From assembly GCA_965248265.1 (NCBI GenBank), contig CBDFJF010000001.1, positions 960,001 to 1,024,000 on the forward strand: a DNA stretch of 64,000 nt, read 5' to 3'. The notes under the pieces were generated by a model, which had not been told where the DNA came from, made no database searches, and saw only the letters and a list, made by a program, of their open reading frames with translations. Shown in pieces: positions 1-64,000 of the stretch. The DNA is from Candidatus Latescibacterota bacterium (GTDB lineage Bacteria; Latescibacterota; UBA2968; UBA8231). The position numbers and the translations under genes were made by a program. Positions within the stretch are counted from its first letter, which is position 1; every line of letters begins with the position of its first letter.

Positions 1-61
1 CAACGGGGTCTGGGCGTTCATCGTTCTGGGCCCGGAACTCAAGCTGTGATGGAGGCCCAAC

Positions 62-1225
62 ATGACTGCGCCAGCACTTTTACTGCGCCACGGATGCAAT
101 CCCCACCAGAAACCCGCTGCGCTAAGCACCAGAAATGGCTCGCTTCCTCTCACCGTGCTCAATGGCGAACCCGGCTACATCAATCTGTTGGATGCCCTCA
201 ACTCGTGGCAACTGGTCCGGGAGCTCGACCTGGCAGCTACCCTGCCCTCTGCCGCCTCATTCAAGCACGTGAGTCCTTCAGGGGCTGCGGTCGGTGTCCC
301 TCTGTCCCCTGCTCTTCGGACCTCCTACCGAATTGGCAATGACGAACTCTCGCCGGTGGCTGCAGCATATGCCCGCGCCCGCGGTGCAGATCGGGTGTCA
401 TCCTACGGCGACTGGGTAGCGCTCAGCCGCACCGTAGATCGATCTGTGGCCGACGTCCTGAAGCGGGAGTTCTCTCACGGTATCATCGCGCCAGGCTACG
501 ACGACGACGCTCTGGGAGTCCTCCGGTCGAAGATGTCGGGCGGGTACAAGATCCTGCAGATCGATCCCAACTATGAACCCCCGGTCGAAGAGCGGCGTGA
601 GGTATTCGGACTCGTCTTCGAGCAGCGCCGGAACGACATCCAGTTGGATGCAAGCCTGCTCGGGAACATCGTTTGCGGTACATCCCAGCTGCCCCAGACT
701 GTCATCCGGGACATGCTTGTTGCTCTCACCGCCCTCAAGTACACTCAATCGAATTCCGTCTGCTTTGCCGCCGACGGTCAGATCATCGGCATGGGGGCTG
801 GCCAGCAGTCCCGCATACACTGCACCATGATTGCGGCTGAGAAAGCCAAGCGTTGGGCGTTACGCCAGCTCCCGGCGACCCGGGGGCTTCCTTTCCGTAA
901 AGGTTTGAAGCGTGCTGATCGCGACAATGCAGTTGATCTTTACCTGCGGGGCAATCTCACGCCTGCCGAACAGGCCATTGTGCAGAACGCTTTCTTTGAG
1001 CCGGTCGCGCTCCGTCAAGATCAACAAGCCAACGGCCTTGCTGATGTGGTGATGGCGTCCGATGGCTACCTTCCATTCAGGGACAACATTGATCAGGCAG
1101 TAACTGCGGGCGTTAGGTGGATTGTCCAGCCAGGGGGATCGAAGGCCGACGAGCCTGTGATCGAAGCATGTGAGGAATACGGGATCACAATGGTGTTTAC
1201 TGGTGTCAGACTCTTTCACCATTGA
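62..1225 (+). CDS. purH: AICAR transformylase (PurH-like, AICARFT domain only)
   Basis: Motifs LRHGCNPHQ, GEPGYINLLDALNSWQLV, SFKHVSP, KYTQSNSV, GAGQQSRIHC, SDGYLPFRDNI, TGVRLFHH; no N-terminal IMP cyclohydrolase domain. Confidence 0.9.
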   Translation: MTAPALLLRHGCNPHQKPAALSTRNGSLPLTVLNGEPGYINLLDALNSWQLVRELDLAATLPSAASFKHVSPSGAAVGVPLSPALRTSYRIGNDELSPVAAAYARARGADRVSSYGDWVALSRTVDRSVADVLKREFSHGIIAPGYDDDALGVLRSKMSGGYKILQIDPNYEPPVEERREVFGLVFEQRRNDIQLDASLLGNIVCGTSQLPQTVIRDMLVALTALKYTQSNSVCFAADGQIIGMGAGQQSRIHCTMIAAEKAKRWALRQLPATRGLPFRKGLKRADRDNAVDLYLRGNLTPAEQAIVQNAFFEPVALRQDQQANGLADVVMASDGYLPFRDNIDQAVTAGVRWIVQPGGSKADEPVIEACEEYGITMVFTGVRLFHH

Positions 1226-1262
1226 AACTGTGGGCAACCGGTTCGGGTTAGGATAGAGAGCC

Positions 1263-2071
1263 ATGAGGCCATCTGAGGAATCCAATAGAAGGCTCTGGGA
1301 TCGTCTAGTAGAACTGAATTCGAAGTCCGAGTTCTACGACGTAGAAAGCTTTCGCAGTGGCCGGTGCACTCTCAGACCGATCGAAATTGAAGAACTGGGT
1401 GACGTGACAGGTCAACGTTTGCTCCATCTCCAATGTCATTTCGGTATGGACACACTATCCTGGGCAAGGCGAGGCGCCATCGCCACAGGCGTTGTTTTTC
1501 TCACGCTGCCATACGGATGGCGCGCGAGCTCAATGCAGATCTGGGTATGGATGTTCGATTCGTGGAAGCCGATATTGCCAGCCTCCATGACATCCTCAAG
1601 GAACCATTCGACATTGTGTTTACGTCGTATGGAGTTTTGTGTTGGTTGCCCGATCTCACAGAGTGGGCTCAAACCATTGCCCACTTTCTTGAGTCAGACG
1701 GCGTGTTTCTGCTTGTTGAAGGGCATCCGCTCAACGACGTATTCATGAATGAAAGCGATACAACCCATCTGCAAGTATCCTACTCCTACTTCCACAACGA
1801 CGAACCAACACGGTGGGATGATGACGAGCCGTATGCTGATCGCAGCGAGAAGATAGGCCTGCCTTCCTTCGAATGGACCCACAGCCTGAGCGACATTCTC
1901 AATTCTCTGATTCAAGCAGGCCTCACGATTGAGCGTCTCAATGAATTCCCGTTTTCCTTCTATGACCACTATCCATTCCTCGAGAAGTGTTCCGATGGAT
2001 GGTATCGATTCAAGGACGGCAAGGAGACAATCCCGATGACGTTCTCCTTGAGGGCAAGAATGAAGCGGTAA
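1263..2071 (+). pseudogene. Class I SAM-dependent methyltransferase, frameshifted at about 1494-1499
   Basis: LLHLQCHFGMDTLSWARRGA in one frame continues as FSHAAIRMARELN...FDIVFTSYGVLCWLPDL in another; adding one A (gttgAtttttct) restores GVDFS. Confidence 0.8.
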
Positions 2072-2121
2072 CTTGGAGGACGAAGCGCTGTGGGTAAGAA
2101 GCGATCCGAGATACGGTAATC

Positions 2122-3528
2122 ATGAGAACGATATTGTTTTTCAACGATTGGAATCTCAATCGTAGAGATAATCTCGTCCGGCACGTCGGGCGCCCGAAGC
2201 TGGTGCAAGAGGCTACGTTTGTAGATCCTCACATTGATACGTCCTTTGGATACCCTACCGTCTATCGGGACCGAAGCGTGTGGCGCATCCTCTATCAGGG
2301 CGCAGTCCATCACGGCTACTACTATGAGAAATACGGGCCGGGCCATTTTCCGCTGGTTGCCGAAAGCGATGACGGAATTCGGTGGAAGGTTCCAGACCTG
2401 CCTCCTGCGGACGAGCTCCCAGAGCGCCGATTCCCCAACCACTTGGGGATTCCGGTCGAGAAGTTTGGGGAGTGGTGCCATTACGTTGACGAGAGAGCCG
2501 ACGACCCTGCGGAACGAGTGAAGGCATTCATCGTCTACAATTCCGACCCCTCGAAATCGTCGTCGGCGACCGCGCTGTGGACATCCCCCGATGGAGTGTC
2601 GTGGCGACAGAAAAACGGGGTCGTGTGGAGTTCCGGAGCGCCAGACCCTGGTATCTTCGCCTTTTGGAACGAGGCGCAAAAAAGCTATGTCATTTCGGCT
2701 CGTCCCACAGGAGGAGACCGGCGCATAGCACTGTCAGAGACGAGCGATTGGCTCGAGTTTGGTGAGCCGTACGTGATTCTGGAACCTGACTCGCTCGATA
2801 CTCCCCTTTCCGAGCTCTATGGAATGCCGGTGTTCCCGTACGAGGGGGTGTTCATCGGGCTTCTGTGGATTTTTCACACTGATCCGATGCGAACCGTCAG
2901 AGAGTTTCAGGGGGTGCCACTCGGATACGGACACATAAACGCATTCTGGGGAGGCAAGATCGACAGCCAACTGACGTTTAGTCGCGACGGCCGGCATTTT
3001 CACCGTACCCTTCGGGACCCGCTGATTCCCATCGCCGAGCCAGGCGACTTTGGCGCTGGTAGCATCATGCCGACGTCTCTTATCATCGATGACGATCAGT
3101 CCATCCGTATCTACTCGAGCTCGTCGAAGCGGGAGCATGGACTCAACCTCCCATCATGGGAAGCCGGCTCCGGTGCTCTGCTGATGCACAAACTGCGGCT
3201 CGATGGCTTCATGTACCTGGAGTCAGCCGGTGGCTCAGGCATGCTCGGCACCCGACCCATCACCTGGAACAGCGGCGAGGTTCGGCTCAACGTGCAGGCG
3301 CCCGGTGGCGAAGCCCGCGTCCAAGTCACAGATCCGGGCCGTCAACTGATCGAAGGTTATTCCTTTTCAGACTGCCTGCCCTTCTCCGGAGACGATCTGT
3401 TTTGGGAGCCTCAGTGGAAGGACGGACGCCGCATGTCTGAGCTGGCCGGGCAGAATCTCCGTCTCGAGATCAGCTTGTTCAACGCCCGTATCTATGCGAT
3501 TCGTGGCGACTTCGGTGCGCTTGCATAA
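2122..3528 (+). CDS. Putative beta-propeller glycoside-hydrolase-like protein
   Basis: Repeated AESDDGIRW / TSPDGVSW / FSRDGRHF Asp-box-like motifs and C-terminal LRLDGF...GTRP domain; related to the gene at 31877-33388. Confidence 0.65.
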   Translation: MRTILFFNDWNLNRRDNLVRHVGRPKLVQEATFVDPHIDTSFGYPTVYRDRSVWRILYQGAVHHGYYYEKYGPGHFPLVAESDDGIRWKVPDLPPADELPERRFPNHLGIPVEKFGEWCHYVDERADDPAERVKAFIVYNSDPSKSSSATALWTSPDGVSWRQKNGVVWSSGAPDPGIFAFWNEAQKSYVISARPTGGDRRIALSETSDWLEFGEPYVILEPDSLDTPLSELYGMPVFPYEGVFIGLLWIFHTDPMRTVREFQGVPLGYGHINAFWGGKIDSQLTFSRDGRHFHRTLRDPLIPIAEPGDFGAGSIMPTSLIIDDDQSIRIYSSSSKREHGLNLPSWEAGSGALLMHKLRLDGFMYLESAGGSGMLGTRPITWNSGEVRLNVQAPGGEARVQVTDPGRQLIEGYSFSDCLPFSGDDLFWEPQWKDGRRMSELAGQNLRLEISLFNARIYAIRGDFGALA

Positions 3529-3852
3529 CTCCCATTGGTACTACCGCGCCCGGTGATCACTTGTACCCGTACTTCTCTACGATATCCTCGCGAACGGTAA
3601 CACCGAGACCCGGAGCGTCGCAACGTCGCCTGTGTTGCCCTGTATCCAATGGGGGTGGTCGAGGACAAGCAATGGAACGTCCCTAAATCAGAGTCCCCGT
3701 GTTCGTTGGGCGCGCTGTGGCGGCCTTGGGATCCGATATCCGATGGGCGGTTTGCCGGGTGAAGCGACCGAAAGGGACGCGAAATTGCCCGCCCGGTGTA
3801 GTTATGCGAACGAAACGTTAAGTGAAATTGATAAACAACGGCCTCAGATCCC

Positions 3853-4566
3853 ATGATTGAACGCCCGAAAACGATTTTGCGCCGGTTCTCCTTTGCAACC
3901 CTTCTCCTCGCGGTTGCTGCCGACGGAACCGAAACGTCAGACGTGGATTCTGTGCTGACGACCTACGCGTTCCAGGTTGAGTTTTTCACCATGCGAATTC
4001 ACTACAACGAGGAGTTATCGACATTTCTGAACGAGAAGGTCAAAGGCGAGTGGTACGATATGGAGGGCTACAACACTCGTCTCATTCATACAAGGTTGTC
4101 GAAGAACGACTCGCTGACTTACGCGGTTGACTTCAATTTCGGCGCTAGCGTCGATCCAAGCTTTGAATTCTATAGGGTTGTAAAGAACGGTCACGTCAAG
4201 ATCGGACGAATTCTTGGCACACAACTTACGCTTCCCGGAGATGAGACAGTTCATGTTTCGGGCCACACTAACAGCATGTTCAACAAAAGGCGCAAGTTCG
4301 AACTGAAGAAAGGGGAGATCGTCGAGATCGCGCAGCCTTTCTACTACGTGGGAATCGAGTCCAAAACCACGGAGGGTGTTCATATATACTCAGATACTTC
4401 GAAGGCGAATTCGGTGGCGTATCTAAATGCCGGATCCCAAGTGACCGTCCTGTTAAACAAAGGGCGTCACTATCTGATTGAAACGCCTGAAGGATTGACA
4501 GGTTGGTTGGAGATCACATCGCCATGGGAAGGCCCCATCAAGGACATTCATTGGGTTGGCGATTAG
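3853..4566 (+). CDS. Secreted hypothetical protein with C-terminal SH3-like domain (cassette 1)
   Basis: N-terminal signal-like segment; C-terminal VAYLNAGSQVTVL...YLIETPEGLTGWL pattern; lower GC than flanks. Confidence 0.65.
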   Translation: MIERPKTILRRFSFATLLLAVAADGTETSDVDSVLTTYAFQVEFFTMRIHYNEELSTFLNEKVKGEWYDMEGYNTRLIHTRLSKNDSLTYAVDFNFGASVDPSFEFYRVVKNGHVKIGRILGTQLTLPGDETVHVSGHTNSMFNKRRKFELKKGEIVEIAQPFYYVGIESKTTEGVHIYSDTSKANSVAYLNAGSQVTVLLNKGRHYLIETPEGLTGWLEITSPWEGPIKDIHWVGD

Positions 4567-4591
4567 GCTACGGTGCCTGCCCGTGTGGATG

Positions 4592-4616
4592 CAACTTCAC
4601 TTAAAACCAGTTATAT
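4592..4616 (+). other. Collapsed attC remnant (R'' and R' only)
   Basis: caacttcacttaaa-acca-gttatat: R'' matching the cassette 1 start lies 4 bp from the next GTT; the hairpin is missing. Confidence 0.6.
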
Positions 4617-4658
4617 GTCATGCAGGTCATAGGTCTTTAGCTGGAGGTAAGTATGTAA

Positions 4659-5591
4659 ATGAAAATGTTCAGAACTGACTTATTGCTTGGAGTCATGATT
4701 ACGGTAGTCTCGCAGGGAGCCTGTAACGGAGAGTCGGTAAGCAAGATCGCGTTCCAGCAGTTCGCCGGTGGTCCTCTTCTCGTCATGGATGTAGATGGAA
4801 GTAACCAGAAGCAGTTAACAAGCGCAATGGGAAGGTACCCAACGTGGTCTCCAGATGGCACCAAGCTGGCGTTTGCCAAGGGGGAAGATATTTACATGAT
4901 AAGCCTTGATGGAGGAGATGAGACAAGACTGACACAAGGCCTGTTTCCCGCCTGGTCGCCAGATGGAAGGCAGATTGCCTACAGCCGGATTCGGTCAGAT
5001 TTTGTGAATGCTGATATATACGTGGCGGATATACATGGCAATAATGAGAGAAAAGTAACGGAAGGTATGTATCCTTCTTGGTCCCCGGGTGGAGATGTGA
5101 TTGCTTACAGTAAGGGTGGTTTGAGCAAGCAATGGGCAGTCGATCGTTCGACCAAGATCTATACAGTGGGTATTGATGGAAGCGATCAAAGAGAACTGAT
5201 GAACGGACTTATCCCGTCCTGGTCACCGGATGGCAGTAAGATTCTATTCATGAGAGTAGATGGCGGCCCTCTGTTTGGCGGTGAGTCAAGCGTAAGCATC
5301 TACGTGATGGATGATGATGGAAGCAATCAGGTGCGATTAGTAGAGGGTGTTGCTGCTACTGAGGCAATCTCGTTTGGTCTCACGCGGTCGGGGTCTTGGT
5401 CACCGGATGGAAGCAGAATCGTATTTGCTCAGATGGCGGCCACGGGGGCGTTCATTTGCGTCATGGATGCGGACGGGAGTAACCCAGTCAAATTAACAGA
5501 GGGGGTAAACCCTTCTTGGTCGCCCTTTATTGAAGCGACAACCGTTACTGAAGACAGGACGTGGGGTCGAATAAAATCCGACGCGCCCTAA
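4659..5591 (+). CDS. TolB-like PD40-repeat beta-propeller protein with C-terminal TWGRIK motif (cassette 2)
   Basis: Six PxWSPDG-type repeats; signal peptide; ends TTVTEDRTWGRIKSDAP. Confidence 0.85.
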   Translation: MKMFRTDLLLGVMITVVSQGACNGESVSKIAFQQFAGGPLLVMDVDGSNQKQLTSAMGRYPTWSPDGTKLAFAKGEDIYMISLDGGDETRLTQGLFPAWSPDGRQIAYSRIRSDFVNADIYVADIHGNNERKVTEGMYPSWSPGGDVIAYSKGGLSKQWAVDRSTKIYTVGIDGSDQRELMNGLIPSWSPDGSKILFMRVDGGPLFGGESSVSIYVMDDDGSNQVRLVEGVAATEAISFGLTRSGSWSPDGSRIVFAQMAATGAFICVMDADGSNPVKLTEGVNPSWSPFIEATTVTEDRTWGRIKSDAP

Positions 5592-5643
5592 TGTAGATGG
5601 ATCCTGTCTTCGCTCAAGGTTTCTGTTATTACGGAGACGGTGC

Positions 5644-6960
5644 TGCTGCAGCAACCGGGCTGATAGGTAACAGTCTAAACCGGGTTGATGGGTGACACTA
5701 TTGTTTTGATTGAATTCACTCCCGTACGATCATGTCCCTCTCGTCGACGGTGGCTAGGAGGACGGTGTTGAAGTAGATGGCCCAGACGCCGTCGTCGATC
5801 TCCTCGAGACCGATGTCGAGATGCTTGAGAGACTGAGCGATGAAGATGAGCTTGTGGCCGAGGCGTATGGTCCCGGCTCGGGTGACGTGCTTGATGACGA
5901 AGTGACCGGGGTACTCAATGGTCGGCATGCGGCCGGGATAGGGCCGGGGTGATGGGTGGTACCGGGAGCCAGGAGTCTTGCCGTTGAGGGCGTCATGGGG
6001 ACGCTCGTCGTTGTAGAGCTGTCGGAAGCGCTGGAAGGATCGCTGCTGGGCGGCCTTGTTGGCGGCGGGTGGCCGACAGGTAGCGGCCTTCAAGGTGCGA
6101 TGCATGCGTTCGTGGGCGCCATTTTCCTGCGGCGATGCCGGGCGGATCCGCTGGTGCACGATGCCGAGCCTCATCCACCAAACGTTGAGTCGGCATAGCC
6201 CATGCAATCCTCTGGAAGCAAAGGGAACGCCGTTGTCGGTGCGAATGGCCTGAGGCAGGCCGAATTCGCGGAAGGCTCTCTCGAAGACCGGACGCGCATG
6301 CAAGGTCTTGATGTCGGGCAGGGCGCGGCAGGTCAGGAGATAGCGAGTGTGCTGATCGCTGATGGTGAGAGGGAAACACCAAACTCCGTTCTTGGTAGGA
6401 AATTGGCCTTTGAAGTCGGCCGTCCACAGATCGTTGGGGTTGTCGGTGGTCGGCGGCACGGCTCCGGGGTGCTGACGTGGGCGTCGTCGTCGTCGCTTCT
6501 TCACCAGGCCTTCGCGCACCAGCAGATCGCCTGCCGTACTGACCGCCGGCCAGGAGCAGATGTGCGGATGTCGAGGCGCCAGCCAGTCCAACAGTTTGTT
6601 CGGTCCCCAATCGGGGTGCCGTGTGCGCGCTCCGAGAATGAGCTCGGCAATCTCTGGCGCCATGCGATGCGGACAGGTGTGGGGCGCGTGACTGCGGTCC
6701 TGTAACCCGGGCACCCCCTCTTCGGCGTGCCGCTGAAGCCACTTGTATCCGGTTTTGCGGCTGATCCCGTATCGCTCGCACAGCTCCGCTCTCGAGTAGT
6801 GCCCGCGCTGATCGTCGGCGATAAATCGCTTACGTTGTTCCATGGGTGCTGTCTCCATCCAGGGCATCGACCAACCTCCCAATTGGGGTTGGTCAAAAAG
6901 TAGAAGGAGTGTCACCCATCAACCCGGTCAGATGTGTTACCAATCTACCCGGTTTGTACC
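5644..6960 (-). mobile_element. IS481-family insertion sequence, copy 1 (about 1.3 kb)
   Basis: 1317 bp shared with 50160-51476 (2 differences seen); imperfect terminal IRs of about 50 bp, each with two accggg..gat.ggt.aca repeats; flanked by GTGC on both sides. Confidence 0.92.
5716..6867 (-). CDS. IS481-family DDE transposase
   Basis: MPWMET start after GGGAGG RBS; HTH (GISRKTGYKWLQR); rve core WTADFKG, IRTDNG, PQENGAHERMHRTLK, YNDERPH. Confidence 0.93.
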   Translation of the reverse strand: MPWMETAPMEQRKRFIADDQRGHYSRAELCERYGISRKTGYKWLQRHAEEGVPGLQDRSHAPHTCPHRMAPEIAELILGARTRHPDWGPNKLLDWLAPRHPHICSWPAVSTAGDLLVREGLVKKRRRRRPRQHPGAVPPTTDNPNDLWTADFKGQFPTKNGVWCFPLTISDQHTRYLLTCRALPDIKTLHARPVFERAFREFGLPQAIRTDNGVPFASRGLHGLCRLNVWWMRLGIVHQRIRPASPQENGAHERMHRTLKAATCRPPAANKAAQQRSFQRFRQLYNDERPHDALNGKTPGSRYHPSPRPYPGRMPTIEYPGHFVIKHVTRAGTIRLGHKLIFIAQSLKHLDIGLEEIDDGVWAIYFNTVLLATVDERDMIVRE

Positions 6961-6969
6961 GTGCACGAC

Positions 6970-7058
6970 ATATAACATCGCAATTCATGGCTTCGGGGCA
7001 TTCGCCCCTACGCTGCAACCCTCCGGCGGCGGGTTCATGAATTGGAGAAACGATATAT
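6970..7058 (+). other. attC site (R'' ATATAAC ... R' GATATAT)
   Basis: Imperfect inverted repeat atataac-atcg-caattcatg ... catgaattg-gagaaac-gatatat, 89 bp. Confidence 0.8.
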
Positions 7059-7115
7059 GAAATGGAACGTTGAAGAATCAGAAATAGTCGCGGCATGTTT
7101 TAGGAATAAGCAGAG

Positions 7116-7739
7116 ATGTCGCACGTATTGGTCGATCAAACCCTGTTCGGCATCCAGATGAGCAGCAAGCCCAAATGCATTATCGTCACTGGCCGGCCGG
7201 GATCCGGGAAGACGAGCCTATCCAGAATACTCGCAGATCGGCTCTGGATGCCGGTCATCAGTCGCGATGAGATGAAGGAGGGTTATGTAAACACCCATGG
7301 CGTCAAGCACGATCAGCTTCCCCCGGATACCAATGCCGTGGTTTCAGATTTCTTCTTTGAGATGGTGAATCAATACCTTGTCGGTAAGATTTCTGTCATC
7401 GTAGAGGCGGCCTTCCAGCACAAGGTCTGGGAACCAAGGATGCCTAAGATCCGTGAATTGGGCACTCCCTTCATTGTTGTATGCTCCGTTGACGGCATGG
7501 TAGCAGCAAAGCGCCATCTGCAGCGGGGACTGGATGACTCCAACCGGGAGTTCTACCATGGTGATAGGCGCGTCGCCATCTACAAGGAAACAGGTGAGAT
7601 GTCGCCTCCAGGCAGCTATGTTGCTCCGGATTTTGACGTGCCAACTGTTCAAGTCTCAACGGAAGCAGAATACTCACCTAGCATCGATGAGATAGTGAAG
7701 CGCTTCCGACTATTGGATACTCCTTCGGAGACGAAGTGA
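7116..7739 (+). CDS. AAA_33-type P-loop kinase/ATPase (cassette 3)
   Basis: Walker A GRPGSGKT, ISRDEMKE, VIVEAAF; start may be the downstream MSSKPK. Confidence 0.8.
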   Translation: MSHVLVDQTLFGIQMSSKPKCIIVTGRPGSGKTSLSRILADRLWMPVISRDEMKEGYVNTHGVKHDQLPPDTNAVVSDFFFEMVNQYLVGKISVIVEAAFQHKVWEPRMPKIRELGTPFIVVCSVDGMVAAKRHLQRGLDDSNREFYHGDRRVAIYKETGEMSPPGSYVAPDFDVPTVQVSTEAEYSPSIDEIVKRFRLLDTPSETK

Positions 7740-7755
7740 GTTGAGTTTCCACTTC

Positions 7756-7864
7756 ATATATCACAGCAATTCACGCTGCGTCGCTTCGCTCCTTGGGGCT
7801 ACGCCCACCCCGCGAGCGCGGGGTCGTGACGAGCGCGGGGTCGTGAATTGTGAAGACGTTATAG
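7756..7864 (+). other. attC site (R'' ATATATC ... R' GTTATAG) with a 17-bp internal tandem duplication
   Basis: caattcacg ... cgtgaattg stem; cgagcgcggggtcgtga at 7813-7829 and 7830-7846. Confidence 0.8.
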
Positions 7865-7913
7865 GCCATGCGCCGTTCAGGAGACTGCTATCAATCCCAA
7901 AAAAGGAGCCCGA

Positions 7914-9593
7914 ATGAGAGCCCTATGCAAATACCTAGCGTTGGCGGTGGCCTTGGTGATGTCGGCACACACAGCGTCAATTGCGGGAATGCCTTCCGAT
8001 GGCTCCATCGAGACGATCCTGCGCGACCGTATAGACCTCTATAAGAAGAGTGTTGGGATCGTTGTAGGGCTCGTAGACAGCACAGGACGCAAGGTCGCCG
8101 CCTACGGCAAGACAGACTTGAAGGGCGATACGGAAGTAGGGGCGAATACCGTGTTCGAGATCGGCTCGGTGAGTAAGGTCTTCACGGGGACGCTGCTGGC
8201 GGATGCAGTAAGGCGTGGCGAACTCCGTCTTGAGGACCCGGTTTCGAGGTTCCTCCCGGAATCCGTGACGGTTCCCTCCAAAGACGGGAAGGAGATCACA
8301 CTCCATGACCTGGCGACACACTGGTCGGGCCTCCCCCGGATGCCGACCAACTTCAACCCTGCGAATCCCCAGAATCCCTACGCCGACTACACTGTCGAGA
8401 ATATGTACGAGTTCCTGTCCGCCTACTCCCTTCCCAGACCAGTCGGGGAAGCGTTCGAGTATTCCAACCTGGGCGTCGGACTGCTGGGACACGTACTGGC
8501 ACTGAACGCGGGCGTGGACTATGAGACCCTTGTGCGGACTCGCATCTGTGGACCTCTGGGGATGGAGAGCACCGTGATCCAACTGACTCCAGATCTGCGT
8601 AATCGAATGGCAACCGGTCACACGGCGATGAGGCACCCGACACCGAACTGGGATGTCCCGACGTTCGCGGGGGCAGGAGCGATCCGCTCTACCACGGAAG
8701 ACTTGCTTCGGTTTCTGGCCGCGAATATGGCGTTAATGGAGACCGATCTCCGGGACGCGATGGAGGCAGCCCACGCTGCGCGATTGCCGGCTGGAAGACC
8801 AGAAATGGAGATAGGCTTGGGTTGGATCACCCACAAGGAGCACGAATCGGAGATCGTGTGGCACAACGGTGGGACAGGCGGGTATCACAGCTACATCGGC
8901 TGGGACCGCAAGACCGGGCTCGGGGTCGTGGTACTATCCAACTCGGCGCACGATATCGACGACATCGGCCGACACCTGATCAATCCGGCATTCGAGCTGG
9001 CAAAGCTAGAGCCTCCCAAGGAGCGGAAGGAGATCGCTCTGGGCACGGAGATATACGAGTCCTATGTCGGGGAGTACGAAGTCGCGCCTACCTTTGTGCT
9101 CACCGTAACGCACGAGCCGGAAGGACTGTACCTACAGGCAACGGGGCAACCAAAATCCCGGATACTCGCTGAAGCTGAAACCGAATTCTTCTCCGAAATC
9201 GTAGACGCGCAGATCTCGTTCAGGAAGGATGAGAGAGGCCAGGTGACCCATCTCGTACTGCACCAGGGCGCCCAGGACGTAAAGGCCATGCGACGCGGGG
9301 CGATAGTGTCCGACGAAAAGAGTATGCAGCTGGCTCCCGAGAGTCTGGACCGGTACGTCGGGAAATACGAACTGGTACCGGGCTTCGTGGTATCGATTAC
9401 AAACGAAAACGGACAGCTGATGGCGCAGGCCACAGGGCAACCAGCAATTCCGATCTATCCCGAATCCGAGACGCGCTTCGTCTACAGGGTCGTAGATGCT
9501 CAGATCGAGTTCCAATTGGATGACGCGGACCTTGTAGTGGGCCTGACCCTCTTCCAGGGAGGTAAGGAGATGCCGGCGAGGAAGATGGAGTAG
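7914..9593 (+). CDS. Serine hydrolase, beta-lactamase class C/AmpH-like, with two C-terminal DUF3471-like domains (cassette 4)
   Basis: FEIGSVSK (SxxK), YSN, WHNGGTGGY; two YVGxYE...QATGQP repeats; signal peptide. Confidence 0.88.
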   Translation: MRALCKYLALAVALVMSAHTASIAGMPSDGSIETILRDRIDLYKKSVGIVVGLVDSTGRKVAAYGKTDLKGDTEVGANTVFEIGSVSKVFTGTLLADAVRRGELRLEDPVSRFLPESVTVPSKDGKEITLHDLATHWSGLPRMPTNFNPANPQNPYADYTVENMYEFLSAYSLPRPVGEAFEYSNLGVGLLGHVLALNAGVDYETLVRTRICGPLGMESTVIQLTPDLRNRMATGHTAMRHPTPNWDVPTFAGAGAIRSTTEDLLRFLAANMALMETDLRDAMEAAHAARLPAGRPEMEIGLGWITHKEHESEIVWHNGGTGGYHSYIGWDRKTGLGVVVLSNSAHDIDDIGRHLINPAFELAKLEPPKERKEIALGTEIYESYVGEYEVAPTFVLTVTHEPEGLYLQATGQPKSRILAEAETEFFSEIVDAQISFRKDERGQVTHLVLHQGAQDVKAMRRGAIVSDEKSMQLAPESLDRYVGKYELVPGFVVSITNENGQLMAQATGQPAIPIYPESETRFVYRVVDAQIEFQLDDADLVVGLTLFQGGKEMPARKME

Positions 9594-9711
9594 GTGACCC
9601 ATGTGGTAGTATCACGGCCAGTGTGGCTGAGCAGCTCTTCCATCCGACGGGAGCGGAGGGGCTACGTAACTCGCGCGGAAGGGCCATTCCTGTGGCCGTG
9701 TGGGGCACGGC

Positions 9712-9799
9712 CTATAACATCGTGTCCCCGGCTGCGGCCCTGTCGGGCCTCCGCTGCAACCCGCCTGTGGCGAGTTCGGAGACACGAAGAACGTTATCT
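9712..9799 (+). other. attC site (R'' CTATAAC ... R' GTTATCT)
   Basis: tcgtgtc ... gacacga stem, 88 bp; shares cgctgcaaccc with the attC at 6970. Confidence 0.8.
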
Positions 9800-9820
9800 G
9801 AAATCCAATCGAACTCTATA

Positions 9821-9856
9821 ATAACGCTTGACATTATTAACGCGGTCCGTTATCAT
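9821..9856 (+). promoter_or_regulatory. sigma70 promoter of higBA with palindromic operator; probably leaderless mRNA
   Basis: TTGACA (9828-9833), 17 bp, TATCAT (9851-9856), ATG at 9863; palindrome taacg-cggtc-cgtta overlaps the spacer. Confidence 0.7.
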
Positions 9857-9862
9857 TTCTGA

Positions 9863-10144
9863 ATGATAGAATCTTTCAGCGACAGAGAGACGGAAAAGGT
9901 CTTCCTTCGCCAGAGATCGCGGAGATTCTCAGGTATCCTGGCTCGCTCTGCCCTGAAGAAGCTCCTTTTGCTGGACGCAGCCGATTCAATACAAGACCTG
10001 CGTTCACCACCCGGGAATCGTTTGGAAAGGCTCACAGGAAATCGTAGAGGCCAGCACAGCATCCGCATAAACGATCAATGTCGCCTCTGCTTCGAGTGGA
10101 AGGCTGGCCGCGCCACCAACGTGGGGATCGTCGACTACCATTAG
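9863..10144 (+). CDS. higB: HigB (RelE/ParE superfamily) toxin (cassette 5)
   Basis: MIESFSDRETEKVF, DLRSPPGNRLERL, HSIRINDQ, IVDYH. Confidence 0.92.
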   Translation: MIESFSDRETEKVFLRQRSRRFSGILARSALKKLLLLDAADSIQDLRSPPGNRLERLTGNRRGQHSIRINDQCRLCFEWKAGRATNVGIVDYH

Positions 10145-10152
10145 GAGCCAAA

Positions 10153-10455
10153 ATGCCTACAACAATGCCCCCGATCCATCCAGGCGAACTCCTGCTTGAG
10201 GAGTTTCTCGAGCCCCTGGCTCTGAGCCAGTACCGCCTAGCAAAGGACATTTCAGTGCCTCCTCGCCGAATCAACGAGATCGTTCACGGCAAGCGTTCTA
10301 TTTCTGCGGACACCGCTCTCCGACTAGCTCGCTACTTTGGAACCACAGACCGATTCTGGCTCAATTTGCAGACACGTTACGACCTGGAGTTGGAGAAGGA
10401 TCGCCTGGGAGAGCGCTTGGAGGCTGAGGTACAAGTCCTAGCACGGACGAGTTGA
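10153..10455 (+). CDS. higA: HigA antitoxin (HTH)
   Basis: PIHPGELLLEEFLEP, RINEIVHGKRSISADTALRLARYF, FWLNLQ; ATG at 10153 after AGGAG. Confidence 0.92.
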   Translation: MPTTMPPIHPGELLLEEFLEPLALSQYRLAKDISVPPRRINEIVHGKRSISADTALRLARYFGTTDRFWLNLQTRYDLELEKDRLGERLEAEVQVLARTS

Positions 10456-10529
10456 ATCCGAAAGTCGCACTGCGGGACTTCAGAGGTTCCCAAACGCCTG
10501 CACCCTGGCCGACGCCTTACCTGCGGAAA

Positions 10530-11312
10530 TCAGAAGTAATCGCTGAGAGTCTGCAGCTCCCACCGCACTGAGTACGGGTCTACCCGCGTCCCTCGCTTGA
10601 AACCACGGCTCGCAGCCTCGGCCGCTTCGATGCGTTTGTAGCGGATCTCGAAACTCAGCGGCTCATCGAAGCGAAACGGAGCGAGCTCCCCCGTTTTCGC
10701 AGCAGCCCGCTCCGCCGCCGCGGCGATCTCGTCGACGACCCGGAGCGGATGCTTGCTTATCGCGAAGTTCCAACCCAGAGCCTGCTTCGTCGTCACCGTC
10801 TCGATGCCGGGAAAGAACTCGAGACTCTCGGTCACGCCTTTGTCGTCGCTGGCCGCGCAGATGACGGGGACGCCGTGGGCGCCGGCGCAGGCAGCGTCGA
10901 TGGCCATCTCGCCGACTTCGCGATCGTTCACCTTCATGTACTGGTATACGCCCGAGTTGAAGGTGTGGGCGATGACCCCGTCGACCGTGTTGTCCATGGC
11001 GTGGTAACCGACGAAGACGACTCCGGCGAAGCTGTCGTCGAGACCGGGCAGGCGGTGCTCGAACCCGACACCCAGCGCGATGTCACAGCGGCGGTCGAGT
11101 TCGTCGTAGTGCAGGTTCAGACTGCCGTCGTGGTTGTCCCAGACGATGACCTGCTCGGCGCCGGCGGCGAACAACCCGCGCGCCGCTGCATCGGCCTCGC
11201 GCGTCGCCTGCTTCTTGGCGAACTCGATATCGCGGGATGAGTTGATCGAAGCCCCGGGCGAGCCGACGGCGCAGGCGACACCCTCGCAGTCCACGCAGAC
11301 GTAGAATTTCAT
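10530..11312 (-). CDS. M55-family D-aminopeptidase (DppA-like)
   Basis: VDCEG, WDNHD, GYHA, AHT, GEMAI, SDD motifs; GAAGGAG RBS before ATG 11312. Confidence 0.85.
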   Translation of the reverse strand: MKFYVCVDCEGVACAVGSPGASINSSRDIEFAKKQATREADAAARGLFAAGAEQVIVWDNHDGSLNLHYDELDRRCDIALGVGFEHRLPGLDDSFAGVVFVGYHAMDNTVDGVIAHTFNSGVYQYMKVNDREVGEMAIDAACAGAHGVPVICAASDDKGVTESLEFFPGIETVTTKQALGWNFAISKHPLRVVDEIAAAAERAAAKTGELAPFRFDEPLSFEIRYKRIEAAEAASRGFKRGTRVDPYSVRWELQTLSDYF

Positions 11313-11477
11313 GACTGTACGATCTCCTTCCTGTGGCACATTCGCGTGTAACCGGGGAAAATGTGAATTGGAATGCACAGATAAACCCCCGGAAGACTCT
11401 TTGTGGGCTGATCGCGTTTAGGTGCACTACAAGTGATAGAGGGCATCGGCGGGAATCCATGTCGCCCGCCCGGCCCT

Positions 11478-11655
11478 GTCGCCGGACGATTGCGCATCAT
11501 CGACGCCGACCAACTCTCCTTCGCACTGAAAACACCCTGGTCAGACGGCACTACCCATCTCCTGCTCTCACCCCTCGAATTGCTCGAGAAACTGGCCGCC
11601 CTCGAGCCGCCGCCACCCCTCAACCTGATCCGCTATCATGGCATCCTGGCAGGCG
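11478..11655 (+). pseudogene. IS91/ISCR-family (Y2) transposase C-terminal remnant
   Basis: LKTPWSDGTTHLLLSPLELLEKLAALEPPPPLNLIRYHGILA resembles the IS91-type C-terminal motif; the rest is absent. Confidence 0.75.
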
Positions 11656-11702
11656 TTCGCCATTCTGCCTTGCCGGCGCCTGCATCTTGCTGGTATCAAT
11701 TT

Positions 11703-12719
11703 TCATTTGAACTTCAGCAAGGTCTTCATGGCGGGCGCTCCACTCTCCATCTGTTCGAACACGCTGGGAAGATCCTCGACGGCGACCTGACCCGTTATCA
11801 TGCGCTCAAACGGATACCGGCCGCTGGCGATCAGCTCGATCGCGTCATCGAAATCCTCGTGGCTGTAGCATCTGACCGCCTGCAGGCGTAACTCGCGCTT
11901 GAAGCAACTCGTCAGGTCGATTCGTGGTGGCTCGGCGTAAACGGCGACCACGAGCATCAACCCTCGTGGGCCCAACAGCTGACTCATGACCGTCGCCGCC
12001 GCCTGCGACCCCGAGGCCTCGAAGACGACATCGGCCCCGGAACGGTCGGAGGCCACAGCTACTGCCTCTGGCAGATCGGTTGAGGCCGGATCTACCACCG
12101 TCAAGCCTAATCCCCGGGCGTAATCGAGGCGAAACGGATTCACTTCCGACAACAACACCCGCGCGCCGCGGTACTGCGCAACCAATGCGGTCAAAAGACC
12201 GATCGGTCCGCCCCCGAGCACGACTGCGAGGTCTCCCTCTTCGAGTCCCGAGGTGCGAACGGCATGCATCGCCACGGAGAGCGGCTCCACGAGCGCGGCA
12301 TGATCCAGGGACATGCCCTCCGGCACGCGATGAAGCGTGTGCGCCGGCACCGTCCAGCTGTCCTGGAACGCACCGGCGCTCTCGACGCCGAAGAAGTCCA
12401 TGCTTTCACAGATATTGGAGAGCCCCTGCACGCAGGCCCGGCACCTGCCGCAGCTGATAAACGGCATTACAACGACCCGATCGCCGGCCTGCCACTTGCC
12501 GACTTCGGCACCTACCTCCGCGATCGTGCCCGACATTTCGTGGCCGATGATGGTCGGCAGCTGCATGCGCTCATCCCGATGCCCATGGTAGATCGACAGA
12601 TCCGAACCGCAGACGCCGCCGTAAGCGACCTCGATGCGGACCTCCGACGCCCCCGGGGACCGGGGTTCGCAAGGGCGAAATTCGAGTTGTCTTCTTCCGG
12701 TGTAAAAAGCCGCTGTCAT
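11703..12719 (-). CDS. Zn-dependent (MDR) sugar/polyol dehydrogenase
   Basis: GVCGSD, GHEMSG, CGRCRAC...C, GGGPIG. Confidence 0.9.
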   Translation of the reverse strand: MTAAFYTGRRQLEFRPCEPRSPGASEVRIEVAYGGVCGSDLSIYHGHRDERMQLPTIIGHEMSGTIAEVGAEVGKWQAGDRVVVMPFISCGRCRACVQGLSNICESMDFFGVESAGAFQDSWTVPAHTLHRVPEGMSLDHAALVEPLSVAMHAVRTSGLEEGDLAVVLGGGPIGLLTALVAQYRGARVLLSEVNPFRLDYARGLGLTVVDPASTDLPEAVAVASDRSGADVVFEASGSQAAATVMSQLLGPRGLMLVVAVYAEPPRIDLTSCFKRELRLQAVRCYSHEDFDDAIELIASGRYPFERMITGQVAVEDLPSVFEQMESGAPAMKTLLKFK

Positions 12720-12918
12720 GAGTGCACCTGCGCGACATGGGTGTCAGGGGTGTGAGGGAAAGAAGTGGAAGGGTGCCGCGGGGTCAACCGAGTCGAGGCT
12801 CGGGTCCCATAAGCCGGTGCGTCTGGAACTCGGCGGCTCGCACGCATCGGCTCTTTGGCCGTTCTTGCCTCTTCAACGCGCGTTGTGTCCGTCATACGTC
12901 AGAGCGAGAGGGAGATCC

Positions 12919-13950
12919 ATGAAAGGCGTCGTCAAATACGAACGCGGTAGCGGCTTTGTCGAGTTGAGAGACGTCGAGGAGAAGCCGCCGGCTCCGAACC
13001 AGGTGAAGATCGAGGTCAAGGCGGCGGGAATATGCGGGTCAGACCTGCACATCTTCCACGATACGATCAACTTCGTCATCCGCACTCCCGTCGTCATCGG
13101 CCACGAGTTCAGCGGCGTAGTCGTCGACAAGGGAGCCGACGTGGGCGAGGAAGTTCGCCTGGGCGATCGGGTCACGGCGGAAGCGACGATAACTGCGTGC
13201 GGCCAGTGCGATTTCTGCCGCACGGAATGCTACAACCTGTGTCCGGAGCGGAGGGTCATCGGCTACTACCACGACGGCTGCTTCGCGGGGTTCTGCAATG
13301 CCGTCAACCTGCACCCCCTCCCCGACAACGTAAGTTTCGAGGCCGGCGCTCTCACAGAGCCGCTGGCCTGTTGTGTTCACACCGTCATCGAGCAGACCGG
13401 TGTTTCCGCCGGAGACTTCGTCGTCGTCCTCGGCCCAGGTCCTATCGGTGTGCTCGCGGCGCTCGTGGCCCGAGCAGAGGGCGGATCGGTCATGCTGTGC
13501 GGCACTTCGCGAGACAGGGAGAGATTGCGTGTTGCCCGAGAGGCTGCGGGCATAGAGTGCACGGTGAACGTCGACGACAGTGATCCGGTCGAAATGGCGC
13601 GCGAGTCGACGGGCGGCTACGGCGCCGATGTCGTCATCGAGTGCTCGGGGGCGGCGCCTGCACTCAGTCAGGCTCTTGAGATCGTCCGCAAACGGGGAAA
13701 GGTGACACAGTTCGGATTGTTCGGTCGGCCCGTGGAAGTCGACTTCGAAAAGATCGCCTACAAGGAACTCACGGTGAGCGGCGGTATCGCGCACCGCCGG
13801 CCGTCATGGAGACGAGCCTTGCGCCTGATGGAGCAGGGAGTGATCCAGCCGGAAAAGCTGATCACCCACGAAATGCCGCTGGCTGAATGGTCCACTGGCT
13901 TCGAACTGCTGGAGCGTCAGGAAGCCATGAAGATCCTGTTGCGTCCCTGA
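12919..13950 (+). CDS. Zn-dependent (MDR) dehydrogenase, sorbitol/threonine dehydrogenase-like
   Basis: GICGSD, GHEFSG, CGQCDFC...C, GPGPIG; GGGAG RBS before ATG 12919. Confidence 0.9.
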   Translation: MKGVVKYERGSGFVELRDVEEKPPAPNQVKIEVKAAGICGSDLHIFHDTINFVIRTPVVIGHEFSGVVVDKGADVGEEVRLGDRVTAEATITACGQCDFCRTECYNLCPERRVIGYYHDGCFAGFCNAVNLHPLPDNVSFEAGALTEPLACCVHTVIEQTGVSAGDFVVVLGPGPIGVLAALVARAEGGSVMLCGTSRDRERLRVAREAAGIECTVNVDDSDPVEMARESTGGYGADVVIECSGAAPALSQALEIVRKRGKVTQFGLFGRPVEVDFEKIAYKELTVSGGIAHRRPSWRRALRLMEQGVIQPEKLITHEMPLAEWSTGFELLERQEAMKILLRP

Positions 13951-14154
13951 CCGAAAGGCGCGCTTGTCTCAGGGCGTCTTTAGGCGATCACCATGCCGGA
14001 CGCCCGCCGTAGCTTCGACGAATCAGCGCAGAGGATTCTCACGCAGCCAGGTCACCCAGTCCATCAGCTCCTGCGGCTCCTGCAGCAAACTGGAGAGGTG
14101 GGACTGAAGTAGCCGGCCCCAGGGATCTTTTCGATCGCCCTACGGGTCGCCGCG

Positions 14155-16134
14155 TCACTGGAATGGCACCGGTACTTTATCCCCGTGCCAGGGAAAAGCG
14201 TAGCTTGGATCATTTGCGAATCTACGCATTCCGGCTTCCACTCGAATCGACGTCGAAGGCGGTAGTCGGACTGCGAAGTACTTGGCATCGACAGGAACCA
14301 CCTTCCCGCCGTGCCTAACCTCTGTGAACGTGTGTTCACCGAAGGCACCGGCCTGAACGATCAGGTTTCGCGTCTCGTGCCTGCTCAGATTCACCAACTG
14401 GATGCCTACGCCGTCGGGGGCAAGCTTGTCGACCAGGGCGGCGACGTCCCGCGGCAAACCGGATCGCAGGCGGTCTTGGTCGAAGTAGCGCACCGTGGCT
14501 CGCAGCAGGCCGCCGTTGTAGACTGCTTGCGGGGAGCCCATCGTAACCTGAGTGAGCCCCTTGGTGAACACAGGATTTTCGGGTTGGGTGTTCTCCTTGA
14601 TGATCGACTCGAAGTCGTCGCTCTCGTTCTTTATGTTTTCGTACGCGCTCAGCGACATCTCGTATTCGACGCCGAGGGCCTTCACCGGCCAGTCCGGGTT
14701 CTTGCCCTCGTAGTACTGGAGTCTGGGTAGCTCCGAATCGCCCGCGTTCTTCTCGGTTTCGACAGGGACATGGTTCCAGTCGCGCACGACGTCGCCGTCC
14801 CGAACTCGGTCGATCAACGCGTAGTCCTCTGGCGACATAGAAGCATGATAGAGGTGCGCAAGCTCCTCTATCCGCATCGGCTGCGGACCCGTGAACTGGA
14901 AGGGCGTTGGGGCCGGCTCATGCCAGCCGTTCTTCCCATAGCGCGTTGGCACCAGAAGCTGGCCGTCTTCGCGGGTGATTGCGTTGTCGAGCAAGACATT
15001 GATCTGAGACCGGAGCAGGTCGAGGTAGCCGTAGTCACGGGAGAGCATCAGCGCGCTCTCGGCGGCGATCGTGAGCCCATGGAACATTATGTTGAAGCCC
15101 TGGTAGTGGTTCCAACCGTACATGCCGCCCCACCACTGGCCTTCGCGGTTCTCCCCGATCTTCCCAGTGGGCCCGACATTATCGGGGATGATTCCGCCGT
15201 TCTCACGGATTCGGTCCATCCAGACCTCGACATACTCCAAGACCCACTTCTTGTATTTTTCCTCGCCGGTGTACAGATAGGCGTTTGTGACTAGCCCGGT
15301 CGATGCAAGATTGTTTGATGAGTCACTATTGAGAACGATTTTGTTGAATAGATCGACGATCTCCTCAGCCCGCGCCGGGTTGTCCATCCAGTCGAGCTCA
15401 AGCTCTTTGATGACGGGATAAAGGGTCGCCCGGGTCCCCATCGGCTTGAGCGGCCTACCTGAACCCTTCTCCGACCCGTGGAGCCAGCGCTGGACGTCGA
15501 TCAGGTCGGTGCTCAAGCATGGACCTCGGCCGGTCTGTATCGGTGAGCGAAGAATCTTGTGAACGGGATCCCAGTTGGGTGCTTCGGGATCCTCGCCGAT
15601 GTAGAAGCCTGCAAACGTCCTTGCGCGCCGCACGTTCTCCGATATAGTGGGGTCGGCAAGGCCCAGGTAGTAGAAGGCCGGATTGGCCTCGCCTTTGTGG
15701 TGCCACTCCGCCCCGCCCGGCACGGCGTAGTTGTAGTACTCTCTATACCCCTGCTGAGGAAAACGCAGTATCACCGAATCGTGGGAGTACTCGTAGACTT
15801 TCTTCCGGTGGACTATCTCCTCGTCGTTGGTCCGGGTGATGGCGTTCCACTCCTGAAGCGCCAGATCGAGGATCCTGTCCTCGGCACCCATGGCGTAGAA
15901 CAGCCCCCAGTTGTAGATCCGCTCGTAGAGATCATCCAGGGCGTCCTTGTAGTAGAGCGCGCCTCCGCGCTCGGTGTATTTCTCGATCATCAGGACTGCG
16001 GCCTCCTCCATGAGGCTGATGAGCTGCCGCTCCATTAGCGCCCATCCCGGCGGAGCCGTTACTTCCGATGCCGTTATGCCAGTTACTCCCGGTACGGACA
16101 CCGGTCCTGATTCATCCATCGCATGGCCTCGCAT
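14155..16134 (-). CDS. Conserved hypothetical protein (about 655 aa, possibly alpha/alpha-barrel enzyme)
   Basis: Long ORF with typical codon bias; GIIPDNVGPTG, WWGGMYGW, VRYFD...GLPRDVAALV; function not assignable. Confidence 0.7.
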   Translation of the reverse strand: MRGHAMDESGPVSVPGVTGITASEVTAPPGWALMERQLISLMEEAAVLMIEKYTERGGALYYKDALDDLYERIYNWGLFYAMGAEDRILDLALQEWNAITRTNDEEIVHRKKVYEYSHDSVILRFPQQGYREYYNYAVPGGAEWHHKGEANPAFYYLGLADPTISENVRRARTFAGFYIGEDPEAPNWDPVHKILRSPIQTGRGPCLSTDLIDVQRWLHGSEKGSGRPLKPMGTRATLYPVIKELELDWMDNPARAEEIVDLFNKIVLNSDSSNNLASTGLVTNAYLYTGEEKYKKWVLEYVEVWMDRIRENGGIIPDNVGPTGKIGENREGQWWGGMYGWNHYQGFNIMFHGLTIAAESALMLSRDYGYLDLLRSQINVLLDNAITREDGQLLVPTRYGKNGWHEPAPTPFQFTGPQPMRIEELAHLYHASMSPEDYALIDRVRDGDVVRDWNHVPVETEKNAGDSELPRLQYYEGKNPDWPVKALGVEYEMSLSAYENIKNESDDFESIIKENTQPENPVFTKGLTQVTMGSPQAVYNGGLLRATVRYFDQDRLRSGLPRDVAALVDKLAPDGVGIQLVNLSRHETRNLIVQAGAFGEHTFTEVRHGGKVVPVDAKYFAVRLPPSTSIRVEAGMRRFANDPSYAFPWHGDKVPVPFQ

Positions 16135-16204
16135 TCATGTCTACACACTGACGGGGAGCGGTAGTCGCAGTCCTGACCGGATGCGCTGATCCCTCCCGGG
16201 CGAT

Positions 16205-17773
16205 TCACCGTCTGGCGATGATGACCTTCGGGTCGAACTGGCTGAAGTTGGGATAGAAGGCTGGGATTTCGGCATCACTGCCGGCGATCGCCGCGGCTAG
16301 ACGAATCAGGGATACGGGTGCCGAGCTGTCGATCCCGATGGCGCCGTTTGGGCCTTGCCGGGCAGCGGCAAAGAGCCCGTCGACGAGCTGCCTATCGATC
16401 AGACACTGCCCCATTGAGGTGGCCGATTCCAACAGATTGTCGTCGCCTGTGGCTTGATACAGATCGAGGACACCTTCCAGGACACAGACCTCGTATTGTC
16501 CGCCGTGCGCGCGACCATCCGCCGTCGACGACGTGATCGAGTCTAACGCCCCGAAATCGACCGCACTATCATCCAGGCGCCCCCAACCCATCACCTCACC
16601 CAGACGCAGAGCCATCGAGCGAAACTCCTCCTCGCCGGTTTGGCGAAAAGCGCGGGCGTAGGCCAGGAAGAGGAGTCCGTTCGGGCGCACGGGTCTCAGC
16701 TTCACCGGTTGGCAATAGCCGACATCGTCGGTGTGCTCCGGTGTCAGCCGCGTGCCGTCGTTCAGCACCGGTTGGAAATACCCCTGCTCGTCCGACCAGC
16801 TGTGCGCCGCCAACGCGCGCAGGTCGCGGGTAGTCAATTCGACTAGCGGCGCAGCTTCGTCGGCGGTGAGGCCGCCGGTGTGGGCAAATGCTTCGACGAT
16901 GTTGAGAAACGTGACGGCTACTCTGCCGTAGCGGATGTCGATAACGTAGTTGCCGATGACGGTCGTTTCATTGACCCGTGGATCACGACCGAGGTCACCC
17001 TTGAACGACTCGCGCACACGACAGGGATCGCCGTGGTTGAATTGATAGCCGGCCAGGCCCGTATCGGGACTACGGATCGACTCGTAACAGGAGAGCAGGT
17101 CCAGCGCCCATCGGTAGGGCGCGCGCTCACCCGTCAGGCGATAGAGCTCGCTCGCCGCGTAGATCAGGTCCGAACCCGTGTTGATGAAGGATAGGGCCTT
17201 ATTGTCGATTATCGGCACCTGGGAGCCCGCGAACTCGCCTTCACGCCAGCGCGTCCCCCGATCCCATGGCTCATACTCTCCATGGCGATTGAACAGCAGG
17301 CTCGACCAGCTCCAGATGTGTGCATGCCAGAGGGCCTCGACGAAACCACTCACTGCGGCGGCGTCTGTCCGATACAGGAAGTCGTAGAAAGGGTAAGCGC
17401 ATTTGAGCTCGTGATTTCCACGCAACGGCTGATCCGTCGCCAGATCCCACGCCGAGTGACCTCCCCAGTAGAGCAGACCACTCTCCGCGTCGGCGAGTCT
17501 CGTCAGGGCGCTGCCGATCCACTCCCCGGCCACGTCGCGCCACTCATCCTCGCCGCGCACGGCCGCGAGACCATCGAGCGCCCGCAACAGATTCTGCTGG
17601 CAGCTCAGATCGGAGACGATGGCCTCTTCCCATCGCAACGGCTCCCCGTCTCTCAACGAAAAACCGTCCGCCAACAGTCCCGTGTTGCGCCCCCAGCGGT
17701 CGCCGCAGTGCTCGATCGCGGCGCGAATATGAGTCTCGACGGAGTCGAGGAAATTGTCCGGATCGCCCCTCAT
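16205..17773 (-). CDS. Polysaccharide lyase family 2-like (PelW-like pectate lyase)
   Basis: LLADG, SDLSCQQNLLR, LYWGGH, HELKCAYPFY, FNRHG, LSFINTGSDLIYAA resemble PL2. Confidence 0.7.
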   Translation of the reverse strand: MRGDPDNFLDSVETHIRAAIEHCGDRWGRNTGLLADGFSLRDGEPLRWEEAIVSDLSCQQNLLRALDGLAAVRGEDEWRDVAGEWIGSALTRLADAESGLLYWGGHSAWDLATDQPLRGNHELKCAYPFYDFLYRTDAAAVSGFVEALWHAHIWSWSSLLFNRHGEYEPWDRGTRWREGEFAGSQVPIIDNKALSFINTGSDLIYAASELYRLTGERAPYRWALDLLSCYESIRSPDTGLAGYQFNHGDPCRVRESFKGDLGRDPRVNETTVIGNYVIDIRYGRVAVTFLNIVEAFAHTGGLTADEAAPLVELTTRDLRALAAHSWSDEQGYFQPVLNDGTRLTPEHTDDVGYCQPVKLRPVRPNGLLFLAYARAFRQTGEEEFRSMALRLGEVMGWGRLDDSAVDFGALDSITSSTADGRAHGGQYEVCVLEGVLDLYQATGDDNLLESATSMGQCLIDRQLVDGLFAAARQGPNGAIGIDSSAPVSLIRLAAAIAGSDAEIPAFYPNFSQFDPKVIIARR

Positions 17774-17894
17774 GCGATTGGTCTCCTCGCCGACTCCTCT
17801 GTAGTGATACTTGCCTTGGTGACCGCCATGTCGTCTTCGTCTGCTCGGCGCTGGAGCTCACCTGATTCGTGCAGCTGCAGATAGCCTGGATCCG

Positions 17895-18143
17895 TCACGA
17901 CTCGCCTCGGATGAATTGCCGAATCAGGCGCTCGAAGCGCGCACCGTAGATGGTGTCGTAGAGGTCCATTTGATCAGGAATGATCCAACCCACCTGAAAC
18001 CGCACAGATGCCGCCAGTTCACAGGCCGCGTCTTCATCGACCAGCCCATTCTGGATGCGGTCGCAGACGTCGTCAACGATATCGCGAATCATCGCCAGTT
18101 GTTGGGATTCATGAGTGTGTTTGAGGTGCGATATCGAAGGCAC
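17895..18143 (-). CDS. Small hypothetical protein (82 aa)
   Basis: GGAG RBS upstream; helical sequence ending PDQMDLYDTIYGARFERLIRQF. Confidence 0.6.
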   Translation of the reverse strand: MPSISHLKHTHESQQLAMIRDIVDDVCDRIQNGLVDEDAACELAASVRFQVGWIIPDQMDLYDTIYGARFERLIRQFIRGES

Positions 18144-18323
18144 TGCTCCGCTCCTTCTGACCTGCGGTTATGGCATCGGCAGGTCCCAGCGACTTCAGAG
18201 AAATCCGCACTTGCTTCGAGCTGGCTTCTGGTGGTGGCCTTCAGTATGCTGCCATCATCGGATCGACGCTCGACGGATTCTGAGCTCCAATGGAATGTAC
18301 GACATGGTGAGGTCCACTGCTGT

Positions 18324-18410
18324 GAAACAACGGACGAAGCCAGATTCTTGGTGTTGGACCGCATTGCTGGCGTTCATTGGTCTGTTGTCATTACCTATCG
18401 GGAAGATCGT
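18324..18410 (+). pseudogene. BrnT-family toxin fragment
   Basis: TDEARFLVLDRIAGVHWSVVITYREDR resembles the BrnT core; both termini missing. Confidence 0.5.
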
Positions 18411-18472
18411 TGCAAGGAGCTTCGCGGGGAATCCCTAATCGACAGTGCCAGCAGCTAACAGAGGAAGATACC

Positions 18473-19675
18473 ATGTTCAGGAAGGGGAGTTCGGGAGATA
18501 TCTTCATTCACCCCTGGGATATTACGGACGAAGGCATCGATGCGTGCTTCGACTATCTGGGCGATACGTGCGGCCTCAACCAGATATCAGTCGCCGCGGT
18601 TTATCACTCGGGTACCTTCGTCCTGCCGCACAACCCCAAGCATCTCGTGCGCTGGGACGACGGATCCGCCTTCTTCACGCCCCAGCATTCTCGCTGGAGG
18701 GAGACCCGGTTGCGCCCGATCCTGGGCGACTGTGTGGATACGTCCGGATACATGACCCGTATCGTCGACAACGCCCGCAGGCGCGATTGGGATGTTCTCT
18801 TCTTCACGGTCTTCCACTTCAGCCACAGCGTTGCCCAGCGCTATCCGGATGCCTGTTGTGTGGACGCGATGGGGGAACGCAACCGCGGCGACTTGTGTCC
18901 AGGCAATCCAGACGTGCGCGCGTACGATCTGGCCATCGTCGAGGACCTGATGGCCACGTACGAAGGAGACGGCATACGTCACGAGTCCCTGGGATTCTCT
19001 GGCTGGGGCGGCCACTTCGTGCGCAACAAGGTGGGCCTGATGCCCTCCCCCCGGGACCGGTACCTGCTGGGGCTGTGCTTTTGTGGTCACTGCATGGAAC
19101 GGGCTCGCAAAGCAGGGTGTGACGCCGTCGCGCTGCGGCGGGTGATCTGCGAGCACCTCTATGAGAGCGTGCCGAAGAATCCGGACGAATGGGACGTCGG
19201 CCCGCCGGACGAGGAGTGGGCGCGCGCCGCTTTCAGTGGGCAGCTGTGGGCATACCTTGAGGTGCGCTGCGACACGGTCACCAGCCTCTTCGAAGGGGTG
19301 CAGGAGATCGTCGACCGATACGACGGAGCATTGATGGCGGCGGCAGCGGGCAACGACCGGGAGGACCGCGATGTCCTGGGAGGTCTCGACTACTCCCGAC
19401 TGTATCCCCATCTCAAGCGCGTCACGCTACGGCTCAAGGGAGAAGATCCCGAAGAAATGGAGGCCGGACTGGTCGAGGATGTCGCCGGCGCACCGCCGTG
19501 GGCGGAGCCCGAGCTGATGCACAATCAGCGGAGTTTCAGATCCGGAGAGGAGCTGGTGGACCGCCTGCTGATGGCGCGCAGGGCTGGAGTGCGGCACCAC
19601 AATTTTCACTACTACGGAATGACCCGGCGGTTCCAACTGGAGTGGATCGGCCAAGCGCGAGAGGCCTGGAGCTGA
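18473..19675 (+). CDS. Putative TIM-barrel glycoside-hydrolase-like protein
   Basis: HPWD, AAVYHSG, LCPGNPDVRAY, LCFCGHC; GAGG RBS before ATG 18473. Confidence 0.65.
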   Translation: MFRKGSSGDIFIHPWDITDEGIDACFDYLGDTCGLNQISVAAVYHSGTFVLPHNPKHLVRWDDGSAFFTPQHSRWRETRLRPILGDCVDTSGYMTRIVDNARRRDWDVLFFTVFHFSHSVAQRYPDACCVDAMGERNRGDLCPGNPDVRAYDLAIVEDLMATYEGDGIRHESLGFSGWGGHFVRNKVGLMPSPRDRYLLGLCFCGHCMERARKAGCDAVALRRVICEHLYESVPKNPDEWDVGPPDEEWARAAFSGQLWAYLEVRCDTVTSLFEGVQEIVDRYDGALMAAAAGNDREDRDVLGGLDYSRLYPHLKRVTLRLKGEDPEEMEAGLVEDVAGAPPWAEPELMHNQRSFRSGEELVDRLLMARRAGVRHHNFHYYGMTRRFQLEWIGQAREAWS

Positions 19676-19745
19676 GTAGATCGTAACCCTATGCTCACAC
19701 TCACCTTCGGCACATGAACCTGTCTGAAGGAAGGAGCTAGTCGAC

Positions 19746-21209
19746 ATGCGAAATCGACGGACGATCTACCACAACGATGCGCGGCACTACTACCTGTGGC
19801 TGTACGACCCGCCCATGCGAATGAAGGACGCCTGGCGACCCATCGACGACGTAGCGGGCACGGCGGTGGACACGTTCAGCTACTGCGTCGCCCGGGGGGA
19901 CGGACTATTCTATCCGTCGAAGGTAGGGCTGATGTTCGGATCGGCCACGCAGCCGTTCACGAACTCCATCGCTTGGCACGCCTGGCACGCCATGCACAGC
20001 CTGATGGACCGGGGCCTCGATCCGCTGCGGGTTCTTGTTGATCGTGCTCATGACAGGGGGATGGCGTTCTGGGCCGACTTGCGACTCGCTACCTACGGCG
20101 GAATCGATACGAGCCTCGAAGTCGACAACGGCGGCCGGTATTTCGCCGAGAGCGAAGTGCGGGACCACCTGGGAGGCATCGCCCGGGAGTTGGTACTCGA
20201 CTACCCGTCCGATGGGCTTGAACTCGACTTCGCCATTGCCAAGGGCAGCCGACCGTCGTACTTGCAGCCCAGTGACGTGGATAGGTATACACCGATCGTC
20301 ACCCAATGGATCGCCGATCTCGCCGACGCGGTGCGAAGCCGGAACGGCGGCGGCACCATCGGCGTCAGGGTGTTCCCGGTCGAAGAGCTAAACCTGCAGC
20401 AGGGTTTGGACGTGCGCACGTGGCTGGCCGAGGGGATCGTCGATTTCGTCGTGCCAATGATGTACGAGTACAACCGCCTCGACCCGAACATGCCCATGGA
20501 CTGGCTCATCGAGTTGGCGCACGAGCACGACGTTTCGGTTTATGGCATGCTACAGCCCACGGTCCCCGACCAGGAGGTGTCGCTGTCGTCGGACAACCGT
20601 ATCTACCCGACCATCGAGCAGCTTCGGGCGGCGGCGGCGAGCTTCTGGGATCGGGGTGTGGACGGCCTGTACACCTGGTTCATGCGATGGCCGCACAGCG
20701 ACACAGAGAGGTCATTCCTATCCGAGATGGGCAATCCAGACCTGATCGACGAGAAGGACAAGACCTACTTCGTGCTGCGGCGTTCTCAGGAATCGGACAA
20801 CCCCAGCTACGGCGCGCCACTGCCTGTGGTTGTAGCGGAGGCCAACCCGGACGACCTGCATGAAATCCCTTTTTATGTGGCTGATGACATCGCTGCGTCG
20901 GATCGCGTCAGCTCGGCAACGCTGATCATCAAGATCATGAACCTCATCATGGGGGACGCGGTGACCATTCTGCTCAACGGGCACTCGTTGGCAGGCGAGT
21001 CCGTCAAGCGGGACTTTGCCCATAATACGCCCCACGTCGCGCCGCGCGGCATGGACTTGCAGTTCCGCCTGCGTGACGTCTTACCGTTGAAGGGCTGGAA
21101 CACTATACAAATTTCGTTGGACGAGCGGCCGGCGCTCATGGAGGGCGGGATAACCGTCGACCAAGTCGAGCTGCGGGTCCAGTACAGTCCGTACCCATCG
21201 GTGAGGTAG
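19746..21209 (+). CDS. GHL10-like glycoside hydrolase family protein
   Basis: RRTIYHNDARH, GLDPLRVLVDRAH, DGLELDF, GLDVRTWLAEGIVD. Confidence 0.7.
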   Translation: MRNRRTIYHNDARHYYLWLYDPPMRMKDAWRPIDDVAGTAVDTFSYCVARGDGLFYPSKVGLMFGSATQPFTNSIAWHAWHAMHSLMDRGLDPLRVLVDRAHDRGMAFWADLRLATYGGIDTSLEVDNGGRYFAESEVRDHLGGIARELVLDYPSDGLELDFAIAKGSRPSYLQPSDVDRYTPIVTQWIADLADAVRSRNGGGTIGVRVFPVEELNLQQGLDVRTWLAEGIVDFVVPMMYEYNRLDPNMPMDWLIELAHEHDVSVYGMLQPTVPDQEVSLSSDNRIYPTIEQLRAAAASFWDRGVDGLYTWFMRWPHSDTERSFLSEMGNPDLIDEKDKTYFVLRRSQESDNPSYGAPLPVVVAEANPDDLHEIPFYVADDIAASDRVSSATLIIKIMNLIMGDAVTILLNGHSLAGESVKRDFAHNTPHVAPRGMDLQFRLRDVLPLKGWNTIQISLDERPALMEGGITVDQVELRVQYSPYPSVR

Positions 21210-21211
21210 GC

Positions 21212-21982
21212 ATGGACCGGAAGAAGATCCTGATTACCGGCATGAGCGGCCTGATCGGTGGCATCGTGCGTCAGCGACTGCAAGGCAAGCACGACCTGAG
21301 CGCGCTGAACAGGCGGGACGTTGAGGGAGTCGAGTGCCATCGCGCCGACATCGCCGATCTGGACGCGATTCGGCCGGCCTTCGAGGGAGTGGATACGGTC
21401 GTACACCTGGCGGCAATCGCCCGCGCTGAGCCCGACTGGCAGAGCGTTCTCCAGATGAATGTAATCGGCACCTACAACGTCTTTGAAGCTTCGCGCTGCG
21501 CCGGCGTCGAACGGATCATCTACGCCAGCTCTGGCTCCGCCGTTTCCGGATGCGAGCTCGAACAACCCTATAAAGCTCTTGTCGAAGGGGATTACGACAA
21601 TGTGCCGCCTGATTGGAAGCACGTAACGCATCAAACGGTGCCTCGTCCGTCCGGTCTATACGGCTGCAGCAAGGTCTGGGGAGAAGCGCTGGCCAGACAC
21701 TTCGTCGATGAGCACGATCTGTCGATCCTCTGCCTGCGCATAGGCGCTGTGAATGAGGACGATCGACCGCAGATCGCGCGTCACTTTGCCCTGTGGTGCA
21801 GTCACGCGGATATCGCCTCGATGGTCGAGCTCTGCGTGGAGGCGCCCGCCAGTCTCCGCTTCGACATTTTCTATGCCCTCTCGAACAACCGGTGGAGCTA
21901 TCGCGATCTGCAGCACGCCCGGACGATGTTGGGGTTCGTGCCCAAGAAGGCGGCCGAGGACTATCGTTCGCAGTCCTCCTGA
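21212..21982 (+). CDS. NAD-dependent epimerase/dehydratase (uronate dehydrogenase-like SDR)
   Basis: TGMSGLIG, YASS, YGCSKVWGE, CLRIG. Confidence 0.88.
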   Translation: MDRKKILITGMSGLIGGIVRQRLQGKHDLSALNRRDVEGVECHRADIADLDAIRPAFEGVDTVVHLAAIARAEPDWQSVLQMNVIGTYNVFEASRCAGVERIIYASSGSAVSGCELEQPYKALVEGDYDNVPPDWKHVTHQTVPRPSGLYGCSKVWGEALARHFVDEHDLSILCLRIGAVNEDDRPQIARHFALWCSHADIASMVELCVEAPASLRFDIFYALSNNRWSYRDLQHARTMLGFVPKKAAEDYRSQSS

Positions 21983-22002
21983 TCGACTCGAGTGCTTGCG
22001 CT

Positions 22003-23610
22003 ATGCCACTCTCCTCTCGGACAAACCGGCGCGTTGCGGCGAGGCTATCGATTTGCGCTTTCCTTCCTGCGTTTGTGTCCGGTGCGTCCCTTGGACAGCC
22101 GGAGATATCCGTCTCTGGCACTGTCGTAAATCAACGGGGTGAGCCGGTTTCGGACGTCACACTGCGGTGGACACATTCTAGCCACGATGTCGCCGAGACG
22201 ACCACTAACGCAACCGGAGCCTATGTGGTCTCCCTGGCAACGCCAACGGTGATCGAAGCTGGCGCTCGGATTGTCCCGAGTAGGACAGAGCTGTTGCAGA
22301 ACTATCCGAATCCTTTCAATCCTGGGACGACGATTCCTCTCCGGGTCTCCGATCGAGCTGGCCTGGTGTCACTCGACATATACAATGCGCTTGGACAGAA
22401 GGTTCGCCGTCTGCTCTGGGAATCTCTGTCTGGTGGTCAGTATGAGATCCGCTGGAATGGTATGACCGACGCTGGATTCCCTGCCGCAGCCGGAGTCTAC
22501 TTGTTGGTGTTGACAAGTGATAGCGCCGTCGAAGTTCGCAAAATGCTTCGGCTCGACGGCGGTGGAGTGATGTCTGCCGACGCTGTCGGCGTCACGCCAG
22601 CATCGATAGATCACGCCGGCAAGCCATCTGCTGCCTTGGCGCATGGCGAAGGAACCGAGTACACGGTGGCGTTGTCGGCGCATCACATCCTCGACCGAAT
22701 AGAAACCCTGATCGTCGGTGGTGAGCCCGGGATCATCGATTTTGTCGTGGATGAACGCTTCGTGTGGACGACGAAAGCGCCGATGCCAATCGCTCGCCAG
22801 GAGATAACCGCAGCGACCCACGATGACCTGATCTATATCTTCGGAGGACTGGACGACGAATCTACATCACTCGATCTCGTCGACGTGTATAACCCCGCAA
22901 CGGACACTTGGGTCGGTAAGAGTCCGATGCCGTTGACGCTCAACCATCTCGCCGCTGTGACGGTCGGCGATCACATCTACGTCCTCGGAGGATACATCTC
23001 CTCCTCACGAGAGATCTCAAACCAGACCTGGCAGTACGATCCAACGGATGATACCTGGGCTAGAAAGACAGACATGCCCGCCCCTCGAGGCGCGCACGGA
23101 GCTGCAGTGATAGATGGCCTTGCGTACGTCGTGGGTGGGATCAGCCCCGATGGCAGTGAGGACCTCGTGATGATATACGACCCACGTCAGGACATCTGGA
23201 TGAGGGGCGCCTCGATGCCAGTTCTTTCAGAGCATCTCGCCGTGGGGGCAGCGGACGGGAAGGTCTTCGCGATATCGGGGCGATTTTCCGGTAGCCGTGA
23301 CGAAGTACAGGCGTATGACGTTGCCACTGACTCCTGGGAGCTGCGCAGTCGGATCCCTACACCGCGCAGTGGTATCGCTGCATTGTCCTGGTCGGGGCAG
23401 ATTTATGTCTTCGGAGGCGAACTTCCGGGCGTGTTCGCTGAGAACGAAGTCTACGATCCGGTGGCCGATCACTGGGGTAGTGGACCACCCATGCCGACTG
23501 CCCGGCACGGGCTCGCAGGCGGCCTCGTGGACGGGAAATTCTATATCATCGGCGGCGGGACCGTGGCCGGGTTACGGGCGACGGATGTGGTCGAAGAATA
23601 CGTCCCATGA
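22003..23610 (+). CDS. Secreted Kelch-repeat protein with internal FlgD/T9SS-CTD-like Ig domain
   Basis: LLQNYPNPFNPGTTI...DIYNALGQKVR...WNG...GVY followed by six Kelch repeats (IYIFGG...YNP..DTW); start uncertain. Confidence 0.82.
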   Translation: MPLSSRTNRRVAARLSICAFLPAFVSGASLGQPEISVSGTVVNQRGEPVSDVTLRWTHSSHDVAETTTNATGAYVVSLATPTVIEAGARIVPSRTELLQNYPNPFNPGTTIPLRVSDRAGLVSLDIYNALGQKVRRLLWESLSGGQYEIRWNGMTDAGFPAAAGVYLLVLTSDSAVEVRKMLRLDGGGVMSADAVGVTPASIDHAGKPSAALAHGEGTEYTVALSAHHILDRIETLIVGGEPGIIDFVVDERFVWTTKAPMPIARQEITAATHDDLIYIFGGLDDESTSLDLVDVYNPATDTWVGKSPMPLTLNHLAAVTVGDHIYVLGGYISSSREISNQTWQYDPTDDTWARKTDMPAPRGAHGAAVIDGLAYVVGGISPDGSEDLVMIYDPRQDIWMRGASMPVLSEHLAVGAADGKVFAISGRFSGSRDEVQAYDVATDSWELRSRIPTPRSGIAALSWSGQIYVFGGELPGVFAENEVYDPVADHWGSGPPMPTARHGLAGGLVDGKFYIIGGGTVAGLRATDVVEEYVP

Positions 23611-24311
23611 AGCAACCCCGTTTTCGAGGTGGCAGATTCAACCAGCCGGACCTGCGTAACGACCCACGGATAATGAGTCTGACCAGCTTTCAACGTGGCC
23701 AGCCCATTCTCTACCGAGAGGTCGACGCGCGCCGCAAGATCATTACCGATGTGAAGCCTGTCACCGTGGTCGAGGATTCAGATACCCAGGTTGTGCTTTG
23801 GTTGCCACTGGATACACCGTCGAAGAAACCTGTGCTCCATAGTCGCATTCCAGGGAAATCACGTCGGTGGACTGAAGGGAACTGGTCGCTTCAGGACTCG
23901 GTTTGGCGATGGGCAGAGCTTCTGATCATAATCAAGCCTGATCAGCTACGTGCAACGTGGGTCAAATGGTCAAGAGAGCGCATATTTCAGGGGTGGTACG
24001 TGAACATGCAGAGCAACCTGGTGTGCACGGGGCTTGGATTCGACATCAGGGACCACAGTCTCGACATACTCGTTGAACCAGATCGAGAATGGCGATGGAA
24101 AGACGAGGAAGAACTCGACATATGTGTTGAGGACGGGCGAATAGAACCTACGCACGCCAAAGACATCAGAGCAGAGGGACTACGTGCGGTAGCGGAGATC
24201 GAGAGCAACGAAGGTCCATTCTCGGAGGGCTGGGAGGACTGGTATCCCGACCCGACGTTTCCGCGTCCAGAGCTGACCTCCGACTGGAATGACCTGTCAA
24301 TGTACTCCTGA
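23607..24311 (+). CDS. DUF402-family protein
   Basis: PVTVVED, FQGWYVNMQ, DHSLDILVEPDREWRWKDEEE. Confidence 0.8.
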   Translation: MKQPRFRGGRFNQPDLRNDPRIMSLTSFQRGQPILYREVDARRKIITDVKPVTVVEDSDTQVVLWLPLDTPSKKPVLHSRIPGKSRRWTEGNWSLQDSVWRWAELLIIIKPDQLRATWVKWSRERIFQGWYVNMQSNLVCTGLGFDIRDHSLDILVEPDREWRWKDEEELDICVEDGRIEPTHAKDIRAEGLRAVAEIESNEGPFSEGWEDWYPDPTFPRPELTSDWNDLSMYS

Positions 24312-24552
24312 GAGATCTGTACCTAACTGTAGCCGAAATGCAAGACCGCCATTTGCTGACTTGTCCGTCGGAATGAGATCCCCGACTTCAAGGGAGACGG
24401 TTGGATGACCACAGATTACTTGGATTTTCTCCAGAAAGAGTGGGGTTATACCGGAGGAGAATCGTGATTCCGCCACCGACCGTCGCGTCCTATGTATGAT
24501 GGTCGAGTATCCGTGCGGAGAGTGTGCACGTATCGGTAAAGGCTTCGCGTAA

Positions 24553-25623
24553 ATGAATCGCAATCATAGGAAGAGAAGGGCACTCACACGGCGTGTCGGC
24601 GCACTGTGCTGTGTGCTCTTCTCAATCCCAGCTTCCCGAGCGGCTGAATCAACCCAGTTGGGCATCTGCTGGGTCGCGGCAACCGAACCCGTGGGGTTGG
24701 AAGACTTCGAGCCACTGCTACGCAATCGAATCAATTGGATCTCCCAGACCACATTTGGCTGGCATCGCGATGCTCGTTCCCCCAAGATTCAACTGCGGCC
24801 GGATGCAGACTGGTGGGGTGAAAGTGACGCTGGAATAATTCAAACCGCAGCATTAGCTCGACAAGCTGGGATCAAAACATTGCTGAAACCCCACATCTGG
24901 GGGCGCCACTGGAGCGGTGATATTGCGATGCGCAGCGAGTCCGCGTGGAGTGAGTGGTTTGAAAACTACCGGAAGTTTGCTCTGCACTACGCCAATCTGG
25001 CCGAGAATGCGGGCATTGAGGCCTTTTGTATTGGAACGGAATTGCAGGGCACTACAATGCGCGAGAATGATTGGCGAGCCATTATCGCCGACGTTCGCAA
25101 GGTATACAAGGGACCGTTGATGTACGCGGCGAATTGGAGTGGAGAATTTGAGCAGGTCCGGTTTTGGGATGCGCTAGACTTCATTGGAATCCAGGCGTAT
25201 TTTCCGGTCGCTGAGCGCGAGAATCCGACCGTTCCGGAAATGCTGCTAAAATGGGAGGAGCACATAGCCCGCATAGAGGCTGTTCACAAAGCATACAAGA
25301 AGCCCGTCGTGATCACGGAAGTGGGTTATCGAAGTGAATCGAATACGGCAATCCGCCCTTGGGAATGGGAACCGCCTCAGCCGGGTGAGCAGTCTGATAC
25401 TGAAGGCTTCACTCAAGAAGGCCTTGAGACACAGGCTGATTGCTACCAGGCATTTTTCAAAGCCTTGTCGGGAAACGCCTGGCTTGCGGGAACGTACATA
25501 TGGAAGTGGCATCCTCCGCCCAACGAAAGGGCCATGCGATCCCCGGGTCCTTTTACTCCACAGGGCAGGCCTGCAGAGGCAGTCCTGAGAAATTGGTATC
25601 ATCGGATGGCGATATCAGACTGA
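24553..25623 (+). CDS. Glycoside hydrolase family 113-like protein
   Basis: LLKPHIW, CIGTEL, YAANW, LDFIGIQAYFP, ITEVGYRS, WKW. Confidence 0.85.
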   Translation: MNRNHRKRRALTRRVGALCCVLFSIPASRAAESTQLGICWVAATEPVGLEDFEPLLRNRINWISQTTFGWHRDARSPKIQLRPDADWWGESDAGIIQTAALARQAGIKTLLKPHIWGRHWSGDIAMRSESAWSEWFENYRKFALHYANLAENAGIEAFCIGTELQGTTMRENDWRAIIADVRKVYKGPLMYAANWSGEFEQVRFWDALDFIGIQAYFPVAERENPTVPEMLLKWEEHIARIEAVHKAYKKPVVITEVGYRSESNTAIRPWEWEPPQPGEQSDTEGFTQEGLETQADCYQAFFKALSGNAWLAGTYIWKWHPPPNERAMRSPGPFTPQGRPAEAVLRNWYHRMAISD

Positions 25624-25706
25624 TTCCTTTTGCTCAACGCAGTTTACCCCCTAAGCCGTCTTGAAGGCTTTTGGCCGTTGGTAGCGGTCACTCGACAGGA
25701 GTACAT

Positions 25707-26546
25707 GTGCGAATCGGACTGATATCAGACACTCATTGTCCGCAGCGATGTCCACACTACCCCGCCACGCTTGGTCAGGTATTTCGTGCAGTCGACCTGA
25801 TCCTGCATGCGGGAGATGTGGGTGAGCTCTGGGTGTTGGAGGCACTCGGCAACATCGCACCTGTTGTTGCTGTCCACGGAAACGATGAGACTGATGAAGC
25901 TCAGCGCCAGTTGCCCTTTGAGCAGATCGTATCAGTCGAGGGGAGGCGGTTACTCCTATCCCACGGCCACGAGACGAGCCAAGAACGGGAGCTCGAGGCA
26001 CGAGCCGGTGACGCCTGGCCCCCGAAGCTGGAGAGGCGCCTGAAACGGGCTAAAGACGCAGATGCGGAGATCTTCATACATGGCCATACCCATATCCCTA
26101 TGTGCTGGACCAAGACTGGACTCACCTTGATCAACCCTGGCGCGATTGCTTCGTGCAACGCAATCTCTCGACAGGTAACCCAGACCGTTGCGATTCTCGA
26201 TATCGCTGGAAATGGGTCACCGCGCGTCCGGCACATCGACCTGTCCAAGCCAGATGCACCGTTTGATCCGCGTTTCGACGTCAAATCCGGCTTCAGGAAT
26301 TCGTTGGCGCGTTTCTCGGAATCGATTGCGGAGCCTGAGATTGAGAATTGCCTGACGCGCGACTGGTTGGATGGCCTCGAGGATTTCGGGGCGTTCAGGG
26401 CATGTTGCCTGCGTCTTTCTCACGAATGTTGGCGTGGCGAGCGACAACAGATCACTGTGCTTGACGTTATTGCTGCTGTCAGGAATGACCCGAAAGTCAC
26501 AAACAGGGACAAGGAAAGGTGTGAAGCCGTGTTCACGGAGATGTGA
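25707..26546 (+). CDS. Metallophosphoesterase (YfcE-like)
   Basis: ISDTH, HAGD, HGND, HGH, HGHTH, INPG; GTG start after AGGAG. Confidence 0.85.
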   Translation: MRIGLISDTHCPQRCPHYPATLGQVFRAVDLILHAGDVGELWVLEALGNIAPVVAVHGNDETDEAQRQLPFEQIVSVEGRRLLLSHGHETSQERELEARAGDAWPPKLERRLKRAKDADAEIFIHGHTHIPMCWTKTGLTLINPGAIASCNAISRQVTQTVAILDIAGNGSPRVRHIDLSKPDAPFDPRFDVKSGFRNSLARFSESIAEPEIENCLTRDWLDGLEDFGAFRACCLRLSHECWRGERQQITVLDVIAAVRNDPKVTNRDKERCEAVFTEM

Positions 26547-26560
26547 TTACCGCCCCATCC

Positions 26561-26589
26561 TTGACAACGTGCCTGACGCATCGGATATT
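26561..26589 (+). promoter_or_regulatory. sigma70-type promoter of the Gln-leader/tRNA operon
   Basis: TTGACA 26561-26566, 17 bp, GATATT 26584-26589; expected +1 falls at about ATG 26597. Confidence 0.65.
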
Positions 26590-26596
26590 GCGTGGC

Positions 26597-26680
26597 ATGA
26601 GAAATAGCCGCCTTCAGCGTCAGCAACAACAGCAACAGCGAATCCAGAGTTCGTTGGGGCAGCGGCCATCTATGTATTAG
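26597..26680 (+). CDS. Gln-rich attenuator leader peptide MRNSRLQRQQQQQQRIQSSLGQRPSMY
   Basis: 27 codons, 9 Gln, six consecutive (CAG CAA CAA CAG CAA CAG, 26621-26638); overlaps the antiterminator segment; directly upstream of two tRNA-Gln genes. Confidence 0.85.
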   Translation: MRNSRLQRQQQQQQRIQSSLGQRPSMY

Positions 26681-26702
26681 CACGACTGCAAATACTGAGA
26701 TT

Positions 26703-26743
26703 AAAAGCCCCAGCGGACCTTGAGTTCGTTGGGGCTTTTTTTT
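26703..26743 (+). terminator. Intrinsic terminator (attenuator) upstream of the tRNA genes
   Basis: gccccagcggac-cttga-gttcgttggggc followed by T8; the 3' arm gagttcgttggggc is repeated exactly at 26647-26660. Confidence 0.9.
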
Positions 26744-26748
26744 GTTCT

Positions 26749-26820
26749 TGCGGCGTCGTCTAACTGGCAGGATGGCAGGTCCTGACCCTGCAGATCGAGG
26801 TTCGAATCCTCGCGCCGCAG
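26749..26820 (+). tRNA. trnQ: tRNA-Gln (anticodon CTG), atypical C33, CCA not encoded
   Basis: Acceptor TGCGGCG/CGCCGCA, G73; anticodon stem GCAGG/CCTGC, loop TC-CTG-AC; T arm CGAGG-TTCGAAT-CCTCG; followed by CCG. Confidence 0.88.
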
Positions 26821-26831
26821 CCGAATATCGC

Positions 26832-26906
26832 TGGGGTGTCGTCTAACTGGCAGGACACCGGGCCTTGGACTCGGGAATCGGGGTTCGAACCCTCGCACCC
26901 CAGCCA
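26832..26906 (+). tRNA. trnQ: tRNA-Gln (anticodon TTG), atypical C33
   Basis: Acceptor TGGGGTG/CACCCCA, G73, CCA; anticodon stem CCGGG/CTCGG, loop CC-TTG-GA; T arm CGGGG-TTCGAAC-CCTCG. Confidence 0.9.
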
Positions 26907-26958
26907 AATCCGAACTGAAGACACGGTACTGGAGTAATCGGTGCTTACGGAGACTGCG

Positions 26959-27897
26959 ATGTCAACTCAAGATATTCTTGTCCGCGGCGAGCAGCCGGGA
27001 GACGAGAGCCAAATTGACTTGGTCCTCAGCCGCGCATTCGACGGCATGGACGAGGCCAACCTCGTCCGCATGCTGCGGCACAGACAGCCCGGTTTTGATC
27101 GATCCCTGTGTATATGCGCGTTTGTTGGCGACGTCATGGTAGGGTATACCGGCTTCATCCCTTTCGGCATGCGATTGATGGACTCCAGCGTTTCTGCGGT
27201 CGCTGTCGCGCCCGTCGCAGTTGCCCCAGATTTTCAGCGCCGGGGTATCGCCGGCATGATGCTGCGCCGTGGCCACGAAGTAGCACAAGAGGCCGGCTAC
27301 AGGCTCGCCTGCCTCAACGGCCATCCCGACTATTATCCTCGCCACGGCTACATCGCATGCTTCGGCTTCTGCAAGACAATGCTGGATCTCGACGTGTTAC
27401 CCGCGCCACGTATCGAACTGGAGGCCTGGCCTGTACAGGCGGACGATATTGCCTGGTTGATAGGATGTGATGAACGTGAGTGGCATAGTGTCGATTTCAC
27501 CTGGCCGCGAAGCAACGGACTCTGTGAGTGGGCCATCGAGGGGGTCAATGCCGTGATGTGGCGGGCTCGAGACGGGCGACGGGCAGCCTACAGCCTCTGT
27601 CGGCCCGGTCTGCGCGGACCTGGCCGACACCTGGAAACTCTCCTGGGGGACGACCCCGAACTCGTGCAAGAGGTGATTGCCCACATTAAACCTGGAAGAA
27701 TTACGAATCATCCCGCGGGATGGCTTGCGAAAAATGTTCTAAACGAGTCGTGGGCAAAGTGCGAAGCCAATAGCAGTCAGGCGGCGATGGCATATCCTCT
27801 TGTTGACGGCGTGCTTGACCCATATCTTGCCGCCCTCGAATCGGGACAACGTCAAGCGGGCACCTGCAACTGGCCTGTGCCATTCATAATGTGTTGA
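26959..27897 (+). CDS. GNAT-family N-acetyltransferase (YhbS/Eis-like N-terminal domain)
   Basis: VAPVAVAPDFQRRGIAGMML, GHPDYYPRHGY; GGAG RBS before ATG 26959, 52 bp after the second tRNA. Confidence 0.85.
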   Translation: MSTQDILVRGEQPGDESQIDLVLSRAFDGMDEANLVRMLRHRQPGFDRSLCICAFVGDVMVGYTGFIPFGMRLMDSSVSAVAVAPVAVAPDFQRRGIAGMMLRRGHEVAQEAGYRLACLNGHPDYYPRHGYIACFGFCKTMLDLDVLPAPRIELEAWPVQADDIAWLIGCDEREWHSVDFTWPRSNGLCEWAIEGVNAVMWRARDGRRAAYSLCRPGLRGPGRHLETLLGDDPELVQEVIAHIKPGRITNHPAGWLAKNVLNESWAKCEANSSQAAMAYPLVDGVLDPYLAALESGQRQAGTCNWPVPFIMC

Positions 27898-28099
27898 GAT
27901 CGCCGGTTGACGGAGACATGACGAGCTTTTGCGTTGGAGTTGCCCTCGTCACTCGGCCGTCTGTCAGGGCGTCAATCTGCTCAGTTACGGTCCGACCCTG
28001 GTTCTTTAGCTCCGTTCGGCGCTTATTAAGGTTGCCGATTAACTCGTCGGCCCCAGACAATGCCACCGTCCACCCTCCAGAATCCGTTGAGGTTTGACC

Positions 28100-29734
28100 A
28101 TGAACTCGGACACCTACACCGTGAACCACTGGAACGAGGCAGCGCGCGCGCAAGAGCGCTCAATTCTTACAGCGGAGCAGAACTTTACCTTTGATGCGCT
28201 CGGGTTCGTCGTGCTGCCGCAGGTCCTCAGCCTGGCCGAACTGTCCGCGTGCCGCGACAGCAGCGATGGGCTGGGCGACCTCTGCGGCGAGGCCGGCACC
28301 GTCGGGCGCTACGTGCGTGAGCTGTGCCGCGATGGCTTTCGCCAGGACGGCCATGTGAGGCACGTCCCAGCCGGCGCCGCAGGAGGACACGACCAGGCCT
28401 CGCTGCCACTGGAAGGCGGGGTGGATACGCTGGATCGGGCCTACATCAACCTAACGGGGTGGAATGGCCGCAACGCCGATGGAGCTTCGCTCTCGCGGGC
28501 CGGCGGCGACTGGGAAGAGGTCCGCATCCGGCAGTGCCAGGGCTTGGTGGTGGTCGTCGCACTCACGGAGTCTGCAGGTGGCACGTGCCCGCTGGTAGTA
28601 GTACCCGCTACGCACAAGAGCGGGCTGCCTGCCCCGCCGATTCCGTCCTCCAGCCCGTTCGCTGAACGCCCGGTGCTGGCGGCCGGCGACGTGCTGCTGT
28701 GCGCCGCCAGCACGCTGCACGGGGTCTGCCCGCAAGGTGCTGGTGGTGAGCTGCTCATCGTAAATTTCATCTCGCGCTCGGCTCGGCCACAGGTGCCACC
28801 CGAACAGCAGGACGAGGCATCCCTGCCTGCCTGGGCGGAAGAGCTCGGCGAGGCTGAGCGAACCGTGCTGGCGGGCGGCGACTCGCGTCGCGTGCTCCTG
28901 TCGGACGGTACTGCCACCTGGCTGACGCCTGCAGACGATGCCGACGTGGCGCAGCGGGCCTCCTCCCCCCTCGAGTTCGGACGCGGAGACGACGACGCCG
29001 AGCGCTGGGCGTTCGACACCCACGGCTATCTATTGGTTGAGGGCGTCATGGACGATGACTGGATCGATGCGGCCGTGGCGGGCATCGACGCCAACCTCGA
29101 TCGCATGGTGTACCGAGGCACAGGGGACAAGCTTGACGGGGACGTGACGCTTGCTGACATCCCCGGGGCGCCGACGATCTCGGGCACGGGGCGGCCTGAC
29201 CTGAGAGACTTGTTTCAGCTACCGACGCCGCACAATGCGCCTTTCCTCAAAATGCTGGCGCATCCGGCCGTCATCCAGCGCCTGAACTGGATGATTGGAG
29301 CAGGTTACCGGGTAACTCAGAACACGGCCCTGTGCCACGTCAAAGGCTCGAGCGGGCAGATGCTGCACTCGGGAAACGCCAACCCGACCTGCATCGGCAA
29401 GCACTACGAGATGGTGAACGGGCGCGTGCACACGAGGTCAGGCATCAACGTCGCTTGGCAGCTCACCGACGTCGGGCCCGACGATGGCGGGTTTGTCGTA
29501 GTGCCGGGCACTCACAAATCTTGCTACCCTCTGCCGCACTCGGTGCGGACGTGTAACGAGCGCGCTCCGATCCGCCACGTTCCCATGCGTCGCGGGTCTG
29601 TTCTCTTCTTTTTGGGTGGAACTGTCTGTCACGGAGCGTACCGCTGGGAGGCTGAGTTACCGAGGCGGACAGCGCTCTTCACGTACGGGCACGACGCTCG
29701 GCGCCCTTTTGCATGGCCCTCGAGCAAACTGTGA
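28100..29734 (+). CDS. Tandem phytanoyl-CoA dioxygenase-family protein (two domains)
   Basis: Two FDxxG(F/Y) starts, VVPATHKS and VVPGTHKS, TLHG and VCHG. Confidence 0.8.
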   Translation: MNSDTYTVNHWNEAARAQERSILTAEQNFTFDALGFVVLPQVLSLAELSACRDSSDGLGDLCGEAGTVGRYVRELCRDGFRQDGHVRHVPAGAAGGHDQASLPLEGGVDTLDRAYINLTGWNGRNADGASLSRAGGDWEEVRIRQCQGLVVVVALTESAGGTCPLVVVPATHKSGLPAPPIPSSSPFAERPVLAAGDVLLCAASTLHGVCPQGAGGELLIVNFISRSARPQVPPEQQDEASLPAWAEELGEAERTVLAGGDSRRVLLSDGTATWLTPADDADVAQRASSPLEFGRGDDDAERWAFDTHGYLLVEGVMDDDWIDAAVAGIDANLDRMVYRGTGDKLDGDVTLADIPGAPTISGTGRPDLRDLFQLPTPHNAPFLKMLAHPAVIQRLNWMIGAGYRVTQNTALCHVKGSSGQMLHSGNANPTCIGKHYEMVNGRVHTRSGINVAWQLTDVGPDDGGFVVVPGTHKSCYPLPHSVRTCNERAPIRHVPMRRGSVLFFLGGTVCHGAYRWEAELPRRTALFTYGHDARRPFAWPSSKL

Positions 29735-30068
29735 GCTAATAAGAGCGCTGTGTGTCGGCAATATTGCACCGGGCCTCGCTGTGCGACATGGTCGTGCCAA
29801 ACGGTGATCCTGGTCCCGCCGTCACTGTCAAAACACTCTTGCTGCCACCACGGGGACGCCTAGCGTAGCCTCAGGAGGATACAATTATGGGGTCACTCGG
29901 CGGCGTCGGAGATAGAGCACCAGCGTTCGAGATCCCAGGTGTATTCGCGTCCGTCGCCAGTCTGAGGTTGGCCGCCCCATTCTTGTGCCATACCCTATTC
30001 TCGCTGATATTCGGGCCGATCATCGTCTCTCATTTAGTTTCTCGAAACCAGTTACAGGAGATCAGGCA

Positions 30069-30545
30069 ATGAGAAAATTCACCTTGGTTTCATTTGCCAT
30101 CCCGCTGCTAATCGGAATCGGCGCAGACAGCACAGTGGGACAAACCGGCCCCTGCGAACCGATCTACGCCACCCCAGAGGAACTCACCTGGAAGGACGCC
30201 CCTTCGATCGGACCTGGCGCCATGATCGCCGTCATTGAAGGGAACATGAAGAAACCCGAACACTTTACGGCTCGTATCAAGGTGCCAGCCGACACCGATA
30301 TTCCGCCTCATACCCACCCTACCACCGAGCGTGTGACGGTCATTTCCGGCACGCTTCACTTCGCTCACGGTGCCAAGTTCGACCGATCCAAGACCAAGGC
30401 CTTCCCTGCTGGCAGTCTGCTGGTCATGCCCACGGGGATGCCGATGTACGCGTTTTGTGAAGAGGAGACCGTGATACAGCTCAACGGTGTGGGTCCGTGG
30501 GGCATCTTCTATCTCGACCCCGCAGATGACCCCCTAAAGAAATAG
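30069..30545 (+). CDS. Secreted cupin-domain protein
   Basis: Signal peptide; PPHTHPTTERVTVISG, QLNGVGPW; AGGAG RBS. Confidence 0.82.
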   Translation: MRKFTLVSFAIPLLIGIGADSTVGQTGPCEPIYATPEELTWKDAPSIGPGAMIAVIEGNMKKPEHFTARIKVPADTDIPPHTHPTTERVTVISGTLHFAHGAKFDRSKTKAFPAGSLLVMPTGMPMYAFCEEETVIQLNGVGPWGIFYLDPADDPLKK

Positions 30546-30771
30546 AATCCGGCCCCTTATCCTGCCGAAATAGGCCCGACTGACCTGGACCAGAATCGAG
30601 TTGGCCAAACAGCCCGGTTCGCACGGTTTACGATGACCGAGTTCCCTGTTCCGCAGTACAAGGAGATCACCGCATCGCTCTATGAGTTGCAGGCGGATTC
30701 CCGCAGGGCGGAAGCACCCTGCTAGCGGGGTGCCTTCAGATCCTGATACGCCCTGCAGCGTGAAATCACCC

Positions 30772-31500
30772 ATGCCCAGCTTCAGAGCCTTTCGGCAATT
30801 CAACGAGGGACTACCAACGGGGGTTGTGGCGTCGACATATGGCCTGAATCGCGCCGTTGCTGACCGCTACTTTCCTGGTGATTCCCTGCACTCGACGATC
30901 GTGCGAGCGCTGGCAGCTGCACGGTGTATCCCGATCAAAGAAGTGGTGGAAAGCTTCGAGGTATTCGAGGCCGTCCGTCGGGACATTCGCTCTCCCATTG
31001 TCGCCGATCTGTGCTGCGGTCACGGCCTTGTGGGTATCCTCATGGCGGCATTCGAGCGACGCGTCGAAACCGTCCATCTGTGCGACGGCAGAGCACTGGA
31101 GGACAGTGAACGGACCTTGGCTGCCGTCGAGCAAGTAGCACCCTGGACCAGCGGGAAAGTGCACCATCACGTCATCAAGTTGAAGCAGATAGATGGAAAG
31201 ATCCCCTTTGCGAGCGCGCTGGCAACACACGCGTGTGGTTTACTCACTGACGGTTGTATCGAACTGGCGATCAATAAGTGCTGTCCGATCGCTGTAACGC
31301 CATGCTGCTATGCAAAACAGACGTCTCCAGCACCACCCGTTCTGCAGCGGGAGCTCGGTCTGGAAGTGGCCAGCGATGCGGAGCGGACCCTTCGGTTGCA
31401 TCAAGCGGGCTATACTGTGAAGTGGAAGTACATTCCCGCGCAGATCACACCGATGAACCGTATCATCATCGGGAAGCCTGGTTGCCCATCGTCCAGGTGA
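30772..31500 (+). CDS. SAM-dependent methyltransferase domain protein
   Basis: VADLCCGHGL, HACGLLTD, PCCY, ITPMNRII. Confidence 0.8.
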   Translation: MPSFRAFRQFNEGLPTGVVASTYGLNRAVADRYFPGDSLHSTIVRALAAARCIPIKEVVESFEVFEAVRRDIRSPIVADLCCGHGLVGILMAAFERRVETVHLCDGRALEDSERTLAAVEQVAPWTSGKVHHHVIKLKQIDGKIPFASALATHACGLLTDGCIELAINKCCPIAVTPCCYAKQTSPAPPVLQRELGLEVASDAERTLRLHQAGYTVKWKYIPAQITPMNRIIIGKPGCPSSR

Positions 31501-31543
31501 TCCGATGATCGACCAGTGTTTGGCAACTGAGACGCAAACCGCA

Positions 31544-31720
31544 ATGAAATTTCACTATCTCGTGCGGGGCATTGTGTTCGAGGATGGCAAAGTGCTTCTG
31601 GCGCATCAGAAAGGAGCCGACCACACGTTTTTGCCAGGCGGTCATATCGAAAACGGCGAGAAGGCGGAAACGGATTTGATTCGAGAGCTTGAGGAAGAAA
31701 TAGGAAAGAAGGCGCCCTCT
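31544..31720 (+). pseudogene. Truncated NUDIX hydrolase
   Basis: LPGGHIENGEKAETDLIRELEEEIG Nudix box; the similarity is lost immediately afterwards. Confidence 0.65.
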
Positions 31721-31876
31721 GATAGAGTGTCTCATGAACCGGCAATCAGATTACAACGGCTAACGGGGAACGTCGCTATAGAAGATGGCATACAAAGTAG
31801 ATTCTGCTCATGGATATTGAGTGGTGGAGCGGTACGTTTCGATCGTGACGGGCTCACGCCAGTTTGAAAGTCTCAC

Positions 31877-33388
31877 TCACCTGAATCGAAACGAAAACAG
31901 GTCGGCGTCTTTGACTTCGAACCGCACCCGGACTGGCCTTTCGGCAAAGGGACCGTGCCCGTCTGTCTTCCAGGTGACGGTTCCCGCGATCTCGTCACCC
32001 TCGAGCGGGTCGCAGTCATCCGCCGAAAAATTGGCCAGCGGCCGGCCCTCGGCATCCTGGATCTCCACGCTCACATGGCCGCCGGGGCGGGTGAGGTAGT
32101 TAATCTCCAGCTGCGTGCCGGCCACCAAGAGCGGCCTGGTAGTGAGCTGCCCGCCCTGCTCGCCGCCGCGCAGCGCCACGAAGCCGTCCAGGCGGTACGT
32201 GAAGCGCCGCAGCCGGGTAGGGGTCCTGGAGAGGTAGTTTTCGGAGGCGTAGACCGAGTACTCGCGGTCGTTCCCCGGGGTGGGCACCATGCCCCAGGCC
32301 ATGTAGTTGCTGCGATTACCGGCCCGGTCCTCCGGCGCCTCCTCCGAAATCACTGCCTCGGGCCACCGCCGGAACGCATGGCCGTTACGGCTGGTCATCA
32401 AGATCGGCTCGACACGGTCCCCCTGATCGGGCAGCAGGCGGGTGGGGAAGCCAATCAGGATCTGGGGCGCGCGGGGGTACGACATCACCGCATTGGTGTA
32501 CAAGTGCTGCGGACCGATGTCATCGTCGAATTCGAGCAACTCCGGCTCGGTCCAGGTCACCCAATTGAAAAAGTCGCTCGACGTGCCCGTCATGATGGAC
32601 CGGAATCCCGGGCGAGCGCGTATGCCGCCTACGATAAGCTCACCGCTTGGATTTCGAAAAAAGCGGACGCGGTGATATTCGCGGTACCGTCGGGTGTGCG
32701 GGTCCCAGAAGGCCAGGTTCTGCGAATCGAAGTCGCCCTTGGTGATCAACGGGCCGTCGCTGATCGTCCACCGGATGCCGTCGGGCGACTTGTAGGCGAA
32801 GACGGTCATTTCTTCTTGCACAGCAAGGTAGGGCGTTCCGGTCTTGTGGACCTGCCCCAGTGCCTTGTAACGGGCCTCGGGCGGACAATCCGGGTTGGTG
32901 TCCTTGAAGGGGGTAAAGCTGCCGGTGCCGGCGCCGTCCCACACGATGTTGTTCTCTTTCGAACCCTCGAATCCGTACAGCCCCAGGTTCGGTTTCGTCC
33001 AGTTGGTGCCGTCCTTGCTCTCGGCGTAACAGGTCACTTGGCGGTGCGTCTGATCTCGGTTCTCATGGTCGTAGTTTGAGCCGCGGTAATACATGCGGCA
33101 GATGTCCTCGCCGGAAGAATTTGTGTCACGAAACACCGTGTAGTAGGCACAAGTGTTTCCCTCCCACGGCTTGTCGGTGACCAGGACCACCTCCCGCGGC
33201 ACCGGCCGCTGCAGTTCAAGCCGGGCGTCGCCCTCGATCTTGTCGATGACGTGGTCATCCACAAACAGCTCGCGGTGCGAGCCGATGTCAACCGACTCGG
33301 CGGCCCAGATGGCTGTCGGCGATGCGACAGCGAGAACACTCGCGGCCAGGCAGCACGTCCCCGCTATCTGTGCAACGGTCCAGGTCAA
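31877..33388 (-). CDS. Secreted beta-propeller glycoside-hydrolase-like protein
   Basis: RELFVDD, YAESKDGTNW, SPDGIRW, FDSQNLAFWD, YRLDGF; start uncertain (ORF is open to 33589). Confidence 0.75.
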   Translation of the reverse strand: MTWTVAQIAGTCCLAASVLAVASPTAIWAAESVDIGSHRELFVDDHVIDKIEGDARLELQRPVPREVVLVTDKPWEGNTCAYYTVFRDTNSSGEDICRMYYRGSNYDHENRDQTHRQVTCYAESKDGTNWTKPNLGLYGFEGSKENNIVWDGAGTGSFTPFKDTNPDCPPEARYKALGQVHKTGTPYLAVQEEMTVFAYKSPDGIRWTISDGPLITKGDFDSQNLAFWDPHTRRYREYHRVRFFRNPSGELIVGGIRARPGFRSIMTGTSSDFFNWVTWTEPELLEFDDDIGPQHLYTNAVMSYPRAPQILIGFPTRLLPDQGDRVEPILMTSRNGHAFRRWPEAVISEEAPEDRAGNRSNYMAWGMVPTPGNDREYSVYASENYLSRTPTRLRRFTYRLDGFVALRGGEQGGQLTTRPLLVAGTQLEINYLTRPGGHVSVEIQDAEGRPLANFSADDCDPLEGDEIAGTVTWKTDGHGPFAERPVRVRFEVKDADLFSFRFR

Positions 33389-33585
33389 ACGTTTCAGCGG
33401 TGAGATAATTTGAGACGTCCTTTCTTCGTTAGAGCGGCGGTTGCTCGAAGAGTGCCTTCTGCGTACTGCAAGTTGCCCCCGAAAATCGCCGTGTATCAAC
33501 TGGGGCCGCGACTGCACAGGCCGGAGCACCGCGCGCAGCCGTTCGACGACGGGGCGCAATACGAGGGTGATGGTCGATCTCGAGT

Positions 33586-33800
33586 TCATCCAGGTGACCT
33601 CATCTGCAAAGTTCCAAGCGTTTCCCTCTCCGGGGATCTCGAGAAGCCCTCTGTGCTTTCGTCATCATCTTCGGCCTTCAGGACGAGTTCTCCACAACGG
33701 TAGCTCCGGCTCTCGCCACCCTCCAGCAGCTCGGGCGGACCGGAACCTCCGAACGAGGTGATCACTTCGTGAGGTGGAGGTGGGTTCGGGGGAAATCGCA
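33586..33800 (-). pseudogene. N-terminal fragment of a phosphotransferase-like (TIGR02569-type) gene
   Basis: PPPHEVITSFGGSGPPELLEGGESRSYRCGELVLK, then truncated. Confidence 0.4.
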
Positions 33801-33939
33801 AGGTAACAGGGTGCAGGAGGTGTCTCGCAATGGCAAGTAGACATGGGAAAGCATCAGCAGGGCTGATTTCTGTGGCCGTGGGTGCTGACCACCAGCGATA
33901 TGATCGCAAGATAGATGCACCAGCGACGCTGCCCACGCC

Positions 33940-34713
33940 CTACCTCCTGGCAACAAGGACCGCATGTCCATCAGAACCGTCATCATCGTCATCCCATACT
34001 CTCTCACAACTGGAGAACCCCGCCCCCTTGAGCAGGCTGCTGTTGGTTTCAACGGCGAGTCTGATGTCGAAGTTCCAGGCGCCTGTGTTTCCGTTGGGGA
34101 GCTTGGCGATCCACTCATTGTAAAGTTCCAGATACCGGGGCTCTAATTTGGGTGACACCATCTGATCACCTTCGATGTACGTGCCGGTCCTTTTCAGTGA
34201 CGAGTAAATACTAGAATAAACCCCCTGTTTGGTCTCGGGCGGGAAATGATGCAAGGTCAAAATGGAAAGGGCATAGTCAAAGTTGCACAGACCTTTCGGC
34301 CATTCGAGACAGGAAGCTTTGACGACAGAGATCTGATCAAGCCGGTCACTGTACTTTCGACGCAATTGAGCCAGCATCCGGGGTGCCTGGTCGAGCCCTG
34401 TAATCCGTGCATTTGGAGCGCGTTCGAAGATGAACTCGAGCTCTAGTCCAGTGCCGCAGCCCACGTCAAGTATCGCAATCGGGTCTTCGGTCGACGGTAT
34501 CTGGTTCACGGTGGCCGTGTGCAGATACCTGTAGATGTCCCCGAAGCGGGCGTCCCAGAGATGAGCGGTCCCGTCGAAAAACTCACTGGTGCTCTCAACA
34601 CCATCACGAGTCCACTCTGGAAAACCCTCGCCTTCAGGGCCTGGTGCCCGAGTACACGCCTCCCGTGTCCGTTCGAACTCATCATGCAACTGTCTGCGCT
34701 CTGCCTCGGTCAT
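33940..34713 (-). CDS. Class I SAM-dependent methyltransferase
   Basis: ILDVGCGTG, TGLDQAPRML, LTLHHF; 6 bp after the RIO gene (operon). Confidence 0.88.
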   Translation of the reverse strand: MTEAERRQLHDEFERTREACTRAPGPEGEGFPEWTRDGVESTSEFFDGTAHLWDARFGDIYRYLHTATVNQIPSTEDPIAILDVGCGTGLELEFIFERAPNARITGLDQAPRMLAQLRRKYSDRLDQISVVKASCLEWPKGLCNFDYALSILTLHHFPPETKQGVYSSIYSSLKRTGTYIEGDQMVSPKLEPRYLELYNEWIAKLPNGNTGAWNFDIRLAVETNSSLLKGAGFSSCERVWDDDDDGSDGHAVLVARR

Positions 34714-34719
34714 TTCGCC

Positions 34720-35505
34720 TCAGCGTGCCTGATGATATTCCGACACCAATCGTGAAAGAATGGCAGTCGGATCGATGTCCGGGATGTAGCGCCGAAAGTG
34801 CTTACAGATGTTATGAACGTCGCGGGCAAGCAGGTCGAACGCCTCGGGGTGACGGCTCGCATCGACTACCTGCGGCAAATCGATGAGCACCTCCTTACCC
34901 TCCCAGTACAGGACATTGTATGGGGAGAGGTCGCCGTGAATTCTGTCATGGCTGAGGAGCAACTCGATGTTACGGACGATGCGATCGAAGACCCGATGTG
35001 CCGCCGTCATGCTCAGTGTAACCTCGTTCAGGGCTGGCGCCGCCTCGTTCTCGTCCCCTATGTATTCCATGAGGAGAACTGATTGGCTGCGCTCCACGGG
35101 CATGGGGACCGACCCGCCTGCATTGCGCAACACGCTCATGGATTCGAACTCGTGAGCGATCCATGAGACATCCTCCACCTGCCTGCCGAACCTCTTCCTT
35201 TTCTTAACCGCCCTTCGCAAGGTGCTCTGGCGCCGAGATTCTTCTTTCATACCGAGGAAGTCCCGACCCAGCTGGTACGCGGCCTGATTGCGCATCGCCC
35301 GTTCACGGCGAGGCCGATACACCTTGGCGGCCAGAAGCTCCATCGCTACCCCAGGACCGGCCTGGCAGCAGTATACTGATGCTTCCTTCCCTCCCTTTAC
35401 CGGGTAGAGAATCGCCTCGATGAGCCCTTCCTCGGCGAAACTGTGCAGGTTGGTCTCGAGCCATTTCCTCTCGAACTGTCTTGGTTCGAACGCAAACTCG
35501 ATCAA
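34720..35505 (-). CDS. RIO1-family atypical Ser/Thr kinase/ATPase
   Basis: VKGGKEASVY, AAKVYRP, LMEYIG, IHGDLSPYNVL, IDLPQ; TTG start after GAGGAG. Confidence 0.92.
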   Translation of the reverse strand: MIEFAFEPRQFERKWLETNLHSFAEEGLIEAILYPVKGGKEASVYCCQAGPGVAMELLAAKVYRPRRERAMRNQAAYQLGRDFLGMKEESRRQSTLRRAVKKRKRFGRQVEDVSWIAHEFESMSVLRNAGGSVPMPVERSQSVLLMEYIGDENEAAPALNEVTLSMTAAHRVFDRIVRNIELLLSHDRIHGDLSPYNVLYWEGKEVLIDLPQVVDASRHPEAFDLLARDVHNICKHFRRYIPDIDPTAILSRLVSEYHQAR

Positions 35506-35534
35506 TCAGATAATCTCCTCGTCTGGATGAGAAC

Positions 35535-35566
35535 AAAAAAACCGCCCCTCCCGTAGGAGAGGCGGC
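35535..35566 (-). terminator. Intrinsic terminator (attenuator) in the RIO1 leader
   Basis: Minus strand gccgcctctcc-UACG-ggaggggcggt followed by a U-run. Confidence 0.85.
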
Positions 35567-35588
35567 ATATGCTCTCGAGTCAAATACG

Positions 35589-35651
35589 CTATTGAGGCAC
35601 AGACAGACAGAGTGGCTTCTCCGGAGAGGACGGTTTCAGGAATGTACGCAT
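35589..35651 (-). CDS. Putative leader peptide MRTFLKPSSPEKPLCLSVPQ
   Basis: Strong SD GGAAGGAGGT; codons 6-12 are complementary to the downstream terminator. Confidence 0.7.
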   Translation of the reverse strand: MRTFLKPSSPEKPLCLSVPQ

Positions 35652-35686
35652 GAACACACCTCCTTCCGTGTCTGAGGTGACGATCC

Positions 35687-35715
35687 AGTATACCGATCAA
35701 CACTCACAGTTACAA
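35687..35715 (-). promoter_or_regulatory. sigma70 promoter of the leader-RIO1 operon
   Basis: Minus strand TTGTAA, 17 bp, TATACT. Confidence 0.7.
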
Positions 35716-36189
35716 GGCCAAAATTGGCCAATATGCATCGAGGCAGACTGTGGTCTATGCGTGGCGGACGCCGTAAATCGATCGATTTCAGCCAGTTAGC
35801 GTGGCGGGAGTGGCGTATTGCTCTCGTAACTGCCGGGCATCGTTGTGATATAACGATGGTCGTGCCCACTGTTGCTCCTGGCGCACTCCACGCCCATTAC
35901 CGACGTTCCACCGCAGTATATTCGGCAAATCCGCCGGCTCACGCAGCGGTCCCTTCGATCGGGAGGTGCGCATTCCCCGAATTTACCCGGGACCGCGAAC
36001 GGGCAGTATTTGAAAACGGCGTGCGGTCCTTGCTCGTTGGGGAGGTGCTTAGTTAGTGGGAAATTACCTGAAGGCCCTGGCTTCGAGACGTGCCGGCGCC
36101 ACTCTGGCCATCGCCGCCGGTGGCGCCGCGGTCTGGGCTGCCGGTTACTGGGGAAACGGCACAGAGCAAGGCCAAGTGTGAAGGTCCGC

Positions 36190-37512
36190 ATGAGTAAACT
36201 TGCTTGGATCCTGGCAGCATCCTGTTTGCTGGCGTTGGATGTCAACGGCGCCGACGCCGATGCAGACCTCTATTGGCCGCAGTGGCGAGGCCCCCTCGGC
36301 AGCGGCGTCGCGCCGGGCGCCGATCCGCCGCTGGAATGGAGTGAGAGCCAGAGTATCAGGTGGAAGGTCGCTCTGCCGGGCAAGGGACACTCCACGCCTG
36401 TCATCTGGGGCGACCGCGTCTTTGCCACGACAGCCGTCCCCTACGGGGAGGCGGTAAAACCCCGCTACAGCGGAGCCCTCAACGCCCACGACGAAACGCC
36501 CGTCACACAACGCCACAGATTCGTGGTGATGGCCCTCAGCCGTAGAGACGGCGAGATCCTCTGGGAACGGACCGTACGGGACGAACTGCCGCAGGCTGGG
36601 GGACATTCCACCGCCAGCCTCGCATCCAACTCTCCGGTGACCGACGGTGAGCACCTGTTCGCCTTCTTCGGCTCGTACGGGCTCTACTGCCTGACCGTCA
36701 ATGGCAACCTGGTGTGGGAGACAGACCTCGGTACGATGGATACGCTCCATGGACATGGCGAGGGCAGCTCGCCGGCGCTTTACGGTGATACGCTCGTCAT
36801 CAACTGGGACCACGAAGGCAAGTCGTTCGTCGTGGCTTTCGACAAGCGGACCGGCGAGGAGCGCTGGAAGATCTTCCGCGATGGGGCCTCGTCATGGACG
36901 ACGCCCATCGTCGTCGACGACGGCGGGACACCACAAGTAATCATCAACGGCTCGAGGGACGTGAGAGGCTACGATCTGACGACCGGCAGCCTGATCTGGG
37001 AATGCGGGGGACTGTCGGTGGAAAACGTAGTGGCCTCGCCTGTGGCCGGAAATGGGATGGTCTTTTCGGGCAGCAGTTACGACAAGCAGTCCATGCTGGC
37101 CATTCGCTTCCACGGCGCCGAAGGCGACATCACCGGTACCAAACGGGTCGTGTGGACCCGCGTTCAGGGGGCGCCGTACGTGCCCTCGCCACTGCTGTAC
37201 GGAGAGTCCCTGTATTTCATCCGCCACTTCCAGGGCATCCTGACCCGCGTCAGCGCCCTGACGGGTGAGAATCGACCCGGGCCGCTGCGTCTGACTGGCC
37301 TCCGCTACGTGTTCGCTTCACCAGTGGGGGCAGAGGGGCGCGTGTACATCACCGACCGCGACGGCACGACACTCGTTATCAGCGACGAGGACAGCCCCCA
37401 AGTGCTGGCAACCAACCGGCTCGACGACACGTTTAGCGCATCGGCAGCCCTCGTCGGCGCCGAGTTGTTTCTGCGCGGGGAGAAATACCTCTACTGCATC
37501 TCGGAAGGTTAA
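36190..37512 (+). CDS. PQQ-like beta-propeller (BamB-like) secreted protein
   Basis: WPQWRGP, GHSTPVIWGD, ASNSPVTDG, SWTTP, YVPSP; signal peptide from ATG 36190. Confidence 0.87.
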   Translation: MSKLAWILAASCLLALDVNGADADADLYWPQWRGPLGSGVAPGADPPLEWSESQSIRWKVALPGKGHSTPVIWGDRVFATTAVPYGEAVKPRYSGALNAHDETPVTQRHRFVVMALSRRDGEILWERTVRDELPQAGGHSTASLASNSPVTDGEHLFAFFGSYGLYCLTVNGNLVWETDLGTMDTLHGHGEGSSPALYGDTLVINWDHEGKSFVVAFDKRTGEERWKIFRDGASSWTTPIVVDDGGTPQVIINGSRDVRGYDLTTGSLIWECGGLSVENVVASPVAGNGMVFSGSSYDKQSMLAIRFHGAEGDITGTKRVVWTRVQGAPYVPSPLLYGESLYFIRHFQGILTRVSALTGENRPGPLRLTGLRYVFASPVGAEGRVYITDRDGTTLVISDEDSPQVLATNRLDDTFSASAALVGAELFLRGEKYLYCISEG

Positions 37513-37620
37513 GACCAGAAACCCACGCGCGTACGAGGCGATGCGTACTATAAGTACCTTCAGGTGAGATAGTATCATGAAAGTAAGGCGCTTGATAGCG
37601 GTACTGAAACCCTACACGTG

Positions 37621-40600
37621 ATGACGCCAGGATTAATCACCTGCCTTCTTGTGGCGCTGCCGATGATCTGCTCCGCTGCTCCGGCAGACGTGGAGCGCAT
37701 CCGCGCCACGGTGGAGTACATGGCCTCCGTTGGCTCTCGGATCAGCGGCTATCCCGGCAGTGACGCGGCCGCCGACTACGTGGCCGAGGCCTTCGCTGCC
37801 GCCGGCATCAGGGAGATCGTCCGCGAGGAGTACCCGCTCAGCGTGCCGCTGGACCGCGGCAGCGAACTGGACATCTCCGCAACCGGCGAGCGCTTTCGCC
37901 TCGATGGGCTGTGGCCCAACCACGTGCGCACGACGACCGTAGAACCCGGGGGCATCACCGGCCACTTGATCTACGGCGGGCAGGGGCACCTAGCCGAGTA
38001 CAACGGCCAGGAAATGGCCGGCAGTATCATCTTGCTCGAATTCAACACCGGCACCCGTTGGTTGGAGGCCGCCTCGCTGGGAGCCCGCGCCATCATCTTC
38101 ATCGAACCTGAAGGCACCTCCTGGCGCGAGGCGAGCACGAAGTTCCTTTCCGTCCCTTTGGACATACCCAGGTTCTGGATCGATGCCGGCGTCGCGGACC
38201 GGCTCCGGGCACTATTGGATGACGGCCCCCTCGATGTGCAGCTGAAGAGCCGCATGGATTGGGTCTCTCGCGCCGGTCGCAATGTCTGGGGCGTGGTTCC
38301 GGGCAACGACCCGGAGCTCCAAAGCGAAACCATCGTCGTCCAGGCTTACTACGACGGCATCTCCGTCGTGCCTGCGCGAGCCCCCTCCGCCGAGACCGCC
38401 GGCAGCATCGCCGCCCTGCTGGAGCTGGCCAGACACCTCCAGCGCCATCCGCCTGCGCGGACCGTGGTGCTGGCGGCCACCGGCGCCCACTTTCTCGCCC
38501 AGCGGGGGATTGTCGATTTCCTCGACCGCCATGCCCGCACCCATGAGGACTACGCCGCGTTGATGGAGGAGCCGCTGCACCCTGACCTCTTCATCAGCCT
38601 GGATCTGACAAGCGGCAGCGATCAGCTCGGCATCTGGAACCACACGAGCCGCTTAGAGACCAAGCGCTTCTACGTCCCCTTCGGTCGCGCCTTTACCGCC
38701 TATGCCGAGGCGGCGGCGGCGCGCCTGGGACGGGTGGCCGAGCGCGCCCTCGTCAACGGCATCAGCCCGCTCAAGGGCCTCGACTGGTCGACCTACGTGC
38801 CGGGCGGCGTCACCGTCGACGGGCAGGTGGCGATGACGGCGGGGCTGGTGGCCCTGTCGTTCGTCACCATCGCCGACGCCCGTTTCGTCGTCGACACCCC
38901 GCTGGACCGGCCGCACCTCGTCGACTTCGACAACCTGGCGCGTCAGAGCGCTTTCCTAAACGAGATTCTGACCAGCGCCTTCAACGACGCGAAGCTGACC
39001 GCGGACCTGGAGAATTTCGACCGGGTCCTCAAGGATCGCCTGCGCACCCTCATCGTCGACGTGCGCGCCTTCCCGCGCCGCAGCCAGGTACCTGACCGCA
39101 TCGTCGAGGGGGCCATCGTCGCCCTGGGCGCCGGAGCCGCCCGTCAAGCCGGTCTGGGGTTCAAACCCCACAAGGGGGTGCGCGCCTTCCATTTCCACCT
39201 GGCCGACGACAGGGGGAGCGCCGTCATCCCCGGACTGCCCCTGGGGGCCGTGCCGGTCAGCGCCTATGTCCTGGATCCGGAGACCGGCGACGTCGTCTAC
39301 GCCCCCGACAACAGCGAGCGCGCCCAGAAGCTGCACGGCAAGAGCATGGCCCAGGCCATTCGCTTCCGCGGCGAGCACAAGACGTTCGTCGTCTTCCCCT
39401 GCATGTCGCGGCCGCTGTTCGGCCTGATCGACCCCCGGTCGCTGCAGGCCGTCAGTGAGATAACAGTTCAAAACCACGCGGGCGTCGCGCCCAAGGAATT
39501 CGGAGTGGCGAAAGGCAGCGGCATCCTGGAACCGGTAGCGGTGGTGTTCGCCGCTGCCGATGACAGCCTCATGTACTTGATGTCGGACAGCATGATTCTC
39601 ACCAACAGCCGCGCCAGAGCGCGCGGCACCGGCTACGTCGTCGGCCGGGACCCACTCGAACGCACCGAATACCTGGCGGTCCAGGACATGTGGCGGCTCA
39701 ACGACGAGCGCCTGGCCACCATGCGCGAGCACGCCATCGAGAACCCGAGACTGGAAGGACTACACGCGTACGGCCGCGAGCTCATCGACCGAGCTACGGC
39801 GGCGGCCGAGAGGAGGGAGTGGGATGTCTTCATGGCCAACGTGCGGGCGGCCAGGGGGATCACCTCCAGGGCCTACCCGGACGTGATGGGGACACTGAAC
39901 GATGTCATCAAGGGGTTGGTGTTTTTCCTGGCATTGGTGCTTCCGGCCGCGTTCTTCGGCGAGCGTCTGCTGTTCGCCGCCGCGGACATCCGCTGGCAGC
40001 TGTCCGGTTTCGCCCTGATCCTGGCCGTCGTCTGGGCGGTGATCTCGCAGGTGCATCCGGCCTTCGCCATCGCCCATCCGACCGTCGTCCTACTGGCCTT
40101 CGCCATCATGGCGATGGCCGCCTTCGTGTTCGCCATGATCTTCTCGCGCTTCGACCACTACGTTAAGGAGCGCCAGGCCCACACCGCCCAGATGTACCGG
40201 GCCGACGTCAATCGCCTCAGCGCTTCCTATGCCGCCTTCACGCTGGGCATATCCAACATGCGGCGGCGCAAGCTGCGCACGGGGCTGACGCTGGTGACGC
40301 TGACCCTGCTCACCTTCGCCGTGCTCTCCTTCACTTCGTTCCGGCCGCAGCTCTCGTTCCTCGCCTTCCCGACGTCGCACGAGGCCCGCTACGAGGGCAC
40401 TCTGATCCGCGACCGTGGCTGGCGGGAGCTGTCGCCGCCGACCCTCAACTACGCCCTCTCCCATTTCGACCGCCAGGCCGTCGTCAGCCCGCGCAACTGG
40501 CTGGTAACCGAAACAGAACACCTCAAGAGCTATATCGAGATCCAGGGGGACGCCGGCACGACGCGGGCCGGTGGTCTGCTGGGACTGTCGCCGCAGGAAA

Positions 40601-42024
40601 CACAGGTCACCCGCATCGACGAAGCCCTGGCCGCTGGCAGTTTCTTCGAGCAGGATGACGAAGCCAGTTGTCTGCTTCCGGAGAAGATGGCGGCGGCGCT
40701 GGGCATCAGCGTCGGGGATGTGGGCCGAGCCACCGTGCGCGTGTTCGGCGCAGACCTCGTCGTCCGCGGCATCATCGACGCCAGCGCGTTCGCCGCCATC
40801 CGGGACCTGGACTCGGAACCTCTGACCCCGGCCGACTTCCAGATGGTCGACCTCCAGATGCGCGGCGGCCAGTCAGAGGTGTCGATGGATGTCGAGGCAG
40901 GAGAGAAAACGGACGAGATCAGGCCGTTCGTGCACGTGCCGGCGGACAACGTGCTGATCATGCCGTACGGGACGGCGTGGGCGGCCGGCGGCACCCTGCG
41001 TTCGATCGGCGTCCGCTTCGGCGAGAACGTGAGGGGCCAGCCCCTGCTGGAGGACTTCCTGACGCGCGTGGCCGTGACCCTGTTCGCCGGCATCCGTGAC
41101 CCGCTCACCGGGGAAGTCGAGGTGTCCTCCTATACGTCCGTCGGTATGACGGCGGTCGAGGGCCTGGGGGCGCTCATCGTGCCCTTGGTCATCGCCGCCC
41201 TCATCGTCCTCAACACCATGCTGGGCGCCGTCTATGAACGCCAGCGGGAGATCGGCGTGTACTCTGCGGTCGGGCTGGCACCCGTGCACATCGCCCTGCT
41301 GTTCGTGGCGGAGGCCTGCGTCTACGCCGTCGTCGGGGTCGTTCTCGGCTACATCCTGGGGCAGAGCGCGGCGAAGCTGCTGCTGGGTTGGGGCCTCGTT
41401 CAGAGCACGGAACTGAACTACTCTTCCATGGCGGCCATCTTTTCCGCCATCATGGTCATGGCCGTGGTGCTGTTGTCGACGATCTACCCGGCGCGCCTCG
41501 CCGCGAACAGCGCCGTGCCGGACACCATGCGGCGCTGGGTACCGCCCCCGCCGGATGGCGACCACTGGGAATTCGACTTCCCCTTCGCGATCGGCGCAGC
41601 CGAGGTCCAGGGATTGAGCGGATTCCTGGCCAACTACTGCAAGGCCAACAACGAGGATTCGGTCGGCAACTTCTACACCGAGGACGTCCGCCTGGTCCGC
41701 GACGTCGAGAGGTCGGGCCCCGGCGGCTGCTCCCTGCTCATGACAGCCTGGCTGGCCCCCTTCGACATGGGCGTGAGCCAGCACCTGCGGCTGGACTTCG
41801 TGCCTTCGTCCGAGCCCAGCATATACGTGGTCAAGGTCATCATCGAGTGGGCCAGCGGTGAAAACTCATCCTGGCGGCGGCTCAATCAGCGCTTCATGAA
41901 CGATCTGCGCAAGCAGTTCCTGCAGTGGCACATGTTCAGCGAAGAAGCCAAGGCTTACCACCAGCAGGCAGCCGAGGTGATGCTGGCGCAGAGCCGGCAG
42001 CAAATCGAGACACCGGAAGGTTGA
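37621..42024 (+). CDS. Large membrane protein: M28-peptidase-like/PA ectodomain fused to an FtsX/MacB-like permease
   Basis: GSRISGYPG, AYYDG, NMRRRKLRTGLTL, LNTMLGAVYERQREIGVYSAVGLAP. Confidence 0.82.
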   Translation: MTPGLITCLLVALPMICSAAPADVERIRATVEYMASVGSRISGYPGSDAAADYVAEAFAAAGIREIVREEYPLSVPLDRGSELDISATGERFRLDGLWPNHVRTTTVEPGGITGHLIYGGQGHLAEYNGQEMAGSIILLEFNTGTRWLEAASLGARAIIFIEPEGTSWREASTKFLSVPLDIPRFWIDAGVADRLRALLDDGPLDVQLKSRMDWVSRAGRNVWGVVPGNDPELQSETIVVQAYYDGISVVPARAPSAETAGSIAALLELARHLQRHPPARTVVLAATGAHFLAQRGIVDFLDRHARTHEDYAALMEEPLHPDLFISLDLTSGSDQLGIWNHTSRLETKRFYVPFGRAFTAYAEAAAARLGRVAERALVNGISPLKGLDWSTYVPGGVTVDGQVAMTAGLVALSFVTIADARFVVDTPLDRPHLVDFDNLARQSAFLNEILTSAFNDAKLTADLENFDRVLKDRLRTLIVDVRAFPRRSQVPDRIVEGAIVALGAGAARQAGLGFKPHKGVRAFHFHLADDRGSAVIPGLPLGAVPVSAYVLDPETGDVVYAPDNSERAQKLHGKSMAQAIRFRGEHKTFVVFPCMSRPLFGLIDPRSLQAVSEITVQNHAGVAPKEFGVAKGSGILEPVAVVFAAADDSLMYLMSDSMILTNSRARARGTGYVVGRDPLERTEYLAVQDMWRLNDERLATMREHAIENPRLEGLHAYGRELIDRATAAAERREWDVFMANVRAARGITSRAYPDVMGTLNDVIKGLVFFLALVLPAAFFGERLLFAAADIRWQLSGFALILAVVWAVISQVHPAFAIAHPTVVLLAFAIMAMAAFVFAMIFSRFDHYVKERQAHTAQMYRADVNRLSASYAAFTLGISNMRRRKLRTGLTLVTLTLLTFAVLSFTSFRPQLSFLAFPTSHEARYEGTLIRDRGWRELSPPTLNYALSHFDRQAVVSPRNWLVTETEHLKSYIEIQGDAGTTRAGGLLGLSPQETQVTRIDEALAAGSFFEQDDEASCLLPEKMAAALGISVGDVGRATVRVFGADLVVRGIIDASAFAAIRDLDSEPLTPADFQMVDLQMRGGQSEVSMDVEAGEKTDEIRPFVHVPADNVLIMPYGTAWAAGGTLRSIGVRFGENVRGQPLLEDFLTRVAVTLFAGIRDPLTGEVEVSSYTSVGMTAVEGLGALIVPLVIAALIVLNTMLGAVYERQREIGVYSAVGLAPVHIALLFVAEACVYAVVGVVLGYILGQSAAKLLLGWGLVQSTELNYSSMAAIFSAIMVMAVVLLSTIYPARLAANSAVPDTMRRWVPPPPDGDHWEFDFPFAIGAAEVQGLSGFLANYCKANNEDSVGNFYTEDVRLVRDVERSGPGGCSLLMTAWLAPFDMGVSQHLRLDFVPSSEPSIYVVKVIIEWASGENSSWRRLNQRFMNDLRKQFLQWHMFSEEAKAYHQQAAEVMLAQSRQQIETPEG

Positions 42025-42031
42025 CGATCCA

Positions 42032-44740
42032 TTGGCCGCGCAAGAGCTGACGAGGAAACAACGGGCCAGGCTCGAACGGGAATGGCAGGAGGTCAAGGAA
42101 TACCGCGATCTGCTGCAGCCTCCCGACGGCTTCGACGAAGGCTTCACCATGCGGACGATCATCGGGGTGCTGTTCATCTCGCTGATCATGACGCCGGGAG
42201 AAATGTACCTGGGCCTGGTGACGGGCGGGGGCATCGGGGCCGCGGCCCAGTGGGTGACCGTCATCCTGTTCCTGGAGGTGGCCAAGCGCTCGTTCACCTC
42301 GCTCAAGCGACAGGAAATCTACCTGCTCGTCTACGTCGCCGGGGCGCTTGTGGCGCGCGAAGAGGGCGCCTTCCTCGATCTGCTGTGGCGGCAGTACTTC
42401 GTGCGCTCTCCCGAGGCCGAGCAGTTCGGCGTGGCCGAGATCCTCCCGTTCTGGTGGGCACCCGGACCCACTTCCGAGGCTCTCGAGCTACGCACCTTCA
42501 TTCACCCCGACTGGGCATGGCCGATCGGCCTCCTCGTCCTCGGCACCATCGTCGGGCGCATATCCTGGTTCACCTCCGGGTACGTGCTGTTCCGACTCAC
42601 TTCGGACCGCGAGCAGCTGCCGTTCCCGACCGCACCCATGTCGGCGCTGGGATCGATGGCCCTGGCCGAGGAGAGCGGCGATGAGAAGGAGACCTGGAAG
42701 TGGCCGATCTTCAGCGTCGGGGCCGTCATCGGCGGGGCCTTCGGCGTTCTCTACGTCGGCATCCCGACGTTGACGGAGGTCTTGGGCCAGCGAATCGAGC
42801 TGATCCCCATTCCCTTCGCCGATTTCACGCCCTATCTCGGTCACTTCCTACCGGCTACGCCCTTGGGTATCACGCTCCATCTGGGACCCATTTTCGCCGG
42901 CCTGCTCATGCCGTTCTGGGCGGTGATCGGTTCTTTCTCCGGCGTCGTCGTCCACACGCTTGTGAGTCCCCTGCTCTACGATCTGGGTCTGCTGCCACGC
43001 TGGGTTCTGGGCATGGACACGATCAACACCCAGATCGCCACCGGCATCGATTTCTGGAGGGCGTTCGGGATCGGCATCACCCTGGCCGTCACCTTCATCA
43101 GCTTCTATCAGCTGTGGGCCACCCTGGGCCGGCAGAAGGGGCAGATCAAGGAGTACTTCGGCGGCGATGGAGACGGCGAGAAGCAGTATCCGGCCACCTG
43201 TCGGCACGAAGGGTGCAACCATCCCTCGGAAGTGCGGGGGTACTGCATTAGACACCTGGGCCGGGGCGATTTCAACATCTGGATCTGCATCGGCCTCTTC
43301 AGTGTCGCCGCTATCTACCCGATCCTGCTCGCCAAGACTCTGTTCCCGAGCCTCGTCGGCGTCGGTCTGCTGGTCACCTTCGCCCTGATCGCCTTCGTCT
43401 ACGCCCCGATCATGTCCTTCGTCAGCGCCCGCCTCGACGGCCTCATCGGGCGCGAGGTGGCCATCCCCTACATCAACGAAGCCATCATCTTCCTGACCGG
43501 GTACCGGGGCGTCGACGTCTGGTTCGTGCCCTTTCCGACCCGCAATTTCGGCGGCCACGCCGAGGGCTTCCGCGTCGTCGAGCTGGTCGGTATGCGCTTC
43601 ACCAGTCTGCTCAAGGCCGAAATCTTCATGCTGCCGATCGTCCTCGGCGTCAGCCTGATGTACTGGACCTTCCTGTGGCAGCTGGCGCCGATTCCGTCCG
43701 AGAGCTATCCATACGCCCAGCGCATGTGGCCGCTGCGCGCCTTCGAACAAGCCCTGTTCTATTCCAGCACCATGTACAACACAATGTGGCGGGCCGGGGA
43801 GAGCGTCGACGACGGCGCTGTTCTGGATCACGGACAGGTCGCCTGGAGCCCGAGCAATCTGCAGGACGGTCACTGGTGGTACTGGCGCGCGCGCGCGACC
43901 CGGGAGCACAACATCCCCAACGAACTCAAGAGGGAGTACGGCCCATGGTCGGAGATGGGCTATTTCTACACCGACTTCAAGGGCGGCAACCCCCCTCGCG
44001 CCGGGCCAGATCTGGAGGGGCTCGAGCGGCTCGAGCGGCGAGCGCGAGCCGCCACCGGACGCGCCCGGCACTCGCGAGCACTCAAACCGCCCCCGGCCCC
44101 ACAACTGGCGTGGCCTCCCGTCGGGGCGGTCCTGCATGGAAGCGAGGCGATGAATCCGAACCTGCGCGCGGTCCTGCACTTGGCGGCGGCGGACTCCGTC
44201 GAGTTCTACGTCGAGATCGACCGGCTGCCGACCTTCGACGGGACGTTCTTACAAAAGTCGTCCGACGTACCGTTGATGTATGCGGTATTGTGGGAGGATG
44301 TGAAATACACGGGAGATGGCAAGGACGACGATGGTGACGGCCGCGTCGACGAGGAGGTCAAGAACGGCCGCGACGACGACGGCGACGGGGCCGTTGACGA
44401 GGACATCCATCATCCGTTGCAGGGCAAAAAGTGGAAGATCATCCTGATCGGCACCGGGTTCGGACTCGTGGCCTACTTCGCCCTCGCCGCCTTCGGCATG
44501 CCGATATTCCTGATTTGGGGGTACGTCCAGAGCGTCAACGGCATTCCCCACGCGTTGCTGCCGCAGATCATCGGTGCCCTGTTTGGCCGCTTCTACTTCT
44601 GGAAGCGATACGGAAAGCAGCAGTGGCGGCGATACGCCATGGTGCTGAGCGTCGGCTTCGGCGTCGGCATGGCGCTGGTCGGGATGTTCTGCGCCGCTCT
44701 GGCGATGGTGAGCAAGGCCGTGTCATCGCTCACCTATTGA
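42032..44740 (+). CDS. OPT-like multi-pass membrane (peptide transporter-like) protein with soluble insertions
   Basis: Many TM segments; AAQWVTVILF, EQLPFPTAP, PIPSESYPY; TTG start 7 bp after the upstream gene. Confidence 0.75.
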   Translation: MAAQELTRKQRARLEREWQEVKEYRDLLQPPDGFDEGFTMRTIIGVLFISLIMTPGEMYLGLVTGGGIGAAAQWVTVILFLEVAKRSFTSLKRQEIYLLVYVAGALVAREEGAFLDLLWRQYFVRSPEAEQFGVAEILPFWWAPGPTSEALELRTFIHPDWAWPIGLLVLGTIVGRISWFTSGYVLFRLTSDREQLPFPTAPMSALGSMALAEESGDEKETWKWPIFSVGAVIGGAFGVLYVGIPTLTEVLGQRIELIPIPFADFTPYLGHFLPATPLGITLHLGPIFAGLLMPFWAVIGSFSGVVVHTLVSPLLYDLGLLPRWVLGMDTINTQIATGIDFWRAFGIGITLAVTFISFYQLWATLGRQKGQIKEYFGGDGDGEKQYPATCRHEGCNHPSEVRGYCIRHLGRGDFNIWICIGLFSVAAIYPILLAKTLFPSLVGVGLLVTFALIAFVYAPIMSFVSARLDGLIGREVAIPYINEAIIFLTGYRGVDVWFVPFPTRNFGGHAEGFRVVELVGMRFTSLLKAEIFMLPIVLGVSLMYWTFLWQLAPIPSESYPYAQRMWPLRAFEQALFYSSTMYNTMWRAGESVDDGAVLDHGQVAWSPSNLQDGHWWYWRARATREHNIPNELKREYGPWSEMGYFYTDFKGGNPPRAGPDLEGLERLERRARAATGRARHSRALKPPPAPQLAWPPVGAVLHGSEAMNPNLRAVLHLAAADSVEFYVEIDRLPTFDGTFLQKSSDVPLMYAVLWEDVKYTGDGKDDDGDGRVDEEVKNGRDDDGDGAVDEDIHHPLQGKKWKIILIGTGFGLVAYFALAAFGMPIFLIWGYVQSVNGIPHALLPQIIGALFGRFYFWKRYGKQQWRRYAMVLSVGFGVGMALVGMFCAALAMVSKAVSSLTY

Positions 44741-45009
44741 GAAAAGCAAGCGGCGAGCCCCAGCGGAGTCGAACGGTACTCCTCATCGATCGGATCGATC
44801 TCAGCACGTGAGTCGCGGTCGAATAGGAATCGTTTCGATAAAGTCTGATGTTCGGGGTGGTAACCCAAGAACCGAAACTGAGTGGCGTGTATCCGGGTCT
44901 GGATATTGTTTTAAGTGCATTTTGTTACGTATACAACCAGTTTATCTGACATGACTTTGTGACGGCTTTCATGTAGATTACGAGCAATGGCCGCAAAGGA
45001 GCTACCACA

Positions 45010-45222
45010 ATTAAGTACCGAGTTGTCGTGGAAGTAGATGAAGACGGTGTGTTTGTTGCCGAGGTCCCTGTCTTGCCTGGATGCATCTCTCAGGGCGCTT
45101 CGCGAGACGCGGCTCTCGCCAACATCCGGGAGGCTATCTCCCTTTACATTGAGAGTCTTGAGAAACGTGGCGAACCGGTTCCTCCACCCATTAGTGAGGA
45201 AATCGTCGAGGTCGGTAATTGA
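45010..45222 (+). CDS. hicB: HicB-family antitoxin, orphan, ATT at the expected start
   Basis: IKYRVVVEVDEDGVFVAEVPVLPGCISQG...ALANIREAISLYIE; AAGGAG 8 nt before ATT; no hicA. Confidence 0.7.
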   Translation: MKYRVVVEVDEDGVFVAEVPVLPGCISQGASRDAALANIREAISLYIESLEKRGEPVPPPISEEIVEVGN

Positions 45223-46243
45223 AATCAAGGCGATCGCGCAACTCAAGGACACCATCAGGTAGGGGATAGGCAACGAATACTATTTCCGAATGCTGCGTTG
45301 TGTTGACCTCGAAGGCGACGAGCACGATCGTGTCGCCTGGATCCACCGCTTCGTCAATCTCCGGATCGGCCAGAAACGCGAAATCGCCCACCGTTGTTGG
45401 AAGAATCGTCTCCCAGGCGCTCTGCAAGTCAGATAGTATGTCGCGAACTACCGGCTCCATCCGGGCCCGCTCATCAGAGGTCAACGAGTAATCCTGATTT
45501 GCGCCCTTCCCCAACATAGAGAAGACCAATGGCATGGCCACATCGAGCACCGAACGGCTTCGCATCGTGCTTATGCTGAAGGTGCACAGACATCCGGTTC
45601 GCGGCAGCGATCGGACATGTTGGATGTACTCGAGATAGGTCGTCTGGTCGATAAAGCGCGTGTCACACATAGCCGTATCGCCCAGGTGGTGCGAAAGAGT
45701 TTTTGCGAGCAGAGGTGCGTATGCGTCGTGCAGAAGCTCCATGGTGAACAGCTGGGGGCTACTTAGCTTGGTCCAGCCGGCGGCCGGCTCAAAGGTTTCG
45801 ACTAACCTAGGCCAACTGTTGAATCCGTATTCCCGTGCTAACACGAACTGGGCATCGTTGAGAGTGAACTCGCCACCGCGGCTCATGCCGGCCCTCTCGG
45901 TCGCCTCCTCATCGCCGGCTCGGTAAGCCCTGAGTAGCTTCTTGGCCTGTTTCTTCAAATGCTCCAGGCTGGCACCGCCTCGCAGCAACTTGTGCCCCCA
46001 GCCTGCTTCCTGCACTGAATGCCAACTCTCGAATCCGTGTTCGCGCGATGCGACCTCGAGCGTATCTGTGACGTTGCCGGAGGCGAGAATCTCGCCATCC
46101 GAGGCATGTGCGAAACGGGGCGACAACTGCCGAACGCGCGGGCAAACGGTCTGGTCACCGCGTAGCAGCGCTTGCAGGATTACACGAGCATCCCGACGGA
46201 TCTGGCCGATGTCGGGCTTGGACGGGGATTGTGACTTGGACAT
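45191..46243 (-). CDS. Hypothetical protein: two N-terminal LEHLKKQAK-type repeats plus a FliM/CheC-like domain
   Basis: SLEHLKKQAKKLL...AQFVLAREYGFNSW and a degenerate first copy; C-terminal IDQTTYLEYI...LTSDE...DLQSAW...DTIVLVAFEV...YP resembles FliM. Confidence 0.65.
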   Translation of the reverse strand: MSKSQSPSKPDIGQIRRDARVILQALLRGDQTVCPRVRQLSPRFAHASDGEILASGNVTDTLEVASREHGFESWHSVQEAGWGHKLLRGGASLEHLKKQAKKLLRAYRAGDEEATERAGMSRGGEFTLNDAQFVLAREYGFNSWPRLVETFEPAAGWTKLSSPQLFTMELLHDAYAPLLAKTLSHHLGDTAMCDTRFIDQTTYLEYIQHVRSLPRTGCLCTFSISTMRSRSVLDVAMPLVFSMLGKGANQDYSLTSDERARMEPVVRDILSDLQSAWETILPTTVGDFAFLADPEIDEAVDPGDTIVLVAFEVNTTQHSEIVFVAYPLPDGVLELRDRLDFNYRPRRFPH

Positions 46244-46557
46244 GAGAACCCTCTCTCCGTGATGCGCCTGGTGCCCGCCCGATCAGGCTGAAAGAAGGTC
46301 TATGTATTTGGTAGGCTGAAGGTGGGTTGAACCCTTACCGCGGGCCGGAGGCTTCCTTCGAAGCGCGTATTACCATGTTAATCCGGGATGGGGCAAAATG
46401 CAAGCACTCGATCCGATGGAATGTGGGGCATCGGTGGACTCCGTAGGCACGACCTGGCTGATTGGAGCTGGCGCGAACATTCATTTGATGTTCGTCTTTC
46501 GATTGGCTACAATGCCCTGCACAGTTGCTCCACGCTGACACGGAACGGAGGACAGCC

Positions 46558-47388
46558 ATGATCAAGCTGGGATGGTCCACTCGGGCCCCCGAGCCATCCG
46601 GATATTTGACGCAGATCGAGTTCGCCCGGGAGCTGGGGCTCGACATCATAGATTTCCACCTCCAGGGCATACCGGACGACCCGGCGTTCCTGCTCGGTCT
46701 CAAGATGAATTGTCTGAAGGCCGGGTTGCCGATCGGATATCTGGGCGCTGGGAGTCTTGCGGGGCCCGTCGAGCTGAAAGAAGAGCGGCTGGTCAAAGCC
46801 AGGGCAGATGTCGACACCGCCTCCTTTCTCGGTGCGCAAATCGTGCGCGTGTTCGCGAGAGGCAAATGGCCGGATGACCCAAAAGAGCAGGAAGCCGTCT
46901 GGAGTCCGATGATCGAGTCCTTCCAGGAGCTGTGCGACTACGCGGCCGACAGAGGCGTCGTGCTGGGGCTCCAGAACCACAACCACGGTGGCTGCGCCAT
47001 GAACGCCGATCTCGTGTTGCGGATTCTGGCGGACACCGACCGCGACAACTTGACCTTCATCATGGACACGGGCCAATGGCAAGGATCACCGGGAGGGTCG
47101 CCGCGAGGCTGGATGGACATCACCGTCGACATCTACCGCGACTACATCGAACGAACCGCCCCGAAAGCCGCCAGCGTGCGGGCCAAGATCTACAAGATCG
47201 ACGCCGGACGTGAAGAGTGGCTGGACTACCCTCGAATCATCCGGATCCTGCAGGCGGCCGGGTTCAACGGCAATATTTCGATCTGCTTCGAAGGGGGCGC
47301 CCCGCCCCGCAATCGTTGCGACTCCGAGGAGTGCATCCGGCTGGCGGCGCATCATCTGCGCGAAGTGATCGCCGACGTCTACGGGTGA
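46558..47388 (+). CDS. Sugar-phosphate isomerase/epimerase (xylose isomerase-like TIM barrel)
   Basis: LGAQIVRVF, LGLQNHNH, MDTGQW, LDYPRI. Confidence 0.85.
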   Translation: MIKLGWSTRAPEPSGYLTQIEFARELGLDIIDFHLQGIPDDPAFLLGLKMNCLKAGLPIGYLGAGSLAGPVELKEERLVKARADVDTASFLGAQIVRVFARGKWPDDPKEQEAVWSPMIESFQELCDYAADRGVVLGLQNHNHGGCAMNADLVLRILADTDRDNLTFIMDTGQWQGSPGGSPRGWMDITVDIYRDYIERTAPKAASVRAKIYKIDAGREEWLDYPRIIRILQAAGFNGNISICFEGGAPPRNRCDSEECIRLAAHHLREVIADVYG

Positions 47389-47430
47389 GCCCGGTCAGCC
47401 AACACCACACTCGTGGCCGCAGTCTTAGCA

Positions 47431-48768
47431 ATGCACCTCATCTCGGAACAGGGCAGCGAGCGGGCTACTTGCGATTACGGTAAAGTCGTCACCTTCAACG
47501 GCAAGACGCACGTGGTCTGGCAGGACGTTACCCGCGCGGGGTATCTGAACCGCGTGCGTTGCTACGACCATGCGGCAGACGAGTGGTCGGGGCCAGTGAC
47601 GCTCGGAGCCGGCCGGGACAACCACGCCCGCGCGGTGATGACGATGGATCACGAAGGCTACTTGCACGTGATTCTCGGCGGCCACGGTTCACCCGTGGAC
47701 TGGTGCTGCTCGGTGAAGCCGCAGGACAGCTCTCGATGGACCGAGCCGCAGACCATAGCTGCTGGCACCTATCCGGTCTTCATCTGCGACAGGGACAACA
47801 CCCTCTACCTGACAGTGCGCTACCAGGCTCCCGGCGAGCGCGATCTGGGCGTGGATCTCTATGCAAAGCCGCAGGATGGGCCCTGGGTAAAGAGGGGGCG
47901 CATCATCCGCCGCGCGGATGAGTACTACAAAACCTACGCCGCCTACCACATGCAGATGGTTGTCGCCTCGGGGGGTACGTTGCATGCTGTCATCGACTTT
48001 TACGAAGGCTGTGACTCGGATGGGGGCCGCGGCCTGCATCAGGCCGTCTGTTACGCCGCCAGCGACGACGGCGGGTTGACCTGGCGACGTGCCGACGGCA
48101 CGCCGGTGAAGACACCGGCTCGCCCAGAAGATCTGGACACCTTCGCGAGGAGCATCGAGCCGCGCCACGAGAAGCTGCCCCGGCCCGAGATCAGCCAGGG
48201 CGGCATCGTCGTCGATTCGAGCGGCCGGCCGTACGTCCTTTATTTGAGTCACAGCGAGCGACCGGGACAGTTGATCTTCGCCACCGTCGACGAGGCTGGC
48301 ACCTGGCAGCGCCGCACGATTTCCGCAATGGAAGACACCTGGCCTGACATGCGCGTCACCGAGTGTCGGACCGCGATGAGGAGCGATGACGCAATCTGCG
48401 CGCTCATCACCCTGACGCCACTCGACGATGATTGGAAAGACGGCAAGCCCACGCGCGCCATGCACATGAATGAGCGCGCCGACCAGCGTCTCGCGTGGCT
48501 GCTTTCGTCAGACGCGGGGGGAAGCTTCTCAGTCCACAGTGTCCTCGAACCAGGGACGACCTTCAACTGCCCCAGCGTCGAGAAGTCCATGGGCGCCAAC
48601 ATCATCCCGGCCGATCGTATGCCGGGCATCCTCTACTTCGACGGCAGTCAGGGATATCCAGGCGGCGGAGACTATTACGACCGGAGCAAGACCGTTGCCC
48701 AGATTCTTGAAAGCGGCGCTTTTCAGCAAACCAGGGTATTCCTGACCTCTCAGGATTCGGAAGTTTGA
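47431..48768 (+). CDS. BNR-4/Asp-box repeat protein
   Basis: DNHARAVMTMDHEGYLHV..GGH, SDDGGLTW, SSDAGGSF. Confidence 0.78.
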   Translation: MHLISEQGSERATCDYGKVVTFNGKTHVVWQDVTRAGYLNRVRCYDHAADEWSGPVTLGAGRDNHARAVMTMDHEGYLHVILGGHGSPVDWCCSVKPQDSSRWTEPQTIAAGTYPVFICDRDNTLYLTVRYQAPGERDLGVDLYAKPQDGPWVKRGRIIRRADEYYKTYAAYHMQMVVASGGTLHAVIDFYEGCDSDGGRGLHQAVCYAASDDGGLTWRRADGTPVKTPARPEDLDTFARSIEPRHEKLPRPEISQGGIVVDSSGRPYVLYLSHSERPGQLIFATVDEAGTWQRRTISAMEDTWPDMRVTECRTAMRSDDAICALITLTPLDDDWKDGKPTRAMHMNERADQRLAWLLSSDAGGSFSVHSVLEPGTTFNCPSVEKSMGANIIPADRMPGILYFDGSQGYPGGGDYYDRSKTVAQILESGAFQQTRVFLTSQDSEV

Positions 48769-48810
48769 GAGGACGTAGCGATGAAACAACCCTAGTGGCT
48801 GCCCACCGTA

Positions 48811-49443
48811 ATGAAGGAGTGTGCACAAATGCCGGAATCGAACAGCCTGTCCCCTATCCATCAGGAAACTGGCGCGGGCTGGAACATAGTGGCCAAGTCG
48901 AAGTACAGGAACGAATTGCCCGAACGAGTCGACGCGCTCAAGAAAGACAACCCTGAGCAGCTGTGGCCCGCTGAGCAACGCAATCAGCTGCGCTCGCTAT
49001 GCCAACGCTGTCGTTGCGCCATCCATCTCCAGTGTGCCAACGGGTACGACACACTCTTCCTGTGGCGTTTCGGGGCTGGTGACGTAGTCGGAATAACCCT
49101 CTATCTGATGGAGGGCCATCCCCTGAGCTTCTTGTGGGACATCGAAGGTGACGATTACAGACTCGCCCCTGGACCGAGCTATTGCGAGGGAGGCGTAGTT
49201 GAGGATCGGGGTACCCCTCCACTGACGTAGCCAGGCGAACAGAGCCCACATCGCGCCCCCGTCATGCGTGAACGCATCTGGCCGCTCGGGGATGTTATTA
49301 ATCCATTGATTGAGGCTGGCCTTGTGCTGAAGCACTTCGCCGAGGGCAACGATCCTGGCTGGGACCTGTTCCCTAACATGCCCAAGGAGACACTCCACCG
49401 TCTGCCACACACATACACCCTACTCGCAGAGAAGCCGCGGTGA
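48811..49443 (+). pseudogene. Class I SAM methyltransferase pseudogene (internal deletion plus in-frame TAG at 49228-49230)
   Basis: IHLQCANGYDTL...GAGDVVGI joined directly to LYLMEGHP; after TAG the frame continues RERIWPLGDVINPLIEAGL...LPHTYTLLAEKPR; same family as 1263-2071. Confidence 0.7.
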
Positions 49444-49561
49444 TCTGCCTGGTGCCCGGTGACCCGCGGATCTACAGACCGATGCTCAGGTAACCCGAGG
49501 CACCGCTTGTGGAGCACGTCCCCATACGTATATTACATGGTATCCCGGATACTGTGAATTC

Positions 49562-49852
49562 ATGATAGCATCATTTGGCGACAGTCCAACTGCGGATCTG
49601 TTTCACGGCCGGTCTACAGCTCGTGTTCGTCGCCTGCCGCAGGACATTGTCGCTCACGCATTGGACAAACTAGATGTGTTGAACGCTGCCCATGATATAC
49701 GCGACTTGAGATCGCCACCGGGTAACCGTCTGGAGGCTCTTCGTGGCGATATGCGTGGATTTCACAGCATCCGAGTCAATATCCAATGGCGTATCGTATT
49801 TCGCTGGTCTGGAGGTGCTGCTCATGATGTTCGCCTTGTTGACTACCACTGA
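49562..49852 (+). CDS. higB: HigB toxin
   Basis: MIASFGD, DLRSPPGNRLEAL, HSIRVNIQWRIVFRW, VDYH. Confidence 0.92.
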   Translation: MIASFGDSPTADLFHGRSTARVRRLPQDIVAHALDKLDVLNAAHDIRDLRSPPGNRLEALRGDMRGFHSIRVNIQWRIVFRWSGGAAHDVRLVDYH

Positions 49853-49869
49853 TTCTTGGAGAGTTCGCT

Positions 49870-50157
49870 ATGCTACCAGAAAACCGAATCCCAGCTCACC
49901 CGGGCGAAATCTTGAACCGCGAGTTTCTCGCTCCACTCGAAATCACCCAGGTAGCATTCGCCAAACACGTCGGTGTGCCCACTCAGCGAATTAATGAAAT
50001 CGTACGCGGCAAACGCGGCGTCACTCCGGAGACTGCTTGGCTCTTCGCCCAGGCCCTCGACACCACGCCTGAGTTCTGGCTCAATCTCCAATCATTTCAT
50101 GATCTAGCTAGGACCCAGCCCAAATCTGGAGTCCGGAAACTCCGAAGGGCCGGATAG
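49870..50157 (+). CDS. higA: HigA antitoxin
   Basis: PAHPGEILNREFL, RINEIVRGKRGVTPETAWL, FWLNLQ. Confidence 0.92.
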   Translation: MLPENRIPAHPGEILNREFLAPLEITQVAFAKHVGVPTQRINEIVRGKRGVTPETAWLFAQALDTTPEFWLNLQSFHDLARTQPKSGVRKLRRAG

Positions 50158-50159
50158 TA

Positions 50160-51476
50160 TGCTGCAGCAACCGGGCTGATAGGTAACAGTCTAAACCGGG
50201 TTGATGGGTGACACTATTGTTTTGATTGAATTCACTCCCGTACGATCATGTCCCTCTCGTCGACGGTGGCTAGGAGGACGGTGTTGAAGTAGATGGCCCA
50301 GACGCCGTCGTCGATCTCCTCGAGACCGATGTCGAGATGCTTGAGAGACTGAGCGATGAAGATGAGCTTGTGGCCGAGGCGTATGGTCCCGGCTCGGGTG
50401 ACGTGCTTGATGACGAAGTGACCGGGGTACTCAATGGTCGGCATGCGGCCGGGATAGGGCCGGGGTGATGGGTGGTACCGGGAGCCAGGAGTCTTGCCGT
50501 TGAGGGCGTCATGGGGACGCTCGTCGTTGTAGAGCTGTCGGAAGCGCTGGAAGGATCGCTGCTGGGCGGCCTTGTTGGCGGCGGGTGGCCGACAGGTAGC
50601 GGCCTTCAAGGTGCGATGCATGCGTTCGTGGGCGCCATTTTCCTGCGGCGATGCCGGGCGGATCCGCTGGTGCACGATGCCGAGCCTCATCCACCAAACG
50701 TTGAGTCGGCATAGCCCATGCAATCCTCTGGAAGCAAAGGGAACGCCGTTGTCGGTGCGAATGGCCTGAGGCAGGCCGAATTCGCGGAAGGCTCTCTCGA
50801 AGACCGGACGCGCATGCAAGGTCTTGATGTCGGGCAGGGCGCGGCAGGTCAGGAGATAGCGAGTGTGCTGATCGCTGATGGTGAGAGGGAAACACCAAAC
50901 TCCGTTCTTGGTAGGAAATTGGCCTTTGAAGTCGGCCGTCCACAGATCGTTGGGGTTGTCGGTGGTCGGCGGCACGGCTCCGGGGTGCTGACGTGGGCGT
51001 CGTCGTCGTCGCTTCTTCACCAGGCCTTCGCGCACCAGCAGATCGCCTGCCGTACTGACCGCCGGCCAGGAGCAGATGTGCGGATGTCGAGGCGCCAGCC
51101 AGTCCAACAGTTTGTTCGGTCCCCAATCGGGGTGCCGTGTGCGCGCTCCGAGAATGAGCTCGGCAATCTCTGGCGCCATGCGATGCGGACAGGTGTGGGG
51201 CGCGTGACTGCGGTCCCGTAACCCGGGCACCCCCTCTTCGGCGTGCCGCTGAAGCCACTTGTATCCGGTTTTGCGGCTGATCCCGTATCGCTCGCACAGC
51301 TCCGCTCTCGAGTAATGCCCGCGCTGATCGTCGGCGATAAATCGCTTACGTTGTTCCATGGGTGCTGTCTCCATCCAGGGCATCGACCAACCTCCCAATT
51401 GGGGTTGGTCAAAAAGTAGAAGGAGTGTCACCCATCAACCCGGTCAGATGTGTTACCAATCTACCCGGTTTGTACC
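50160..51476 (-). mobile_element. IS481-family insertion sequence, copy 2
   Basis: Same 1317 bp as 5644-6960 except 51217 (C vs T) and 51315 (A vs G). Confidence 0.92.
50232..51383 (-). CDS. IS481-family DDE transposase
   Basis: Same as copy 1 except one Q/R substitution. Confidence 0.93.
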   Translation of the reverse strand: MPWMETAPMEQRKRFIADDQRGHYSRAELCERYGISRKTGYKWLQRHAEEGVPGLRDRSHAPHTCPHRMAPEIAELILGARTRHPDWGPNKLLDWLAPRHPHICSWPAVSTAGDLLVREGLVKKRRRRRPRQHPGAVPPTTDNPNDLWTADFKGQFPTKNGVWCFPLTISDQHTRYLLTCRALPDIKTLHARPVFERAFREFGLPQAIRTDNGVPFASRGLHGLCRLNVWWMRLGIVHQRIRPASPQENGAHERMHRTLKAATCRPPAANKAAQQRSFQRFRQLYNDERPHDALNGKTPGSRYHPSPRPYPGRMPTIEYPGHFVIKHVTRAGTIRLGHKLIFIAQSLKHLDIGLEEIDDGVWAIYFNTVLLATVDERDMIVRE

Positions 51477-51484
51477 TGCCCATC

Positions 51485-51576
51485 TGCTAACAACTCGTTT
51501 GCCGCTGCGCCGCCTTCGGCGGCTTGGCCTGATGGCAACCTGCTTCGCAGGTTCGGCAATCGGTAAAACGTTAAAT
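51485..51576 (+). other. attC site (R'' TGCTAAC ... R' GTTAAAT)
   Basis: ttgccg ... cggcaa stem with internal gccgccttcggcggc and aacctgcttcgcaggtt hairpins, 92 bp. Confidence 0.8.
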
Positions 51577-51603
51577 GAAATCGTGATTTCCAAGTACGCC
51601 GAC

Positions 51604-51954
51604 TCACGGTTGCTGTCGCAGATCAAATCCATTCCCCTCGCAGTCCTGAAAGTTGGCAACCCTGACGGGAACGCCGGGCCTGGGCTCCAAGAGCTCGAGC
51701 ATGCGTCCTCCAAAGCGTTCCACATCGGCCTGAATCTCTTCGATGCTGTCTACTTCGAGAACCAACCCCGCACGTGGCAATGGGTCATCCGGCTCGCTGG
51801 TGATATGCAGCGCCAGTTGGAGAGAGCCGAAATCCAAAGTCGTCCACCCTTCAGACTCGAACGACGGCTTGACATCGAAGACCTCCATGTAAAAGCGCTT
51901 GGCGCGATCCATGTCGAGCACGTAGTGGATGACGTAGGGATTCCTGCCCTTCAT
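51604..51954 (-). CDS. VOC/glyoxalase-family protein (reverse-oriented cassette gene)
   Basis: VLDMDRAKRFY, LALH, LEVDSIE, FQDCEGN; GGAGG RBS before ATG 51954. Confidence 0.85.
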   Translation of the reverse strand: MKGRNPYVIHYVLDMDRAKRFYMEVFDVKPSFESEGWTTLDFGSLQLALHITSEPDDPLPRAGLVLEVDSIEEIQADVERFGGRMLELLEPRPGVPVRVANFQDCEGNGFDLRQQP

Positions 51955-52051
51955 GATCGTAACCTCCGTTGTATATTTAACCTCCGAATGTCGATTCCGG
52001 CTAAACCTAGCATATGATGAAAGTTGATGCCACGTGAAGATCCACGACTTC

Positions 52052-52101
52052 ATTTAACTAAATCTGGCGTGCGCACTAGGGCACGAAAAAAAACGATATA
52101 T
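52052..52101 (+). other. Short attC site (R'' ATTTAAC ... R' GATATAT), 50 bp
   Basis: cgtgc...gcacg stem; R'' matches the VOC cassette start. Confidence 0.65.
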
Positions 52102-52158
52102 GATATGGGATGCGACGAGCCGGTAAGTTACTTGGCCAAGACAGTAAAATGAAATGCC

Positions 52159-53005
52159 ATGAGCGCTGACTACTTGATTCAGAGAATCAAGGATGAGTTT
52201 CCCGAACTTTCGTGGAACAGATATAGGTACGTCGATACCGGTTGGGATCATGAAGTAATCATTCTTGATGAGCATCTTGTTTTTCGGATTCCCAGGGGCT
52301 ATCAGGACGAATTAACGAACGAGATTCGCTTCCTCAACTATCTGAAAAGTAGAGTTGAGATTGGGATTCCTGTGTATAAATACGTGTCGAAAGATGAGTG
52401 CCTTGCGGGCTATCCCTTCTTGTATGGGGAGGAGTTGTCGGCCAAAGGTTTGAGCGCTTGTCGATTTCAGACAGGAAGGTTGTTGCTATCCAGCTGGCCG
52501 GATTTCTCTCTGACGCCACACAACCCCTCTCGCAGAAGTGAATGGGTTCAATATCCCAACAATTGGACTACCTGATTTTATTGGAGAGCGGGGTATAGAA
52601 CCATTGACGCCGTTGCTGGACCGCGCTGATATCAAAGTGATAGAGATATTCCTCGAAGAATTCGACGCTGTCTGGAGCCGGGCTTGTGGTAAGGTACTTC
52701 TTCACGGCGAACTCAATGAGGAACATATCCTCTGGGATGAAGAGCGGCTTGAGGTAAACACGATCGACCTAAGTGCATGCGCATTCAGCGATCCGGCCCA
52801 CGATTTTGCAGAGCTTTGGATATATGGCCCTCAGTTTGTGGAACGCGTGTTGGAATTGTACGAATTAGATGATCATGCCGGGCTAATTCAGAAGTCCAAG
52901 CTTCTCTTCATGGGTAAAGCTATCAGCTTGATGCTTGGTCCCGTAGAAGGACCACAGGCTACGTTCCGTAGCGGCTTGACACTTTTCCGACAGCGTTTTA
53001 GATAA
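52159..53005 (+). pseudogene. Aminoglycoside-phosphotransferase-like kinase, two frameshifts (about 52446 and 52515)
   Basis: GWDHEVIILDEHLVFRIP; middle frame FERLSISDRKVVAIQLAGFLS; last frame LLHGELNEEHIL, IDLS, DPAHDFA. Confidence 0.75.
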
Positions 53006-53070
53006 AATTCACATCATATATCACAGCAATTCCCACTGCGCCGATTTGGAATCTCACCGAGGGAAGCTCA

Positions 53071-53412
53071 ATGGACGAGGACCGGAAAACCGCACGCTGG
53101 CGCCGGCGGCGGATCATTTACAACAACGACGGCGACGACGTGATCGAAGCGCGCCCCGGAGCTCTCGACTGGGATGGGCGCTGCTATCACATGGCGGAAC
53201 CGTATAGTGTCATGGAGTTCCCCCAGGAGACTGGCGCGCTCAACTACCGGCATCACATGAGCAGCCTGTTCGGCGGTCTTATCGACAACGGCCTGGCTAT
53301 CGAGGAAGTTCTCGACCACCCGTGGAGTGAGCCCGACCCTGCAGCCAAGCCTGGCACTTGGTCCCACGAAATGGCATACAACGTCTCGATAATCATAGTC
53401 GCAAGGGCATAG
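53071..53412 (+). pseudogene. Chimeric remnant: GHL-like N-terminus fused to a methyltransferase C-terminus
   Basis: RRRRIIYNNDGDD (compare 19746 RRTIYHND) joined to NYRHHMSSLFGGLIDNGLAIEEV (compare 1263-2071 WTHSLSDILNSLIQAGLTIE). Confidence 0.5.
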
Positions 53413-53474
53413 CGGTCCGTCCCACTGAACACCCTCGACCAGGGTAGAGCTTCGCTGGCTGCGACGTTACCTTT

Positions 53475-53804
53475 ATGGCGATCTTAGGCTACTTTGAAGG
53501 AGCGGCTGTGGATCCCCTTCGACGATTCCTGACATCGAACATCAGAGTTCCCGTTGCGACACGTTGGGCGGGCGCGAAAACGCTCGTGTGCTCTTCGGCG
53601 TTCCTCGCAGCTCTGGCAGTGCTAGGCTGCAACGCCTACAAACTTCCCTCGCTCTCTCCGCGTGTCGCGGGTCTTCCGGAACGAATATCGCTGGCTGGCC
53701 TCTACTCCGACGCGACACTGAGCGCAGTCGCCGGCGACCTCAGATCCTTCGCGCCGATGTACGAGCTGTGGAGCGACGGCGCCCATAAGCCTTCAGACAG
53801 GTAA
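53475..53804 (+). pseudogene. Truncated lipoprotein fragment (LWSDGAxK motif family)
   Basis: LAVLGC lipobox-like; LPERISLAGLY...PMYELWSDGAHK, then stop. Confidence 0.4.
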
Positions 53805-53838
53805 CGAACCCCATCCGACAGGTAGGGAGAACGCGATA

Positions 53839-54363
53839 ATGGAGCTACTTCAAGCGGCCGCGCTGCTGGCGGCTACGATGACTATGGGGATAGCGGCGGG
53901 GGTCTACCAACTCTACGCCTTCGCCATCATGCCGGGGCTGCGCAGGAGTGACGATCGCACGTTCGTCGGAGCTTTCCAGCAGATCGATACGGCGATCGTC
54001 GGCCCCTTTTTGCTCGTCTTTTTCTTCGGTCCGCTGGTCTTCAGCGCTCTGGCAGGTGCGCTCCACTTTGGCGCGGACGAGCGATCGGCGTTGCCCTGGA
54101 TCGGCGGCGCGTTCATCCTGCAGCTCGTGGTTCTTGTAATTACCTTCGCCATCAACGTACCGGTCAACGACGAGATCAAGGCGGCCGGGAATCCAGGCGA
54201 GATCGGCGATCTCGCCACGGTCCGCGAGCGGTTCAACGAAGCGAAGTGGGGCAGCTGGAATCTCTGTCGGGTCGGGGCCTCGACATTCGCGTTCGGCTGC
54301 CTCGCATGGGCCCTGGTGTTGCACGGGCGCGCAGGGGCCTGCTCACCGCCCATCACACCCTGA
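53839..54363 (+). CDS. DUF1772 / anthrone oxygenase-family membrane protein
   Basis: IMPGLRRSDDRTFVGAFQQID, NVPVND, RERFNEAKWGSWN. Confidence 0.85.
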   Translation: MELLQAAALLAATMTMGIAAGVYQLYAFAIMPGLRRSDDRTFVGAFQQIDTAIVGPFLLVFFFGPLVFSALAGALHFGADERSALPWIGGAFILQLVVLVITFAINVPVNDEIKAAGNPGEIGDLATVRERFNEAKWGSWNLCRVGASTFAFGCLAWALVLHGRAGACSPPITP

Positions 54364-54506
54364 ATCCGATGGTCGGGACCCCGTCGAGCAGGCCGTGGAA
54401 AAGGCGTAACGTGTCTGAGCTCAGTGCCCATCGCGTTGGCCTAACCCGATGCTCAGGCACGCTATCAGCCGTCTTCAAGGCTGTAGCGGACAGACGAGTC
54501 AGGCCC

Positions 54507-55907
54507 TCAGAACTCGATCCGCAACAACTCGACGGGAATCGCCCGACTACCTGGACTTCCGCTGTGCGCCAGCATGCCCATGGTGAACAGAGCCTCGGGG
54601 GAGAGCAGTGAAACCCTCACATCTTCAAGCGACGAGTCTTCTCTGCTCGTCACGCGCTCCCCCCAACCTTTCGTGGAGCCGTGCGTGAACCACACCCCCA
54701 ACGCCGACCCCACCATCCCGGCCACGTTGAACGCCTTCTGGCTATCGGCACCGACTGAGTAGATCAACCCCTGGCCAACGAGGGAGCCGGCGTACGCACC
54801 GACCGTGATCATGCGACCGCGACCAAGGGTGTAGTCCTCACCCTCCGTCAGGCGATACCCCATATAAGCCCCGGCCGGCAGACCGACCATGGCAGAAAGC
54901 GTGTACAGTCGCTCGTGCTCCTCATCGTCTACCAGATCGATGACGGTCAGTGCGTAGGCTATGCCGAGCCAACCACCGAGAGAGGTCAGATGCGCCCGCC
55001 CGCGGTTGATCGGTCGATCACGAACGAAACGGCTCGTCACCCAGCCGCCAATAGGCACGCCAGCCATTGACGATGCGAGATACACCTTGGGATGGTCGTC
55101 CATGTCGCCAATGCCGATCACGTAGGGAACGGCCAGTCCGTACATACTGCCCACAAACATGCCGGTGGTGATCAGGTCGGCTTCGCCCTTCTTGATACGA
55201 CGATCCGACGAAAGCCGGTACGCGGCATAGCCACCAACTGGGGTGAGCGCCATCGCCGACGCGATGTAAACTTTGTTGTTGTCCACGCCGAGCAACCCGG
55301 GAATGCCCAGCCCGTAGAACGTGCCCGCGAAGTTGCCCCAGCGCACCAGTTTCGTGCGACCGTAGCCGAGGCGATAATCCTTCGTCGCGCTCAGTGTGCC
55401 GGCGAAGGAGCCGCCGGTGATCAACAGCCCCACACCAGTCGCGGCGCGGCCTTCGAGACCGAGCAACTCGGTCGTCCCGAATCCGTACAGATAGGCCCCG
55501 TAGAGGAATCCGTCCGTGACCAGCCGCAGGCGGCCTTCCTGCTCCGCTTCCGTCGCCGCCTCTCGCCGAACGCCCGAGCGGATCTGTGCATCCACGGCTG
55601 CTATCTGTTGCCGCAATGCCTGCAGCTCGTCAACCGCTAAAGGGATCCGCTTGACAAGCCTATCTTTGTCGCGCCGGTACGAGATTCGCAAAAAGTACTG
55701 CTCTGCTGAGCTCACGACTTCGGCTACAAGGAAGCCGCCGTACTCGTCGAACAGGCCGTACTTCTGCCGTTCGGCGGGATCGATTTCATAGCCGACGGAC
55801 TCGGTGACGGCGATGATCCGCTCTTCCACAGGTTGTGCCTGAATCTGAGTGTAGATCAGACACAAGAGCAGGGGCCATCCGGGCGCCGTCGCATGTTTTC
55901 GAATCAT
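54507..55907 (-). CDS. Hypothetical membrane protein with Gly-rich TM repeats
   Basis: Signal peptide; four repeats of (G)R..L...G...G..YG; GGAGG RBS. Confidence 0.7.
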   Translation of the reverse strand: MIRKHATAPGWPLLLCLIYTQIQAQPVEERIIAVTESVGYEIDPAERQKYGLFDEYGGFLVAEVVSSAEQYFLRISYRRDKDRLVKRIPLAVDELQALRQQIAAVDAQIRSGVRREAATEAEQEGRLRLVTDGFLYGAYLYGFGTTELLGLEGRAATGVGLLITGGSFAGTLSATKDYRLGYGRTKLVRWGNFAGTFYGLGIPGLLGVDNNKVYIASAMALTPVGGYAAYRLSSDRRIKKGEADLITTGMFVGSMYGLAVPYVIGIGDMDDHPKVYLASSMAGVPIGGWVTSRFVRDRPINRGRAHLTSLGGWLGIAYALTVIDLVDDEEHERLYTLSAMVGLPAGAYMGYRLTEGEDYTLGRGRMITVGAYAGSLVGQGLIYSVGADSQKAFNVAGMVGSALGVWFTHGSTKGWGERVTSREDSSLEDVRVSLLSPEALFTMGMLAHSGSPGSRAIPVELLRIEF

Positions 55908-56178
55908 CTCACACCTCCTCCCAAACTGCCAGGGAGCGACCAGGATCGTCCCGTAAGGGTAGCCCGTGGCATGTGGCGGTCAAGAGCAATGAATGTGCCC
56001 GGAGTATCATGCTCCTCCAGGAACCTCCTATTGCTTTTCTCGCCGGGTCGGTAGAACCTCCTATGTCCATCACCAGAGGCGGTGGGCTGAGACCAATACT
56101 AATCGAAACCCTCTCCGCACAAGGCGAAGGGCGACCCCATGAGCAACATCATCGGAGGTCATAGGGAGACCACTGGGT

Positions 56179-58146
56179 TTGTCAGGTAAAACAGAGAGGG
56201 AGTCGGCGACAGGAGTGACGCCGCGCTCATTGGTCATCGGAGCTGGACTCAGCCTGTTGATCGGAGTGGGCGAGCCTTACGGTTCGCGGGTCATCATGGG
56301 CAGCCATATGAGCTCATTGAATGGTCCTGCCGCTTTCTTCCTGTTCTTTGTGTGGGTGGGTGTTGTCCAGGTCCTGTTAGCAGTCATCCACCGCAGGCTG
56401 GTCCTGGGCAAGGCGGAGTTGCTGACCATTTACCTCATGATGGTCGTGGCCACGGCGTTCTCGGGTGGAGAGCGTAACGGATTCACCTTTATGCTGTTGG
56501 GGTCCGTTGCCGGAGTATTCTACCTGGCGAAGCCGGAGAACGACTGGGCGGAGCGAGTTCATCCCTACGTAGCGGATTGGATGGTCCCCCACGACGAGCT
56601 GGGGATCCAGTGGTTCTTCGAGGGGATGCCGGATGGCGAGTCCATTCCTTGGGACATGTGGCTGCCGCCGCTGCTGTGGTGGTTGGTGTTCATGGTGGGG
56701 TTGTGGACGGTGAGCATCTGCACGATGGTGATTCTCCGTCGCCAGTGGGTGGAACACGAGCACCTGATCTATCCTATCACCAAAGTGCCTCTGGCGATGG
56801 TAGAGCCACCATCTGGCGGTTCGTTGGTGGCGCCTTTTTTCAAGAGCCGCCTGATGTGGGTGGGATTGCTGCTGACGTTTGGTCGGGAGAGCCTCAACGC
56901 CCTGAACCACTACTTCCCCTTCGTTCCCGTGATTCCGAGACACCTGGGACAGGTGTCACTGCTGCGACGCGTCGCCAGTGTAGGCTTCTCGATGAATCTG
57001 ATGATCCTGGGGTTTGCGTATTTCCTCAAACCGGACGTGATGTTCGGGATGTGGATATTCTACATCCTGCGACGCCTGGAGGAGGGTGTACTGACCTTGA
57101 CGGGGGCGGGCATTGGAGAAGATCTGTCTGGTTTTGGCGGTGGCGGCGGCGTTACAGGAGTGCTGGCCCATCAGACCATCGGGGCCATGATCGCACTGGT
57201 GCTCTTCGGGCTCTGGATCGCCCGGGGGCATCTGCGGAACGTGTTTCGGAAGGCGTTCAGAGGGGATGCTTCGGTGGACGATTCCGACGAAGTCATGTCT
57301 TACCGGACAGCCGTATGGGGGGTGATCCTCGGCGTGGTCGTGATGAGCGTGTGGCTGTGGCGTGCGGGGTTGCCACTTTGGGCGGGGCTGCTGTTTCTAT
57401 TTGGCGCCCTGGTGACCTTTACCAGCCTGACGCGCATCATCGCGGAGGCGGGGTTGCCGATGGTGTTTCCCCGAAACATCCCCCTGGACTTCGTGATCTC
57501 CGGGATCGGGACGCGGTACATAGGGCCTTCGGGAATTGGGGCGCTGGCGCCGACGGTGATATGGACGGAGTCTCTGGCGAGCACGATGATGGCGCATGCC
57601 GCCACGGGGTTGAAGCTGGCCGGGGAGATCGCCTATCGCAAGCGCTGGATGTTGTTGGCGCTGGCGATCGCTATCGGGGTTTCCGCGGTCAGTACGTTCT
57701 GGATGTCGATGTCGATAGCCTATCGGGAGGGGGGAATCAATATAGCTGGTTCCATGAGCTATCTTCCCAACTATACCTGGGATTATATGGCCCGGCGAGT
57801 CGACGAGAATGCGGGACCGAACTGGCTCGGTTGGCTCATCCGGTTGGCGGGGGGTGGGGTGATGGCGAGTCTTCTGATTTTGCAGCGCCGGTTCCTGTGG
57901 TGGCCGCTACATCCTCTTGGATTTGTGGTCAGTATGGATAGGGTAATGGATACGGCTTGGTTTCCGGTCTTTGTGGCCTGGTTGATGAAGTCGGTCCTTT
58001 TGAAGTATGGTGGCCTCAACGCCTACCGCTCGCTCATTCCTGTTTTCTACGGGTTGATCCTGGGTCAGTTCGTGGCTGGAGGATTCTGGCTGATCGTTGA
58101 CTATTTCACCGGGATGATGGGCAATTCAATAACCATGGACTTCTAG
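56179..58146 (+). CDS. DUF6785/DUF6784-type multi-pass membrane protein
   Basis: RRQWVEHEHLIYPI, RIIAEAG, WWPLHPLGF, W..KS..LKYGG, F.GLILG. Confidence 0.78.
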   Translation: MSGKTERESATGVTPRSLVIGAGLSLLIGVGEPYGSRVIMGSHMSSLNGPAAFFLFFVWVGVVQVLLAVIHRRLVLGKAELLTIYLMMVVATAFSGGERNGFTFMLLGSVAGVFYLAKPENDWAERVHPYVADWMVPHDELGIQWFFEGMPDGESIPWDMWLPPLLWWLVFMVGLWTVSICTMVILRRQWVEHEHLIYPITKVPLAMVEPPSGGSLVAPFFKSRLMWVGLLLTFGRESLNALNHYFPFVPVIPRHLGQVSLLRRVASVGFSMNLMILGFAYFLKPDVMFGMWIFYILRRLEEGVLTLTGAGIGEDLSGFGGGGGVTGVLAHQTIGAMIALVLFGLWIARGHLRNVFRKAFRGDASVDDSDEVMSYRTAVWGVILGVVVMSVWLWRAGLPLWAGLLFLFGALVTFTSLTRIIAEAGLPMVFPRNIPLDFVISGIGTRYIGPSGIGALAPTVIWTESLASTMMAHAATGLKLAGEIAYRKRWMLLALAIAIGVSAVSTFWMSMSIAYREGGINIAGSMSYLPNYTWDYMARRVDENAGPNWLGWLIRLAGGGVMASLLILQRRFLWWPLHPLGFVVSMDRVMDTAWFPVFVAWLMKSVLLKYGGLNAYRSLIPVFYGLILGQFVAGGFWLIVDYFTGMMGNSITMDF

Positions 58147-58219
58147 CCGAGATGCCGACCCCGGGGATTGCGGATCATCATTTCCCTGACACTGGCGACA
58201 TTGTTTGCGTCGTTGGGAA

Positions 58220-58675
58220 TTAAGGCAGCTGCATTCGGAACATGAAAACGAACATTGGCGGCATCATTCCCATCATCATCATCATCATCCCGATCATCTT
58301 CGGCCGCCGCGTCCAGCTCTCGACCACATCGCCAAAGCGGCTGTCAATCCCGAGCTGGGCTTGCCACGACAGTCGGACGAGGTCTCCGAACAGCAGAATC
58401 GTTACCATGGCGATCACTATCGCATCCATCGCCATCTTCCATCGACTCAACAGAGCCAGCAGCTCGACCGCCGTGTATCCCCAGACAGTGAAGGCAGGCG
58501 GGGCCGGGGTCAAAACCGCGTGGGCCCATCCGTCGGGCATGGCGAGCATGACGAGGCCAACGGCCACCCATGGCGCACCTCGCCAATGCAGTTTTCGCGC
58601 CGTCCAGACCAGGCAGGCCAGAACGAGAGAACTCGCACCAACCGCCATTATCGTTGCGACAGCTTCGGTAACCAT
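58220..58675 (-). CDS. Hypothetical membrane protein with Met-rich tail
   Basis: Three hydrophobic segments; C-terminus MIGMMMMMMGMMPPMFVFMFRM from a (ATG)6 repeat. Confidence 0.4.
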   Translation of the reverse strand: MVTEAVATIMAVGASSLVLACLVWTARKLHWRGAPWVAVGLVMLAMPDGWAHAVLTPAPPAFTVWGYTAVELLALLSRWKMAMDAIVIAMVTILLFGDLVRLSWQAQLGIDSRFGDVVESWTRRPKMIGMMMMMMGMMPPMFVFMFRMQLP

Positions 58676-58870
58676 CTCGCACCGCCCCTCTTGGGTTGCG
58701 TAACCCCTACCGGTTCATGCCGAATCGCATTCCCCGTGGGTTTGATTATTTTTTTTTGCGATTTGCAGAGTCACCGTAGGGTACGTAGATTCGGAGGAGG
58801 CACCAAACAGGCGATCATAATCCGCTCGCGACATTGCTGTTGAGATCTCTCCAAACGACCAAAGGTCCCG

Positions 58871-59386
58871 ATGCGATTCTGGATAGACACCGAGTACGAC
58901 GACTCCGGTGACCGACCCGTGCTGATCAGTCTCGGCGCCGTTGCGGAGGACGACCGCGAGTTCTATGCCGTCTCTACTGATTTCAGTGTGGAAAGCGTCA
59001 AGCCCTTCGTCAGCGAGAACGTACTCCCCCACCTCCCTCCCCGAGACTCGCCAGCCTGGCAATCCCTTACGGGTATTTCCAAGGCCTTCCTGGAGTTCGT
59101 TGGCGATGGTCCGGCTGAGTTTTGGAGTCTCATCGCCACCTATGACTGGTACCTGGTGACCAATGAATTGCTCGGTGGCCTCGACTACCTGCCTGAGAAC
59201 TGGAACTTCGAATGCTGGGATCTGTACCAATGGGCTTGGCGCATCGGTGCGTCGGAGGTTTATCCTCGCCTGCAACCCTCTTTCGAGGATTCCGATGAAC
59301 ACCATGCTCTGGCTTGTGCACGGCTACATCGGCGTATCTACGAGTACCTCGTCCAGTATGAGCGTGACCACCAACCCCTACGTTGA
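58871..59386 (+). CDS. DEDDh 3'-5' exoribonuclease (Rv2179c/RNase AS-like)
   Basis: FWIDTEY, LISLGAVAEDDREFYAVS, YDW, HHALACAR (last Asp replaced by Cys). Confidence 0.82.
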   Translation: MRFWIDTEYDDSGDRPVLISLGAVAEDDREFYAVSTDFSVESVKPFVSENVLPHLPPRDSPAWQSLTGISKAFLEFVGDGPAEFWSLIATYDWYLVTNELLGGLDYLPENWNFECWDLYQWAWRIGASEVYPRLQPSFEDSDEHHALACARLHRRIYEYLVQYERDHQPLR

Positions 59387-60348
59387 CACACCGACGATCC
59401 CCCGGCCTGAAAGCAATTATGGACAAACTACCTCCTCGCGAGGTCCTGTTGGCGACGCTGACTGAGCATTGGGGCGTGCCGCCGAGGTCCGTGAAGCCAT
59501 GTGCCAAGTCTCGACGACTTCTTGAGATTGAAGGCCTGGGGTTCGCCCGCGTGGTGTTCGCACGGGGTCCGTTATCGGCTACCCAGGTGGTGGAGCTGGT
59601 TTCCTCTCTCGGTCAAGTCGGGTGCGCGGCGCCCGGCATCGTTCGAACAACGGCCGGGTTGCTCGCATTCGAGCTCGGGGAGGTCTCCCTTGCCGTGGAG
59701 GAGCTCCTTCCCGGCGTGGAATGCTCAGCAAGCACTCTTGGTGTACTGCCACTCGTCGGGGGCGAGTTGGCCCGGATCCACGAGGCGGTGTCTGGTTGCC
59801 AAGGAGCCCCCGGCGAGACAAGGCCCCTCGCTCCATGGGTTGAGGAGAAGATCGGCAAGGCTCTGGCGCAGGTTGACGCCCAACAGCTGTCAGCGGTCAA
59901 GGAGCTTCAGGCAGCCCTGCCCGATGACCTCAAGCAACTTGCTGTGCCGTGGGGTCTGACCCATGGAGATGTACGGGGACCTAACGTGCTTTACGATGGC
60001 CAGAATGTGGGTTTTACTGACTTCAATCCGCGGTACGTACCTCTCTTATGCGACGTCGCGATGATCCGGAACAAGTGGCTCATGAATGGCGTCATCCAAA
60101 ATGAACGACCGTTGACACTGGTGGAGATTTCCAACTTCATGAAGGGATACTGCCAGGTCAGGCCACTGACCCAGGCCGAGCGTGTTGCCTTTCCCGTGAT
60201 TTGGGCAGTTTACCAAGCGGATAGGCTTTTCCAAGACCAACGCATCGTATCCAAGTTCGACTCGGCAAGGAAGTCACGGTGGCCCATTGAAGAGCAGATC
60301 GCCGCTCTCCCGGAGGAGATTGCACGCGCACGACTGATCCTCGGTTGA
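59383..60348 (+). CDS. Phosphotransferase (APH / type II homoserine kinase-like)
   Basis: GELARIH, THGDVRGPNVL, FTDF, RPLTQAE; start may be ATG 59419. Confidence 0.78.
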   Translation: MTHRRSPGLKAIMDKLPPREVLLATLTEHWGVPPRSVKPCAKSRRLLEIEGLGFARVVFARGPLSATQVVELVSSLGQVGCAAPGIVRTTAGLLAFELGEVSLAVEELLPGVECSASTLGVLPLVGGELARIHEAVSGCQGAPGETRPLAPWVEEKIGKALAQVDAQQLSAVKELQAALPDDLKQLAVPWGLTHGDVRGPNVLYDGQNVGFTDFNPRYVPLLCDVAMIRNKWLMNGVIQNERPLTLVEISNFMKGYCQVRPLTQAERVAFPVIWAVYQADRLFQDQRIVSKFDSARKSRWPIEEQIAALPEEIARARLILG

Positions 60349-60393
60349 GCTTTCGCCAAACCCCTTCGCGGTTCGGGACCTTACGGACGTCAT

Positions 60394-61113
60394 ATGACAT
60401 TGAAAATGAAACTTCTTCTGATCTGGGCGACTCTTGGCTTCCTTGTGGTTAGTCGGGCTGGTGCCCAACAGGCAGATTTTTGGCCGTTCAAAATCGGTAA
60501 CGTATGGGAATATCAACATATCGTAGGAGAAACCGAGTACTCAGAGAATGGCGAAGAGCCCCAGGTCGTAATAGTGAACCAAGTAATTCTCAGCATAGAT
60601 GCTACCGAAGTGATCGATGGCAAGACATACTTCCGCTTCAACAACGGTCAATTGCTCCGCAAGGATAACGCCGGAAATGTCTACGAGTACCTGAACCGAT
60701 TTGCCGATACTGAAGAGGGCGATTATCCCATACTTGATTTCTTCACCCCTCCAAATCACGACACCACCCATATTCAACAAATACCCTATGCGCTTTTCCC
60801 CCCTACACTGGGTCGACCCATTGGCATGTGGCCTCAGCAGCGCGATTGGGTGGAGTCACCCCTCCGTCCCATTGTCATGCCTTTGGGCACCTTCACGGAG
60901 TATTTCATATTCGGATATAGTCTTGGAGTGGCAGAGACCTATGCTTATCTATTCGCCGATGGAGTAGGTCTGATCTCTTCCTTTCAGGGAAGCGATACCC
61001 CGGTGCTCAATCGCTATGAGTTAATCAGAGCTACAATTGATGGAAAAAAACATCCAACGCACGTGGAATCATCAAGCTCGTGGGGAGCGCTCAAGCGACT
61101 GAATAGAGAGTAG
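60394..61113 (+). CDS. Secreted hypothetical protein with C-terminal SWGALK motif
   Basis: Signal peptide, FWPFKIGNVWEY, FADGVGLI, ends PTHVESSSSWGALKR. Confidence 0.72.
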   Translation: MTLKMKLLLIWATLGFLVVSRAGAQQADFWPFKIGNVWEYQHIVGETEYSENGEEPQVVIVNQVILSIDATEVIDGKTYFRFNNGQLLRKDNAGNVYEYLNRFADTEEGDYPILDFFTPPNHDTTHIQQIPYALFPPTLGRPIGMWPQQRDWVESPLRPIVMPLGTFTEYFIFGYSLGVAETYAYLFADGVGLISSFQGSDTPVLNRYELIRATIDGKKHPTHVESSSSWGALKRLNRE

Positions 61114-61371
61114 ATGGCGAAACGCGATGGTGGTATTCCAGCGTGAGCGGCTCAGCCGTCGACGCCACCGGCGCACCACGAGACTGTTGTCGCCCTGGTC
61201 GAGCAGACCAGGCCGGGCAGCAGGTTCTCTGAGATCGATCCCCCGCCACTGAGACATGTGCGCCCGCCGCTGACTGCGAAGCCGATGACGGCTCCCCAGA
61301 TGGCTGGAGCGGTCACACCAACAACCGGGTTGGGGCCGTGCATAGGGTGGGGAGAGGGCGAGCGCTGCCAG

Positions 61372-64000
61372 TCATGGCGCTCTTCTGGGTAGATACGAAA
61401 CCCTCAGCGCCTGCTTCAACCAGACTCCGAGATCGTCCATCAGGCAATACAGGGTCGGTGCCAGCACCAGCGTGAGCAGGGTCGATGTCGTCAAGCCGCT
61501 GACGACGACCAGGCCGGTGGGTCCCCAGCGTTTGGAGAACCCCTCGGCGGTGCCGTAGATCATGGGGATGACGAGCGGCAGGAGATTGAGAATCGTCGTC
61601 GCTGCGGTCATCAGGATAGGCCGTAGCCGGTGTTGTCCTCCCAGCAGGATCGCCTCTCGACGCGACAACCCCTGAGCGCGCAGACGATTGATGTGATCGA
61701 TGAGGACGATGCCGTTATTGACGACGATGCCGAAGAGGATCAGCAGGCCCAGGGTGCCGTTGTCATCGAATGGGATGTCCAGAGCGGAGAGCCCCAGGGC
61801 CACACCGATCAGGGAGAACGGGATCGCCAGCATGATGGTGAAGGGATACACCAGCGACTCGAACAGCGAAGCCATGATGAGATATATGAGCAACACGGCG
61901 AAGAGAGTCGTCAGGGTCGTATCTTCCTCATCCTCCCGTTCCCACCAGCGCTCGTTCGTCCCCAGTTTCCAGGAGTAGCCAGGGGGCAAATCTATCGAGT
62001 CTATCATTTCTTCGACCGGCTCTTTTAGTTGCGTGGCCTGCTCCTGAGTCGCCGTGTTGGCGAACATCGTGACCTTGAGCCGGCGATCGACTCTGTTCAG
62101 ACTCCATGGCGCGGGGCGCAATCGAAAGTCAGCTAGAGACGCCAGTTGAATCGGCTGTTCGTCACGACCCCGAAAGGTACTGCTGCGCAGCTGGTCGATG
62201 GACTCACGGTCGTCCTCGTTCAACTGCATGACGATGTCGATTTGCCGGTTGTCGCCGTTGAACCCGCTCGCCCTCCGGGTCCCGAAAGCGGCGGCGATAC
62301 CCGAGGCCACTTCGCCGGTGGATAGACCGTGGCTGAACACCCTTTCCCCATCCACGTCTACCTGGATCTCCTCCCTGCCGTCCTCGAGGCTGGTGGTGAC
62401 GCCTTTCACCCCTGGCATGCGCTGCAATTGGTCCGCAATCTCGTCCATGAACACGGCCAGCACGTCCGGATCGCGTCCGTACAGCTCCACCTCTACTCCG
62501 TGGGTGTTTCTCCACGACCAGCCCGCCTTGTGGGTGTAACCCACTTTTTCGGGCAGCACCGCCATGATGGCGCTGGCCGCTTCCGGCGTGGTCAGACGAC
62601 CGTCGTCGGCATCGACCAGATAGACATGCATGCGGCAGACGCGCTGCTGGATGTCGGTGACGAGGTACTCGATGTCGAACTCGGCCTTGTTCTTCAACAA
62701 CCGTTTTTCGATCTCTGCGAAAAAGGCCATTGAATCCTCGAGATCGTAGCTGCGATCCACGAGGGTCGTCGTGGTCACGCGACGCTCGCGCTGCCACGGG
62801 CTCCCCTGGTGCTCGATTCCCTGGTAGAGATAGTATCCCGTTCCCGAGAGCCCCAGGGTGGCCGCCAGCACAACCCAGCGGTGGTCAAGGGTCCATCCCA
62901 GTAGTCTCGCGTACGAGCTGCGCAGTCCGTGGCGGCCGGCGACGACCCAGATCGCCACCAGGGCCAGCGCCGCGATGGCGAATCCGAGCGCCGAAGTCCA
63001 CTCCATGCCCTTGATCGAATCGCCTATGAGCCTGAGCCAGCGCGCCCACCACAGCGAAAGCGTCCTGCCACCCACCGTTTCCAGCTTGTACCACACGAGC
63101 CCGCCGATGGCGGCGACGATGGCCAGCACGATGTAGCGGTCGTAGCGCTCGATCCCGTCCCTGAACAGGCGCGACGCCGCCAGCGGCAGCAGGGCGAGCG
63201 CAACCACCATCGACATGAGGACGGCCAGGCAGATCGCCATGCCCGCATCGCGCATCCACAGTGCCGAGCCACTATTGGAGAAGAAGAAGAACGGCACGAA
63301 AACGCAGGTCGTTGTGAGGCAGGAGGCGAGCACCGCCAGGCCGACCTCGCGACCGCCGACCAGAGCCGCTTCATCCGCATTCTTGCCCCCCTCGTGACGG
63401 TGGCGGAAAATGCTGTCCAGGGCGACTACGGCCGGATCCACGAGCATCCCCACGGCGAGCATGAGTCCGATCATCGTCACCATGTTGAGGCTGACCTCGG
63501 ACCCGAAGACCTCACGCGCCACGTACAAACCTACGAACACACACAGCGCCGACGTCGGGATCGCCAAGCCGACTATGACGGTGGCGCGAATGCTGCGCAT
63601 AAAGACGAAGATGACCGCCATCGCCAGCAGGGCGCCGATACTGGCGGTGTTCACGAGGGTATTGACTTCGCGGGATACGCGAGCGGCGCGGTTGCGGACT
63701 ACCGCGAAATCGATCTTGCCGGCGTACTCCTCCTCGAAGCGCTCCAGCGCGTCGACGAGGGTCTCACCCACCTCCACGATGTTGGCCTGGTCCGTCTTGT
63801 AGACCATGATCTCGGCCGATTCTCTCCCGTCGAGGCGCTCGTACCTCGTCTTCGCGGGCAAGCCGTAGACGACGTGGCCGATATCGCTCAACCGCAGCCG
63901 GCCGCCCTGCAACGGCAGATCACCGATCGCCTCCGGCTCTTGAAACTCGCTCAGCAGCCGGGCCAGGTAACGCGTGTCCCCCTCCCTGATCCTGCCCACC
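61372..64000 (-). CDS. RND efflux permease (AcrB/AcrD/AcrF family), 5' end outside window
   Basis: GMLVDPAVV, ASLFES..YP..IMLAIP, GIVVNNGIVLID, RLRPILMTAATT, SGLTTSTLLTL. Confidence 0.92.
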   Translation of the reverse strand, partial: VGRIREGDTRYLARLLSEFQEPEAIGDLPLQGGRLRLSDIGHVVYGLPAKTRYERLDGRESAEIMVYKTDQANIVEVGETLVDALERFEEEYAGKIDFAVVRNRAARVSREVNTLVNTASIGALLAMAVIFVFMRSIRATVIVGLAIPTSALCVFVGLYVAREVFGSEVSLNMVTMIGLMLAVGMLVDPAVVALDSIFRHRHEGGKNADEAALVGGREVGLAVLASCLTTTCVFVPFFFFSNSGSALWMRDAGMAICLAVLMSMVVALALLPLAASRLFRDGIERYDRYIVLAIVAAIGGLVWYKLETVGGRTLSLWWARWLRLIGDSIKGMEWTSALGFAIAALALVAIWVVAGRHGLRSSYARLLGWTLDHRWVVLAATLGLSGTGYYLYQGIEHQGSPWQRERRVTTTTLVDRSYDLEDSMAFFAEIEKRLLKNKAEFDIEYLVTDIQQRVCRMHVYLVDADDGRLTTPEAASAIMAVLPEKVGYTHKAGWSWRNTHGVEVELYGRDPDVLAVFMDEIADQLQRMPGVKGVTTSLEDGREEIQVDVDGERVFSHGLSTGEVASGIAAAFGTRRASGFNGDNRQIDIVMQLNEDDRESIDQLRSSTFRGRDEQPIQLASLADFRLRPAPWSLNRVDRRLKVTMFANTATQEQATQLKEPVEEMIDSIDLPPGYSWKLGTNERWWEREDEEDTTLTTLFAVLLIYLIMASLFESLVYPFTIMLAIPFSLIGVALGLSALDIPFDDNGTLGLLILFGIVVNNGIVLIDHINRLRAQGLSRREAILLGGQHRLRPILMTAATTILNLLPLVIPMIYGTAEGFSKRWGPTGLVVVSGLTTSTLLTLVLAPTLYCLMDDLGVWLKQALRVSYLPRRAP

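Follow-up and report, generated by a model that had tools for sequence, protein, structure and literature searches.

The insertion sequence and its cassette surroundings

The window analysed here is a stretch of 64,000 nucleotides from the genome of a Candidatus Latescibacterota bacterium (assembly GCA_965248265.1, contig CBDFJF010000001.1, positions 960,001 to 1,024,000). It contains two copies of an insertion sequence (IS), which showed 99.85% identity by BLAST and differed in two bases by direct reading (Table 1). Both copies have the same orientation, with the transposase gene on the minus strand, and each is located between a cassette open reading frame (ORF) and an attC site. This arrangement had been described in an earlier note on the same DNA and proved to be real. 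The gap between the toxin-antitoxin pair and IS copy 2 is 5 nt. The IS end and the 7-nt R'' box of the neighbouring attC are separated by 9 nt in copy 1 (6960 versus 6970) and by 8 nt in copy 2 (51476 versus 51485), in agreement with the earlier reading. Both attC sites are uninterrupted and the IS is found within the cassette, between ORF and attC; the proposal that the insertion leaves attC intact was thus borne out. The attC next to copy 1 starts with an R'' box at 6970-6976 which ends in TAAC, and its R'-side box at 7052-7058 has GAT in place of GTT, resulting in a degenerate core. The attC sites of the window form clusters without an integrase. A fold-based scan of the window for attC sites gave 143 candidates, most of them false in this GC-rich DNA, and was replaced by nhmmer searches and by a covariance model, R1, which is described below.

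Table 1: Features of the IS-containing cassette regions in the window.
Feature	Position	Strand	Remarks
Cassette ORF upstream of IS copy 1, PD40/beta-propeller repeats	4659..5591	+	
Target duplication GTGC, left copy	5640..5643		then an additional TGC (5644-5646) that duplicates the IS end's initial three bases
IS copy 1, IS481 family, 1314 bp	5647..6960	-	boundaries common to 8 full copies; 1314-nt unitig
Transposase ORF of copy 1, 399 aa from first GTG	5716..6915	-	Pfam and NCBIfam matches
Target duplication GTGC, right copy	6961..6964		
attC beside copy 1	6970..7058	+	nhmmer E 2.9e-15; DNA fold z -2.25
attC without IS, same small array	7747..7869	+	nhmmer E 1.8e-13
attC without IS, same small array	9705..9809	+	nhmmer E 1.3e-14; R'' 9712-9718, R' 9793-9799
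HigB-like toxin and HTH antitoxin pair, cassette content upstream of copy 2	49562..50157	+	
IS copy 2, 1314 bp	50163..51476	-	TGC target duplication on either side (50160-50162, 51477-51479)
Transposase ORF of copy 2	50232..51431	-	
attC beside copy 2	51485..51576	+	nhmmer E 1.5e-24; DNA fold z -3.04; R'' 51485-51491, R' 51570-51576

The two ends of the element can be told apart. In copy 1 the end on the attC side (6960) is of the GGTAY type, i.e. its sequence begins GGTAC in the reading direction of the transposase gene, and the end at 5647 is of the TGCAG type. The inverted repeats are imperfect and about 50 bp long, and each end carries two subterminal modules with the consensus CCGGG-N6-GGT(A/G)ACA. 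The IS481 family is marked by one long transposase frame and the IS3 family by a programmed frameshift. Here, a single ORF of 399 aa spans the element without a frameshift of the IS3 type; translation probably starts somewhat further in than at the first GTG. The protein matched the Pfam families rve, rve_3, LZ_Tnp_IS481 and HTH_32 and scored 243.3 bits against the NCBIfam model NF033577 (IS481 transposase), which is above the cut-off of 224. The score against the IS3 model was only 111 with a cut-off of 160. Transposase domains were the only family matches of ORFs in the IS, with no reverse-transcriptase ORF among them. Target duplications of IS481 elements are typically 4-15 bp long, and the duplications of 3-4 bp observed here are at or just under this range.

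The flanks of both copies had previously been read as a shared TGC-N5-R'' pattern. This pattern is literally present in both; however, its TGC is part of the target duplication (GTGC for copy 1, TGC for copy 2), is not conserved in other copies and does not constitute a recognition element. Assembly graphs were available for four public runs of one sample, the likely source of this DNA; there the 1314 bases of the IS formed a single unitig with about 6-11 times the depth of its flanks. The assembled contigs of one sample contained neither an empty site nor a circle junction, a result that is uninformative either way with respect to transposition.

Copies of the element in the genome

All copies of the IS in the genome were collected by BLAST. 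This search revealed eight full copies and one 5'-truncated copy, which were 99.5-100% identical. TAAC was found 10-16 nt outside the GGTAY end in all nine copies, at a distance of 12 nt in six of them and of 10, 11 and 16 nt in one each. At random positions in related loci TAAC occurred at 8-14 nt in 0.97%, and chance can therefore be ruled out for the occurrence in nine of nine copies. Direct repeats of 3-4 bp flanked seven of the eight full copies; apart from those in the window, the duplications were GAGC, GTC, CTC, ACA and GGAT. Three copies contained, within the duplication, an extra repeat of the other IS tip (3, 13 or 14 nt). The IS copy in the array beside the integrase-like gene described below showed no direct repeat. 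No near-identical copies of the IS were found in 40 related genomes.

The attC family of this genome was determined by iterated nhmmer searches seeded with five sites. It comprises 33 sites within 7.3 Mb of sequence, and 32 of these lie on the plus strand. TAAC is present at the 5' end of 26 sites, and GTTA at the 3' end of 26 as well. Of the nine IS copies, four adjoin the R'' end of one of these sites. No attC was detectable at the other five, all of which still possess TAAC at 10-16 nt: two are located inside long reading frames, two are seemingly intergenic and one is the truncated copy. Removing the IS together with one repeat in silico restored open frames of at least 903 aa (C1:2293655) and of 570 aa (C2:1875356) at the two interrupted loci. 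With insertion spread evenly over the 2593 TAACA sites of the genome, at least four of nine copies would meet an attC with a probability of 3e-6; for the 454 CTAACA sites the value would be 0.003. Since both values are low, attC is favoured beyond its core.

The genome contains only one integrase-like gene (C1:1754213-1755118, minus strand). Its score of 239.6 bits falls short of the cut-off of 265, and profile positions 178-232 are missing. One of the attC clusters of the genome lies next to this gene. Three of the four attC-linked IS copies are found in clusters far from this gene and the fourth in the adjoining array.

Transposase genes do occur in cassette arrays, and an attC is present on one side of the IS, as would be expected if IS and attC together formed a gene cassette that had been placed by the integron integrase and not by transposition. 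Such an origin is hardly credible. Target duplications bracket the IS alone, and no attC is found between the upstream ORF and the IS. Moreover, the nearly identical IS copies are accompanied by differing attC sites and upstream ORFs, and copies without any attC exist.

Relatives of the element in genomes and metagenomes

One genome per prokaryotic species was scanned for relatives. This yielded 80 loci with transposases 56-76% identical, from metagenome-assembled genomes (MAGs) labelled Acidobacteriota, Gemmatimonadota, Rokubacteria, Planctomycetota, Deferrimicrobia, Myxococcota and others. Most relatives are from MAGs and short contigs. The genome set contained 75 GGTAY-type tips in 70 loci; five of these tips were at contig ends, leaving 70 evaluable ones. 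TAAC was present 10-12 nt outside the tip in 51 of the 70. The remaining 19 comprised two false tips, two duplicated ends and one case with a second, more distant IS; in five the core varied by one base, and about nine were plain exceptions. Metagenome contigs, scanned independently, yielded another 80 loci with 69 tips, of which 63 were evaluable. Here TAAC was found at 10-12 nt in 45 tips, at 7, 8 or 13 nt in four and at none of these distances in 14. Some of the tips lacking an exact TAAC (19/70 and 14/63) have one-base variants in a clear attC and some are nested or duplicated ends, so that about 7-9 plain exceptions per set are counted. Both sets taken together, the position rule and the fixed orientation were followed at 96 of 133 junctions.

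Apart from the random positions mentioned above, two further controls were evaluated. At the other IS end TAAC was found in 3 of 49 cases, and among plasmid-borne IS481 elements with 42-50% identity it was found in none of eight, as read by eye. A sequence logo of the flanks showed C immediately ahead of TAAC (40 of 44) and, six bases upstream, a less pronounced G (31 of 44). Targeting of attC by an IS481 element, which the earlier note had suggested on the basis of two copies, holds for a whole clade in the genome and the metagenome set. In a transposase tree (FastTree, 90 sequences) the 81 closer relatives formed one clade separate from the plasmid outgroups with an SH-like support of 94. 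The trait is spread through the whole clade, and the exceptions are scattered single tips; in the sub-group nearest to this IS in related genomes, the motif was present in only one of four distinct flanks. For some of the exception tips an identical transposase was found at a proper site elsewhere. A comparison of the clade with its non-targeting relatives revealed no distinguishing protein feature or extra domain and only two diagnostic residues. Based on these data the element is very probably a recently active insertion sequence of the IS481 family with a DDE transposase and belongs to a clade that targets the R'' end of attC.

Target duplications were also determined for the relatives. A perfect 3-bp duplication was present in 22 of the 105 elements for which both ends were found, compared to 1.6 expected by chance. 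Lengths of 2, 4 and 5 bp as well as shifted boundaries gave a worse fit than 3 bp and were rejected. Duplications seemed to be mostly present in genomes with long contigs, such as the present one (7/8) and one with a contig of 4.5 Mb (4/4). Many flanks on short-read contigs may be rearranged or mis-joined, and mis-joins across the repeat or later rearrangements are the likely reason for the duplications missing elsewhere. The distance between tip and core lies within a single read and should therefore escape such mis-joins.

The attC arm facing the insertion sequence

The nature of the IS-adjacent sites was investigated by structural alignment. Nine short sites could be aligned to the canonical attC fold, with ten base pairs showing compensatory changes. 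In the consensus fold GTTA is the pairing partner of TAAC; next come an unpaired spacer and the stems, and two single-base bulges are located on the arm at the IS side. The R'' and R' cores of attC sites, the former ending in AAC and the latter beginning with GTT, close an imperfect palindrome, and the extra bases sit on the R''-L'' arm. The covariance model R1 was built from the nine sites and matched 96 times within the 80 genome loci and 66 times within the 80 metagenome loci; most matches belonged to arrays running on the other strand than the transposase. In 28 cases from genome loci (nine seeds of the model and 19 non-seeds) and in 27 from metagenome loci, none of them a seed, the model called an attC whose 5' end was 5-10 nt away from the tip. 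Searching the 28 unresolved loci with the filters of R1 switched off added only two adjacent attC sites, which are included in the 19. R1 was built from short sites and misses those with long loops; its counts are therefore lower bounds.

The 5' end of an R1 match corresponds to R'', as judged from the position of the bulges, from the direction of the ORFs and from the array layout in this genome. The longest frame was on the attC strand in 30 of 36 cassette intervals, and the integrase-like gene, on the minus strand, has the array in question on its right, where attC sites and ORFs alike are on the plus strand. On this basis the arm next to the IS tip was R'' 55 times and R' once (locus L031), as counted by hand from the tables. 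Of 91 attC sites called by the model, 73 had CTAAC at R'' and 68 had its complement at R'. Thus, the core is about equally common in both boxes and the ratio of 55:1 does not result from the core alone. Counts of unpaired bases per arm (more on the IS side in 14, more on the far arm in ten, equal in four) were too noisy and were discarded.

The transposase gene is antisense to the cassette in all examined elements but two. In loci L083 and L087 the transposase gene is inverted relative to the IS ends, and the GGTAY end is still found next to R''. The target is therefore associated with the sequence of the IS end and not with the direction in which the gene runs. As an exception to the orientation rule, L053 has the other IS end next to R''.

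Cassette arrays are largely silent, dispensable DNA, and excerpts of Cury et al. 2016 (PMC4889954) report insertion sequences within the cassettes of 23% of complete integrons. An accumulation between ORF and attC might in principle arise without real targeting, through near-random or merely motif-dependent insertion and survival in a harmless gap. The precision of the junctions makes this very improbable: the distance of 10-12 nt is kept on the scale of single bases together with the orientation at the 96 junctions given above, the equally harmless R' side was used in one of 56 cases, and two genome copies sit in long frames.

Core, hairpin and probable insertion mechanism

DNA folding of the flanks was compared with that of shuffled sequences. 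The z values ranged from -2.25 to -3.04 for the four attC flanks and were +1.28, +0.16, -1.95, -0.10 and +0.24 for the five flanks without attC. Four of these five fold no better than shuffles and nevertheless contain TAAC; the core is thus needed and the hairpin is not. The structure-directed insertion postulated earlier could therefore not be upheld, with five of nine copies lacking attC, four of those lacking excess folding and two interrupting reading frames.

We consider it highly likely that the clade selects its target by the short CTAAC core of the attC R'' box, in addition to preferring the R'' arm. Target choice would proceed via CTAAC, which as the core of the R'' box would be present in every attC. 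Integration would take place in double-stranded DNA 10-12 bp outside this core with duplication of 3-4 bp of the target, and the GGTAY-type end would be placed toward the core. The cut would be held about one helical turn from the bound CTAAC, and the asymmetry of the complex would turn a defined IS end toward the core. Ordinary duplex integration by a DDE transposase is suggested by the short duplication and by an insertion point that lies outside the stem. The R'' arm would be favoured both over solitary cores and over the R' box. Since the core is part of attC and the R'' arm is preferred, most copies come to lie between a cassette ORF and an intact attC. Presumably the transposase itself reads the core, for which its helix-turn-helix region is the obvious candidate.

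The five bases of the core cannot account for the R'' preference of 55:1 or for the enrichment of attC. Possible sources of both are a longer, two-part duplex motif, recognition of the arm in extruded or single-stranded form, and a bound protein of the host. A strictly structure-directed transposase, which recognizes the folded attC hairpin or cruciform and for which the core is a mere passenger, would explain why R'' is chosen despite a similar core frequency in R', the two arms differing mainly in their bulged bases and spacer, and why attC is enriched over solitary cores. We nevertheless regard it as unlikely. The copies outside attC, four of them in DNA without excess folding and two in coding frames, all carry TAAC at 10-16 nt, and a duplication of 3-4 bp speaks for a staggered cut of duplex DNA outside the stem.

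Recruitment of the transpososome by an integrase or another protein bound at the R box is less likely still. The transposons Tn5053 and Tn402, which hunt for res sites, use bound resolvase and would be a model for such a process. Recruitment would account for the preference for attC and the R'' arm beyond the five-base core, and one copy does lie in the array next to the integrase-like gene. However, insertions at a bare core outside attC occurred as well, and three of the four attC-linked copies are far from the only integrase-like gene of the genome.

The observations may be joined to a more far-reaching reading, for which we see about an even chance. According to it the clade, which may be termed IS481-attC, represents a third, mechanistically independent kind of mobile element that homes to the R'' (5') end of attC. 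It would do so with a DDE transposase as the only component, without a guide RNA or ribozyme, and would read the asymmetry of attC (bulged bases, spacer or folded strand) besides CTAAC. Reading of this asymmetry in addition to the core is suggested by the discrimination of R'' from the nearly symmetric R'. By parking outside the stem, the IS would leave attC usable and become a passenger of the cassette. From the position of the insertion we infer that attC stays functional and that the IS is able to ride along when the integron integrase moves the cassette. Judged again from position, copies of the same orientation in one array could delete cassettes by recombination, which fits the copy without duplication in the array next to the integrase-like gene.

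Comparison with known attC-targeting elements

Several DDE insertion sequences related to IS481 perform oriented insertion guided by a short recognized sequence or palindrome. IS911 of the IS3 family inserts next to sequences which resemble its own inverted repeat, and IS1397 and ISKpn1 insert into REP palindromes. A feature resembling IS911 was also found here: TAACA of the core occurs in the element's own subterminal modules. However, distant IS481 relatives share these modules but not the target, which weakens a simple model of repeat mimicry; as a mechanism it was downgraded accordingly. These relatives are plasmid copies from Leptospira, Turneriella, Methylocystis, Bradyrhizobium, Acidisarcina, Tistrella, Cupriavidus and Azospirillum, 42-50% identical. 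They belong to the same family, are mostly about 1.26-1.3 kb long and carry the same subterminal modules of the GGTAACA type, but they lie outside the targeting clade in the tree, and none of the eight, when read by eye, had an adjacent attC or a TAAC located 10-12 nt beyond its GGTAC-type end.

In the literature searched, the recognized attC hunters are only IS1111-type elements and group IIC introns. According to excerpts of PMC3001079, the IS1111-attC elements and the group IIC-attC introns are each a monophyletic subset of their family, located near the 5' end of attC and antisense to the cassettes. The IS1111-attC group (ISPa21, ISPst6 and ISKpn4; IS1111/IS110 families), as far as described in excerpts of PMC3001079 and PMC11187229, resembles the present clade in being a monophyletic IS subgroup that targets attC; the insertion near the attC 5' end, antisense to the cassettes, was encountered here as well. 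However, these elements possess a DEDD-type transposase and find their sites through pairing of a seeker RNA with the target, as stated in excerpts of PMC11187229, whereas the clade described here has a DDE (rve) transposase of the IS481 type. Its insertion outside attC with a duplication of 3-4 bp is a further difference from the IS1111-attC group. Group IIC-attC introns such as S.ma.I2 are likewise found between cassette gene and attC, opposite to cassette transcription (excerpts of PMC3001079). In contrast to a DDE insertion sequence they are retroelements consisting of a ribozyme and a reverse transcriptase, which insert into the bottom strand and share neither protein nor mechanism with it. 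The same habit is thus exerted by a different enzyme; the clade works like both groups and is a member of neither. Among the literature matches listed from a search of freely accessible articles, there was no report of an IS481 element targeting attC, and in the excerpts of PMC9952335, PMC10232235 and PMC3971601 IS481 and attC are mentioned independently of each other.

Gene exchange proceeds to a large extent through integron cassette arrays, and parasites of attC can silence, delete or move with cassettes. If the reading outlined above is true, a DDE insertion sequence that combines a position rule of one helical turn with a strong choice of R'' over R' would be a third, convergent solution to the targeting of attC. 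The clade is common in phyla of soil and sediment, e.g. Acidobacteriota and Gemmatimonadota, and its status as a cassette passenger, if real, would help to explain its presence in many phyla. It offers a simple system to ask how a classical transposase gains site specificity and whether attC is recognized as sequence or as structure. Two points concern annotation. Copies of the same orientation in one array invite cassette deletions, and one copy in the genome lacks a duplication. Furthermore, a 1.3-kb repeat beside attC will break or mis-join integron assemblies.

Junctions and relatives of the IS481-family element

Partial repeats of an IS tip were found directly outside the full element at three loci of the genome and at two loci carrying related elements, L071 and L046 (see table). 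All three extra copies in the genome (3, 13 and 14 nt) lie within the target duplication. Such extra tip copies are a recurrent by-product of transposition in this IS481 clade.

Public assembly graphs of the likely source sample contained, in the same runs and at higher depth, a contig of 850-880 nt with short matches to the IS (window 6249-6879). These matches showed a few differences, and 487 and 71 nt were skipped. The contig probably represents a relative of the IS in the same sample that has diverged or undergone deletion.

Features discussed in this section (C1 and C2, contigs of the genome; L-numbers, loci with related IS; L089, genome locus of the integrase-like gene)
Feature	Location	Strand	Remarks
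Extra TGCAG-type end	window 5644-5646		3 nt
Extra TGCAG-type end	C2:2777837-2777849		13 nt
Extra TGCAG-type end	C2:429459-429472		14 nt
Extra GGTAY end	L071 about 270-292; L046 about 2419-2455		23 nt (L071) and 34 nt plus 3-nt spacer (L046)
Full IS copy	C1:1757470-1758783 = L089:4471-5784		array beside integrase-like gene
Integrase-like gene	C1:1754213-1755118 = L089:1214-2119	minus	sole integron-integrase-like gene of the genome; TIGR02249 match
Cassette gene	window 7116-7739		AAA_33/zeta-toxin-like kinase; neighbours IS copy 1
Cassette gene	window 7914-9593		559 aa; beta-lactamase-fold domain (PF00144) and DUF3471; neighbours IS copy 1

Integrase-like gene and attC sites

Among the full IS copies of the genome, only the one in the integrase-adjacent array lacks a target duplication, and its attC-side flank is similar to that of copy 1 in the window. 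This arrangement fits a recombination between two copies of the same orientation, by which the intervening cassettes would have been lost. The integrase-like gene itself scored 239.6 bits against TIGR02249, below the cut-off of 265. The match was split into two pieces and skipped profile positions 178-232, which is approximately the location of the integron-specific extra segment. The gene may encode an integrase that is divergent or defective.

The attC sites identified by nhmmer are spread over both contigs, 32 of the 33 on the plus strand, and form at least 8 clusters or single sites distant from the single integrase-like gene. In the attC adjoining IS copy 1 the R'-side core (window 7052-7058) reads GAT instead of GTT. 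Therefore, this cassette may have lost the ability to be excised. The cargo of the neighbouring cassettes is ordinary for cassettes.

Exceptions and target fidelity among relatives

Several related elements deviate from the usual arrangement. At L083 and L087 the transposase gene is inverted relative to the IS ends, with the GGTAY end still located at R''. The opposite end adjoins R'' at L053, and the element at L031 is placed at the R' end of attC. At L117 (about 1418-1508) two related IS are arranged head to head, and 2-3 nt separate their GGTAY tips; the sequence flanking the IS tip at L128 and L151 resembles the end of another IS. Such junctions suggest nested or end-to-end insertions.

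The sub-group whose tip most resembles that of the IS studied here (L010 and L105, L107, L113 and L120, L114) is carried by genomes from the family and class to which the present genome belongs. An attC adjoins only one of its four distinct flanks. Target fidelity may be unequal between sub-lineages of the clade.

What the first reader, a model, noticed from the sequence alone, without database searches (positions are those of the whole stretch)
26561..27897. Gln-sensing leader-peptide attenuator controlling two tRNA-Gln genes and a GNAT: candidate new tRNA-rescue system
Seen: TTGACA-17-GATATT promoter; ATG at the expected +1 (leaderless); 27-codon ORF with 9 Gln codons, six in a row, mixing CAG and CAA. 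A 14-nt segment in the ORF (gagttcgttggggc, 26647-26660) is identical to the 3' arm of the downstream terminator (26722-26735), so it can capture the 5' arm (26707-26718) as an antiterminator. Upstream segments gccgccttcagcg (26607-26619) and cagcgaat (26636-26643) can sequester it. After the T8 tract come tRNA-Gln(CUG), tRNA-Gln(UUG) and a GNAT. Established: this is the trp/his/pheM-pheST type of ribosome-mediated attenuation, normally controlling biosynthesis or synthetase genes. Inference: stalling on Gln codons induces the two tRNAs that read those same codons, forming a feedback loop against loss of functional Gln-tRNA (anticodon nucleases, tRNA-modifying toxins, GatCAB/GlnRS inhibitors or nitrogen starvation). 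I know of no described peptide attenuator whose regulated genes are the cognate tRNAs.
Basis: partly seen in the sequence, partly recalled or inferred. Interest (0 to 1): 0.95.

Follow-up and report, generated by a model that had tools for sequence, protein, structure and literature searches.

The report
Gln-codon attenuator controlling spare tRNA-Gln genes
A short glutamine-rich leader peptide and a switchable terminator sit in front of an extra pair of glutamine tRNA genes, so the cell probably makes these tRNAs only when ribosomes slow down at glutamine codons; this feedback design is known for enzymes, but I could find no report of it for tRNAs.

Summary
There is a sigma-70-like promoter, an ATG 7 nt after the -10 box, a 27-codon ORF with 9 Gln codons, and a 12-bp terminator with a T8 tract. 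The terminator's 5' arm can instead pair with a 14-nt segment inside the ORF. Two tRNA-Gln genes follow 5 nt after the T tract.

Comparative data support a real ribosome-mediated Gln attenuator:
- The same module (promoter, start, Gln/Arg-rich ORF, antiterminator/terminator, then 1-3 tRNA-Gln genes) occurs in two other Latescibacterota genomes and one metagenome contig. The flanking genes differ and the pairing is kept by changed bases.
- A related Gln-rich leader precedes glnS (GlnRS) in 9 of 70 family genomes examined.
- Covariance models built from either set find the other set.

The regulated tRNAs are extra copies. All three genomes also keep a conserved housekeeping tRNA-Gln pair.

The GNAT is not a conserved partner: 11 orthologous loci have no tRNA. 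No defence signal was found, so the "tRNA-rescue system" reading is unsupported speculation.

Eight full-text searches found no paper on a leader peptide controlling its cognate tRNA genes.

Verdict: a new variant of a known kind. All evidence is computational and no RNA data exist.

The parts
26561..26589 (+). Promoter: -35 TTGACA, 17-nt spacer, -10 GATATT
   Evidence: 10 of 12 matches. The equivalent hexamers are TTGACG-17-TACATT in G118, TTGACG-16-TACATT in G119 and TTGCGC-17-TACATT in L093. In each case the hexamer ends 7-8 nt before the ATG.
26597..26680 (+). Leader ORF, 27 codons, MRNSRLQRQQQQQQRIQSSLGQRPSMY*. Probably leaderless (inference).
   Evidence: In-frame homologues of 30, 30 and 27 codons start from a conserved ATGAG. 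The length differences before the Gln block are 0, +9 and +3 nt.
26615..26647 (+). Regulatory codon block: Gln codons 7, 9-14 and 17, interspersed with Arg codons
   Evidence: The homologous loci have 7, 4 and 7 Gln codons at the same place relative to the structure.
26636..26643 (+). Segment 1 (anti-antiterminator). It pairs with 26649-26656. The outer pairs are 26607-11 with 26662-66.
   Evidence: MFE structure. A ribosome stalled on Gln codons 9-14 would cover this segment (the footprint size is recalled).
26647..26661 (+). Segment 2, the antiterminator strand inside the ORF. It is a 14-nt copy of the terminator's 3' arm.
   Evidence: The best duplex with the 5' arm is -23.5 kcal/mol at leader nt 52-65. 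It was reached by 0 of 1000 shuffles.
26707..26718 (+). Segment 3, the terminator's 5' arm, shared by the antiterminator and the terminator
26724..26743 (+). Segment 4, the terminator's 3' arm (26724-26735), plus the T8 tract (26736-26743)
26749..26822 (+). Accessory tRNA-Gln(CUG), anticodon loop UCCUGAC with C at position 33
   Evidence: The housekeeping copy lies elsewhere at C1:2954702-2954775.
26832..26906 (+). Accessory tRNA-Gln(UUG), anticodon loop CCUUGGA with C at position 33
   Evidence: The housekeeping copy lies at C1:3010250-3010324.
26959..27897 (+). GNAT acetyltransferase. It is probably co-transcribed here by read-through, because no terminator or promoter was found between it and the tRNAs. 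It is not part of the conserved module.

Best explanation
This is a ribosome-mediated (leader-peptide) transcription attenuator that senses how fast Gln codons are decoded. It controls an extra, divergent pair of tRNA-Gln genes.

Proposed mechanism:
1. Transcription starts at or near the A of the ATG, so the leader is probably translated as a leaderless mRNA.
2. If Gln-tRNA(Gln) is plentiful, the ribosome runs through the Gln/Arg block and over segment 2 (or segment 1 re-pairs with segment 2). Segments 3 and 4 then form the terminator, and transcription stops at the T8 tract 5 nt before the first tRNA.
3. If Gln-tRNA(Gln) is scarce, the ribosome stalls on the Gln run. It covers segment 1 and leaves segment 2 free to capture segment 3 as soon as that is made. 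The terminator cannot form, RNA polymerase reads into the tRNA genes, and RNase P releases the tRNAs.

The result is negative feedback on the supply of tRNA-Gln. Sister genera use a related leader to control glnS, so the sensor has two alternative outputs that both raise Gln-tRNA(Gln) formation.

Shown by computation: the sequence elements, their conservation, the alternative pairings, and the fact that the regulated tRNAs are spare copies.

Inferred only: translation of the ORF, the start site, the stalling, and the regulatory outcome.
For: 1. Anatomy. All parts of a classical attenuator are present and ordered correctly.

2. Conservation.
- A D-arm pattern search over 168 genomes of the phylum found the module in 3 of them: G000, G118 and G119.
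- A metagenome scan of 22 stretches found 1 more, L093.
- All four share the promoter spacing, the ATGAG start, an in-frame Gln/Arg-rich ORF of 27-30 codons, and a terminator. Then follow 2, 2, 1 and 3 tRNA-Gln genes.
- The flanking protein genes differ in all four.

3. Pairing kept by changed bases.
- RNAalifold on the four leaders returns the antiterminator helix as the consensus: 10 pairs, 2 of them with changes on both sides.
- The 5'-arm-versus-upstream duplex is -19.5 to -23.5 kcal/mol and lies inside the ORF just after the Gln block. It was reached by 0, 4, 8 and 6 of 1000 shuffles.
- In folds of the transcript truncated before the 3' arm, with a ribosome masked on the Gln run, the 5' arm pairs upstream in 4 of 4 loci.

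4. Link to glnS.
- Model R1, built from the tRNA-linked leaders, hit leaders in G024, G124 and G127 (E 1.5e-6 to 0.008) that precede glnS (TIGR00440 at 693 bits).
- Direct inspection found a Gln-rich ATG ORF plus terminator before glnS in 9 of 70 genomes. All 9 show the same alternative pairing in stalled-ribosome folds.
- Model R2, built from the glnS leaders only, finds the window leader full length (E 3.2e-5) and the G118 leader (E 7.6e-4).

5. The same family has further cognate-codon leaders. Asn-rich leaders occur at 14 loci; the aspS gene is confirmed downstream at one of them and AspRS-like N-termini are seen at six others. G000 itself has a Thr-rich leader before thrS.

6. The tRNAs are spare copies. 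G000, G118 and G119 also hold housekeeping tRNA-Gln(UUG) and (CUG) genes that are 97% identical across genera.

7. Metagenome contigs from two other studies carry diverged copies of leader plus tRNA. The differences listed inside the ORF are a synonymous T>C at 26614 and inserted bases that add up to 3 nt. A T>C at 26729 turns a G-U pair of the terminator into G-C (47 further differences were not shown).
Against: - There is no expression data. No RNA run is listed for this DNA.
- There are only four full loci, from related organisms, so the covariation counts are small.
- On full-length leaders, equilibrium folds keep the terminator at nearly every masked stall position. The antiterminator wins only in kinetic, truncated-transcript folds.
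- In 3 of 4 loci the truncated transcript forms the antiterminator even without a ribosome. A ribosome parked at the stop codon does not cover segment 2. Termination in Gln-replete cells therefore depends on timing that I cannot model.
- Arg codons are also enriched (5, 4, 6 and 5 per leader). Part of the CAGCG repetition is forced by the pairing itself.
- G119 has only 4 Gln codons.
- 4 of 9 glnS leaders have weak antiterminator duplexes, reached by 141-277 of 1000 shuffles.
- In Streptomyces ilvB, a leader peptide with alternative structures did not respond to mutation of its candidate regulatory codons (passage in PMC1262725).
- More tRNA cannot cure true glutamine starvation.
- Both window tRNAs have C33 instead of the near-universal U33, so their decoding capacity is uncertain.
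Confidence: 0.7

Rival explanations
1. The switch is real but is read by a trans-acting factor rather than by a stalling ribosome. A protein or an RNA (for example tRNA-Gln itself, or GlnRS) would bind the spaced CAGC/CAGCG repeats and decide between antiterminator and terminator, as TRAP or a T-box does. The ORF would then be incidental.
For: The Gln block is also a set of CAGC repeats at 6-9 nt spacing. Gln and Arg codons alternate in L093 and G119. Equilibrium folds do not need a ribosome to form the antiterminator in 3 of 4 loci.
Against: - The repeats are in frame with a conserved ATG in 4 of 4 tRNA-linked and 9 of 9 glnS-linked leaders.
- The length differences before the block are multiples of 3.
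- Stop codons fall at a conserved place relative to segment 2.
- The same family has Asn-rich and Thr-rich leaders before aspS and thrS. This fits codon sensing and not one binding motif.
- No T-box or glutamine-riboswitch match was found in Rfam at E up to 1.
Confidence: 0.1
2. The leader is a separate small gene (a Gln-rich micropeptide or a small RNA) with its own efficient terminator. The tRNAs are made constitutively at a low level by leaky read-through or from an unrecognised promoter. There would be no Gln-dependent control.
For: The terminator is strong (12 bp plus T8, -26 kcal/mol). Part of the peptide is conserved (QR.QQ..R(I/M)Q.S(L/P)G). An Rfam sRNA family (NsiR1) gives a weak sub-threshold hit on the terminator (25.5 bits against a cut-off of 39).
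Against: - Only 0-17 nt separate the T tract from the tRNA in the four loci, and no promoter-like site was found there.
- The peptide conservation coincides with the RNA segments that must pair.
- This reading does not explain the conserved antiterminator, or why a related leader precedes glnS.
Confidence: 0.08
3. One reading: an inducible tRNA-rescue or defence module, in which the GNAT and the tRNAs act together against tRNA-targeting toxins or nucleases.
For: - The regulated tRNAs are spare copies about 25% different from the housekeeping pair.
- 3 of 9 accessory tRNAs carry C33 in the anticodon loop, which might alter recognition by loop-cutting enzymes (the enzyme idea is recalled, not tested).
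- The GNAT has no terminator before it.
- A diverged metagenome contig also has the GNAT after the tRNA.
Against: - GNAT orthologues at 11 loci lack any tRNA.
- The other three module copies are followed by unrelated genes.
- There is no PADLOC match for the GNAT or its neighbours, apart from one weak methyltransferase hit at E 0.0096.
- No viral copies were found.
- C33 is absent from L093 and G119.
- The sister sensor controls an ordinary housekeeping enzyme, GlnRS.
Confidence: 0.07
4. A chance arrangement: a random ORF in a structured tRNA-operon leader, with the terminator belonging to the upstream phosphoesterase gene.
For: A single promoter-like hit is within chance expectation. GC-rich DNA gives many open frames.
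Against: The module recurs with four different upstream genes. 8 Gln in 12 residues is unique among the 57 tRNA upstream regions. Shuffle tests and reciprocal model hits also argue against chance.
Confidence: 0.02

Closest known systems
pheM-pheST attenuator of E. coli and the candidate trpS and leuS attenuators of Streptomyces (leader-peptide attenuators of aminoacyl-tRNA synthetase genes)
   Same: It has a short ORF with a run of cognate codons, mutually exclusive antiterminator and terminator hairpins, and an output that belongs to the charging machinery for the same amino acid. The glnS-linked leaders of sister genera are direct analogues. Sources: PMC1262725 passages; pheM itself is recalled.
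   Different: Here the regulated genes are the cognate tRNAs themselves, not a protein. No translation of the downstream product is involved, and RNase P must free the tRNA from the leader. The amino acid (Gln) and the phylum (Latescibacterota) are new for this mechanism as far as my searches reach.
trp, his, leu, thr and pheA biosynthetic operon leaders
   Same: The four-segment logic is the same, and the regulatory codons sit just 5' of, or overlapping, segment 1 (recalled textbook model; geometry checked).
   Different: The output does not make the amino acid. The start is probably leaderless. The stop codon lies about 18 nt beyond segment 2, so a ribosome parked at the stop does not occlude it.
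T-box riboswitches
   Same: Both sense the charging state or supply of a specific tRNA and control genes of the same amino-acid system by antitermination.
   Different: There is no specifier loop or T-box sequence and no Rfam match. Sensing here would go through the ribosome. T-boxes are not known to control tRNA genes (recalled).
Extra tRNA genes carried by phages and mobile elements to replace depleted host tRNAs
   Same: Spare, divergent isoacceptor copies exist besides a conserved housekeeping set.
   Different: These copies are chromosomal, no viral copies were found, and expression appears to depend on demand through a cis-acting sensor.

Membership tests
Ribosome-mediated (leader-peptide) transcription attenuator | Short ORF with a start codon close to the transcription start, upstream of the regulated gene | tested here: met
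   There is a 27-codon ATG ORF 7 nt after the -10 box. In-frame homologues exist in 3 of 3 other loci. Translation itself is not shown.
Ribosome-mediated (leader-peptide) transcription attenuator | Cluster of regulatory codons cognate to the regulated function | tested here: met
   The four leaders have 9, 7, 4 and 7 Gln codons and are followed by tRNA-Gln genes. The cluster is unique among the 57 tRNA upstream regions of the genome.
Ribosome-mediated (leader-peptide) transcription attenuator | Intrinsic terminator between the leader ORF and the regulated gene | tested here: met
   A 12-bp GC-rich stem plus T8 lies 5 nt before the tRNA. Terminators of -19 to -26 kcal/mol are present in all 4 loci.
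Ribosome-mediated (leader-peptide) transcription attenuator | Antiterminator that uses the terminator's 5' arm and a segment just 3' of the regulatory codons | tested here: met
   found in 4 of 4 loci, reached by 0-8 of 1000 shuffles, with 2 compensatory pairs.
Ribosome-mediated (leader-peptide) transcription attenuator | Anti-antiterminator (1:2) pairing that a ribosome stalled on the regulatory codons would disrupt, giving termination by default | tested here: inconclusive
   The 1:2 pairing is in the MFE of the window, L093 and G119. In truncated folds without a ribosome, however, the antiterminator already wins in 3 of 4 loci.
Ribosome-mediated (leader-peptide) transcription attenuator | Read-through depends on translation of the leader and on the supply of the charged cognate tRNA | not testable with these tools
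   No RNA runs are listed. Reporter or in vitro assays are needed.
T-box riboswitch | Specifier loop, T-box sequence and Stem I fold (Rfam T-box model) | tested here: not met
   The Rfam scan of 25500-28500 at E up to 1 gives only two tRNAs and two sub-threshold, unrelated hits.
Glutamine riboswitch (glnA RNA / Downstream-peptide motifs) | Match to the Rfam models of these motifs | tested here: not met
   No such hit at E up to 1.
Anti-phage defence or tRNA-repair system including the GNAT | Conserved co-occurrence of the protein with the tRNAs, or a match to known defence families | tested here: not met
   11 GNAT orthologue loci have no tRNA. The GNAT has no PADLOC match.

The most novel reading that the evidence does not exclude
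The module is an autonomous "tRNA insurance" circuit. The housekeeping tRNA-Gln pool is monitored by translation of the Gln-rich leader. When that pool is lost, for example through an anticodon-loop nuclease or a modifying toxin, a sequence-divergent spare set is switched on. Some of the spare tRNAs have the unusual C33 loop, which might escape such enzymes. More broadly, cells could regulate individual tRNA species by cognate-codon attenuation, a direct autoregulatory loop for tRNA abundance.
Probability: 0.15. Interest if true: 0.9.

Novelty: new variant of a known kind. Interest (0 to 1): 0.78.

Why it matters
Bacterial tRNA genes are usually described as controlled globally, by growth rate and the stringent response (recalled). 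A cis-acting sensor that reads the decoding speed of one codon family and sets transcription of exactly the tRNAs that read it would be isoacceptor-specific feedback on tRNA supply.

It would extend the oldest known RNA-based control mechanism to a new class of target.

It would also show the same sensor driving either the synthetase (glnS) or the tRNA in related genera. That is a natural experiment on which component limits Gln-tRNA(Gln) formation. GlnRS needs bound tRNA to activate glutamine (recalled), so more tRNA could raise charging flux.

The element is about 150 nt long and self-contained. It could be tested in a heterologous host or in a cell-free system, and reused as a sensor of decoding capacity.

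The finding also documents leader-peptide attenuators for glnS, aspS (with Asn codons) and thrS in Latescibacterota, a phylum that, as far as I recall, is known only from environmental sequence.

Tried and rejected
- **DNA search in relatives.** A search of 41 relatives with the whole region found only tRNA-level matches. The genus has no other genome.
- **First combined pattern.** My first pattern used too short a gap and found nothing in the window. It was corrected.
- **Metagenome scan.** 21 of 22 stretches were ordinary tRNA-Gln genes of AT-rich organisms without a leader.
- **Genome-contig scan.** 31 of 32 stretches were chance matches without tRNA-Gln. The one real hit is G118 itself.
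- **Viral contigs.** There were 2 chance matches in coding sequence with no tRNA, and 0 matches for the tRNA pattern.
- **R1 hits at E 0.1-0.95** (G159, G130, G154) lie in coding-like sequence.
- **NsiR1 (Rfam).** The hit is below threshold and covers only the terminator, so it was rejected.
- **Other tRNAs of G000.** None has a cognate-rich leader.
- **Crude genome-wide scan for leader-plus-terminator in G000.** It gave 13 hits, and the Gln leader ranked second. The one hit I checked (Thr-like, C2:2163265) lies inside a coding ORF. The rest were not checked. The scan missed the thrS leader because that leader's T tract is interrupted.
- **glnS of G000 and of genus g19** (3 genomes) has no Gln leader.
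- **aspS of G000.** The best match is only 44% identical to the leader-linked aspS and has no Asn leader.
- **Sequencing runs.** No RNA holder is listed. The runs laid were contigs only, so they say nothing about starts, ends or expression.
- **L093's own record** could not be searched for glnS because it is not held.
- **thrS-leader antiterminator.** My script picked the wrong hairpin arm, so that test is void.
- No supplementary files were consulted.
Full report
**1. What is in the window**

- TTGACA (26561), a 17-nt spacer, GATATT (26584-26589).
- ATG at 26597, 7 nt after the -10 box.
- A 27-codon ORF, MRNSRLQRQQQQQQRIQSSLGQRPSMY, with stop TAG at 26678-26680. It has 9 Gln codons (6 CAG, 3 CAA), six of them consecutive.
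- The 14-mer gagttcgttggggc at 26647-26660, and again at 26722-26735 as the 3' arm of a hairpin.
- The hairpin's 5' arm at 26707-26718, followed by T8 at 26736-26743.

The scans and annotation tools agree:
- The consensus scan finds this promoter-like site (the only one in 26000-28500) and the terminator.
- ARAGORN and Rfam find tRNA-Gln(CUG) at 26749-26822 and tRNA-Gln(UUG) at 26832-26906.
- The next ORF, 26959-27897, is a GNAT.
- The leader is much more structured than shuffles: -58.7 kcal/mol, z = -5.09.
- Its minimum-energy fold holds a 1:2 hairpin (26636-43 with 26649-56, closed by 26607-11 with 26662-66), a small central hairpin, and the terminator.

**2. The tRNAs are spare copies**

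The window lies in a 7.3-Mb, two-contig genome with 57 tRNA genes.
- The genome has a second tRNA-Gln(CUG), behind two tRNA-Ser genes, and a second tRNA-Gln(UUG). These differ from the window pair at about a quarter of positions.
- These other two are the housekeeping set. Copies 97% identical occur in G118, G119 and G015 of another genus. The UUG copy keeps its upstream neighbour across the family.
- Of the 57 tRNA upstream regions, only the window pair has a cognate-rich ORF: 8 Gln in 12 residues.

**3. Homologous loci**

No close relative exists, and a DNA search of 41 relatives matched only the tRNAs. Three further copies came from other searches.
- Searching 168 genomes of the phylum for the shared D-arm of the two tRNAs (up to 2 mismatches) found two more loci, in G118 and G119, a different genus of the same family.
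- One metagenome scan of 22 stretches added L093.
- A leader-based scan of GTDB species genomes (32 stretches) recovered only G118. Its record title names Candidatus Latescibacterota.

All four loci share these features:
- A -35/-10 pair with 16-17 nt spacing.
- ATGAG starting 7-8 nt after the -10 box.
- An ORF of 27-30 codons with 9, 7, 4 and 7 Gln codons, interleaved with Arg codons.
- A GC-rich terminator with a T run.
- Then 2, 2, 1 and 3 tRNA-Gln genes, beginning 0-17 nt after the T run.

The length differences between the ATG and the Gln block are 0, +9 and +3 nt, which keeps the frame. The flanking protein genes are unrelated in the four loci:
- Window: phosphodiesterase upstream, GNAT downstream.
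- G118: PcRGLX-like upstream, PhyH-HEAT downstream.
- G119: M48 peptidase upstream, PhyH (convergent) downstream.
- L093: M4 peptidase upstream, UmuD-UmuC downstream.

So the terminator belongs to the leader-tRNA module and not to an upstream gene.

Logan contigs from two further studies carry diverged copies of the leader plus the first tRNA. The differences listed within the ORF are a synonymous change at 26614 and inserted bases that add up to 3 nt (47 further differences were not shown).

**4. The alternative pairing**

- RNAalifold on the four leaders returns the long-range antiterminator helix as the consensus: 10 pairs, 2 with changes on both sides.
- The core changes across loci while staying complementary:
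  - Window: GTTGGGGC with GCCCCAGC.
  - G118: GCCGGGGC with GCCCCGGC.
  - G119: CCGCCGGG with CCCGGCGG.
  - L093: the pair contains G-U intermediates.
- The best duplex between each terminator 5' arm and everything upstream lies inside the ORF, 10-14 nt after the Gln block. It has -19.5 to -23.5 kcal/mol and is reached by 0, 4, 8 and 6 of 1000 shuffles.
- I folded the transcript truncated before the 3' arm, with a ribosome masked on the Gln codons. In 4 of 4 loci the 5' arm pairs with segment 2.

Results against the simple model:
- On full-length RNA the terminator stays the equilibrium structure at nearly all stall positions.
- In 3 of 4 loci the truncated RNA forms the antiterminator even without a ribosome.
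- A ribosome at the stop codon does not cover segment 2.

Termination in replete cells must therefore rest either on the moving ribosome covering segment 2 while segments 3-4 are made, or on fast 1:2 pairing. I cannot compute either.

**5. The link to glnS**

- A covariance model of the four leaders (R1), run on 76 genomes of the family, hit three further leaders (E 1.5e-6, 0.006, 0.008). These are followed not by tRNAs but by glnS (TIGR00440 at 693 bits).
- I then inspected the region upstream of glnS in 70 genomes: 30 loci (examined), 39 regions (one only 132 nt long), and G000. Three other matches lie at contig edges and were not examined.
- Nine genomes have an ATG ORF of 19-25 codons with 4-6 Gln in ten residues, followed by a terminator. 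They are G127, G013, G024 and G136 in one genus, and G122, G123, G124, G125 and G014 in another.
- All nine show the 5' terminator arm pairing with the 3' end of the ORF in stalled-ribosome folds. The duplex is beyond shuffles in only four or five of them: 2-9 of 1000 in four, 52 in one, and 141-277 in four.
- G120 and G121 have a hairpin and T run but only 2-3 Gln, and remain ambiguous.
- G000, G118 and G119, which have the tRNA-linked leader, have no Gln leader before glnS. The nine glnS-leader genomes had no match to the accessory tRNA D-arm. Most genomes have neither, and relatives are not independent, so I draw no statistics from this.
- A second model built from the nine glnS leaders alone (R2) finds the window leader over its full length (E 3.2e-5, 31.7 bits) and the G118 leader (E 7.6e-4).

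The two sets are therefore related in sequence and design.

**6. The family uses this mechanism more widely**

R2's weaker hits turned out to be other leader-peptide attenuators:
- 14 loci have an Asn-rich leader (3-4 consecutive Asn codons) plus a terminator. At L232 the downstream gene is aspartate-tRNA ligase (NF001750, 654 bits). Six further loci show a similar N-terminus. At the remaining seven the script returned another frame or none.
- Three loci have a Lys/Asn-rich leader before asd.
- G000's own thrS is preceded by a 44-codon ORF with 7 Thr codons and a 22-bp hairpin.

This makes ribosome-mediated attenuation of translation genes a habit of this lineage. It raises my confidence that the Gln leader works the same way.

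**7. What the GNAT is**

- The GNAT has only an Eis-like N-terminal acetyltransferase domain.
- Full-length orthologues (43-61% identity) at 11 loci in other genomes have no tRNA within about 1.5 kb.
- None of the neighbours matches a defence family, apart from one weak methyltransferase hit at E 0.0096.
- In the window there is no terminator or promoter-like site between the tRNAs and the GNAT. One diverged metagenome contig also has the GNAT after the tRNA. It may therefore ride on read-through transcripts in this lineage, but it is not part of the conserved module.

**8. Mechanism and meaning**

The best-supported reading is a classical attenuator whose regulatory codons are Gln codons and whose output is transcription of spare tRNA-Gln genes. 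Slow decoding of CAG/CAA leads to read-through. That gives more tRNA-Gln, faster decoding and then termination.

Sister genera connect the same sensor to GlnRS. Both outputs raise the rate of Gln-tRNA(Gln) formation. GlnRS needs bound tRNA to activate glutamine (recalled), which gives extra tRNA a plausible benefit even when the amino acid is limiting.

What triggers the switch in nature is open. It could be nitrogen limitation, growth transitions, or loss of tRNA.

The anticodon loops of both window tRNAs, and of the G118 CUG tRNA, have C at position 33, where U is near-universal. This is confirmed by the Rfam alignment (with U33 in the housekeeping pair). The other six accessory tRNAs have U33. 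I cannot explain this.

**9. Comparison with what is known, and novelty**

- Leader-peptide attenuators of synthetase genes are known or predicted: pheST (recalled), and trpS and leuS in Streptomyces (passages of PMC1262725).
- A predicted structured 5' UTR of glnS in Shewanella is listed as a "tRNA synthetase leader" in PMC2659441 (passages).
- Eight full-text searches found no paper describing a leader peptide that controls tRNA genes, or a Gln-codon leader for glnS. I saw the other listed papers only as search listings. PMC3082878 was checked for its single "tRNA operon" passage, which is unrelated.
- The library lacks most subscription-journal papers, so older work may exist.

I classify the tRNA-linked element as a new variant of a known kind. 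The glnS, aspS and thrS leaders are new members of a known kind.

**10. Limits**

Everything here is computational. No RNA run is listed for this DNA, and the runs laid were contigs.

Noticed in passing
window 26781 and 26864: Both accessory tRNA-Gln genes have C at position 33 of the anticodon loop (UCCUGAC and CCUUGGA). The housekeeping tRNA-Gln genes, and tRNAs generally, have U there. The G118 CUG tRNA also has C33. The accessory tRNAs of G119 and L093 and the G118 UUG tRNA have U33. A Logan contig identical to the window over 26400-27400 carries the same bases.
   Followed up: partly
L147:1278-1415 (G024), L136:2998-3119 minus strand (G127), L162:1273-1396 (G124) and six more: Gln-rich leader ORFs of 19-25 codons with a terminator and antiterminator lie upstream of glnS in 9 of 70 family genomes examined. 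This is a candidate Gln attenuator of GlnRS.
   Followed up: yes
L232:1501-1635 (G155) and 13 other loci: An Asn-rich leader (3-4 consecutive AAT/AAC codons, ending in LRVF) plus a terminator. At L232 the downstream gene is aspartate-tRNA ligase. Asn codons controlling aspS would fit a non-discriminating AspRS feeding the GatCAB route to Asn-tRNA(Asn). That is an inference and was not tested.
   Followed up: partly
G000 contig C2:3011308-3011535 (outside the window): The window's own genome has a 44-codon ORF with 7 Thr codons (6 within 12 residues). It is followed by a 22-bp hairpin (-42 kcal/mol) and TTTCGTTT, just upstream of thrS. This is a candidate Thr attenuator of ThrRS. My antiterminator test picked the wrong hairpin and is void.
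   Followed up: partly
L243:1501-1652 (G157), L242 (G012), L238 (G023): A leader ORF rich in Lys, Asn and Thr codons, plus a terminator, lies upstream of aspartate-semialdehyde dehydrogenase (asd).
   Followed up: no
G000 contig C1:672047-672361 (outside the window): A 315-nt copy (82% identity) of the 3' end of the GNAT gene and the sequence just after it (window 27644-27955). It looks like a remnant of a second copy and has no tRNA or leader.
   Followed up: no
G000 contig C2:1057951-1058029, complement: ARAGORN reports a tRNA with a four-base anticodon (ttct) next to a second tRNA-His gene. The arrangement mirrors the tRNA-Arg(tct)/tRNA-His pair on contig C1.
   Followed up: no
L008, L010, L011 (genus g19, another family of the class), with L211-L213: tRNA-Gln(UUG) lies directly downstream of glnS in these genomes. 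That glnS has no Gln leader in the 3 genomes examined. An old linkage of glnS and tRNA-Gln might explain how one leader came to serve both, but this is speculation.
   Followed up: partly
L009 about 1290-1480 (G029): A long tandem array of the heptamer GCTGACT sits immediately upstream of a housekeeping tRNA-Gln(UUG).
   Followed up: no
window 28094-29734; L096:4949-6427; L129:241-1305: A PhyH-family dioxygenase gene lies next to the leader-tRNA module in 3 of 4 loci, on varying strands. These genomes may hold many PhyH paralogues, so this may be chance.
   Followed up: no

Follow-up and report, generated by a model that had tools for sequence, protein, structure and literature searches.

The 64-kb window (the whole stretch of DNA analyzed here) contains exactly two tRNA genes according to ARAGORN, and both encode tRNA-Gln, the first with a CUG and the second with a UUG anticodon (Table 1). 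Both also match the Rfam tRNA family RF00005, at 52.2 bits for the CUG gene and 48.1 bits for the UUG gene, where the gathering score is 29. A sequence-only reading of this DNA had proposed that each gene carries C33 in place of the nearly universal U33, and this is indeed the case. A 6258-nt Logan contig (runs X1 and X3, possibly from the source sample of the window itself) is identical to the window across positions 26300 to 27300, with C and not T at both sites, and the two Cs are therefore no artefact of the window's assembly. The pair is preceded by a promoter-like site and a predicted transcription attenuator, and is followed by a gene for a GNAT acetyltransferase.

Table 1. Features of the accessory tRNA-Gln locus and the housekeeping tRNA-Gln genes of the same genome. 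Positions are those of the window unless a contig is given.
Feature	Position	Strand	Description and basis
Promoter-like site	26561..26589	+	TTGACA, 17 nt, GATATT; consensus scan
Leader ORF	26597..26680	+	27 codons, 9 of them Gln; CAG and CAA both used
Hairpin 1:2	26636..26656	+	Arm 26636-26643 (last Gln codon of the run plus CGA AU) with 26649-26656
Antiterminator (predicted)	26649..26718	+	26649-26660 with 26707-26718, the 5′ arm of the terminator
Intrinsic terminator	26703..26746	+	16-bp stem (26703-26739), then T run ending 3 nt upstream of the first tRNA
Accessory tRNA-Gln(CUG)	26749..26820	+	ARAGORN (call tRNA-Gln(ctg) 26749-26822); RF00005
C33 of tRNA-Gln(CUG)	26781	+	Loop UCCUGAC, A37
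Accessory tRNA-Gln(UUG)	26832..26906	+	ARAGORN (call tRNA-Gln(ttg)); RF00005
C33 of tRNA-Gln(UUG)	26864	+	Loop CCUUGGA, G37
GNAT acetyltransferase gene	26959..27897	+	Pfam Acetyltransf_9, E 5e-13
Housekeeping tRNA-Gln(CUG)	G000:C1:2954702-2954775		Loop CUCUGGA, U33
Housekeeping tRNA-Gln(UUG)	G000:C1:3010250-3010324		Loop UUUUGGU, U33

U33 is almost invariant among tRNAs, and the exceptions stated by Grosjean and Westhof (2016, PMC5041475) are C33 in many eukaryotic initiator tRNAs and G33 in Candida tRNA-Ser(CAG). Both window genes depart from the tRNA family at this position. Because functional C33 and G33 tRNAs of this kind exist, the lack of U33 leaves the window genes inside the family. 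At the remaining invariant positions (U8, A14, G18G19, A21, G53, T54, T55, C56, A58 and C61), both genes are canonical. The cloverleaf reading and the RF00005 scores likewise agree with the earlier description of intact stems, U1-A72, G73 and a shared D loop. Indeed, positions 8 to 24 of the D arm (TCGTCTAACTGGCAGGA) are the same in the two tRNAs, whose other three stems (acceptor, anticodon and T) have diverged. As had been noticed, the CUG gene ends in CCG (26821–26823) and does not encode CCA; in the UUG gene CCA is encoded.

The five accessory tRNA-Gln genes found in three genomes, comprising the window pair and three genes of relatives described below, all have U1-A72, G73 and G10 (5/5) along with Gln anticodons (CUG or UUG). 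These nucleotides and a Gln anticodon make up the identity set of E. coli GlnRS, a set that may differ in the host. The window's genome encodes a GlnRS that scores 703 bits, over the NCBIfam cut-off, a GatA that scores 605 bits and one member of the CCA-enzyme family. The presence of the GlnRS and the CCA-enzyme family member means that direct charging and CCA addition are both possible. The sequence-only reading had treated U1-A72 as a GatCAB/Gln identity element. The base pair is present as claimed, but with a GlnRS over the cut-off the GatCAB framing is not needed.

In the whole 7.3-Mb genome, ARAGORN makes 57 tRNA calls, four of which are tRNA-Gln. Besides the accessory pair, these are two housekeeping genes that both have U33, such that the separate U33 tRNA-Gln genes whose existence was to be checked are present. 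The housekeeping CUG gene belongs to a Ser-Ser-Gln cluster that is also seen in relatives. U33 is found in 48 of 48 remaining genomic tRNAs, a set that consists of the 57 calls minus six doubtful ones, tRNA-SeC and the accessory pair, and three further non-U33 calls in the genome have stem mismatches and are without CCA. The accessory genes are diverged paralogs of the housekeeping tRNA-Gln genes, to which they are 65 to 69% identical, and their anticodon loops differ for both isoacceptors (UCCUGAC versus CUCUGGA for CUG, CCUUGGA versus UUUUGGU for UUG).

A tRNA-Gln covariance model was built and run over 76 family, 132 class and 151 phylum genomes, which are overlapping samples that include many incomplete MAGs. 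In these surveys, accessory tRNA-Gln genes are common only to the window's genome (G000) and two genomes of a single genus in the same family (G042 and G043), and no further ones were found among the 132 class genomes or in the 151-genome phylum sample. Five other genomes with at least three model matches (G016, G026, G044, G147 and G151) were set aside, as their matches are duplicate contig ends, U33 duplicates or tRNA-Glu. A BLAST search of the locus against 41 relatives returned housekeeping tRNA-Gln genes only. U33 is present in every tRNA-Gln gene of the housekeeping type retrieved from relatives, as it is in those of the window's genome, which rules out the possibility, raised in the sequence-only reading, that C33 is a trait of the lineage.

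The G042 locus is a tandem pair wherein the CUG gene has the loop CCCUGAC (C33, A37) and the UUG gene has the loop UUUUGGA (U33). The G043 locus has a single UUG gene with the loop CUUUGGA (U33). C33 is present in every copy of the CUG gene seen, which includes G042 (94% identity to the window gene, with 4 differences in 72 nt) and relatives' contigs, where C is read at 26781 in two X5 and two X7 records spanning the leader, the CUG gene or both. Because the CUG copies diverge little, their agreement at position 33 is weak evidence of selection. At 26864, C is retained in a record from a near relative (X5 record 20, which shows 27 differences over 26794–27300), and a G042-like contig record has T. 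Since U33 is found in the UUG orthologs of both G042 and G043, the C33 of the UUG gene is evidently recent, being seen in no copies other than those of the window's genome and of one near relative. It also follows that C33 is not required for the existence of the system.

The five accessory tRNAs were also compared for the maintenance of base pairing. All 105 of 105 stem cells are standard pairs, six pairs are compensated by changes on both sides, and the pairing is unmatched by any shuffle or slid register. The stems are under structural selection, and this complete pairing with its compensated changes indicates that the accessory genes are not decaying.

The region upstream of the pair is consistent with a ribosome-controlled leader. 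The ATG of the leader ORF lies 8 nt past the −10 hexamer of the promoter-like site, so the leader mRNA may be leaderless. The ORF, MRNSRLQRQQQQQQRIQSSLGQRPSMY*, contains six Gln codons in succession, interrupted by one Arg codon. In both G042 and G043, the promoter reads TTGACG, 17 nt, TACATT, and is followed after 7 to 8 nt by ATGAGAA; the leader counterparts are MRTMYSSTSTQPQRQQQRIQ... in G042 and MRTREAHSGQRQQRQR... in G043. The order of parts is kept in these two genomes, with a promoter, an MR.. leader with a Q/R run, a terminator and then tRNA-Gln.

Two alternative pairings and a terminator are predicted for the leader RNA. The terminator fold has a free energy of −26 kcal/mol (z −6.3), and none of 200 shuffles is as good. 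The antiterminator fold of 26640–26725, which would occupy the 5′ arm of the terminator, has −34.2 kcal/mol (z −5.6). This 2:3 pairing appears when the terminator 3′ arm is left out of the fold, and the 1:2 hairpin appears in the full leader, in the minimum-energy fold of 26600–26748. The leader folds of G042 and G043 are less distinctive, with z about −2. With a ribosome on the Gln run, segment 1 would be covered and the antiterminator favored. Thus, an ORF of regulatory codons near a terminator, an exclusive antiterminator and an arrangement conserved in relatives, as expected for an attenuator, are all present in silico. Besides the two tRNAs, an Rfam scan gave only a weak, sub-threshold match to NsiR1, which was rejected because it covers the terminator hairpin only.

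The trp, his and phe leaders are ribosome-mediated transcription attenuators of amino-acid operons. The tRNA-Gln leader resembles them in its short ORF of regulatory codons, its exclusive 1:2, 2:3 and 3:4 hairpins and its intrinsic terminator. However, the targets of those attenuators are biosynthetic enzymes or a synthetase, whereas here the targets are tRNAs, and the leader mRNA is perhaps leaderless. A literature search of article texts found no published leader attenuator ahead of tRNA genes. The predicted attenuator would be a textbook control device on a new target and would respond to the supply of the tRNA and not of the amino acid. Upstream of other spare tRNAs of the genome (C2:1057786–1058029), a leader resembling that of the pair is not seen.

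The survey for C33 tRNA-Gln in other contexts, as recommended in the sequence-only reading, was extended to metagenomic and viral contigs. A scan for tRNA-Gln genes with this type of D arm and C33 gave 50 loci on metagenome contigs and one on viral contigs, versus at least 120 viral loci for the U33 version of the pattern. ARAGORN called the C33 tRNA-Gln in 49 of the 50 metagenome loci (29 CUG and 20 UUG genes, with 37 distinct sequences), and 45 of these 49 genes have C32. Most of the loci are tRNA arrays, with other tRNAs present in 42 of 49 and at least 10 tRNAs in 20 of 49.

The neighboring tRNAs in these arrays frequently carry C33 as well. Non-Gln neighbors at the 49 metagenome loci and the one viral locus have C33 in 75 of 379 cases, G33 in two and A33 in none. 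Neighbors of U33 tRNA-Gln on viral contigs, among the matches listed, have C33 in 33 of 1254 cases (Fisher p 3e-26), and C33 is therefore enriched about eight-fold beside C33 tRNA-Gln (20% versus 2.6%) in a set of loci that was chosen for holding a C33 gene and whose members are not independent. By these counts, C33 clusters in particular elements, and position 33 stays a pyrimidine. The premise that C33 is a rare change thus does not hold for accessory tRNAs, where it is a heritable, tolerated and typical feature. It had also been argued that the same rare change in two otherwise diverged genes suggests selection and not decay. Its second half gains from the stem pairing and the compensated changes, and its first half is weakened both by these frequencies and by the U33 of the UUG orthologs in G042 and G043.

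Departures from the consensus among array tRNAs extend to U8 (14%), A14 (30%) and A21 (21%), in part perhaps owing to the register used by ARAGORN, and C33 may belong to a broader relaxation of such tRNAs. In the 12 loci that have two tRNA-Gln genes, only one of the two carries C33 (12/12); a pair with C33 in both genes is unusual even among arrays. Near-identical C33 tRNA-Gln genes occur in arrays of different content (L051, L056, L084 and L092). The best outside identities of the window pair reach 85% to a tRNA-Gln in an array of more than 30 genes (L037) and 81% to a tRNA-Gln on a viral contig. That the pair is nearer to these than to the housekeeping genes of its own genome points to an array- or phage-like origin. 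A Gln-rich short ORF together with a T run was found at none of the 50 C33 tRNA-Gln genes checked (49 metagenomic and one viral), of which one has a weak Q/R-rich ORF and two have a T run only.

The pair belongs among the inducible or loop-altered supernumerary tRNAs that are already known. The L-arrays described in 2021 (PMC8421152) are likewise supernumerary, unlike the tRNAs of their host and silent by default, and are induced on impaired translation. The window genes are similarly supernumerary and host-unlike, but L-arrays comprise 20 to 43 genes, whereas two tRNA genes in 64 kb do not form a dense tandem array of about 20 or more, serve one amino acid and have a dedicated attenuator with Gln codons in its leader. 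Position 33 is not mentioned in the main text of that paper, as judged by a term search. It has been proposed that phage tRNAs with a changed anticodon loop evade the anticodon nucleases of the host (van den Berg et al. 2023, PMC10264068), and the likeness here is a second copy with an altered anticodon loop whose proposed gain is survival of tRNA depletion. Both window genes have a loop that differs from that of the host isoacceptor, as do tRNAs of this type. Those tRNAs are phage-borne, however, whereas the window pair is chromosomal and wired to a predicted stalling sensor; a term search of the main text of the phage-tRNA paper gave no mention of position 33. The known non-U33 tRNAs (PMC5041475) resemble the pair in functioning without U33, but they are eukaryotic special cases, whereas the tRNAs described here are bacterial elongators and C33 extends across many isotypes in accessory arrays. 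In a literature search of article texts, none was found to treat C33 in accessory tRNAs of bacteria; the supplementary loop-mutation tables of PMC10264068 possibly cover position 33.

Taken together, the pair is a functional-looking and, by its predicted leader, stall-controlled spare tRNA-Gln set. We favor, with a probability of roughly 0.45, the interpretation that the genes are back-up tRNA-Gln isoacceptors of the array or phage type, induced by stalling, in which C33 is tolerated and most likely matters through enzymes directed at the anticodon loop. The pair would be transcribed only while ribosomes stall at the Gln codons of the leader ORF. A stalled ribosome would hide segment 1, segments 2 and 3 would then pair, no terminator would form and RNA polymerase would enter the tRNA genes. 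RNase P and 3′ trimming would release the tRNAs, with the CUG tRNA needing CCA addition, and charging by GlnRS would restore Gln decoding and close the loop. C33 would alter how the tRNA is recognized by nucleases or modification enzymes of the anticodon loop whose target is the housekeeping U33 tRNA-Gln, such that the spare set would keep working once the normal set is damaged. We infer that extra tRNA-Gln would be useful when the tRNA is short, and not when glutamine is short.

The dependence of several enzymes on this region of the loop speaks for an effect of C33 on recognition. The activity of S. acidocaldarius TrmJ is lost with U33C, although that of E. coli TrmJ is retained (PMC4105751), CdiA-CT EC536 cleaves between nucleotides 32 and 33 (PMC11724271), and LshCas13a has tRNA-Gln(UUG) among its preferred tRNAs and cuts at loop uridines (PMC11042736). 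Conversely, U33C makes no difference to the K. lactis gamma-toxin, a nuclease of tRNA-Gln(UUG) (PMC2275089), and the U33 of the G042 and G043 UUG orthologs and the small divergence of the CUG copies also count against the back-up interpretation. Moreover, C33 may simply cost efficiency. By analogy, U33C in yeast tRNA-Gln(CUG) gives a phenotype that its authors tie to poor CAG decoding, and they regard U33 as a possible GlnRS determinant (PMC3664417).

U33 is held to be practically invariant in elongator tRNAs, and here well-formed bacterial tRNAs are maintained without it. Should C33 change how loop-directed nucleases or modifiers recognize a tRNA, it would be a simple sequence mark for protected tRNAs and would provide a handle on the purpose of supernumerary tRNA sets. 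A stronger version, which we consider unlikely, is that C33 marks 'hardened' spare tRNAs and that the chromosomal pair, placed on a sensor of stalling at Gln codons, replaces a tRNA-Gln pool lost to a U33-dependent attacker by copies that escape its recognition. The attacker could be a nuclease or modifier acting on the anticodon loop and coming from a phage, from a competitor or from the cell's own toxin; in the genome, no partner nuclease was found. Were this version true, the locus would form a defense against tRNA depletion that is complete in itself, and the clustering of C33 in particular tRNA arrays would be explained.

The main alternative accepts a functional, stall-induced spare set and gives C33 no role of its own. 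Accessory tRNAs, being seldom used, would be only weakly constrained, a pyrimidine at position 33 would suffice and T-to-C drift would account for the change. The U33 of the UUG orthologs, the presence of C33 in only one gene of all 12 two-gene loci, the straying of array tRNAs at U8, A14 and A21, the little diverged CUG copies and the indifference of gamma-toxin to U33C (PMC2275089) all speak for this explanation. On the other hand, both window genes retain every other invariant position, and departures at position 33 in the arrays are 75 C against two G and no A. In addition, the roughly eight-fold enrichment, in which the viral set is that among the matches listed, suggests a shared pressure or shared tolerance rather than independent drift, and near-identical C33 tRNA-Gln genes are kept in differing arrays. 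We regard neutral tolerance as a serious though doubtful candidate, somewhat less probable than the favored interpretation.

Altered decoding is considerably harder to reconcile with the locus. C33 could loosen the U-turn and make decoding slower or increase first-position wobble onto UAG and UAA, in which case the pair would supply tuning or read-through tRNAs under stalling. The loop is shaped by U33, which contacts nucleotides 35 and 36 (PMC5041475), and, in addition to the U33C phenotype of yeast tRNA-Gln(CUG), other alleles of that tRNA suppress UAG (PMC3664417). However, no programmed read-through targets are apparent in the sequence, the anticodons are ordinary CUG and UUG, and the logic of the leader fits simple supply. 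We consider this explanation improbable.

Similarly improbable is a role away from the ribosome, wherein a transferase would receive Gln (or Glu) from the tRNAs, or the tRNAs would serve as regulatory RNAs, with C33 keeping them off the ribosome. Some dedicated donor tRNAs are known, and they are recognized by lost ribosome or EF-Tu features and a conserved linked transferase. The GNAT gene begins 52 nt 3′ of the UUG gene with no terminator in the gap, and it may be co-transcribed with the pair. It adjoins the tRNAs in the window and in the near relative (X5 record 20) only, however, and is absent from the G042 and G043 loci; no neighboring gene was found to be conserved across the three loci. 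PhyH genes lie near all three, but they are only 20 to 29% identical (E 0.006 and 2e-4) and not orthologous, and with 153 PhyH matches in the genome their adjacency is taken as chance. G18G19 and T54-T55-C56 are intact in both tRNAs, and what the predicted sensor would monitor is ribosomal Gln decoding itself. The donor role suggested in the sequence-only reading is thus disfavored.

Decay or artefact, in which the genes would be dying duplicates or both Cs assembly errors, is most improbable and largely refuted already, because the lost CCA of the CUG gene is outweighed by an identical second contig assembly, compensated stem pairing and a promoter and attenuator conserved in three genomes, and because true decaying copies in this genome look unlike the pair, one being a tRNA-Arg-like copy with an 8-nt loop and another a tRNA-His copy with a spoiled T-loop.

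The predicted targets of the leader-peptide attenuator with Gln codons are tRNA genes rather than biosynthetic genes. This placement before tRNA genes is kept in three genomes, represented by the window and by loci L017 and L018 from relatives. All three leaders interleave Arg with Gln codons (QRQQQQQQR, QPQRQQQR and QRQQRQR), and the leader ORF possibly has a leaderless start. A match to the cyanobacterial sRNA NsiR1 of Rfam at positions 26693-26743 of the window, which is sub-threshold (25.5 bits vs a gathering score of 39), spans the terminator hairpin only and is probably meaningless.

Locations of the predicted attenuators and of the PhyH gene near the accessory tRNA genes
Feature	Sequence	Positions	Strand
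Gln-codon leader-peptide attenuator (predicted)	window	26561-26746	
Gln-codon leader-peptide attenuator (predicted)	L017	1850-2056	
Gln-codon leader-peptide attenuator (predicted)	L018	2055-2240	minus
PhyH gene	window	28094-29734	

In this lineage, housekeeping tRNA-Gln genes, with anticodon loops CUCUGGA and UUUUGGU, carry G37 and not A37, both in the source genome G000 (contig C1, 2954702-2954775 and 3010250-3010324) and at the relatives' loci L002-L035. Among the accessory genes, the CUG gene carries A37 and the UUG gene carries G37.

In each of the three genomes, the accessory tRNA genes have a PhyH gene nearby, and these three PhyH genes are not orthologous. G000 shows a huge expansion of the PhyH (PF05721) dioxygenase family, with 153 matches in 7.3 Mb vs 0 in 14 control genomes.

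At L037 (4691-7964), on a contig of another phylum, more than 30 tRNA genes lie within 3.3 kb. Four of these (Ser-GCU, Leu-GAG, Ala-UGC and Pro-UGG) have C33, and the tRNA-Gln(CUG) of the array, 85% identical to the CUG gene of the window, has U33. In several metagenomic arrays, a C33 tRNA-Gln is directly adjoined by an odd tRNA-like gene of 99-101 nt (L048 2186-2284, L065 7076-7176 and L077 76-174), which ARAGORN cannot type, giving a two-letter "anticodon", cg.

Within G000, a third C33 tRNA-like gene (contig C2, 3427691-3427762) has a 72-nt class-I body, the loop CCUGAGA with anticodon UGA, two acceptor-stem mismatches and no CCA; ARAGORN types it as Ser, yet the long variable arm is missing. 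Elsewhere on C2, 1057786-1058029 holds degenerate copies of the tRNA-Arg(UCU)/tRNA-His pair at C1:2268060-2268448, in which the anticodon loop of the Arg-like copy is 8 nt long and the T-loop of the His copy is altered; the region upstream of these copies contains no leader ORF. A second "tRNA-Arg(ACG)" at C1 2298055 has only its 3′ half in common with the gene at 2287873, and is apparently the repeat that arose when an element of ~10 kb inserted into tRNA-Arg (C1:2287873-2298131).
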